A stretch of 32,000 nt of DNA from Nitrosococcus oceani ATCC 19707 (GTDB taxonomy: Bacteria; Pseudomonadota; Gammaproteobacteria; Nitrosococcales; Nitrosococcaceae): contig NC_007483.1 of NCBI RefSeq assembly GCF_000012805.1, positions 8,421 to 40,420 of the forward strand. Direction: 5' to 3'. How positions within the stretch are numbered: position 1 is the first letter of the stretch; the number at the start of each line of letters is the position of its first letter. Shown in pieces: positions 1 through 32,000 of this stretch. A program made the translations under genes and the position numbers. A model generated the notes under the pieces. It did not search any database and had not been told where the DNA came from. It saw only the letters and a program-made list of their open reading frames with translations.

Positions 1-479
1 CCAGCTCCACCACCCGAATCGCCGGCCGCATGTCCAATAGCCGCGCCCAGTCCTGCTCCTACCGCAGCTCCAGCCACAGCACCCACAACAGCGCCAGTCA
101 CCGCAGTAGTGCCAATGGATGAACGGCGGACATGCTGTGCGGACTTTCCGAGGGAATAAGCAGCAGTCATCTCTCCGTTCGCAACGACACCAAATATTTG
201 TTGGGCGTTAATCTCAAATTCTTTTGTACCCTTATTCTCAACGATTAAATGAACAGGAAGAATGTTTGCCGTTTTCAAATCCGTTCCGAAAATCGCTTTG
301 GAACGATCAGGAGAATCAATGGGGATCATGGCAATATCCAGTCCATCAATTTGCTGGTGATTAGCATAATGAGCTGGAGATTTAAAAGACACGGTGTCCG
401 TATTCAAAGGCGCGGCACACCCCAACAGAATTAAGGGGAGGATTCCTAGCCACCTAGCGTTGAGCACAGGGCATTCCAT
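1..479 (-). CDS. Lipoprotein with C-terminal glycine-zipper-like segment (partial; 3' end lies outside the window)
   Basis: Absent from the ORF track because it runs off the window edge. The reverse strand from ATG 479-477 reads MECPVLNARWLGILPLILLGCAAPLNTD... (lipobox LLGC) with no stop down to position 1. The distal part is Gly/Ala-rich (TAVTGAVVGAVAGAAVGAGLGAAIGHAAGDSGGGAG). Its start overlaps the upstream gene's 3' end by 26 nt. Confidence 0.6.
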   Translation of the reverse strand, partial: MECPVLNARWLGILPLILLGCAAPLNTDTVSFKSPAHYANHQQIDGLDIAMIPIDSPDRSKAIFGTDLKTANILPVHLIVENKGTKEFEINAQQIFGVVANGEMTAAYSLGKSAQHVRRSSIGTTAVTGAVVGAVAGAAVGAGLGAAIGHAAGDSGGGA

Positions 480-1137
480 TATTTTTTTGCTCCCACTTGG
501 CTAGGTAATTGTGCAAGTTGGATGATTTATTCATCTGACCAAGAAGGTCGCCGATGGCTTTGTCAATCGCGCTGCTCATGGTAGAAGCAAAACCTCTTCC
601 AGCTTCTTGATAGGTCATTTGACCCATCTCCTGAGATCCACCTTCTTCCTTCGCTTGGGTCGTACCCACCCATATTGTTCTGTTCTCTTGCGCATCCTGG
701 ATTTCTGCCCGGATGGAAAGGCGAGAGTAGGCCTCTGTTGAAATAGTTGCAAATCCTGTCCGCATGGCCATATTGACATCCATATCCTGTAAGCTAACGC
801 GCATGAGCGCATCCACTGGCTCCGGCCCAGAATAACTCAGCGTATCGATAATATGGATAGTCCGAAAATTATATGCGAGCGCTTTAACTAATTTCGCCGA
901 GAATGCTCTCCCTATGTCAAAGGAGAATTCTCCCATTCTAATTTTCTGCTCTACGTTTAAGTTCTTGAGCTTCGGATCAAGATAAAGGGCCAAAGAAACA
1001 TCGCGCATATTAATCTGCCGCATATTCTCGAAGGCATCCATACCCAGGCTGGAGTCAAGAGAAGGAGCTACCTTAACGGTGCATCCCGCTACTCCGATAA
1101 AGGCGACGATGATCAATGAAAAAAATTTGTTTTTCAT
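454..1137 (-). CDS. Putative lipoprotein, family not recognised
   Basis: 227-aa ORF. The N-terminus MKNKFFSLIIVAFIGVAGC is a signal peptide plus lipobox. It is co-oriented and overlapping with the downstream lipoprotein gene. Confidence 0.7.
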   Translation of the reverse strand: MKNKFFSLIIVAFIGVAGCTVKVAPSLDSSLGMDAFENMRQINMRDVSLALYLDPKLKNLNVEQKIRMGEFSFDIGRAFSAKLVKALAYNFRTIHIIDTLSYSGPEPVDALMRVSLQDMDVNMAMRTGFATISTEAYSRLSIRAEIQDAQENRTIWVGTTQAKEEGGSQEMGQMTYQEAGRGFASTMSSAIDKAIGDLLGQMNKSSNLHNYLAKWEQKNNGMPCAQR

Positions 1138-1435
1138 ATTATGACCTTGAATAACAATCTAGGCTTAAGATAACCCGTTCCTGGAAGGAAAAGGCCTTGC
1201 TCTCGCTTAGTTATCGTCATCTCAGTGGAAGTGCTTAATTTCACAATACATATCACTTTTGGCTTTCATCAGAATACGATCATCAGATAAATACCATTAA
1301 GCTTACCTGGATCATCCCTATCACCATCCGGTTCTTCGAACTCCTTGTCAATTGCAGGTAAGGACAATATGGTTTCCATCGCCGTATTTTTGGAAGTTGC
1401 TTTCCTTGCCATATTTGTTATACAAGGTGACTAAG

Positions 1436-2209
1436 ATGACAAAAACTACAACCATTGCCTTAGCAAACCAAAAGGGAGGCGTAGGAAAAACCACTACGGT
1501 GGTCAACCTAGCCTATGCGCTCTCTCAGCAGGGAAAACGGGTGCTAGCAGTAGATATGGACCCCCAGGCAAGTCTCACCCTCTACTGTGGCCACGATCCC
1601 AGAGTACTAGAGCAGCAAAAACACACCATCTATTGGGGACTCATAAAAGCCGGTGGTCTTGCTAATCTGGTGATCACCGGAACCCCCGCTCTCCTTCCTT
1701 CAAGCATCCAATTAGCTAAGGCGGAACCGGAATTAGCCCGGGAGTGGGACTCAATTTCTATCCTTAAGGAAAAACTGCGCGAAATCGAAAATGATTACGA
1801 TTTTATCCTCATTGACTGTCCGCCAACGCTCGCGCTGCTTACTATCAATGCGCTTACTACAGCCGATGCGGTATTGATACCCGTCAAGACGGACTATCTC
1901 TCAATCATGGGTATTCCTCTCATGTTAGAAACTATTGAAGACGTGAGACGACGCCCCAACCCGCGCCTTGAGATCATCGGTGTACTGCCGACCATGTTCG
2001 ATGTGCGCAATAGTCACGACAACGAAGCCCTTGCCGAACTTCGCAACTCTTTGGAACCGGATATTCATGTCTTCGATCCTATCAGCCGCAGCACCAGTTT
2101 TGATAAATCAGCCGCGGAGGGGCGTTCTACCCTTGAACTCCTCCCCAATGCCCCTGCGGCGCAGAATTACTTCCAACTAGCTAATCATCTGGTGACGCAC
2201 TATGGCTAA
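1436..2209 (+). CDS. parA: ParA/Soj-family partition ATPase
   Basis: ORF 1352-2209; the probable start is ATG 1436 (MTKTTTIALANQKGGVGKTTT, deviant Walker A KGGxGKT). ILIDCPP is a Walker B-like motif. The stop overlaps the parB start by 8 nt. Confidence 0.9.
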   Translation: MTKTTTIALANQKGGVGKTTTVVNLAYALSQQGKRVLAVDMDPQASLTLYCGHDPRVLEQQKHTIYWGLIKAGGLANLVITGTPALLPSSIQLAKAEPELAREWDSISILKEKLREIENDYDFILIDCPPTLALLTINALTTADAVLIPVKTDYLSIMGIPLMLETIEDVRRRPNPRLEIIGVLPTMFDVRNSHDNEALAELRNSLEPDIHVFDPISRSTSFDKSAAEGRSTLELLPNAPAAQNYFQLANHLVTHYG

Positions 2210-3056
2210 AAAAATTTCACCCCTTGCCGGCAAGATTAATCGAAACGTATTTTTTCATACCTCCCTGGATCTGCCGCGCATCATAGAGGTGGATCTCAGC
2301 AATCTCAGGGAGAATCCCGATCAACCCCGTAAAACCTTTGACGAGACGGCTTTGCAAGAGCTTGCCGCCTCCATAGAGCAACACGGATTAATTCAGCCTA
2401 TCGCTGTTGCATCCGATCCGGAAAATAAAGAGGGTTACATGGTGGTGGCCGGTGAGCGCCGGTTGCGGGCTTTTAAGCGGCTTGGGCGTGAGACCATCCC
2501 AGCCATCGTTACCCAGGGGAACCGTGATGAGATCGCCTTGATTGAAAATCTTCAACGCGAAAACCTCAATCCACTTGAAGAAGCGGAAGCGTTAGCACAA
2601 ATTATGAGCCGCCATGCGTACACTCAAAATGAGGTAAGTAAGGTCATCGGCAAAGCTAGAAATACGGTGAATGAGCTTTTGCGCCTCAACACGCTGCCTC
2701 AAGGCATTAAAGAGGAGTATCGGAGTCGGACGTCCGACTCTGGGGTGTCGAAGTCAGCGCTTATTGAGCTGACTAGGATAAAAAACAAAGACGAACAATT
2801 GAATCTTTGGGAAGAATTAAAGGCAGGGGCCACCGTGCGGACTGCTAGAAAAGCAAAAAAAGAGGAAATAACCAGCAAGACGCCTTCTTCTCCAGCCATG
2901 CAACTGCTTTCTGCTGGGAAAGGATTTACCAAGAAACTGGCGGGGATTGCTCCTCACGAATTAAACAGTGAGCATTTTTATACGTTGCTTAAATTACGCG
3001 AGCAGATAGATAAATTAATTAATACCCTAGAGGAAGAAGGTGGCGGGCGATTTTAG
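2202..3056 (+). CDS. parB: ParB/Spo0J-family centromere-binding protein
   Basis: 284-aa ORF with the ParB N-terminal box (LIQPIAV...VVAGERRLRAFKRLG) and a central HTH-like segment. It is translationally coupled to parA. Confidence 0.9.
   Translation: MAKKISPLAGKINRNVFFHTSLDLPRIIEVDLSNLRENPDQPRKTFDETALQELAASIEQHGLIQPIAVASDPENKEGYMVVAGERRLRAFKRLGRETIPAIVTQGNRDEIALIENLQRENLNPLEEAEALAQIMSRHAYTQNEVSKVIGKARNTVNELLRLNTLPQGIKEEYRSRTSDSGVSKSALIELTRIKNKDEQLNLWEELKAGATVRTARKAKKEEITSKTPSSPAMQLLSAGKGFTKKLAGIAPHELNSEHFYTLLKLREQIDKLINTLEEEGGGRF
2723..2740. promoter_or_regulatory. Candidate parS centromere site, copy 1 (18-bp perfect palindrome GAGTCGGACGTCCGACTC, inside parB)
   Basis: Perfect 18-bp palindrome read directly. 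An identical copy lies at 3138-3155, just downstream of parB. Confidence 0.55.
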
Positions 3057-3137
3057 GCTGTCCTTGGGATTAATTTCATCTCTTTTAAGCATGGATGAAC
3101 TCAACAGACGGCCTCTTGGTAAAACCCAATTCCTACA

Positions 3138-3155
3138 GAGTCGGACGTCCGACTC
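3138..3155. promoter_or_regulatory. Candidate parS centromere site, copy 2 (GAGTCGGACGTCCGACTC)
   Basis: Identical 18-bp palindrome 82 bp after the parB stop. A half-site GAGTCGG recurs at 3328-3334. Confidence 0.55.
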
Positions 3156-3767
3156 CAAGATAGAGCAGAGGTAATTCTGCTCTCCGAGCTTAAAATTCTA
3201 ATGCGTGGAGATCACCATTCTATGCCCACGCTATTCTTTACCTAAATGATCGCGAGCTACCCCTGTTCCTTGTAGTAACTGGGGCAGAGAAAATTTGCTA
3301 GCTGGTTTTTCCTCTCTCTGTTTTTTCGAGTCGGCACTCAACACAACCCCACGGTATGGAGGGATCTGTACTTTATAAGAATGAAATCCTTTCGGCGGAA
3401 AGCGCGGAACAGAATGACCGGCTCGTAAAACCGTTATCCGATTTACTAAGGAAAACCCCTTCACCCCAAAAGGTGAACCCTATCACATTACTTTGAAACC
3501 TGTTGGACGAGGTTTTGATGGATAATCACTAAAACTAGGGTTTTAGTAACTTTGATTTGAAGATGATGGAATATCGGTGTTTTTTAGCTGTTATATAGGC
3601 GATTTTTTGCCAGACACCCCCATAATTACGAAAATGGGTTTCAACTCTAAAGCACTAAAATAGTAATTTCAGTAAATCGCAAATCCGGCGCTTATGGTAC
3701 TGTAAGCGCAACAGGAGATTAAAAGCCGCATGGAGAACGCGGCCCGATTCTGAACCGGGGAGGCATT

Positions 3768-4706
3768 GTGACAATGGAGAAAAAAGCCGTTGATTTCTGG
3801 CAGGCACGAAAAGACTTCCTGGCGCATCTGCATTACGCCAAGGGGTACAGTCAGGGGACCTGCTATGCCTACAACTCGGACCTGGGCATTTGGGGCCGCT
3901 GGCTGGCAGAAGTGGGCAAGGACTGGTGTCAGGCCACCCATGCAGACACCGAGAAGTTTGTGGCCTGGCAGATGCGGGAGCGGGGCGCCAAGGCGCACAT
4001 CGTGGCCCGCCGCTCCAGTTGCCTAGGCTCGTTCTACAAATGGGCCATGAAGAATGCCCTGGTGGAATCAGACCCCATCTATCTCGCTGATAAGCCCAAG
4101 CGTCCCTATCGCATCCCCGTCTGGCTAGAGAAGGAAGAGCAACAAGCGCTCCAGGAAGCGACCCAGCGGATAGACAATTTACCCGAGAATATCTTCGGGC
4201 GTACCCAGGAGCATATTAAAGCGGTCCGGCGTCGCTATGATGTCCTGTTTGGCCTTATTCTCAACAGCGGCCTGCGAATCAGCGAAGCTCTGGCCGTGAA
4301 AGTCCGGGATGTGCGGGTGATGAACGGGATCGCTAAATCCGTGCGGATCATCGGCAAGGGCAACCGGGAACGGCTGGTGCCACTACCGGAAGCCTTCGGC
4401 CAAGTATTCGGGGCTTGGCTACAGGGCAGGGAAGGGGACGATTTCGTGTTCGCCAAAGCCCCGGGGGGAAAACCGCCTGGACCCCATGCGGCGCGGGCCT
4501 ATTTGCGGCGGCTCATTGAACGGGCGGGCATCGACAAGCCCGTGACTCCCCACAAGCTGCGTCATACTTACGCCACGCGGCTACTAGAATCAGGTGCCGA
4601 GTTGGTGGACATCCAGGCTTTGCTGGGGCACGTGGATTTATCCACCACCCAGATTTACACCCATGTGAGCGAGGAGCGGATGGCCGGGGTGGTGGCGAAG
4701 TTGTAG
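3768..4706 (+). CDS. Tyrosine site-specific recombinase (XerC/XerD-like integrase)
   Basis: 312-aa ORF with an N-terminal SAM-like core-binding region. The catalytic-domain signatures are GLRISEAL (Arg I), HKLRHTYATRLL (H-x-x-R) and LLGHVDLSTTQIYTHV (His, Tyr nucleophile). RBS GGGGAGG lies upstream. The block is GC-rich relative to its flanks. Confidence 0.9.
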   Translation: MTMEKKAVDFWQARKDFLAHLHYAKGYSQGTCYAYNSDLGIWGRWLAEVGKDWCQATHADTEKFVAWQMRERGAKAHIVARRSSCLGSFYKWAMKNALVESDPIYLADKPKRPYRIPVWLEKEEQQALQEATQRIDNLPENIFGRTQEHIKAVRRRYDVLFGLILNSGLRISEALAVKVRDVRVMNGIAKSVRIIGKGNRERLVPLPEAFGQVFGAWLQGREGDDFVFAKAPGGKPPGPHAARAYLRRLIERAGIDKPVTPHKLRHTYATRLLESGAELVDIQALLGHVDLSTTQIYTHVSEERMAGVVAKL

Positions 4707-4787
4707 CCCATGGGAAGAGGTGATCTTGATGGCTGTAAGTTGTAGAGCTTAGATCTTAGATGGGGTTGAAAGTCTTTCCAACTTCAA

Positions 4788-5156
4788 TCAGAAGGTGACA
4801 CCCAACTCTTTCTCGGCGCAGCTTTGACAAATCTCTTGATCCAGCATGTGACCGGCGTTTACTCGTTCTTTGCAATGCCTACAGACACGGAAAAACCGCG
4901 ACGTTTCAAGCGCCTTCATTTGGGCTGCCGCAAGTCGCTCGTTTGTAGGAGGTCTGGACCACTGGCGAAAAGCCTTCCAACTGAGTTCCGGGCTATGGCT
5001 ATGTGCTCCGCCCCATGTGACCACGCCTACTTCGAGAACGGTTTTGCCGTCTCTTTCCGCTAGGCGAGTGAATTCGCTAATAAGCTCATCGTCGGTCATC
5101 GCTCGTGGCCCCTGTGCATTATGATGGCTTTTTTTGTGGGTAATATCTCTGGGCAT
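4788..5156 (-). CDS. Hypothetical protein with C-terminal CxxC...CxxC zinc-ribbon-like motif
   Basis: 122-aa ORF. The C-terminus CRHCKERVNAGHMLDQEICQSCAEK carries two CxxC pairs. No family recognised. Confidence 0.5.
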   Translation of the reverse strand: MPRDITHKKSHHNAQGPRAMTDDELISEFTRLAERDGKTVLEVGVVTWGGAHSHSPELSWKAFRQWSRPPTNERLAAAQMKALETSRFFRVCRHCKERVNAGHMLDQEICQSCAEKELGVTF

Positions 5157-5302
5157 TGCAAGTACAACTCCGATTTTAAGGTAGTATTTCTGTACTCAGA
5201 ATAGTCTGGCCCTTTCACCTTACGGACCTGCACGTTCAGGAGGAGTACGAGCACAAATGGTAGAGCTTCTTCCTAGAACCAGAACACACTTAATTTAATT
5301 CC

Positions 5303-5341
5303 TGGAATATACCTTTTCGAAGGGATCTGCAAAAAACCCCA
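5303..5341. repeat. Left copy of a 39-bp inverted repeat (TGGAATATACCTTTTCGAAGGGATCTGCAAAAAACCCCA)
   Basis: The reverse complement of 6389-6427 matches with one mismatch (A/G at the 19th base). Flanks diverge on both sides. Confidence 0.85.
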
Positions 5342-5485
5342 CGTTGGACGCGGATTATTCACCACAGTCTGCATGTGACATCGTGCTCGATCCGAATTGC
5401 TTGGGGACTCGTATCTATCAGTGTACGTTCGGAATTCGCCGTGCGTAGGCTTCTGATTAATTTAGTGACAGTACGGAGACGAGCC

Positions 5486-6244
5486 ATGAACAAAACAAGA
5501 CAGTTGTTTTCACCACGCACGAACAGCACCCATATCCGCACTTGGGCGGGCATTGTAGCAGCAGCTAGTGTGCTCGGGTTCACCTCGGGCACCATTGCTC
5601 AGCAGCCCAGCCAATTCGTAAGCCCCGGCTCAATCTCGGCTATCGAGAGCGGAACGGTAATTAACCTGCAGCGATCACTCTACACTGCTAAATTCACCTG
5701 TGGTATTTGGGATGAAGGACTGCAAGTCGGCAAGACCGCTGCGCAACTCAACAAGGGACTGGGTGCCGGTCCGCCGCTTCCACCGGAATACCTGACGCCG
5801 CCGCTGCTTGCCCAGCAGCTTCCGCCACCCTACTACCATGACTTCCAGCCGGGCAGCTACTCGACCGCGCTCAACATCTTTAATCCCACACTGCGTCCGG
5901 TGGACGTGCAGGTGAAGATCTCCTCGGACAGTCTGTCCGGCCCGATAGTGGTCGCAACAAAGAGCATCAACTCGCTCGAAGCCACCAGGATTGGTTGCTC
6001 AGATATCGAGGCCATCCTGCCGAACAGCTTTGCAGGTGAGCTGGTGGAGGGTTTCTTCCACATCACTCGCTTCAGGACCGATCTCCACGTGCAGGCGGTA
6101 TACACTTACTCTACGATAGCTGCTTTCCAGGAGTTCCGCGGCGGTTTCGTAGAAGCAGCCGGCGCAGGTGCTGGTGCTGGCGGCCTGGGCCTTGGCGCAT
6201 CGGTCGACATCGAAACGGTCAAACCGATAGGGATTGGCTTCTAA
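5486..6244 (+). CDS. Secreted hypothetical protein with Gly/Ala-rich C-terminus
   Basis: ORF 5375-6244; the probable start is ATG 5486 (MNKTRQLF...WAGIVAAASVLGFTSGTIAQQ, signal-peptide-like). It contains YTAKFTCG and PGSYSTALNIFNP motifs, which resemble a conserved uncharacterised family from memory. It ends in a GAGAGAGGLGLG tail. Confidence 0.6.
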   Translation: MNKTRQLFSPRTNSTHIRTWAGIVAAASVLGFTSGTIAQQPSQFVSPGSISAIESGTVINLQRSLYTAKFTCGIWDEGLQVGKTAAQLNKGLGAGPPLPPEYLTPPLLAQQLPPPYYHDFQPGSYSTALNIFNPTLRPVDVQVKISSDSLSGPIVVATKSINSLEATRIGCSDIEAILPNSFAGELVEGFFHITRFRTDLHVQAVYTYSTIAAFQEFRGGFVEAAGAGAGAGGLGLGASVDIETVKPIGIGF

Positions 6245-6270
6245 CGGGAGCATCAATAATTGCGGGGTAA

Positions 6271-6564
6271 TCATGTAGCCCGCTTGAGTTCATCGGTCTC
6301 ATCATGACAATCAAAGCCAGGATACCATTCGGCAAATCTTGTCTTCAGTTCGCCGTTTAAGAGTCGGGCGCGCATTTGCACCAATAGATGGGGTTTTTTG
6401 CAGATCCCCTCGAAAAGGTATATTCCAAAAATTATTCGGCTAAGTTCTGTTGAAGCGCGACCTGCGCTAATTTCTAAATGATGGCTGAGGTATCCTGAAA
6501 AAAATGGACACCCCTGATAGGTTAAAATAACTGATTGAGGAGGCAGAGAATGGAACTTAAACAA
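6271..6564 (-). CDS. Small hypothetical ORF that reads across the right inverted repeat
   Basis: 97-aa ORF. The residues GIYLFEGICKKPH are encoded by the repeat, and the same peptide is encoded on the plus strand by the left copy. Coding status is uncertain. Confidence 0.3.
   Translation of the reverse strand: MFKFHSLPPQSVILTYQGCPFFSGYLSHHLEISAGRASTELSRIIFGIYLFEGICKKPHLLVQMRARLLNGELKTRFAEWYPGFDCHDETDELKRAT
6389..6427. repeat. Right copy of the 39-bp inverted repeat
   Basis: See 5303-5341. The copies are about 1.05 kb apart and enclose the single gene 5486-6244. Confidence 0.85.
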
Positions 6565-6816
6565 GACGATACGCCGGAGTTTTGGGCAGAGGCGATGAAG
6601 CGAGTATTAGAGTATTATAAACAAGGGTTATCGTTGGCGGAGGCTGCCGAGCGGTTATCGATTCCGAAAGTGACCTTAACGACATGGGGTCAGCAAAGCC
6701 AAAGGGGGAAAGCGCCAGCGGCGCCACTCGTGCCTTGGCTACCTGGCCCCGGCTGTGTTTGCTCAAAACTTCCGCAAACCACAGGGGGTTACCTGAAACA
6801 GGAGCGTCCACGATGA
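6550..6816 (+). CDS. Small HTH protein or transposase-N-terminus-like fragment
   Basis: MELKQDDTPEFWAEAMKRVLEYYKQGLSLAEAAERLSIPKVTLTTW resembles the HTH N-termini of IS transposase or terminase-small-like proteins. The remainder is low complexity, so this is possibly a remnant. Confidence 0.35.
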   Translation: MELKQDDTPEFWAEAMKRVLEYYKQGLSLAEAAERLSIPKVTLTTWGQQSQRGKAPAAPLVPWLPGPGCVCSKLPQTTGGYLKQERPR

Positions 6817-6872
6817 CCAGGACACCTCAGTCACGATTGAAGGTTTGGAGACCCATGCCATCGTCCACAGCC

Positions 6873-8336
6873 ATGAAGCATCAGGATATCGGTTGGCATT
6901 TTGATAACACCTATGCGCAGCTGCCCGACCACTTTTACACGAAGCTGCATCCGGTTCCGGTGCATGAACCACGCCTTGTCATTGTCAATAATGCCCTGGC
7001 AGAAGAACTAGGATTAAATCTCAAAGCCTCCTCTGAGGATGAATTAGCGCAGCTTTTTTCAGGCAATCAGCTTCCAGAAGGTGCAGAGCCTCTGGCGCAG
7101 GCCTACGCCGGGCATCAGTTTGGCCATTTTACCTATTTGGGTGATGGGCGGGCCCATTTAATCGGCGAGCATCTCACCCCAGACGGTAAACGGGTGGATA
7201 TTCAGTTCAAAGGCTCGGGCCAAACACCCTATGCCCGGCGCGGTGATGGGCGTGCAGCGTTGGGTCCGATGCTGCGAGAGTATATCATCAGCGAAGCCAT
7301 GCATGCGCTGGGCATCCCTACCACCCGTAGTCTTGCGATAGCCACCACCGGCGAATCTGTTTACCGGGAAACGGTACTGCAAGGAGCGATTCTGACCCGC
7401 GTCGCATCCAGTCACTTGCGTGTGGGCACATTTGAATATCTGGCCGCACAAGAAGATAAAGCAGGCCTGAAGCAACTTACTGATTATGCTATACAGCGCC
7501 ATTATCCAGAAATAATAGACTCTGATACTCCCTATCTTGAGCTGCTCAAGGCCGTCATGGCTTGCCAGATAAAACTTATCACCGAATGGCTGCGAGTAGG
7601 GTTTATTCACGGCGTGATGAACACGGACAATATGGCCGTTTCCTGTCAGACCATTGATTATGGCCCCTGTGCATTCATGGATAGCTATGATCCCAACACC
7701 GTGTTCAGCTCCATCGACCACATGGGGCGTTATGCCTATGCCAATCAGCCCCGTATCGCGCAGTGGAACTTAGCACGGTTTGCTGAAGCTATCCTTCCGC
7801 TACTGCATGAAAATATTGAGAAGGCTGCCGCAATGGCAGAGGAAGTCATCCAGTCATTTAAGGCATTATTTCAGCAGGAATGGCTAGCAATGATGCGTCG
7901 CAAGCTGGGGCTGTTCGGTGAAGAAAAAGAAGATAGGGAATTCATCACCGGGCTTCTGCAATGGATGCAACGCAGTCATGCGGATTATACCAATACATTC
8001 CGTGATTTGATGGATGAGCATTTTCCCGAAGAGCCACACTATCAGGATCAAGAATTCAAACATTGGTACGATAGATGGCAACAGCGGCTGGAACATAACA
8101 CCAACCCGTTCCCATCCTCCCTGTGCCTCATGGGTGCGACCAACCCGGTGGTCATACCCCGTAATCATCGTGTAGAAGCAGCGCTTAACGCTGTAGAACA
8201 GAACGCTGACTTCTCAAAGCTACATGAATTGCTGGATGTGCTGTCTGAGCCCTATAAAGATAAAGAGAAATACACTGAATTCAAAAACCCTCCTGCGCCG
8301 AAAGAACGGGTGTACCAAACCTTTTGTGGTACTTGA
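6873..8336 (+). CDS. selO: SelO/YdiU-family protein adenylyltransferase (AMPylating pseudokinase fold)
   Basis: ORF 6684-8336; the family-typical start is MKHQDIGWHFDNTYAQLPDHFY at ATG 6873, giving 487 aa. Hallmarks are GHQFGHFTYLGDGRAHLIGE, FKGSGQTPYARRGDGRAALGPMLREY, and HGVMNTDNM with the IDYGPCAFMD region. Confidence 0.9.
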   Translation: MKHQDIGWHFDNTYAQLPDHFYTKLHPVPVHEPRLVIVNNALAEELGLNLKASSEDELAQLFSGNQLPEGAEPLAQAYAGHQFGHFTYLGDGRAHLIGEHLTPDGKRVDIQFKGSGQTPYARRGDGRAALGPMLREYIISEAMHALGIPTTRSLAIATTGESVYRETVLQGAILTRVASSHLRVGTFEYLAAQEDKAGLKQLTDYAIQRHYPEIIDSDTPYLELLKAVMACQIKLITEWLRVGFIHGVMNTDNMAVSCQTIDYGPCAFMDSYDPNTVFSSIDHMGRYAYANQPRIAQWNLARFAEAILPLLHENIEKAAAMAEEVIQSFKALFQQEWLAMMRRKLGLFGEEKEDREFITGLLQWMQRSHADYTNTFRDLMDEHFPEEPHYQDQEFKHWYDRWQQRLEHNTNPFPSSLCLMGATNPVVIPRNHRVEAALNAVEQNADFSKLHELLDVLSEPYKDKEKYTEFKNPPAPKERVYQTFCGT

Positions 8337-8539
8337 TAAGTCTCTGTTGGTTGCAAAAACTCTGTCATCGGGCGAGGATGGGGATTGAAGTCCAACGGAA
8401 CGAAAACGTACGCTAAGCCGTTGACATTGTTTTCTATAATAGACCAGAAGCGCGGCATGGGAAAAATCTCGCTAGGAAAAGACGAACCTGGCGCAGTCTG
8501 TCAAAGCACAGAATATCCGATATGGACACCGGAGCATGC

Positions 8540-9751
8540 TCAGCAACCGGGATTGTCCTGGGCTTCCGCCGGCGCCAGTCGTGCCAGCAACGCGGTAGCC
8601 TGCTTCTGATGCGCGGTGAGTTGACCAGCCAGTTCTGCGGCCCGCTCACGCGCGCTGCCGGCATCCTGCCTGGCCTGGTCACGCTCTGCCTGAACGGCGT
8701 TCAAGCGCTCGGCCATCTTATGGATCTCGGTCGCAGCCTTCTTGCGCTGCTCCTGGTGCGACTGTTCAGCCGCCTCGGCCTTGGCTTGTACCTTTGTCAA
8801 CTCGGCACGCACCCGCTCAAGTTGCATGGTCACTGCCTTGGTAGCCTGCTGTGCCTCGGTCGCGGTATTTCGCGACCTATCGGCATCCTGGTGCACCCGA
8901 TCTAGTTCGGCGCGAAGGTCCGCCGCTCGGTGCTCGATTTCCTCGGCTTTTGCTTCGGCTCGTTCCGCTCTTGTTAGTGCCTGGGTCAACTCTCCCTGTA
9001 CGGCGGCCAACTCAGCGGCAGCCTGGGCAGTTTGCTCCTGGTGCGACTGTTCGGCCGCCTCGGCCTTGGCTTGCACCTTTGCCAACTCGGCACGCACCCG
9101 CTCAAGTTGCATGGTCACTGCCTTGGTAGCCTGCTGTGCCTCGGTCGCGGTATTTCGCGACCTATCGGCATCCTGGTGTGCCCGGTCTAGTTCGACGCGA
9201 AGGTCCGCCGCTCGGTGCTCGATTTCCTCGGCTTTTGCTTCGGCTCGTTCCGCTCTTGTTACTGCTTGGGTCAACTCTTCCTGTACGGCGGCCAACTCAG
9301 CGGCAGCCTGGGCAGTTTGCTCCTGGTGTAGCTGGGTCGCGGCGGCCGCCTGCGCCTTAACCTGATCGAGCTCCGTCGCCTGCGTTTCGTAGGCATCAGC
9401 CAGTTCAGCCCGCATAGCATCCAGTTCGGCCTGTTCGGCCTCCCAGCTTGATTGGGCGGCCTGTAGTGATTCGTTCGCCAGCTTCTGAGCTTCCTGCCAC
9501 AACGTAGCCAGAGCGGTAGCATTAGCCTGGCTAATTGTCTCCGGCACGGTAACAGCCACGGGTGCGACCTGGACGGTTTGCTGGCGTCGCCACTCCCGCA
9601 TCACAGCGCTAGTGGTGTTCATATCGGCTCGCGCTACCCGGCGTACTTGGTCCACTGTGGGGAACGCTTCGCGGTTGGCCTGCTCGTACAGTTCATCAGC
9701 CGTAGAGGTGATGCGTTCGCGTACTTCAGCGGGGATCATGAATTGAGTCAT
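8540..9751 (-). CDS. kfrA: KfrA-like plasmid DNA-binding protein with a long Ala/Glu/Gln-rich coiled coil
   Basis: The N-terminus (ERITSTADELYEQANREAFPTVDQVRRVARADMNTTSAVMREWRRQQ) resembles the KfrA N-terminal DNA-binding domain. The rest is heptad-rich alpha-helical sequence containing a duplicated 95-aa unit. Confidence 0.8.
   Translation of the reverse strand: MTQFMIPAEVRERITSTADELYEQANREAFPTVDQVRRVARADMNTTSAVMREWRRQQTVQVAPVAVTVPETISQANATALATLWQEAQKLANESLQAAQSSWEAEQAELDAMRAELADAYETQATELDQVKAQAAAATQLHQEQTAQAAAELAAVQEELTQAVTRAERAEAKAEEIEHRAADLRVELDRAHQDADRSRNTATEAQQATKAVTMQLERVRAELAKVQAKAEAAEQSHQEQTAQAAAELAAVQGELTQALTRAERAEAKAEEIEHRAADLRAELDRVHQDADRSRNTATEAQQATKAVTMQLERVRAELTKVQAKAEAAEQSHQEQRKKAATEIHKMAERLNAVQAERDQARQDAGSARERAAELAGQLTAHQKQATALLARLAPAEAQDNPGC
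8748..9317. repeat. Intragenic tandem duplication, 2 x 285 bp (95 codons) within kfrA
   Basis: The unit starting TGCTCCTGGTGCGACTGTTC recurs at 8748 and 9033, and partially at 9318. The protein repeats AQAAAELAAVQ(E/G)ELTQA(V/L)TRAERAEAKAEEIEHRAADLR... are nearly identical. Confidence 0.9.
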
Positions 9752-9766
9752 AGGTTCTCCTTATAA

Positions 9767-9798
9767 GAATAATCATAATAATATTATTATGATTATTC
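9767..9798. promoter_or_regulatory. 32-bp perfect AT-rich palindrome upstream of kfrA (candidate autoregulatory operator)
   Basis: GAATAATCATAATAATATTATTATGATTATTC is a perfect palindrome beginning 16 bp upstream of the kfrA start codon. Confidence 0.6.
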
Positions 9799-9984
9799 AA
9801 GCTATTCGATCAATTGCACCTGAATGACTGCATAAGGAGACCCAGAAAAGGCTGGAGAACGGGTCCGGTGGAGCCAATGGGTATGAGGAAGATCATTGCC
9901 GAAGCGCGGCGGGAAGCCGCTCATCCATACAAACGTAAATCACTACCGCCTCCCTATTGCTTCAATAGCCGCGATAGCAAGCCG

Positions 9985-10554
9985 CTATTCCTTACTGGCC
10001 TCCTGGGCTTCCCGGACATAGCTATAAAGGGTGGGCTTTGAAATCCCCATCATCTCGCAGATTTTCGTGACCGGCAGTTTCTTCTCCTCATAGAGGGACA
10101 CCACCAGCGCCCGCTTGTCGGGGCTCAAGGACTTGCGCCGACCCCCCAAGCGGCCCCGCGCCCGCGCCGCCGCCAAGCCCGCCTGGGTACGCTCCTGAAT
10201 GAGATTCCGCTCGAACTCGGCCAAGGCTCCAAACAGGTGAAAGGTGAGCCTGCCGGTGGGCGTGGTGGTATCAATCGACTCATGCAGGCTTTGCAGCCCC
10301 ACGCCCTGTGCATCAAGATAGCGCACCCACTCAATCAAATCGCGCAGCGAACGGCCGAGGCGATCCAGCCGCCACACCACCAGGGTATCGCCTTCGCGCA
10401 ACTGCTCCTTGACCTTCTCCAGGCCCGGCCGCTTCGCCACCGTGCCACTGACCTGATCGACGATCACCTTCTGGCACCCGGCCGCCTCCAGGGCGTCCCG
10501 TTGCAGATTTAGATTTTGATCCAGGGTGGACACTCGCGCATAGCCAATTTTCAT
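9985..10554 (-). CDS. Small serine recombinase (Hin/Gin invertase or resolvase family)
   Basis: 189 aa. MKIGYARVSTLDQNLNLQ contains the catalytic Ser. Other signatures are DTLVVWRLDRLGRS, ERTQAGLAAARARGRLGGRRK and a C-terminal HTH (ISKPTLYSYV). By eye it is closer to Hin/Gin than to Tn3 TnpR. Confidence 0.9.
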   Translation of the reverse strand: MKIGYARVSTLDQNLNLQRDALEAAGCQKVIVDQVSGTVAKRPGLEKVKEQLREGDTLVVWRLDRLGRSLRDLIEWVRYLDAQGVGLQSLHESIDTTTPTGRLTFHLFGALAEFERNLIQERTQAGLAAARARGRLGGRRKSLSPDKRALVVSLYEEKKLPVTKICEMMGISKPTLYSYVREAQEASKE

Positions 10555-10783
10555 GATTTATCTCTCACTGCGTAAAGAAACTCGATAAGTATCCTTATAT
10601 GCTGACGTAGATTATTTTACTCAGTAAATTGCCTAACTTGGCCGCGAAAAGCAAGCAAAAAGCGGGGTGAGGCAGCGAGTAAAACAAACCCTCGTTTTCT
10701 TTACCAGGGATTCTCTGCCTGTGATGCCGCTTGCTGCTATGGAGAAGTTTTGGCCTGCGCCTGGAGGGCGGTACACTGCGGCT

Positions 10784-11152
10784 ATGAATCACCCCGATGA
10801 AGCAGACTGGTTGAGAGCGGCCTATCTGGAGAAGCGAGACTTGGAGAAGCGGCAGTTTCGTTTCTATTGCATTATCATCACCCAGATGCTCTTTGGCCAC
10901 TGGGCCTTAATCCGGGAATGGGGCCGAATTGACAGCCTCGGCACCGTCCGGGAAGTTTGGTATGACACTCAGGAACATGCTCGGGAAGCAGGTGCTATCT
11001 TACTCAGTCAGAATAGGCATCACCACCTCTACTTCGTATGCCTACGTCACTGGACAACGATTACTCGATCGCGAAAAGGCCAGATGAGGAAGAAGCTGAG
11101 GGAAATCTCAAAACCTATCGCAGCGTCCACATTTATCGTTATATCGGCCTGA
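10784..11152 (+). CDS. WGR-domain protein, paralogue 1, with a divergent and probably disrupted C-terminus
   Basis: MNHPDEADWLRAAYLEKRDLEKRQFRFYCIIITQMLFGHWALIREWGRIDSLGTVREVWYD parallels ORF 14612-14872. Homology is lost after ...EAGAILLSQ. Confidence 0.6.
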   Translation: MNHPDEADWLRAAYLEKRDLEKRQFRFYCIIITQMLFGHWALIREWGRIDSLGTVREVWYDTQEHAREAGAILLSQNRHHHLYFVCLRHWTTITRSRKGQMRKKLREISKPIAASTFIVISA

Positions 11153-11163
11153 AACTGCATCAT

Positions 11164-12126
11164 TTATTCCTGAAGAGGATGAATGAGTAGATTCCAATAA
11201 TATTCGGAAGCACCTTCATTGGTGAGCTTTTCCTTAGCAGCAGGTTGATGAAACTGCATGCCGAGCGGCTTCAAATACATCATATGGCCATCATCTTCGA
11301 TTCGAAGTTGCTCATTGAAACTACTGTCACTACCTGTATCACCGTACGCATACACGAGGCCACTGGTGAAAGAATTTTGACTGCCTTGCCAGATGCGGCA
11401 ACTGCTGATGGATTTGCCATTTTCATAAATGGCAGCGGAGAAATGGCGGGCATCAATACGTCGGAATCGAGTTCGAATACTAGGATTACGCCGCTCCAGC
11501 TCAGCTAGAGAACCCTCGAAGAAATTTGCCATATAATCAAATGCATCATCGAGAAAGGTATCACGGTCATGGTCCGTGAAACTCTTCCTGATACGTAAAT
11601 TGCTGGATCGTAGCGCATGCCGTACAGGAGCAGTCTGCTCGGTAGGTGGGTAAGCAGATAAGCCCGTCTGAGGCTTGATGGGAGCCGATATCACTTGCTC
11701 GGCAGCTCGTTTGATTGCCTTGACGATTTCTAAAAAGGCCTCGTCTTTATCTGGAAACTTCGTCACGGGTTTGCCATCCGTAGGCGTTGCTAAAAGCTTG
11801 CCGAAGCGTGCGCTATGCCAGTCGCAGGGGCGGAGAATTACCGGAATAACTTTGGCATTACCTTCTTCATGCCGCTCCAAAGCGCGGGTCATCTCGACAT
11901 CGTAACAATAGTCGGAAGCCAGGAAATCCGGGCTGACTAAGAGAAGAGTGATATCGGCATTCTCAAGATTTTCACTGATAGTCTGGTCAATGACCTCTCC
12001 GGCCCCAATTCTCCGGTCATGCCAGGCATCAATCACACCTTGGCGTTTGAGCATGGCAAGGTGTATCTCCAGCTCGTCACGCAAAGGCTCATCCTTATGG
12101 GAGTAAGAGAAGAAGACAGAGGCCAT
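11164..12126 (-). CDS. TIR-domain protein with an uncharacterised C-terminal domain of about 180 aa
   Basis: From ATG 12126: MASVFFSYSHKDEPLRDELEIHLAMLKRQGVIDAWHDRRIGAGE...ADITLLLVSPDFLASDYCYDVEMTRAL...VIPVILRPCDW is a typical bacterial TIR_2 pattern. The C-terminal half matches no family I recognise. Confidence 0.8.
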   Translation of the reverse strand: MASVFFSYSHKDEPLRDELEIHLAMLKRQGVIDAWHDRRIGAGEVIDQTISENLENADITLLLVSPDFLASDYCYDVEMTRALERHEEGNAKVIPVILRPCDWHSARFGKLLATPTDGKPVTKFPDKDEAFLEIVKAIKRAAEQVISAPIKPQTGLSAYPPTEQTAPVRHALRSSNLRIRKSFTDHDRDTFLDDAFDYMANFFEGSLAELERRNPSIRTRFRRIDARHFSAAIYENGKSISSCRIWQGSQNSFTSGLVYAYGDTGSDSSFNEQLRIEDDGHMMYLKPLGMQFHQPAAKEKLTNEGASEYYWNLLIHPLQE

Positions 12127-12147
12127 CAGTTTTTTCTCGATCAATGG

Positions 12148-12381
12148 TTAATGCTTCCGATCTTTGGGTGGGTGAGGATTATTCTCGTAGCTATGGGAGT
12201 CCCGGATTCGGCCATCACAACGATGAATTACCAGCGCCGTCTGGTTTTTTTTCGCCAGTCTCCTGCCTTCGTTACTGGCATCTTTCTGGGTACGGTGAAG
12301 AGAAGAAGCGCGATCTTTTCCCTCTTTTTGTATAGCCCACTGCTTGTTACGGGGCACCACATGATAATCACGCTTAGGCAT
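12148..12381 (-). CDS. DUF2188-family small protein
   Basis: DYHVVPRNKQWAIQKEGKDRASSLHRTQKDA...LVIHRCDGRIRDSHSYENNPHPPKD matches the DUF2188 pattern (YHV.P....W.v..EG...a...f.t..eA......IH..dG.I....SYg.DP.PPKD). It ends 21 nt before the TIR gene start. Confidence 0.8.
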   Translation of the reverse strand: MPKRDYHVVPRNKQWAIQKEGKDRASSLHRTQKDASNEGRRLAKKNQTALVIHRCDGRIRDSHSYENNPHPPKDRKH

Positions 12382-12395
12382 ACATCCTCTCCAAG

Positions 12396-12521
12396 TTAGT
12401 CAATCATCCAGTCATCACCGGAGACAAAATATTGAGACCTATACAGCCCAAGTATATCCTCCAGCGCCTCCAAAGGTAGCTCATCTTGAGCAAGTTCAAT
12501 GGCTTGCCTCGATCTAGCCAT
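12396..12521 (-). CDS. Possible 41-aa small ORF upstream of DUF2188 (below the ORF-track size cut-off)
   Basis: The reverse strand from ATG 12521 reads MARSRQAIELAQDELPLEALEDILGLYRSQYFVSGDDWMID, ending 14 nt before the DUF2188 start. No homology is known to me. Confidence 0.2.
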   Translation of the reverse strand: MARSRQAIELAQDELPLEALEDILGLYRSQYFVSGDDWMID

Positions 12522-12580
12522 CGTGCAGTTGATTCAAAACCTGAGTGGATAATTGCTGTCTTTATTAAATAGAATTAATA

Positions 12581-12621
12581 TCCCAGATAATATGTGTCCT
12601 TAGGACACATATTATCTGGGA
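12581..12621. promoter_or_regulatory. 41-bp palindrome (20-bp arms) in the abiE promoter region, candidate AbiEi operator 1
   Basis: TCCCAGATAATATGTGTCCT-T-AGGACACATATTATCTGGGA has perfect arms. It shares the core GTCCTNAGGAC with the second palindrome. Confidence 0.6.
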
Positions 12622-12676
12622 ATTGATAAACTGTCAAGAAAATCCTTTTAAGACATTGGAAGTATTGACAATATTT

Positions 12677-12719
12677 ACGATACCATATATACGTCCTAAG
12701 GACGTATATATGGTATCGT
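12677..12719. promoter_or_regulatory. 43-bp palindrome (21-bp arms) 10 bp upstream of abiEi, candidate AbiEi operator 2
   Basis: ACGATACCATATATACGTCCT-A-AGGACGTATATATGGTATCGT has perfect arms. A TTGACA hexamer lies at 12665-12670 between the two palindromes. Confidence 0.6.
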
Positions 12720-12728
12720 TTTTACTCT

Positions 12729-13649
12729 ATGGATATTCGCACCGCTCTGACTCTGGAACTGGGTGATCTCCATCAGCCCGTCGTGACTAGCTACCATCTC
12801 GGTCTTCTGGTGTTTCGCCTGTACCAAACTAAAACCTACCGGGGTGAACCCATTGCTCGTTTGAGCAAGTCCTACCCGGAGCGGAGTGACTATCGCCGGT
12901 TTGTTGGCAATTTGGAACGTTTAGGTGTGCTTCGGAACACCACCGCAGTGCCTAATAAAGAGGTTTTCATCCTTCTTGGCAAAGATATCTCCTCGGCCGA
13001 GGAGATTGCCTGTTGCGTCGATCCCTTCACCTATGTTTCGCATCTGAGCGCTATGGAATATCACGGTCTTACCGACCGTTTTCCCAAAACGCTCTTTATA
13101 ACCGCCCCCCCACCTGTTCGCTGGTCACAGCTGGCAGGGGAGAAAATGCGAAAGGAGATAGGAGGGGAATTTTACTTGTCGTACCTTGACACTCATCTTC
13201 CTCGGTTGCGGCGTCTGCGTTTGCCAAAAATCAATCGCAAGTCCGTTAGCCTATACACGACCGTTCATTATGATCTCGGCGCTTATCTATCAATTCAGGA
13301 TAAGACTTTGCGAGTCTCAACAATCGGGCGCACGTTTCTTGATATGATTCGGGAGCCTGATCTATGCGGTGGCATCTATCATGTGCTGGACGTATATGCG
13401 GAGCATGCGCTCCGCTATCTGCGTTTGATCGTAGATAAGGTTGACCGCCATGGCAGCCCCATTGATAAGGTGCGCGCAGGATATATTCTTGAAGAGCGTC
13501 TTAAGCTCGAACATCCTACCATCGCAACATGGCGGGCCTATGCCAAACGAGGCGGTTCACGAAAGCTTTTAGCACAAGCTGACTACAGCCCGCACTTTTC
13601 CGAAACATGGTGCTTATCCATTAACATCGATGAGCCTGGGGAGCCTTGA
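12729..13649 (+). CDS. abiEi: AbiEi-family antitoxin/transcriptional regulator (type IV toxin-antitoxin)
   Basis: 306 aa. It has the family-like segment FTYVSHLSAMEYHGLTD. It lies immediately upstream of, and abuts, an AbiEii-type nucleotidyltransferase gene (TGA then TTG). Confidence 0.8.
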   Translation: MDIRTALTLELGDLHQPVVTSYHLGLLVFRLYQTKTYRGEPIARLSKSYPERSDYRRFVGNLERLGVLRNTTAVPNKEVFILLGKDISSAEEIACCVDPFTYVSHLSAMEYHGLTDRFPKTLFITAPPPVRWSQLAGEKMRKEIGGEFYLSYLDTHLPRLRRLRLPKINRKSVSLYTTVHYDLGAYLSIQDKTLRVSTIGRTFLDMIREPDLCGGIYHVLDVYAEHALRYLRLIVDKVDRHGSPIDKVRAGYILEERLKLEHPTIATWRAYAKRGGSRKLLAQADYSPHFSETWCLSINIDEPGEP

Positions 13650-14507
13650 TTGCAAAAATTCGATATCAAAGAGTGGATCAACCAGAATTCAGAACATCGC
13701 TCCTTTCGCCAAGCCGTTCATACCATCCTCACCGCGATTGCGGGTACTCCCAGCCTACAAACAGCTATGATTATGAAGGGCGGCGTGCTGCTTGCTCTCA
13801 GCTACAGAAGCCCGCGTTATACCTCGGATATCGACTTTTCGACAGCAACGAAGCGGCCTGATTTTAACCTTGATGATTTCCGCGGGAAACTTGAAGCGAG
13901 TTTGATTGATGCCGTTGAAGATTCGGGATACGGCCTCGATTGCCGCATTCAGCGTTGCAAGATGAGCCCCCCTCACGATGAGGCTACCATGCCGACACTT
14001 CAGATCAACATTGGTTATGCCTATAAAGGCCAACACAACTATAAGCGTCTGTTAGAAGGCCGGGCGACTACGGTCATTAGCCTCGATTATAGCCTAAATG
14101 AGCCCGTGGAAGAAATTGATATCTTCGAGCTGGAAGACGGGAATGTTATTCATACTTATAGCCTGGTGGAGATGGTGGCGGAGAAGTTCCGCGCGCTCTT
14201 GCAGCAGGAAGTCCGCAAGCGGGCACGGCGTCAGGATATTTATGATCTGCACTATGTCCTGAGCGATCATCCCCTGCGCAACGACTCGGATACCCAAGCC
14301 CGTATTCTTAAAAGGCTGATTGATAAATCACGCATTCGTGATTTATCGGTACATTTAGATTCTATGTCCAACCCTGAGATTCGAAATCGCACAGCGCTTG
14401 AATACTCCAAGATGGCCCCGGAAATTGAAGGTGATCTTCCACCATTCGATGAGGTTTATGCCATAGTCGAGTCTTTTTATCGAGCCCTTCCTTGGGAAAA
14501 GGTCTGA
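13650..14507 (+). CDS. abiEii: AbiEii/AbiGii-family nucleotidyltransferase toxin (DUF1814)
   Basis: 285 aa with a TTG start directly after the abiEi stop. MIMKGGVLLALSYRSPRYTSDIDFS matches the KGGtal...R.S.DiDF NTase motif of the family. Confidence 0.85.
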   Translation: MQKFDIKEWINQNSEHRSFRQAVHTILTAIAGTPSLQTAMIMKGGVLLALSYRSPRYTSDIDFSTATKRPDFNLDDFRGKLEASLIDAVEDSGYGLDCRIQRCKMSPPHDEATMPTLQINIGYAYKGQHNYKRLLEGRATTVISLDYSLNEPVEEIDIFELEDGNVIHTYSLVEMVAEKFRALLQQEVRKRARRQDIYDLHYVLSDHPLRNDSDTQARILKRLIDKSRIRDLSVHLDSMSNPEIRNRTALEYSKMAPEIEGDLPPFDEVYAIVESFYRALPWEKV

Positions 14508-14611
14508 TTCCCTGTATCACCATTTACTTCATCGTTTCGGCCAAAAATATCTACTTGCGCAGATTCACGTAGGCTTCTGGTCTGCCCCTGAGGGCATGGT
14601 ACATTGCTGGC

Positions 14612-14872
14612 ATGAAGCACCCCGGCAAAGCAGACTGGACGAGGGTGGCCTATCTGGAGAAGCGAAACCCAGAGAAGCGCCAGTTTCGCTTCTACCGCAT
14701 CATGATTACCCAGACGCTCTTCGGCTCGTGGGCTATGATCCGCGAATGGGGCAGGATCGGCAGCCCCGGTACTGTGCGGGAAGTCTGGTTCGACAGTGAG
14801 CAGGAAGCGTTAGAAGCCGGTGAGAAGCTTATGAATCAGAAAACACGGCGGGGGTATCAAGTCATCACGTGA
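14612..14872 (+). CDS. WGR-domain protein, paralogue 2 (intact, 86 aa)
   Basis: FRFYRIMITQTLFGSWAMIREWGRIGSPGTVREVWFDSEQEALEAGEKLMNQKTRRGY is a WGR-domain pattern (W-G-R-I-G core). Confidence 0.75.
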   Translation: MKHPGKADWTRVAYLEKRNPEKRQFRFYRIMITQTLFGSWAMIREWGRIGSPGTVREVWFDSEQEALEAGEKLMNQKTRRGYQVIT

Positions 14873-15587
14873 AATCTCAAAGTCTAAACACATAGCTTCC
14901 CAAAGGAAACTATGCCACAAGCTGTGGCCCAAAGAGAGTACGGACTAGTTCTTTTCTCCTTACCTGCGACTCCGGTAGTGGCCTCGAACGTAGGTTTCCT
15001 CTCCCGGTAATAGGCGTCATCGTGAGGTTTGTGCGCTGAATTGCAAATACCCTCTACACTTCTATCCGAACAATTCTGTAAGCAGTTGCCCTTCCTACGC
15101 CAAGCTGTCTACGTGAACACGGAAAGCAAATACGGCGTCGTTTAGTCGTAACCCAAGAGGTAACCTCGCCCGATTCGCACCATCACAACGGCTGCACCAG
15201 ACGTGTGCGGCCGTTCTTTTGGACGAAAAGCCAGCCGACGTATCGAGTTGTCGGCTATATTCATTGACTGTCCGCTTGTGACCGCCTTCTACGGACGGTG
15301 GTTTATGGCCGATAATGCGATTTATAAATTTGAAAGCCTGGCCCCCATCACCACAAGAGAAACTCTCTTATCTCCCGAATTAATGCCGTTATAGATGATG
15401 TGCAACTGGAAGCCATCACAACTGATATTGTCTGACCGCGTACTGATCTAATTGGCTCATTGTGTCTTGGCACAGTAATTTTCACTACTCGGTAAAATCT
15501 AGTGCGCTGCTGTGTGTGGCTAACTTGCCTTGTCCGCCGATTCCTTTAACCTCAACTCAATAGCAACCTAATCGCCTGGAGCGCTCA

Positions 15588-18338
15588 ATGGCTTTCGATC
15601 AAACCTACTGCATGGATACCCTCATTGCTGCGACCCGGCCTGATGCTGATCTCGGAGAGTTCATTTTTGCCTTTCTCGACGCCTATAACTTTCCCAAGGC
15701 GACGGTTACGCAGATTCGCAAGGGTGGTCAACGTAACGTCGCCAGCCGTAAAAATGAAGGGCACGTCGCGATGAAGAACTGGCTGTACTTCATGCCGGTG
15801 CGAGCGGGCGAGAGCATTCACGAGGCGCTCCAGGTACTGGCAGATGAAGAAGAGCCGCCGCGCCATAAGTGTCGCTTTCTGGTGGTGACCGACTATCAAG
15901 AACTCACTGCACTGGATACCAGGACGGATGAGCGTTTGGAGGTGATTCTCGGTGAGCTGGCCACCCAATACCTGTTCTTTGCCCCCATGGCGGGGCTTGA
16001 GCGTACCAAGCCATTTAGCGAAGAATCGGCCGACCTCAAGGCCGCCGCCAAGATGGGGCGGCTGTTTGATCGCCTGAAGGAAATCAACGAGTTTCAGACT
16101 CCCGAGCAGCTTCACGCGCTTAACGTGTTTCTGACCCGGTTGCTGTTCTGCTATTTCGCTGAGGATACCGGGATTTTCCCCAAGAACGCCTTCACCAAAG
16201 TGATCACCGAAGCTAGCGGCAAGAACGGCGAGGGGCTATCCGACCTACTAAAGCAGCTGTTCCGAGTGATGGATCAAGCCGAGGGCGAGCGACCGGCGGA
16301 CTTGCCAGCTCATATTGCCCAGTTCCCTTATGTCAACGGCGGCCTATTCCGTGACAACATGCCAGCCCCCAAGATGCGCGGTAAAGCCAGACGGATGATG
16401 ATCGAGTGCGGCAAACTCCAGTGGAAGGCCGTCAACCCCGATATCTTCGGCTCGATGTTTCAGGCGGTAGTAGACGAAAAGAGCCGTGACTCGTTGGGCC
16501 AGCACTACACCTCTGTACCGAACATCATGAAGGTGATCCGTCCCCTGTTCCTCGACAAGCTGTATGCCGACCTGCACAAGTCAAAGGGCAAACGCAGGCA
16601 ACTGGAAGCACTACTGGTACGGCTGGCCCGTATTTGGGTGTTCGATCCGGCGATGGGCTCCGGCAATTTTCTGATCATCGCCTATAAGGAACTGCGCCGA
16701 CTGGAGATGGCCACCTTCCGGTCACTTCAAGCTATGAGTGGTAGTGGCCAGCAGGAAATTTTCATGAGTGGCATCCAGCTCAGCCAGTTCTATGGTATCG
16801 AGATCGACGATTTCGCGCACGAAATTGCCCAGCTATCCCTATGGCTGGTTGAGCATCAGATGAACACGCTGTTTGTAAAGGAGTTTGGTCATGCTGAGCC
16901 AGTGCTACCGCTAAAAGATACTGCCAACTTGGTGCAAGGAAATAGCCTTCGGATGGATTGGCAGAAGGTATGTCCCAATGATGGCAGCGCTGAAATATAT
17001 GTATGCGGGAACCCGCCATTTATTGGCCATGGTAGTCGAGAGAATAGCCAGCTCGACGATATGCGATTGGTGTTAGGGCAGCTGATTCGCACATACAAGT
17101 CCCTCGACTATGTGGCCTGCTGGTTCTTTTTGGCTGCGGAATACTGTCGCCACGGGACAGCAAACGCCGCCTTTGTGTCGACGAACTCTCTATGCCAAGG
17201 CAAACAAGCGGGGCTACTGTGGCCGTTGTTGGTAGATATGGGGATGAAAATCAGCTTTAGCTACCAAACTTTCCCTTGGCGGAACAGTGCAAAGGGTAAC
17301 GCAGGTGTGCATGTTGTGGTCATTGGGCTGGCTGCTCATAACGGACCACGGGTACTCTTCAACCGTATTGATGGTGCCTGGCATCGTAAAGAAGTTACGA
17401 ACATCAGCCCCTATCTACTAGAAGGAGGCGACACTGTTGTACGGGAGCGACGAGATCCGCTAATTCAGGACGCATTACCAATGTACTTTGGCAATATGCC
17501 TAACGACGGTGGCCACCTCCTGTTGACCGCAGGGGATAAAGAGAAGTTAATCGCACAAGAGCCCGCGGCAGAGGCTTGGATCAAGCGCTTAATGGGGGCT
17601 AAAGAGTTCCTGCAAGGCCATGAGCGCTGGTGTCTGTGGTTGGTTAATGCCACGAAAGAAGAAATCGATGCTATGCCTGTGGTTCGCGAGCGAGTGGAGC
17701 GTGTGCGGGAAACACGTCTTGCTAGCAAAGATGCTGGCGCACGAAAGCTCGCCGAACGGCCGCACCAATTCCGAGACCTTAATAACCCGGAAAGCTTCAT
17801 TTTAGTCCCAAGCGTTACATCCGAGCGCCGGAAATATGCGCCCGTCGGGATTTTTGAAGAAGACGTAATTGCTACTAACCTAACATTAATCATTCCAGAT
17901 GCTGGGTTATACGATTTCGCCATTCTTTCCACGCAAATGCACATGGACTGGCTACGCCTGGTGGGAGGCCGTTTAGAAAGCCGTTACCGCTATTCTGCAA
18001 CTATCGTCTACAACACCTTCCCTTGGCCCAATGCTACCGAAGCACAGCGTAACGCTATCGAAAAACTAGGCCGAGCCGTTATTCTGGCGCGTGCAGCGCA
18101 TCCCGATAAAACCATGGCCCAGCTTTATGACCCGGACAAGATGCCGGACAAACTGCTGGAGGCCCACCAAGCACTGGACCGCGCCGTGGAGCGCCTGTAT
18201 CGGGAGCGCCCCTTCCGCGATACCGCTGAGCGTCAGGAATATCTGCTGGCCCGCTATGAGTCGCTGATTGAGGCGGAGAAAACCGCCAAGGCTGGTAGCA
18301 GGAAACAGCCTCGAAAAGCCACGAGTATGGAGAGTTAA
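15588..18338 (+). CDS. MmeI-family (type IIL/IIG-like) N6-adenine DNA methyltransferase/specificity protein, N-terminal nuclease motif apparently degenerate
   Basis: 916 aa (MmeI is about 919 aa). Long collinear matches to my recollection of MmeI include LLFCYFAEDTGIF, FPYVNGGLF, HYTS, VFDPAMGSGNFLI (SAM motif I), GIEIDDFAHEIAQLSLWLVEHQMN, GNPPFIG (motif IV, nt 17010-17021), AFVSTNSLCQGKQAGLLWP, RWCLWL, VGGRLESRYRYSATIVYNTFPWP and LYDPDKMP..LLEAHQALDRAV. Confidence 0.9.
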   Translation: MAFDQTYCMDTLIAATRPDADLGEFIFAFLDAYNFPKATVTQIRKGGQRNVASRKNEGHVAMKNWLYFMPVRAGESIHEALQVLADEEEPPRHKCRFLVVTDYQELTALDTRTDERLEVILGELATQYLFFAPMAGLERTKPFSEESADLKAAAKMGRLFDRLKEINEFQTPEQLHALNVFLTRLLFCYFAEDTGIFPKNAFTKVITEASGKNGEGLSDLLKQLFRVMDQAEGERPADLPAHIAQFPYVNGGLFRDNMPAPKMRGKARRMMIECGKLQWKAVNPDIFGSMFQAVVDEKSRDSLGQHYTSVPNIMKVIRPLFLDKLYADLHKSKGKRRQLEALLVRLARIWVFDPAMGSGNFLIIAYKELRRLEMATFRSLQAMSGSGQQEIFMSGIQLSQFYGIEIDDFAHEIAQLSLWLVEHQMNTLFVKEFGHAEPVLPLKDTANLVQGNSLRMDWQKVCPNDGSAEIYVCGNPPFIGHGSRENSQLDDMRLVLGQLIRTYKSLDYVACWFFLAAEYCRHGTANAAFVSTNSLCQGKQAGLLWPLLVDMGMKISFSYQTFPWRNSAKGNAGVHVVVIGLAAHNGPRVLFNRIDGAWHRKEVTNISPYLLEGGDTVVRERRDPLIQDALPMYFGNMPNDGGHLLLTAGDKEKLIAQEPAAEAWIKRLMGAKEFLQGHERWCLWLVNATKEEIDAMPVVRERVERVRETRLASKDAGARKLAERPHQFRDLNNPESFILVPSVTSERRKYAPVGIFEEDVIATNLTLIIPDAGLYDFAILSTQMHMDWLRLVGGRLESRYRYSATIVYNTFPWPNATEAQRNAIEKLGRAVILARAAHPDKTMAQLYDPDKMPDKLLEAHQALDRAVERLYRERPFRDTAERQEYLLARYESLIEAEKTAKAGSRKQPRKATSMES

Positions 18339-18341
18339 GGC

Positions 18342-20423
18342 ATGACGGAACTGATCAAGGTTGAATACGGTCGCACCGGCAAGAGTACCAATAGCAATAC
18401 CTTGGGTATGCGGGAGATGCAGGCCCGAGCATACGAAAAACGCGACAGTCAGTACTTGTTGCTCAAGGCACCACCGGCCTCCGGCAAATCGCGAGCACTG
18501 ATGTTTCTGGCCCTCCATAAGCTCCATTGCACTGGCCTGCGCAAAGCCATCGTTGCTGTGCCGGAGATATCGATTGGGGCATCCTTTAAGAGCACCGACC
18601 TTACTACTCACGGCTTCGAGTGGGACTGGCACGTGGAAGACCGCAACGACCTATGCCGCGCCGGCAATGACAGCGGCAAGGTGGACGCTTTCTGTCGCTT
18701 CATGGCGAGCCCGACCGATCGTATCCTGGTCTGCACCCACGCCACGCTGCGATTCGCGTTTGCCAAGCTCGGTCCTAGCGACTTTGATGACTGCCTGGTG
18801 GCCATCGACGAATTTCACCATGTCTCGGTCGATGAAGGCAACCGTCTGGGTGGATTGATCGACGATCTGATGCTGGGCGCCACGGCGCATATCGTGGCGA
18901 TGACCGGCAGTTACTTCCGCGGTGACGCCGCACCGATCCTGCTGCCGGACGACGAAGCCCGTTTCAACAAAGTGACCTACACTTACTACGAACAGCTCAA
19001 CGGCTACCGCTATCTGAAGTCACTGGGCATTGGCTACCATTTCTACCCAGGGCGCTACCTCGATGCGATTAATGAGGTGCTTGATCCTGATAAGAAAACC
19101 ATCGTCCATATTCCCAACGTCAACAGCGGCGAAAGCACCAAAGACAAGTATAGTGAGGTCGATCATATTCTCGATGCGCTGGGTGAGGTGGAGGCCCAGG
19201 ACAGCCAGACCGGTATCGTAACAGTGCGCCATCCCTCGGGACGCTTGCTCAAGGTTGCTGACCTGGTAACGGATACGCCTATCCGCCGCGATGTGCAGGA
19301 GTATCTGCGCGGCGTAGAGCACCCCGAAGACGTGGACGTGATCATTGCCTTGGGTATGGCCAAGGAAGGCTTTGACTGGCCGTTCTGTGAGCATGTACTG
19401 ACCATTGGCTATCGCCGATCGATGACCGAGATTGTCCAGATCATCGGGCGTGCCACGCGTGACAGCGAGGGCAAGACTCATGCCCAGTTCACTAACTTGA
19501 TCGCTCAGCCGGACGCAGACGATGAGGACGTGAAGGTCAGCGTCAACAACCTACTCAAGGCGATCACGGTGTCACTGCTGATGGAACAAGTGCTGGCACC
19601 TAGCGTGTCCTTTAAGCCGCGTTCGCGGATGCAGGCGGGTGAAGAGACGGAGCCAGGCACGATAATCATTGAGGATACTCAGGCGCCAGTCTCGGACAAG
19701 GTGATCAGCATCCTCCAGTCAGGCGGCCAGGAAGACATTATTGCCGCACTCCTGCAAAAGTCGGAAGTGGCTGCTGCGGCAGTGACGGAGGTTGTCGAGC
19801 CTGAGGTAATCAATGAGTTCGAACTACCTAAGGTTATCGAGCGTCTGCACCCTGAGCTGGATGCTAACGAGCGCGAGCTACTCCGCGAGACAGTGCTAAC
19901 CACCATGGGTGCCCGCGCCACAGGCGGGTTGTTTAACGAAGAAGACTTGCCCGAAGGCGCTGAGATACATGAGCCTGGCCAAATCTATGACACACATGGC
20001 GATGGGCAGCCGGCCGAGCTCGGTACTGCGTCCGATGGACGTGACCTCAGTGATGACAGCAGCGAGGGTGGGGCATCGGGCAGCCGTCAGTTCCTCAAAA
20101 TTGGCGATAAGTTCGTTAACATCGAACACCTCAATATTGACTTGATCAATCAGATCAACCCTTTCCAAGGGGCCTATGAAATTCTCTCCAAGGCGCTGAC
20201 GGCACCGGTGCTCAAGGCGATTCAGGACACCGTGGTAGGCGACCGGGCGCAGATGACCGAGGAGGAAGCGGTGATATTGTGGCCCAGAATTGTAGAGTTC
20301 AGGAAAGCTAAGGGACGAGCACCGATGGTGCATAGTGATGATCACATGGAGGTCCGCTACGCTCTGGCACTGGCCTATATCCAGCATAAAAAGCGTGAGC
20401 GTATGCAGGAGGCCACAACATGA
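18342..20423 (+). CDS. SF2 DEAD/DEAH-box (ResIII-like) helicase with a C-terminal extension of about 260 aa
   Basis: 693 aa. Motif I is KAPPASGKSR, motif II AIDEFHH, motif III MTGSYFRGD and motif VI QIIGRATRD. The start lies 3 nt after the MTase stop and is preceded by GGAGAG. The stop overlaps the next gene (ATGA). Confidence 0.85.
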   Translation: MTELIKVEYGRTGKSTNSNTLGMREMQARAYEKRDSQYLLLKAPPASGKSRALMFLALHKLHCTGLRKAIVAVPEISIGASFKSTDLTTHGFEWDWHVEDRNDLCRAGNDSGKVDAFCRFMASPTDRILVCTHATLRFAFAKLGPSDFDDCLVAIDEFHHVSVDEGNRLGGLIDDLMLGATAHIVAMTGSYFRGDAAPILLPDDEARFNKVTYTYYEQLNGYRYLKSLGIGYHFYPGRYLDAINEVLDPDKKTIVHIPNVNSGESTKDKYSEVDHILDALGEVEAQDSQTGIVTVRHPSGRLLKVADLVTDTPIRRDVQEYLRGVEHPEDVDVIIALGMAKEGFDWPFCEHVLTIGYRRSMTEIVQIIGRATRDSEGKTHAQFTNLIAQPDADDEDVKVSVNNLLKAITVSLLMEQVLAPSVSFKPRSRMQAGEETEPGTIIIEDTQAPVSDKVISILQSGGQEDIIAALLQKSEVAAAAVTEVVEPEVINEFELPKVIERLHPELDANERELLRETVLTTMGARATGGLFNEEDLPEGAEIHEPGQIYDTHGDGQPAELGTASDGRDLSDDSSEGGASGSRQFLKIGDKFVNIEHLNIDLINQINPFQGAYEILSKALTAPVLKAIQDTVVGDRAQMTEEEAVILWPRIVEFRKAKGRAPMVHSDDHMEVRYALALAYIQHKKRERMQEATT

Positions 20424-21760
20424 TTCGTACCCGCCGCGAGCCCTTCAAGCGCCGAACGCTAGATGACATCTTTGCAGAGCCTGACAGTCTTGGTCTGCTT
20501 GACGTGGGTCCTAAGCGTGCTGCCGCGCCGACCGCTAATCAACGATTAGTAGCCAGGCTTCAGACGATTGCGGCTTTCGTCAGCGAGCAGGGGCGCGAGC
20601 CTACTCAGAACGCTGATGATCTTGGCGAGGCGACCCTGGCCGTGCAGTTGAGCGCCATACGCGCCAACCCTGAGCATGTGGCCGCCTTGACCGTCTGGGA
20701 TACTCATGGGTTGCTGGAAGCGTCAGTGGCCCGTGAGCTCCGACCCAGCGCGCTGGCAACGACTGCATCAGCGCCAGCACCGCCTGTTGAAGGAGATAGC
20801 TCTGCACCTTCAACGATGCCCCCTCAACAGGAGACCACATCTCCCGATGCGGTCACCTCATTGGAGGATATCTGGGCTAGTGATGTTCTGGGCCTATTGG
20901 GCAGCGCTGATGAGAACGTGGACTCGATATTCGACCTGCAACACGTATCCAAGGTTGAATATAAAGACTTGCCGGACGAAATCGCGCAGCGCACCCACTG
21001 CGATGACTTTTATCGCTTCGAGAGCCTGTTTGATGAAGTGCGCCAGGAGCTCCGCTCCGGTGATGCCGAGGCGGTGCCTTTCCAGAGGGAGTCCCAGATC
21101 GCTGAAGGGGATATGTTTATTCTCAACGGCATGATCTGTATTACGGATCAGGTAGGCAAGGAGAGTATCGGTGCCGGCACCAAATTCAATCCTCGTCTGC
21201 GCGTCGTCTACGACAACGGTACAGAGTCTAACCTGTTGCTGCGCTCACTGGCCAGGGCGCTCTACAAAGACAAAGTTGGGCGGCGCATTCTGCGGCCCGA
21301 TAGCACTTTCGATGCCATGCGCGGTATCACGCATCGTGACAAGCGCACCGGCATGATTTATATCCTACGCTCGCTGAGCCTGAATCCAGCGCTAAACGGT
21401 ATACGTAATCTTCATAAGATCGGCTACACTGAGAAAGACTTGGATGCCCGCCTAGCCAGTGCAGAAAAGCAACAAACGTACCTCGAAGCACCGGTCAAGG
21501 TCGTTGCCTCCTTCGACTGCTACAACCTCGATCCACGTCGTTTCGAACGCCTCGTCCATACCATGCTCCACCATCAGCGCGTTAACGTCACGCTCCACGA
21601 CCGCGATGGTAGCACTTACCGCCCTCGCGAATGGTTTGATGTAGAGCTAGAAACCGCCCGTGAAGTGGTCAACCGTATTGTGGATGGCACCATCGCACAG
21701 TACCGGATGGATAACACCACTGGAAGGTTGGTGGCGAAAAGAGAAAAAGACGTTGGCTGA
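20420..21760 (+). CDS. T5orf172/MUG113 (GIY-YIG superfamily-like) domain protein with N-terminal domain and Pro/Ser/Ala-rich linker
   Basis: 446 aa. The C-terminal GMIYILRSL....LHKIGYTEKDLDARL......VKVVASFDCYN.RRFERLVHTML.......REWFDV fits the T5orf172 pattern (G.iYil...........KIG.T...............E..lH........EWF). There is a 4-nt overlap with the helicase gene. Confidence 0.75.
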   Translation: MIRTRREPFKRRTLDDIFAEPDSLGLLDVGPKRAAAPTANQRLVARLQTIAAFVSEQGREPTQNADDLGEATLAVQLSAIRANPEHVAALTVWDTHGLLEASVARELRPSALATTASAPAPPVEGDSSAPSTMPPQQETTSPDAVTSLEDIWASDVLGLLGSADENVDSIFDLQHVSKVEYKDLPDEIAQRTHCDDFYRFESLFDEVRQELRSGDAEAVPFQRESQIAEGDMFILNGMICITDQVGKESIGAGTKFNPRLRVVYDNGTESNLLLRSLARALYKDKVGRRILRPDSTFDAMRGITHRDKRTGMIYILRSLSLNPALNGIRNLHKIGYTEKDLDARLASAEKQQTYLEAPVKVVASFDCYNLDPRRFERLVHTMLHHQRVNVTLHDRDGSTYRPREWFDVELETAREVVNRIVDGTIAQYRMDNTTGRLVAKREKDVG

Positions 21761-21909
21761 TTCCGACCCAAGGCAGACGCTTACAAACTAGATATGCTCC
21801 CGAGTAGCGAGCCAGCTTCGGAATCAACCGTTTTTTTCACTGCCGCTAATGACTAATGATTTACGCGCTCATTCTTGCGGTGCTCCGTCCCCGTCGCCAT
21901 CCAGAGGGG

Positions 21910-22209
21910 TCATCCTACAAGCCAAATACCACCCGCCTCGGCGGCAGAGCTGGTCATCTCCTTGCAGTAGCACTTAGGACCATACACACGTAGAGGACGC
22001 TTGCTTGCCAAATGCCAAACGCTTTGCCCGGTTGCCGTAGGGCTGATGCTTCTCTGGCCGCCTATTTCAGTCAGGCGCACTTTAATTGGTTGGTCACCGG
22101 CTGCTAGCAGGGTAAGCGTATCGCCGTCAGTTATTCCCACCACGCGTCCAGTGTGGTCGGCCAAAGCCGCCAGGGAGAAAAACAGAAACAGGATTATTAT
22201 TTTTCTCAT
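21910..22209 (-). pseudogene. Frameshifted, truncated staphylococcal-nuclease-like thermonuclease gene
   Basis: The signal peptide plus GRVVGITDGDTLTLL...IKVRLTEI matches the SNase N-terminus. The expected continuation (PEKHQPYGNRAKRLAFGKQ) is in another frame from about 22057 and stops at 21974. At least one frameshift and a premature stop are present. Confidence 0.55.
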
Positions 22210-22372
22210 AGCTACCTCGACAAAAGAAAACTCCGTCTGAGGGAAATTTCCTATGAAACCGAATCAGCATAGCTATCCATGAGAAACATCTATTCTCTTC
22301 AACCAAGGGGATATTGCGTAGCGGAATCGGTCGTGGGCCAACCGCTCAAAGGCGGCCGGGTCCGGGAAGAGT

Positions 22373-23383
22373 TCAATCCTTGTCTTTATATTGCCAGAAA
22401 GCGTCAGTACACCAGTTGTCTGGCAGTCCCATTGCTTGTTTGGATATCTCTGGGAAGTCCTGCAATAGCTCGATTAAATGCTGGTGCCAGCGGGTATGCG
22501 GGCTGACCCGTTGCATCAAATAGTGCAGCACCGCCAGCACCACGGCGACGCGAGTGTGTGGGGTGCTCCGGCGCAGATAGCTGGGCCAGGGGAAATTCTG
22601 CTGCTTGGGCAACTCCGGCTTGATCCCCAGTTCACGATTCCACAGGCGGGCATGGTGGGCACAAATATTGCGCACCATGCTCAGGGTATGTAGCCAGGAA
22701 TCCAGCAAAGGCGCCGGGACGGTCAGTCGTTGGCCGATGGACTTGCGGTCATGATCTTTTGCCAATCCCTTGAACAGGTGCGATAGATCACCCAGCGTCA
22801 ACTCTTCAAGCATCGCCCAACCTGGCATCAAGGCAGGATCATCGTAGCTGAGCGCATAGTGGCGGGCGTAGCTTTCCTGAGCCCGGCGCTGTCGAAGCTG
22901 TTCCTTGTGTGCCTCATCGGCACGGGTCAAGCGGCGGTTGATGCGGTCCACCTCGCGCTTGTAGTCCCGCAGCGCTTTTTGCTGCGTGCCTTCGATGCTA
23001 TCCAGCAAGCGTTTATGTTTATAGCGATCCTTGAACAGCCTACGGTGCAGATACCAATGCGCGCCATGGATAGGCCCCATGTGGTTGGAAATAGCCGCTC
23101 TGGTGGCTACCTCCACACGCTTGATGGCATCTATAACGAGCAGCCGCAAGCGATGGTCGAAGTCATACAGACGGCTGATCTGGCCAAAGCCGGTGCCAGG
23201 TTGAAAAGCATGATCGGGGTCCTCATGGACTTGAAATGGCCTCATGTAGGGCGTCAGACGGAAGAAGCTCACCGCTTCCAGAAAGAGCGCCGCACGGGCC
23301 TCATCCTGTATCTGAATGCCTCGTCTCTTAAGTAGAGCCAGTTGCTCAGCGACGGTAATTGCAGGCTTAACGAACTGCCTCAT
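22373..23383 (-). CDS. Abi_2 (AbiD/AbiF-like) abortive-infection family protein
   Basis: The likely start is ATG 23383, preceded by GGGAGGTGGG. MRQFVKPAITVAEQLALLKRRGIQI.DE..A..FLEAVSFFRLTPYMRPF..., YDFDHRLRLLVIDAIKRVEVATRAAISNHM and VRNICAHHARLWNR are typical of the Abi_2 family. Confidence 0.8.
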   Translation of the reverse strand: MRQFVKPAITVAEQLALLKRRGIQIQDEARAALFLEAVSFFRLTPYMRPFQVHEDPDHAFQPGTGFGQISRLYDFDHRLRLLVIDAIKRVEVATRAAISNHMGPIHGAHWYLHRRLFKDRYKHKRLLDSIEGTQQKALRDYKREVDRINRRLTRADEAHKEQLRQRRAQESYARHYALSYDDPALMPGWAMLEELTLGDLSHLFKGLAKDHDRKSIGQRLTVPAPLLDSWLHTLSMVRNICAHHARLWNRELGIKPELPKQQNFPWPSYLRRSTPHTRVAVVLAVLHYLMQRVSPHTRWHQHLIELLQDFPEISKQAMGLPDNWCTDAFWQYKDKD

Positions 23384-23440
23384 CCCACCTCCCGCTGAGC
23401 GCAGGCAATAAAAAACCCGCACGATTTGAGCATGACTGCC

Positions 23441-23470
23441 GAGGCAAACATAGGCGAGGCAAACATAGGC
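23441..23470. repeat. Direct tandem repeat 2 x 15 bp (GAGGCAAACATAGGC) upstream of the Abi_2 gene
   Basis: Read directly. It lies 58 bp upstream of the preferred Abi_2 start. Function unknown. Confidence 0.5.
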
Positions 23471-23791
23471 TTGGCGGGTATATTAAAGGCAAGTATAGAC
23501 CATTCGCGTCTATAGGGCTAGCTTCTGTCCAAAGACCGCTGCCGGACGGAGCTGTTTTTACTAGGTCCGAGTCCGGCTAAGCGGTTATCCACCGCTGCGA
23601 CTCGCGCTCGCGGATTAAATATAGATTAAAGAAAGGCACAAACTCCGCAAAAAATAAGGCACGTAGTTCGAGCGACCGAGACTCCTAAAAAATTACCCAT
23701 TATTATCTTATTATCAATTGCTTACGAAATTTTTGTTTTTTCACTAATCTTTCCTTTTGCTTGCGCGTGTTTGTACTGCCCCGAATCGGAT

Positions 23792-23960
23792 TCACTCCGC
23801 CTTTATCAGCTTGGGCTGGGTCAACGAACCATCCAGCGCGGCCTCGGCCGGCCAATACAGGCGCATGTACATGGCAAATGGTCCTTTCGGTGCGGGCAAT
23901 CAGTTGGATTCCTTCTATTCAAAATTGAGACAGCGCGTCGCGGCTTCAGTATGATGCTCA
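23792..23960 (-). pseudogene. Decayed 3' remnant of a DUF1214/DUF1254-type gene
   Basis: The reverse strand reads ...KESN*LPAPKGPFAMYMRLYWPAEAALDGSLTQPKLIKAE*. This resembles the conserved C-terminal end (NWLPAP.GPF....RLY.P......G.W..P.i) with the Trp codon changed to TGA and further stops upstream. Confidence 0.4.
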
Positions 23961-24194
23961 CCTCAACTTCTGCCAGTCAACTTTTGACATCCCCTCGCCC
24001 TGAACGGCGGGGACTCCAGCGCGAAAATTTAGAGGACATCGCATCAGGCGCACTTCTCATGCCATCTCTCTGCAACATTTCTTTTGCAAGATATTCAAAT
24101 ACCCCACGGCTCTTAATGCTCCCCTTTTGGCGGTACTTCACACAAAACCCCAGAAAGTAAAATCGCAATGGTAACTCCAAGGGCTTTGTGTCCC

Positions 24195-25301
24195 TCACAA
24201 ATACCCCCTTAACACCTCCGGAATCACTTCTTCCTCTTTCTCCTCAGATATCCTTAACTCCACCGGAGGATCGCCCGGCCTGAGCCAAAACTGTACATAC
24301 ACCTCGCCTTGGATAGCGACCCTATTCAGATAAGGCCCCAGTTCCTGCCCTCGGGCATAGTGCAACCGCAACACCTTCCCATTGAAAGCCACCGGATGGT
24401 ACAAATCAATATCCGCCACCGGCGCCAGTCGGCTCCCCACCTGCATTTCCCCGGACAAATAATACGTGTGCCGCCGGTCCAAACGCTTCAAAAGCCAGCC
24501 CAAAGACCGGCCCTGCATCTCCACTTTATGGGACACCACCCGCAAGGGTTCCCCCGCTAGGAGCTTGGCCCGGGTGGGATAGAGATTGTGATGGAGCTGG
24601 GACTTGCCCACCGCTCTCGGTTGGCCCTGATGGAGCACAATCAATCCCTGCTGCCACACCCCGAGCACCGGGCACTGGCAGGTAATCTGTTCCAAGGTCA
24701 GATTATCAATGGCCTCCAGCTCCAGGGTAAACCAGTGGGTGCCCGCCTCCTTGATAAAAGCATCCCGGGCCAACTCGAAGTTGCCCAGCAAGTGCTGCAA
24801 CCCGGTGCGAAACCCCAGGCCGCTCACGGGATACAGCGCCAAACAAGCGGCCAGCAAGACGGTCATGAGCACCATCTCCGCCTTGCTGCCCACCGCCATC
24901 CGGTAATCTCGATTTCCCGGCATCACTACCCGCACCGGGGAAGGCCAGAGCAAATCAGCGCCCCGGAGGTTGAGCATATCGATCCACAGGTGGGACCAGT
25001 AACCGCCCAGGATGCACCCAAAATAGACCGGCTTGAGCCACAGGAGGGGAGAAATGAGCACCGCCAGGACCATCAGGGCAAGGAAGGAATGGGTGATCGT
25101 GCGGTGGCCAAAATGCTTCTCCAGCCGGGTGGAGAGCCAAAACAGTACCCGCCCCAGCTTGGAAGTGGGCAAATCCACATCCGGCAGGAGGGAAGCCCCC
25201 GCCGCCAAGGCCCAACCCAGGAGATCCGTGTCGTATTCAAACAGGGCCGCCCCGCCCAGGTAAAGGACGGAGGCAAAGGCGATATGGGTGCCGGCAATCA
25301 T
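24195..25301 (-). CDS. DUF457/YdjM-like membrane-bound metal-dependent hydrolase fused to a soluble C-terminal domain of about 190 aa
   Basis: 368 aa. MIAGTHIAFASVL..., LLPDVDLPTSKLGR and HFGHRTITHS are DUF457-like His/Asp motifs within multiple hydrophobic helices. The C-terminal half was not recognised. The start lies 3 nt after the MazF-like stop. Confidence 0.7.
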   Translation of the reverse strand: MIAGTHIAFASVLYLGGAALFEYDTDLLGWALAAGASLLPDVDLPTSKLGRVLFWLSTRLEKHFGHRTITHSFLALMVLAVLISPLLWLKPVYFGCILGGYWSHLWIDMLNLRGADLLWPSPVRVVMPGNRDYRMAVGSKAEMVLMTVLLAACLALYPVSGLGFRTGLQHLLGNFELARDAFIKEAGTHWFTLELEAIDNLTLEQITCQCPVLGVWQQGLIVLHQGQPRAVGKSQLHHNLYPTRAKLLAGEPLRVVSHKVEMQGRSLGWLLKRLDRRHTYYLSGEMQVGSRLAPVADIDLYHPVAFNGKVLRLHYARGQELGPYLNRVAIQGEVYVQFWLRPGDPPVELRISEEKEEEVIPEVLRGYL

Positions 25302-25304
25302 GCC

Positions 25305-25637
25305 CTAAAGGACCAACACCTGCCTCAGCCCTTCCGCCAGAGCGTCCAAGTCTTTTTTGGATAAACGGCCGGCTGCCTCTAGCAAGCGGGACTTATCCAC
25401 CGCACGGATCTGATCGCAGACCGCCACCACGGGCTGAGCAAGGCCCTGGATAGGCACGGTCAGGGGCGGCCTGGGCTTGGCGGAGGTGGACAAGGGCACG
25501 ACCACTACCGTGCGCCGGGCCTGATTGATGGGCGTGGCCCCCACCAAGACGCAGGGGCGGCGCTTGCGGATTTCCGACCCTTGGGTGGGATTAAGATTCA
25601 CCCAATACACCTCACCCCGAGTCATGGTTGAGGCCAT
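25305..25637 (-). CDS. PemK/MazF-family endoribonuclease toxin
   Basis: RGEVYWVNLNPTQGSEIRKRRPCVLV....N...RTVVVVPLSTS is the classic PemK/MazF N-terminal pattern. The alternative start ATG 25625 is equally possible. Confidence 0.85.
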   Translation of the reverse strand: MASTMTRGEVYWVNLNPTQGSEIRKRRPCVLVGATPINQARRTVVVVPLSTSAKPRPPLTVPIQGLAQPVVAVCDQIRAVDKSRLLEAAGRLSKKDLDALAEGLRQVLVL

Positions 25638-25845
25638 CGCCCACGGTGATGTCCCAGTCTTTCATTTCTTCCCCCAGGGCATCGTCTGCCTCCACTTCCA
25701 GGGCGCATTGATAAAGGGCCTGCTCCCGCTTCTCAAGCTCCTGCGCCAGGAGGCGGGCGATCACCTGGCTGCGTTGTTTCGGCGGGATGCTGGCCCGCAT
25801 GCGCGCCACCAAGTCAGGGGGCAAGGAAAAGAGCACTTTTTGCAT
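25612..25845 (-). CDS. Ribbon-helix-helix (CopG/MazE-like) antitoxin
   Basis: 77 aa. MQKVLFSLPPDLVARMRASIPPKQRSQVIARLLAQELEKRE fits RHH (beta strand plus two helices). It overlaps the toxin start. Confidence 0.7.
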   Translation of the reverse strand: MQKVLFSLPPDLVARMRASIPPKQRSQVIARLLAQELEKREQALYQCALEVEADDALGEEMKDWDITVGDGLNHDSG

Positions 25846-25860
25846 TGAAATTTCTCCTTT

Positions 25861-25894
25861 TGGATATCCTATATACTATATCCATAATAGGATA
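25861..25894. promoter_or_regulatory. Overlapping short inverted repeats upstream of the RHH antitoxin gene (candidate operator)
   Basis: TGGATAT-N10-ATATCCA (25861-25884) and TATCCTAT-N14-ATAGGATA (25865-25894) start 16 bp upstream of the start codon. Confidence 0.35.
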
Positions 25895-25908
25895 ACGCAA
25901 GCGCTTCC

Positions 25909-26883
25909 TTAGTTCGTCTTCCCGGCCCCCTTGAACAAGAAAAACCGCAGGCTCAAAAACAGGGCGGCAGCCATGCCCGCCAGGATATACAGCTCCGTAT
26001 CCCCCAGGCCAATGGCCAAATAGCGGGAGCCGATAATCAAAGCGCTGGCCACCATCATCACTGGGGTAAAATCCAGATAACGTATCCCCGCCTGATGGCG
26101 CATCTCCCGGATTTTGCGCTTGTCCACTACCCGCTCCTTGGCGCTGTCGTTGACCATGTCGTAAATCGCCTGGGGGTTACCGCCGCCTTGTTTCACCACA
26201 TGGGAGACGTACAGTTCCGGGGACTCAATCAGTACCCCTTGCTGGGTGATATACGTTTGTACGATTTCCGCCGAGGCTTCCGGGGTCAGGGGCGAGACTT
26301 CCATTTCCTTCATCTTCCACCACAATTTTCGCAGGCCCTGCTTTTTCTCGCTGGCGCAGGTGATGACTTGGGCCTGGTCAAAGAGCGCCAACCAAAATGC
26401 CTGCTGGGTCGGGGTGAGCCGGGTCATATCATCCACCGCTATGAGGACCCGGCCCCCATGAGCGGAGAGGGCCGGGATGATGGCGCCGGTCAAGTCCCGG
26501 ATGCTAAGCCGGTTCACCGTGCGCTTGACCTTTGCCCATTCGATTTCCGCAGGCGGCAGTTCATCGTAGCGCCTAGCCAATTCCAAAGCGCTGGGTTTGA
26601 TGATCCCCGCGGCCAAGAGTTGGCGGGCCATCTCTACGAACTGCCCCTTGGCCTGGTGGTCATGCAGATGGACGACGGTCAGGGCACGGCAAGGGCGGGA
26701 GGATTGCCTCTCAGGGGAAGGCGTTGCCTCCCGCCCCTGAAGCTTCCCCAGTGCGGCCTCCAGCACCGCCGACTTGCCAACCCCCACCGGTCCGCTCAGG
26801 AGCACGTGCTTGCCCTTGCGCAGTTCCTTGACGATGGAACTGACTAACGCCTCTCGGCCCATCAGTCCGGTGATGTGCTTCAT
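25909..26883 (-). CDS. P-loop (AAA/ORC-like) ATPase with C-terminal transmembrane anchor
   Basis: 324 aa. Walker A is LLSGPVGVGKSAV and Walker B is VLIAVDDMTRL. The C-terminal FTPVMMVASALIIGSRYLAIGLG...LYILAGMAAALFLSLRFFLF gives two hydrophobic helices. RBS GAAGGAGGA lies upstream. Confidence 0.75.
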   Translation of the reverse strand: MKHITGLMGREALVSSIVKELRKGKHVLLSGPVGVGKSAVLEAALGKLQGREATPSPERQSSRPCRALTVVHLHDHQAKGQFVEMARQLLAAGIIKPSALELARRYDELPPAEIEWAKVKRTVNRLSIRDLTGAIIPALSAHGGRVLIAVDDMTRLTPTQQAFWLALFDQAQVITCASEKKQGLRKLWWKMKEMEVSPLTPEASAEIVQTYITQQGVLIESPELYVSHVVKQGGGNPQAIYDMVNDSAKERVVDKRKIREMRHQAGIRYLDFTPVMMVASALIIGSRYLAIGLGDTELYILAGMAAALFLSLRFFLFKGAGKTN

Positions 26884-27556
26884 CTCCCGGCAGTCCTCCT
26901 TCTCCTTTCAAATAGGCCAACAGCGACGGCCACTGAGGACCGGCGTAAGCGGCTATGTTTTGGCGTTGGGAAGCGATGAGCAAAGCCAGTTTCTCCACGC
27001 TCGCCTGGGCTTCGTTGAGTTTTTGGGCCAGGGTCCATAAATTTTCCACCTCCTCGTAGCCGCTCTCCACCCGCTGCTGCGCCCACCCTGACTTATCCCG
27101 ATAGAACTGAAGCTGGGTCTTAGCCGCGGCCAAATCCGCTTCATAAACCCTGAGCTGGGCCATGCCTTGCAAAGCTTGGTTGCGGGTCTGCTCCAGGGCG
27201 CGGGTCTCCTCCAGCGTTCTGAGCGCATGCTCCCGGTTCTCTTGGCGGGAAATCAAGGGAATATAAATCTGCACGCCCGCCGTAGTACCGGTGGTAAAAA
27301 AACTATCGGTCGCTTGAAGGCTACCGCCATCAGTGGAAGCACGGGCGAAAAGAGAAGTCCGCTCCAGCAGCCGCTCGGCCAGGGTGGGCGGGGCGTATTC
27401 CCGCGTAACCCCTTGATAGGCTCGCAGGAGGGGATTGGAAGCGAGGATAAATTCCAACACGGCCTGCTCCTGCCAGGCCCCGGCCCAGGCCGGGAGTAAA
27501 AGCAGTCCGCACCACCACGCTCGCTTAGATTTTTTCCAGCAAACCCTCATATTCAT
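26711..27556 (-). CDS. Secreted OEP/TolC-like half-size coiled-coil protein; the 3' end overlaps the ATPase gene by 173 nt, so the C-terminal boundary is doubtful
   Basis: It has a signal-peptide-like N-terminus (WWCGLLLLPAWAGAW). LEFILASNPLLRAYQGV and later VESGYEEVENLWTLAQKLNEAQASVEKLALLIASQRQNIAAYAG resemble one outer-membrane-efflux-protein repeat. The last 57 or so codons are a Gly/Arg-rich out-of-frame reading of the ATPase gene. Confidence 0.5.
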   Translation of the reverse strand: MNMRVCWKKSKRAWWCGLLLLPAWAGAWQEQAVLEFILASNPLLRAYQGVTREYAPPTLAERLLERTSLFARASTDGGSLQATDSFFTTGTTAGVQIYIPLISRQENREHALRTLEETRALEQTRNQALQGMAQLRVYEADLAAAKTQLQFYRDKSGWAQQRVESGYEEVENLWTLAQKLNEAQASVEKLALLIASQRQNIAAYAGPQWPSLLAYLKGEGGLPGDEAHHRTDGPRGVSQFHRQGTAQGQARAPERTGGGWQVGGAGGRTGEASGAGGNAFP

Positions 27557-27761
27557 CCTTGGTGAACCAATCCATCATGGGTTTTATCTCCAGCACGTCC
27601 CATTCAATGGCCACGGTGCAGCCTCCGGGAACGACCCCTGCATCCACCCGCGTTACGGTCCCGGTGGTGCCCCTTGGCGCCCAGGGGAATTTAACCTTAG
27701 CGCGCCGGCGTTGGCCAAGCAGCTTTAGCGCATCTTCCACCGTGAAATAATCATGTTTCAT
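27525..27761 (-). CDS. Small hypothetical protein (78 aa), first gene of the minus-strand cluster
   Basis: The ORF has a plausible globular composition (GTTGTVTRVDAGVVPGGCTVAIEWDVLEIKPMMDWFTKDEYEGL). It overlaps the next gene's start. There is no clear RBS. Confidence 0.45.
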   Translation of the reverse strand: MKHDYFTVEDALKLLGQRRRAKVKFPWAPRGTTGTVTRVDAGVVPGGCTVAIEWDVLEIKPMMDWFTKDEYEGLLEKI

Positions 27762-27841
27762 AAGTTGATTATTTTCTGTTACCTGATCCGCAGATCAGCT
27801 TATTAATTAATTTTAATAGAAAACAAATATTTGTCTATGAT

Positions 27842-28177
27842 TTATCTTCTTTTTCCATGTTTTTTTGCATTTCGAAGCGCTTTCATGCCTTTGCTTACCT
27901 CCAATTCGGTGAGCGACAGGCGGCAAATATCTTCTGGCAACCGTCCTACTAGGTAATAGAGATAATCCGTATCGAGCTTTAAGGCTTTTGCAAATTGGCG
28001 CAGGAGGTGATCGGAAGAAGGCATACGTCGGTCGTATTCGATATCGTGGAGATATTGGGGAGAAATAGGGTGGCCATTTTCATGGTGAATCCTGGCGGCA
28101 AGCGCCCGCTGGGTTAAGCCTTGTTGAGCGCGCATGGTGGCAATGTAGTGGCCAAAGGTCGTGCTTGTCTTCGTCAT
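27842..28177 (-). CDS. XRE-family helix-turn-helix transcriptional regulator
   Basis: From ATG 28177: MTKTSTTFGHYIATMRAQQGLTQRALAARI.......SPQYLHDIEYDRR.PS is a Cro/C1-type HTH. Confidence 0.75.
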   Translation of the reverse strand: MTKTSTTFGHYIATMRAQQGLTQRALAARIHHENGHPISPQYLHDIEYDRRMPSSDHLLRQFAKALKLDTDYLYYLVGRLPEDICRLSLTELEVSKGMKALRNAKKHGKRR

Positions 28178-28337
28178 TCCGCTGATTTGCGTATTTTTAT
28201 TTATGTCTAAAAAAATAACTTTGCGGGGTGCATTCAAATGTAGCCTTAATCGATTACCCCGCAATTGGCTAAGCTGAGGTGTTTTTGACTAATTACCTTT
28301 TATTTTTTGGTACTGATAAAAGGTTGTGATTAAGCTC

Positions 28338-28441
28338 CGCCACTTAAAGAAACCTAATGACGACACTTAAGTTTAAGTACTTTTTTATAATTTCTCCTTA
28401 GCCGACAGCTAATTAGAAGTATACCGACACTTAATATTAAG
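28338..28441. repeat. Four iteron-like repeats (consensus CCGMCASYTAA) with 22-23 or 42 bp spacing plus an AT-rich tract; candidate origin or operator region
   Basis: The copies are CCGCCACTTAAAG (28338), GACGACACTTAAGTTTAAGT (28359), GCCGACAGCTAATTAG (28401) and ACCGACACTTAATATTAAG (28422). Two copies extend to small palindromes (ACTTAA-GT-TTAAGT; CTTAATATTAAG). The region lies 190-290 bp downstream of repA. Confidence 0.4.
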
Positions 28442-28630
28442 CTTTACACAAGCAAATGAGGCTCCATCGAGAGAATCACCCTGCGAGAGATAAAATTCGC
28501 TCCGTTGATATTAAATAAGGCGGGGTTCAGAGAGAAAATAATTTGAAAGGATTGCAAGCAGGCAAATCCAACCCTTCCTTAACGCTGTAAGGGAGCCATA
28601 ATGGACGGCCAGGAAGGAAAAAAGGAGAAA

Positions 28631-29398
28631 TTAAGGGGGTCGTCTTTTACCGATGACAATTTTCTTGAGATGGGCGATAGCGGAACGCGGGTCTTGCGAG
28701 GGCGGTGATTTTTGCGGCGTGGTTTCCTCTGGCGTTCGGGTTTGATTATGCTGCGTTTTTTTTGCCTCTGCCGCTTTGATGATTAATTCCAGCCGACCTA
28801 TGGGCTCCTCTCTTCTTTTTTGCTTGTGGTGGCGTCTGGAAGCTTTATCGCGTTCATGGCGCAGCCACTTACTTAAGCCAAAGGCTTTAAATAAAGAGGT
28901 CGAAATAGTGCGGATTGCGGGGTAACCCGTGTACGTGGCAAGGCCAGACTGCTTGGCAATGGGGTGAACGGTAATGATGCCGGCCGCAACTAGGTCGCGA
29001 ATGGCGCGCTCGGCACGCCTTAGACCAATACCACATAGGGTTGCAATGCGTTCCATGCTGATTCCACCAAAGGAGCCATCCTTCCAAGGGATGCCAACCC
29101 GGAGAGTCACCAGGTCAAGATAATGGGTCAGACAGCTTAAAATCTGGAGGCAAGCCTCCCGCCGCTCGCTACGCTGCTTCCGCTCACTTCCGTTAGCAAG
29201 GTTAAGAGAGGGCAAAATGGCCTCTGGATCATGGTAATAAGCGCGGATTTTCTCGCTGAGCTTGCCTAGAATGCGCGGGCGCTCTTTATGATTTTCTGGG
29301 GGTAAAAACCACCGTGGATTAGCGGGATTATGACCGCAACCATTACCACCTGAAACAAAGATATCGAAATTATTGTTATTTTCCGTTATTCTATTCAT
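28631..29398 (-). CDS. repA: Plasmid replication initiator, IncFII RepA-like family
   Basis: 255 aa. The segment ERREACLQILSCLTHYLDLVTLRVG...ISMERIATLCGIGLRRAERAIRDLVAAGIITV....G.Y.GYPAIRTISTSLFKAFGLS is collinear with my recollection of R1 RepA (RRRAIDALLQGLCFHYDP...ITTLAIECGL...TRATRALTFLSELGLIT...ITFTSALFAALDVS). The C-terminal tail is basic. Confidence 0.7.
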   Translation of the reverse strand: MNRITENNNNFDIFVSGGNGCGHNPANPRWFLPPENHKERPRILGKLSEKIRAYYHDPEAILPSLNLANGSERKQRSERREACLQILSCLTHYLDLVTLRVGIPWKDGSFGGISMERIATLCGIGLRRAERAIRDLVAAGIITVHPIAKQSGLATYTGYPAIRTISTSLFKAFGLSKWLRHERDKASRRHHKQKRREEPIGRLELIIKAAEAKKTQHNQTRTPEETTPQKSPPSQDPRSAIAHLKKIVIGKRRPP

Positions 29399-29469
29399 CT
29401 AAAACGTTTCGAGAGGCTTCGTTGTTATTTTCCGTTATTCTATTCATCTAAAACGTTTTGAGAGGCTTC
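29373..29469. repeat. Tandem duplication (2 x 48 bp, period 49) covering the repA start codon and first 8 codons
   Basis: 29373-29420 and 29422-29469 are identical except for one C/T difference (29410 versus 29459). Each copy carries ATGAATAGAATAACGGAAAATAACAA on the minus strand. Confidence 0.85.
29391..29447 (-). CDS. Possible 18-aa leader peptide whose stop overlaps the repA start codon
   Basis: The minus strand from ATG 29447 reads MNRITENNNEASRNVLDE-TAG. The last codons GAT GAA TAG embed the repA ATG (29398-29396), an arrangement that permits translational coupling. Confidence 0.3.
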   Translation of the reverse strand: MNRITENNNEASRNVLDE

Positions 29470-29490
29470 ATTTGAACGTTTGATATGTCT

Positions 29491-29524
29491 AGGCCAGGTG
29501 TGCCAGCACCTGGCCTTTTTATTT
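29491..29524 (+). terminator. Rho-independent terminator on the plus strand, antisense to the repA leader
   Basis: AGGCCAGGTG-TGCCAG-CACCTGGCCT is a 10-bp perfect GC-rich stem with a 6-nt loop, followed by TTTTATTT. On the minus strand no U-tract follows, so the signal is strand-specific. Confidence 0.6.
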
Positions 29525-29773
29525 GTTTAGTGCTATCCCGGGCCAGGTGTGTGCCAGCACAACTAACCCTAAAATTTACAATAAAGTTACTTTTAAATAC
29601 TTCTTAAGAATCTCAATTTGTGGAAGCCTTCAAACTTTTACTCTGGTTTCCCCTAATCAATACTGGATCTCACCCTATATCTCCCCATTGATCGCGGCTG
29701 ACTTAAGCAGAGGTTAATGGGTTTTTCCTCTGAGAACCCTCCATTCCGCTCATGTAAGCTAGGGCATTCTTCA

Positions 29774-30052
29774 TTACCGCATTTCGTTAAATTTATTTTT
29801 AGGTTCGCTTTTGGGCCAGTCCGATAAATCGAGGACACACTGCGAAAAGCCAAGCCCTCTTGCAAACCTCGCTGCGGCATCGAGCGATTTAAAAACTCGG
29901 GTAGGTCCCCGCTGGACCCGCAGAACCTTTTCGGACATGCCATAACACACCACCATGGCGTAGCCACCCGGTACACCTGCAATCCGAACTTTTTCCACTG
30001 CGCCTACCTTAGCAAGGACGCGCAGTGAGGGTGTATCAATTGATTCAGCCAT
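29774..30052 (-). CDS. Small hypothetical protein upstream of and co-oriented with the repA leader (positionally CopB-like)
   Basis: The 92-aa ORF (MAESIDTPSLRVLAKVGAVEKVRIAGVPGGYAMVV...RVFKSLDAAARFARGLGF) has a more protein-like composition than the overlapping 29653-29982 ORF. A perfect palindrome lies upstream. Confidence 0.5.
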   Translation of the reverse strand: MAESIDTPSLRVLAKVGAVEKVRIAGVPGGYAMVVCYGMSEKVLRVQRGPTRVFKSLDAAARFARGLGFSQCVLDLSDWPKSEPKNKFNEMR

Positions 30053-30097
30053 GCCTATTTAAAACATAGAAAAAAACATATTGCAATATCAAAAATA

Positions 30098-30119
30098 GAA
30101 ATTTGAATATTCAAATTTC
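30098..30119. promoter_or_regulatory. 22-bp perfect palindrome GAAATTTGAATATTCAAATTTC in an AT-rich promoter region
   Basis: Read directly. It lies 46 bp upstream of the 92-aa ORF start, between that ORF and the upstream XRE gene. Confidence 0.5.
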
Positions 30120-30193
30120 AGAAATTGATTTTATACAACGTGATATTATCTTCTTTATCAGAAGGCTAGTATGGATAAAAGCATGTATAAGTA

Positions 30194-30424
30194 TTAAGTG
30201 AGTTCCCTTATCTTCTTGCCCGTATCTTCATTTTCCAGAAGCGCCGCAACGCTACAATCTAGCGCCTTGGCAATTTTTCTAAGCGTAGGTAACGTGACGC
30301 TCTCATTTTCTTCACGCTCAATTTTACTCAAGCCGCTTTGATCTATACGAGCTTCTTTGGCTAACTGGGTTTGAGTCAGCCCAGCGGCTATACGTAATCC
30401 CTTGATATTCTTACCTACGCCCAT
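30194..30424 (-). CDS. XRE-family HTH transcriptional regulator (76 aa)
   Basis: NIKGLRIAAGLTQTQLAKEARIDQSGLSKIEREENESVTLPTLRKIAKALDCSVAALL is a canonical Cro/C1 HTH. Confidence 0.8.
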   Translation of the reverse strand: MGVGKNIKGLRIAAGLTQTQLAKEARIDQSGLSKIEREENESVTLPTLRKIAKALDCSVAALLENEDTGKKIRELT

Positions 30425-30671
30425 GATCCTACCCCATAGAATGGATGCGTTTTACTTTAATCTAAGGAGTAAGGATTATATTCCTAGCGATAGATGAAAT
30501 AAAGGACGGTAAATCGTTGTATATTCTATAGGGGAAAGTATTTCAGCCATTGCGCTGCTCATAGACCTACGTCACGACCTCAGCACCTACTTCTAGGACC
30601 TTCTAGGCTAAAAGAGGGTATGTTCGGGATACGTGTAGAAGATTAGCCTTCCCATCTCTGCTGTCTACCAC

Positions 30672-31172
30672 TTACGTAATCACTAGCCGCTTACTTTGCT
30701 CCAGGTGGGCGCCAGGCACATACTCCCCATCTTTCAAGGTCTCACCAAGCGAGGATTTTAAAAGCACGGTCTCAGTTCGGATTTCCTTGTACCTTGCAGG
30801 AACTTGCTCTTCATTATCGATCACTACCTTGGGCGGGCTTGCTTGGAGTCTCAGCGATAACTCGGGACTCTTAATCCTAGTTATGCCCGTGCGTTCCATG
30901 TGAGTTTCGAGATATCCTCTTAGTCTCTTGACATGCCGCATCATGGACCGCTCTCGTTGTTCCATCGCCTTACGGGCTTCCTTAATAGCAGAAGCTTCTG
31001 CCTCTAGGCTGCGTATATAAGCAGCCACATGACGAGCTTTTACCTCGAACGCGCCTTGCAAACCTTCCAGAGTGTCGGTGATCACTTCCGCGGGCAAATC
31101 ATCTATCTCGGCTAGCCCTTCTAGAACCTCCAGATAGTCATCGGCGATCGCATATAATCTCAACGTACTCAT
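30672..31172 (-). CDS. Siphovirus Gp157-family protein
   Basis: 166 aa. Family-like features are MSTLRLYAIADDYLEVLEGL...D....I.DTLEGLQGAFEVKA..VA.YI..LEAEA.AIK.E...M..R, the coiled-coil N-terminal half, and a C-terminal ...SPPKVVI.NE..VP..Y. Confidence 0.7.
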   Translation of the reverse strand: MSTLRLYAIADDYLEVLEGLAEIDDLPAEVITDTLEGLQGAFEVKARHVAAYIRSLEAEASAIKEARKAMEQRERSMMRHVKRLRGYLETHMERTGITRIKSPELSLRLQASPPKVVIDNEEQVPARYKEIRTETVLLKSSLGETLKDGEYVPGAHLEQSKRLVIT

Positions 31173-31230
31173 TGTGAATTTTCCCCTAAGAGCGGGCGAG
31201 CCCGGTTATCCCGGGCTCGCCATTTGCCCT

Positions 31231-32000
31231 TTAAGCTGTTGTTGACTCTATCCGTATGGCCTTGCGCTCGGTGTGAGCTTCCTCCTCAGCTACTTGCTTC
31301 GCCCACTCATTGAGCTTTTCGTCCAGGATGCTGTAAATCTCTTGGGTCATATCAGCAAAGTGCTCGATGCGCCCTTTGCTGGCGCGCTTAAGCCAATCTT
31401 TTACTCGATCGCGTTCCAGCCCCAATTCAGTAATGCGCGCTTCTAGGCGCCGATGTTGAGCTGGCGTGATCTGTTGTCGTTGTAATTTATCTTTCTCATT
31501 TTCACTTTGCGTACTTTGATCCTGGCTACGATTTTTTTCTGAATTTTTATGCGAGTCCGCTCCAATTCTGCTCTGTGCCCCGTCTTCCAAATCCTGGGTG
31601 AACACTTCGCTAAGCCCGGCCATTCGTAATACAGCATCTATCATCGCGCTCTTTTCGGCCATTTTTAGGGTCTTATTCAAATCGTCACCATCCTTGGAGG
31701 CATTGCGGGCACCAACTCCATCGGCCATCACAAGGCCGCTTGTGTTCTTGATCTCGCAGCGCAAGATCACCTGCTTGATGCCCGCGCCAGAAATTGCTGC
31801 CTGTTCATAGTCCGGTAGCGTGGGGAAGCGAACCGTGACACCAAGCATACCGCAAATCTTCTCGGCTCCCGGCTTGAGCAGACTAGGCTTACTCCAGTGT
31901 TTCGAATTCGGGCACTCCCCTGCCTTGCCCTGGGCCGCATACTGACATTTATTCTTGCCCACACTGTGGATACGGCCGTAATCAACGCCTTCCACCAATG
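31231..32000 (-). CDS. Phage-type protein, possibly a recombination or ssDNA-binding function (partial; 5' end probably outside the window)
   Basis: The ORF is open to the window edge. Conserved-looking blocks are LLKPGAEKICGMLGV and NKTLKMAEKSAMIDAVLRMAGLSEVFTQDLED. The C-terminus ITPAQHRRLEARITELGLERDRVKDWL...IEHFADMTQEIY resembles helper motifs seen in phage replication and recombination proteins. The family is not firmly recognised. Confidence 0.45.
   Translation of the reverse strand, partial: LVEGVDYGRIHSVGKNKCQYAAQGKAGECPNSKHWSKPSLLKPGAEKICGMLGVTVRFPTLPDYEQAAISGAGIKQVILRCEIKNTSGLVMADGVGARNASKDGDDLNKTLKMAEKSAMIDAVLRMAGLSEVFTQDLEDGAQSRIGADSHKNSEKNRSQDQSTQSENEKDKLQRQQITPAQHRRLEARITELGLERDRVKDWLKRASKGRIEHFADMTQEIYSILDEKLNEWAKQVAEEEAHTERKAIRIESTTA

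Follow-up and report, generated by a model that had tools for sequence, protein, structure and literature searches.

Three tightly packed genes on a plasmid of Nitrosococcus oceani ATCC 19707 encode an MmeI-like methyltransferase, a helicase and a T5orf172 protein, which raises the question of whether they form an unrecognized restriction-like defence system, as an earlier note had proposed, or a system already described, and how the proteins might share the work. We addressed this in a window comprising the whole 32,000 nt stretch of DNA analysed, which belongs to N. oceani plasmid A. The three ORFs (916, 693 and 446 aa) all lie on the + strand in the same orientation. Direct reading bore out the tight unit claimed from the junctions: genes 1 and 2 are separated by a 3 nt spacer (...AGTTAA GGC ATG...), whilst genes 2 and 3 share a 4 nt ATGA overlap (...ACAACATGATT...), and Shine-Dalgarno-like GGAG/AGGAGG motifs were read 8–10 nt 5' of all three starts. 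The three genes are thus confirmed as real and as a single operon. The region upstream contained a weak terminator-like hairpin (15233–15256); no + strand ORF of at least 70 aa, no + strand site in a sigma-70 consensus scan and no match to an Rfam family were found there. Features are collected in Table 1.

The surrounding region encodes ParA, ParB, KfrA, a resolvase and RepA. The dense defence island described previously (TIR, AbiE, Abi_2, MazEF) was also recognizable, with matches to a ThsB-like TIR protein (421 bits), AbiEi and AbiEii (about 363 bits each), AbiD/Abi_2 and MazF. Several N. oceani strains carry the operon intact and without sequence differences, and the gene 3 product matched a protein annotated for the ATCC 19707 plasmid at 100 % identity.

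Table 1. Positions of the operon, its domains and its junctions in the window
Feature	Position	Strand	Evidence
Upstream intergenic region, 715 nt, presumed promoter-bearing	14873..15587	+	ORF scan
Gene 1, YeeA/DnmA orthologue, 916 aa, predicted MmeI-family gamma-class N6-adenine methyltransferase with target recognition domain	15588..18338	+	Pfam, 5HR4, YeeA alignment
Gene 1 N-terminal domain (residues 1-165), MmeI_N-like without PD-ExK catalytic residues	15588..16082	+	MmeI_N 7e-20
Gene 1 methyltransferase domain (residues 330-591)	16575..17360	+	MmeI_Mtase 2e-99
Gene 1 target recognition and C-terminal domains (residues 614-894)	17427..18269	+	MmeI_TRD 1e-75, MmeI_C 1.5e-23
Genes 1/2 junction, TAA-GGC-ATG	18336..18344	+	Direct sequence reading
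Gene 2, YeeB orthologue, 693 aa, predicted SF2 DExH ATPase/helicase	18342..20423	+	YeeB alignment, motifs, fold search
Gene 2 C-terminal helix-loop-helix module (residues 643-685)	20268..20396	+	hhalign, HMM, model
Genes 2/3 junction, ATGA overlap	20420..20423	+	Direct sequence reading
Gene 3, YeeC orthologue, 446 aa	20420..21760	+	B. subtilis YeeC alignment
Gene 3 N-terminal helix-loop-helix module (residues 43-85)	20546..20674	+	hhalign, model
Gene 3 middle beta-rich domain (residues 190-300)	20987..21319	+	AF2 model pLDDT 84-91
Gene 3 T5orf172/MUG113 (GIY-YIG clan) domain (residues 311-420)	21350..21679	+	Pfam T5orf172 1.7e-15, MUG113 1.2e-18

Orthology with YeeA, YeeB and YeeC

Full-length orthology places the operon, carried on plasmid A, in the conserved DnmA/YeeA-YeeB-YeeC family, a known and still poorly understood system. 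Gene 1 aligned with Bacillus subtilis YeeA at 42 % identity over 886 aa, gene 2 with 'YeeB [Bacillus subtilis]' (P0447) at 53 % across the entire YeeB protein and gene 3 with YeeC at 34 % (E 4e-70). The class has been in print since Morgan et al. 2009 defined a 'second group' of MmeI homologues by the missing nuclease residues D70/E80/K82, found these PD-ExK-less proteins 'invariably' flanked by a DEAD-type (YeeB-like) helicase and a GIY-YIG (YeeC-like) protein, and proposed the division of labour into recognition, motor and nuclease (PMC2731913). The gene combination is therefore not novel. Of the earlier reading, the domain assignments, the operon and the restriction-like idea agree with our results, whilst the view that an MmeI-like protein had joined unrelated helicase and nuclease partners in an unrecognized system is refuted both by orthology and by published work, including the experiments reported since 2009; we give it almost no credence. 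In its favour, PADLOC and NCBIfam returned no multi-gene system, and genes 2 and 3 gave weak matches only (PbeA 1.5e-5, PDC-S57 6e-7). PADLOC would call gene 1 alone, as a type IIG restriction-modification (R-M) enzyme, and placed genes 2 and 3 in no system, so that the assignment to a described system came from the literature rather than from the annotation tool.

Experimental work on the family has given mixed results. B. subtilis DnmA was shown to make m6A at GACGAG, and displayed no endonuclease activity under conditions used with other MmeI homologues (Nye 2020; PMC7261158). The DnmA-YeeB-YeeC cluster is conserved in gene order and enriched near defence genes (Fernandez 2023; PMC9973331). 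Phage resistance has been attributed to yeeAB in Vibrio crassostreae in a preprint that inactivated no genes of the locus other than yeeA and yeeB and saw protection against a single phage subgroup (Piel 2021; 10.1101/2021.05.05.442762). Our search of the open literature found no biochemical demonstration of restriction for any DnmA/YeeA-YeeB-YeeC member.

Domain content of the three proteins

Gene 1 matched all five MmeI Pfam domains, as anticipated (MmeI_hel at 3e-24; MmeI_N, MmeI_Mtase, MmeI_TRD and MmeI_C as in Table 1). Residues 92-900, spanning the helical spacer, gamma-class methyltransferase, target recognition domain (TRD) and C-terminal domain, aligned with the MmeI structure 5HR4 (E 8e-193); residues 1-91 could not be aligned to MmeI by phmmer. 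Regular expressions located DPAMGSGNF at residue 353 and NPPF at 475, and motifs I and IV were present in 57 and 56, respectively, of 59 full-length relatives. In a MAFFT alignment that included verified MmeI residues 1-180, equivalents of D70/E80/K82 were not found in gene 1 or in 60 relatives. Across 60 family members the E80 column held mostly K or R and the K82 column V, E, T or A, and within residues 1-170 of gene 1 the sole [DE]xK was D149-L-K151, outside the nuclease core. By this alignment gene 1 falls in the 'second group' and its N-terminal domain is nuclease-dead; because the PD-ExK catalytic residues are lost, the protein itself is predicted to be unable to cut DNA. This loss, a key diagnostic, had been overlooked in the earlier note.

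The possibility that gene 1 is an ordinary single-polypeptide type IIL/IIG enzyme, with two unrelated genes adjoining by chance, would fit its detectable MmeI_N domain and its full-length match, at 986 bits, to the PADLOC model REase_MTase_IIG (PDLC03598), but is contradicted by the missing catalytic residues, by the inactivity reported for DnmA and by the obligatory co-occurrence of helicase and YeeC, and we regard it as highly improbable. Since the D-x9-ExK of MmeI is absent and the helicase and GIY-YIG protein always stand alongside, gene 1 would not be a self-contained restriction enzyme. The generalization that MmeI-type enzymes normally act alone holds for the nuclease-bearing group only, and not for the PD-ExK-less group.

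Gene 2 was predicted to carry all helicase core motifs, and motifs I, II, III and VI (GKS48-50, DEFHH156-160, TGS188-190 and QIIGRATRD366-374) were indeed present and invariant among relatives. Pfam support was weak: Helicase_C was marginal, its 23.6 bits barely exceeding the cutoff of 23.5, DEAD fell under its cutoff and the expected ResIII model gave no match, though precomputed ResIII matches exist for orthologues. Fold searches returned SF2 motors, including EcoR124I HsdR and Snf2 enzymes; these matches, from a low-confidence model (pLDDT 61), cannot tell a dsDNA translocase apart from other kinds of SF2 enzyme.

The proposed T5orf172 domain of gene 3 was matched together with MUG113. Among 37 relatives G311, Y314, K333-I334-G335, R344 and E404-W405-F406 were invariant and Y336 nearly so, whilst the fold search gave no significant GIY-YIG structure. 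The middle domain had no Pfam match, and its matches to SH3/KOW-like folds were weak and non-significant.

A helical module of about 43 residues that occurs both at the C-terminus of YeeB and at the N-terminus of YeeC is a new observation. The gene 2 and gene 3 copies aligned in hhalign (probability 96.4 %, E 1.2e-9), with F653, P661 and E670 of gene 2 opposite the conserved F53, P61 and E70 of gene 3. Module HMMs cross-matched reciprocally and exclusively between the YeeB and YeeC families, the gene 2 copy had no match in Pfam, and model confidence was pLDDT 84-90 in gene 2 and about 90 in gene 3. We also observed, as a further new point, that an amber codon in B. subtilis yeeB deletes precisely this C-terminal module.

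Conservation of the triad

YeeB-type helicases were found in at least 599 species genomes. Among loci with enough flanking sequence to be eligible, the methyltransferase lay upstream of the helicase in 48/48 and YeeC directly downstream in 71/72, the lone exception being an ORF-boundary artefact; the triad was complete in all 47 loci eligible on both sides, so the three homologues do co-occur elsewhere. E. coli showed an identical gene order, as did plasmids of four phyla, and the B. subtilis locus (yefBC-yeeABC-yeeD) agreed with its published layout. Guest genes, including RhuM, Fic, Abi_C and Schlafen, occupied the gap between methyltransferase and helicase in 17 of the 48 loci, which we counted as support for type-I-like behaviour of the locus.

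These patterns bear on whether the triad is a relic whose sole working component is the methyltransferase, serving as an orphan epigenetic regulator alongside a helicase and a nuclease that no longer function and are carried as passengers. This was the conclusion drawn for B. subtilis, where deletion of dnmA, yeeB or yeeC left growth, transformation and sensitivity to three phages unchanged and DnmA affected the expression of some genes (PMC9973331, PMC7261158). That null phenotype must, however, be set against the amber codon of B. subtilis yeeB, whereas the window helicase retains the C-terminal module, and 84 of 85 helicase relatives reach the C-terminus. Moreover, the window ORFs are full length and translationally coupled with all catalytic motifs intact, and the persistence of the triad in 47/47 loci across many phyla points to selection acting on each of the three. 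We therefore consider a relic unlikely for the N. oceani operon.

Many plasmid R-M systems act in post-segregational killing, and the triad on plasmid A could primarily kill plasmid-free cells, with anti-phage defence secondary. The partition and replication genes (ParA/ParB, KfrA, RepA), the AbiE and MazF toxin-antitoxin modules and the occurrence of the helicase family on 264 plasmids fit this view, and the toxin-antitoxin load has been read as plasmid-stabilizing (PMC7285500). Most family members in the species-genome survey are chromosomal, however, and ΔdnmA was non-toxic in B. subtilis (PMC7261158), though that allele is defective. Such a role, which we judge quite unlikely to be the primary one, would in any case be compatible with restriction and require the same molecular mechanism.

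Proposed mechanism and relation to known systems

The reading we favour, and hold to be probable, is that the operon encodes a three-subunit ATP-dependent 'type I-like' R-M system derived from the MmeI (type IIL) lineage. Judging from the B. subtilis orthologue, gene 1 most likely makes m6A in a single strand of a target that is short and asymmetric, so that host and plasmid DNA would be marked as self. That the SF2 DExH motor of gene 2 would provide ATP-driven movement or remodelling of DNA, and gene 3, a putative GIY-YIG/T5orf172 nuclease, the cutting, is suggested by their intact motifs and by obligatory synteny. The shared module of helicase C-terminus and nuclease N-terminus probably assembles the complex and, more speculatively, may dock on gene 1 at its dead nuclease domain. 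Since MmeI-type enzymes modify one strand only, cleavage would probably need two unmodified sites or colliding complexes, by analogy with MmeI, type III and type ISP enzymes.

Gene 1 thus probably resembles MmeI in single-strand modification. With type I systems (HsdM/HsdS/HsdR, e.g. EcoR124I) the triad shares the separation of recognition and modification from motor and nuclease, an SF2 motor, with HsdR among the best gene 2 fold matches, and tolerance of the same guest genes (e.g. RhuM, Fic and Abi). It differs in having a separate putative GIY-YIG protein instead of a PD-ExK domain fused to the motor, no separate S subunit, and a site expected to be short and asymmetric, with a single methylated strand. 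Type ISP enzymes (LlaGI, LlaBIII) likewise combine nuclease, SF2 motor, gamma-class adenine methyltransferase and TRD, with asymmetric sites and single-strand methylation, but in one polypeptide with an Mrr-type nuclease rather than three with a GIY-YIG nuclease. DISARM class 1 (DrmMI with DrmA, DrmB, DrmC and DrmD) has the same general logic of methyltransferase, helicase and nuclease, and PADLOC detected DrmMI likeness in the methyltransferase/TRD part of gene 1 (7e-34); genes 2 and 3 had no DrmA, DrmB or DrmC match in PADLOC, the triad lacks a DUF1998 protein and a PLD nuclease, and the helicase family differs.

The closest counterparts were B. subtilis DnmA (YeeA)-YeeB-YeeC and V. crassostreae 7F1_18 yeeAB(C), with the same three families in the same order and orientation, a methyltransferase without PD-ExK, and a location in mobile or defence-rich DNA; the window copy differs from both in being plasmid-borne. 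Compared with B. subtilis YeeC, the window protein has a longer disordered linker and a conserved C-terminal tail (422-446) that is absent there and undetected in several other relatives, mostly Firmicutes.

A published operon type on an N. oceani plasmid

The three ORFs and their junctions were present exactly as an earlier note on this DNA had described them: genes 1 and 2 are separated by a 3 nt spacer (TAA-GGC-ATG), genes 2 and 3 share an ATGA overlap, and a GGAG-type Shine-Dalgarno motif lies ahead of all three starts. Chance occurrence of the ORFs is of no concern because strong homologues are known for all three products. The note had read the triad as an uncharacterised restriction-like defence system with divided roles. 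That functional idea is a sensible one; the system itself, however, is not unrecognised, given the orthology of its products to YeeA, YeeB and YeeC and the proposal of Morgan et al. (2009). These authors distinguished two groups of MmeI homologues, one with a PD-ExK motif, and speculated that an MmeI-like subunit provides specificity and protective modification whilst cleavage falls to helicase and endonuclease subunits, the whole being arranged as in type I with modification of a single strand (PMC2731913). This is the hypothesis of the earlier note nearly word for word. Published accounts of this set of genes, of its conservation and of the mechanism proposed for it thus go back to 2009. The system is a known one, and the locus carries little weight as a discovery.

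Coordinates of the triad, its internal features and neighbouring ORFs (positions in the window)
Feature	Position	Strand	Length or residues
Gene 1, MmeI-like methyltransferase (YeeA/DnmA orthologue)	15588-18338	+	916 aa
Gene 2, helicase (YeeB orthologue)	18342-20423	+	693 aa
Gene 3, YeeC orthologue	20420-21760	+	446 aa
Helix-loop-helix module, gene 2 C-terminus	20268-20396		residues 643-685
Helix-loop-helix module, gene 3 N-terminus	20546-20674		residues 43-85
Gene 3 linker	20723-20986		residues 102-189
SelO protein adenylyltransferase	6684-8336	+	
ThsB-like TIR protein	11164-12144	-	
WGR-domain protein	14612-14872	+	86 aa
ORF with signal-peptide-like start	21910-22209	-	99 aa

Later work has described the YeeA/DnmA-YeeB-YeeC system in part. 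Nye et al. (2020) reported that DnmA (YeeA) makes m6A at GACGAG and that growth and transformation were unaffected by its deletion (PMC7261158). Fernandez et al. (2023) found the dnmA-yeeB-yeeC order to be conserved across species with defence genes enriched nearby, described YeeC as a T5orf172 protein, and termed the B. subtilis cluster a relic, a phage phenotype being absent there (PMC9973331). In Vibrio crassostreae 7F1_18, inactivation of yeeAB restored sensitivity to one phage subgroup (Piel et al. 2021; 10.1101/2021.05.05.442762).

Judged by its sequence, the locus is a member of this system, the 'second group' of Morgan et al., and every defining feature at that level was found: a full-length MmeI homologue without the PD-ExK residues at D70, E80 and K82, a YeeB-like DEAD/DEAH helicase immediately 3' of it, and a YeeC-like GIY-YIG/T5orf172 protein after the helicase. 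In PADLOC, genes 2 and 3 gave no Drm match at E up to 0.01, which separates them from DISARM (DrmA helicase, DrmB DUF1998, DrmC PLD). Model PDLC03598 (REase_MTase_IIG) matched gene 1 over its full length at 986 bits. The match stems from the methyltransferase, TRD and scaffold that are held in common, not from catalytic residues. Type IIL/IIG enzymes, that is MmeI proper, carry an active PD-ExK in the same polypeptide, whereas gene 1 does not, and the locus is not such an enzyme because the nuclease motif is missing. As the model matches a nuclease-dead gene 1, automated annotation will report a lone type IIG enzyme here and pass over genes 2 and 3, which is how current defence annotators mislabel the methyltransferase. 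For BREX, defined by PglX above the family threshold with PglZ, BrxC and BrxL, PglX scored 25 bits against a cutoff of 500 (NCBIfam) and no PglZ or BrxC-type genes were present among the neighbours. For type I R-M, defined by HsdR with a fused PD-ExK and by HsdS, gene 2 reached only the Type I REase_MTase model (E 0.0026) and HsdS was absent at the locus; the likeness is functional only. By its components, then, the locus is not DISARM, BREX or type I; in operation its nearest counterparts would be the type I and type ISP systems, which are built from other parts. None of the three proteins reached the threshold of an NCBIfam family. When the operon was compared by Megablast with E. coli genomes and with the plasmids of PLSDB, no match was returned, and the N. 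oceani plasmid is evidently in neither collection.

Conservation of the gene order

With an E cutoff of 0.001 the helicase family numbered 2,229 cluster representatives. It was present on 264 plasmids and in at least 599 species-representative genomes, its hosts including E. coli, Pseudomonas, Vibrio, Acinetobacter, Enterococcus and candidate-phyla-radiation bacteria. Synteny was counted in 80 loci fetched from the species-representative genomes. An MmeI-like gene lay upstream on the same strand in all 48 loci with at least 5.8 kb of upstream sequence, and a YeeC homologue lay directly downstream in 71 of the 72 loci with enough downstream sequence, the lone exception being an ORF-boundary artefact. 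Both partners were present in 47/47 loci eligible on both sides; co-occurrence of the triad in other genomes, a check suggested in the earlier note, was thereby borne out. The loci covered Proteobacteria, Bacteroidota, Firmicutes, Actinobacteria, Planctomycetes, Chlamydiae, Spirochaetes, Cyanobacteria and relatives, and candidate-phyla-radiation bacteria, and the gene order recurred in E. coli and on plasmids from Ligilactobacillus, Synechococcus, Paenarthrobacter and Methylosinus. As fetched, the locus on the B. subtilis chromosome (yefBC-yeeA-yeeB-yeeC-yeeD) agreed with the published layout. The three genes are inseparable in evolution, and they form a very widespread restriction-like system that is still without biochemical characterization in the open literature searched.

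About a third of the loci (17/48) carried guest genes between the methyltransferase and the helicase. These included RhuM, PDDEXK_3, Fic/DOC with Abi_C, Schlafen AlbA_2 with HATPase_c_4, DUF4268, a RelE/ParE pair and unknowns (fetched loci L018, L021, L027, L034, L035, L044, L059, L074, L085, L004 and L006). Guests of these same kinds also occur within type I R-M operons.

The three proteins and a shared module

Collinearity of gene 1 with MmeI, as the earlier note had claimed, was confirmed by matches to all five MmeI Pfam domains and to the MmeI structure 5HR4 (E 8e-193). Gene 1 also aligned to B. subtilis YeeA with 42 % identity over 886 residues (13 to 895), the N-terminal domain included. 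Its methyltransferase motifs are DPAMGSGNF at residue 353 and NPPF at residue 475, and it would write m6A at an asymmetric site. When gene 1 was aligned to MmeI with phmmer, also in the comparison with PDB, the alignment begins at query residue 92 (MmeI residue 105) and omits the MmeI segment bearing the nuclease residues, named as D70, E80 and K82 by Morgan et al. (PMC2731913). Because phmmer aligned the gene 1 N-terminus only from this point, we verified the MmeI N-terminus and used MAFFT: residues 1-180 matched 5HR4 at 100 % identity, and were then used as the reference in an alignment with gene 1 and 59 relatives from other genomes. At the positions of MmeI D70, E80 and K82 (segment VDLFWPGILLIEMK), gene 1 has H, M and V (segment HVAMKNWLYFMPV). 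Across the alignment the E80 column held K or R in most sequences, the K82 column V, E, T or A, and the E51 column R, K or Q. The N-terminal alignment is at about 15 % identity and its details are uncertain, and no register restored an ExK. None was present in the gene 1 nuclease core, the sole [DE]xK among residues 1-170 being D149-L-K151 in the linker region outside that core. By the altered E80 and K82 columns and the position of this only [DE]xK, gene 1 is an MmeI homologue whose nuclease domain is catalytically dead.

Gene 2 aligned with an entry labelled 'YeeB [Bacillus subtilis]', which came up in a search seeded with a Bacillus helicase, at 53 % identity across the entire YeeB. The core helicase motifs attributed to it earlier were upheld: motifs I (GKS48-50), II (DEFHH156-160), III (TGS188-190) and VI (QIIGRATRD) were invariant across relatives in two independent alignments. 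Pfam helicase matches were only borderline, and a profile search against PDB sequences gave only a marginal match to DHX58. Gene 2 is an SF2 ATPase with all core motifs. The structural model was of modest quality (pLDDT 61), and its fold matches were generic to SF2 and did not tell subfamilies apart; Snf2 translocases and EcoR124I HsdR stood near the top beside RNA helicases and RecQ, an outcome compatible with, and no proof of, a dsDNA translocase. A frameshift of the helicase in strain AFC27 was suspected from a 517 aa GenBank entry and was dismissed. The gene is intact in the contig (L090, the AFC27 locus, 3379-5460; 693 aa), so the short entry, which begins at Met177 and is missing motifs I and II, results from a wrongly annotated start site.

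Gene 3 matched B. subtilis YeeC at 34 % identity (E 4e-70), and the T5orf172 domain reported for it was recovered, with MUG113 and T5orf172 matches at residues 311-420. G311, Y314, K333-I-G-Y336, R344 and E404 were conserved across 37 relatives, so that the C-terminal domain, with an intact GIY-YIG-type motif set, is by sequence a candidate member of the GIY-YIG nuclease superfamily. A fold search with the full gene 3 model gave no significant PDB match, only weak SH3/KOW-like ones, and so lent the fold no independent confirmation. Three domains of the model are folded, and a long linker is disordered; for the middle, beta-rich domain, neither Pfam nor the fold search detected relatives. The linker, rich in Pro, Ser, Thr and Ala and predicted to be disordered (pLDDT below 50), sits between the N-terminal module and the beta-rich and nuclease domains, and explains much of the added length relative to B. 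subtilis YeeC (446 vs 382 aa). We had considered the shorter C-terminus of B. subtilis YeeC as decay, a reading that was dropped when alignments to several other relatives, mostly Firmicutes, were seen to end at the same point.

The C-terminus of gene 2 and the N-terminus of gene 3 carry homologous helix-loop-helix modules of about 43 residues with the pattern F..GR.P....D..E..LA, both modelled confidently. Alignment of the two modules with hhalign gave a probability of 96 % (E 1e-9). With simple HMMs, the helicase module matched 12 YeeC N-termini and the YeeC module 15 YeeB C-termini; each matched its partner family only, with no match to methyltransferase or unrelated ORFs. Neither the shared module nor the middle domain of gene 3 nor the C-terminal third of the helicase had a Pfam match at E up to 10. 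The module may serve as an assembly or docking element.

B. subtilis yeeB, at the fetched B. subtilis locus L087, terminates at an in-frame amber TAG (8795-8797) at a codon that is GAG in close relatives, including a B. mediterraneensis gene 92 % identical to it (locus L020, about 7795-7800). The 42 codons that follow the TAG still encode the C-terminal module, and 84/85 other helicases reach the C-terminus. The only model-organism copy studied in depth appears to carry a helicase nonsense mutation, which may explain the 'relic' behaviour of the B. subtilis cluster and weakens its negative result as evidence that intact copies lack a function.

In the most likely mechanism, gene 1 contributes an intact methyltransferase and TRD joined to a dead nuclease domain. 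Asymmetric-site methylation has been shown for the YeeA orthologue (PMC7261158), and yeeAB guards a Vibrio strain from some phages (10.1101/2021.05.05.442762). Unmodified sites bound by gene 1 would license the motor (gene 2) and the nuclease (gene 3). Because one strand only is modified, cutting would probably depend on a pair of sites or on complexes that collide, if MmeI, type III and type ISP enzymes are a guide. We would go further only tentatively, and lean somewhat against the following being right in full: that YeeABC-type triads are a mechanistically distinct, unsolved class of ATP-dependent R-M systems; that the module ties helicase and GIY-YIG nuclease together or to the dead nuclease domain; and that the verdict of a 'non-functional relic' in B. 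subtilis arose from an amber codon deleting the YeeB module, with intact copies such as that on the N. oceani plasmid being active. The value of the locus is modest and lies in an under-studied mechanism, the shared module and the amber codon.

Plasmid context and neighbouring genes

Gene 3 was 100 % identical to a protein annotated on the N. oceani ATCC 19707 plasmid, and the operon has ParA, ParB, KfrA, a resolvase and RepA as neighbours. Plasmid A measures 40.4 kb, is shared almost unchanged by four strains, is missing from AFC132, and has one methyltransferase cluster in REBASE (PMC7285500). Scans for promoters and terminators, like the Rfam search, were uninformative. The defence surroundings noted earlier are real, comprising a ThsB-like TIR protein, AbiEi/AbiEii, AbiD and MazF. 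The TIR protein is full length (PADLOC ThsB1, 421 bits), and since no ThsA-like protein was found among the window ORFs searched with Pfam or PADLOC, it may stand alone as an orphan or belong to a variant of Thoeris.

Downstream of the triad, the 99-aa ORF contains, after its signal-peptide-like start, a segment (TGRVVGITDGDTLTLL...IKVRLTEI) that resembles, by eye, the N-terminus of staphylococcal-nuclease-type plasmid nucleases; it had no Pfam or PADLOC match and may be a truncated remnant. Between AbiEii and the 715 nt that precede the triad is the gene for a small, free-standing WGR-domain protein (Pfam 7e-21), a position kept in all fetched N. oceani plasmid copies that reach far enough upstream (L089, L091-L093). 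Elsewhere in the window, a full-length SelO protein adenylyltransferase (Pfam 1.5e-118) sits amid partition and recombination genes and constitutes an unusual plasmid cargo.
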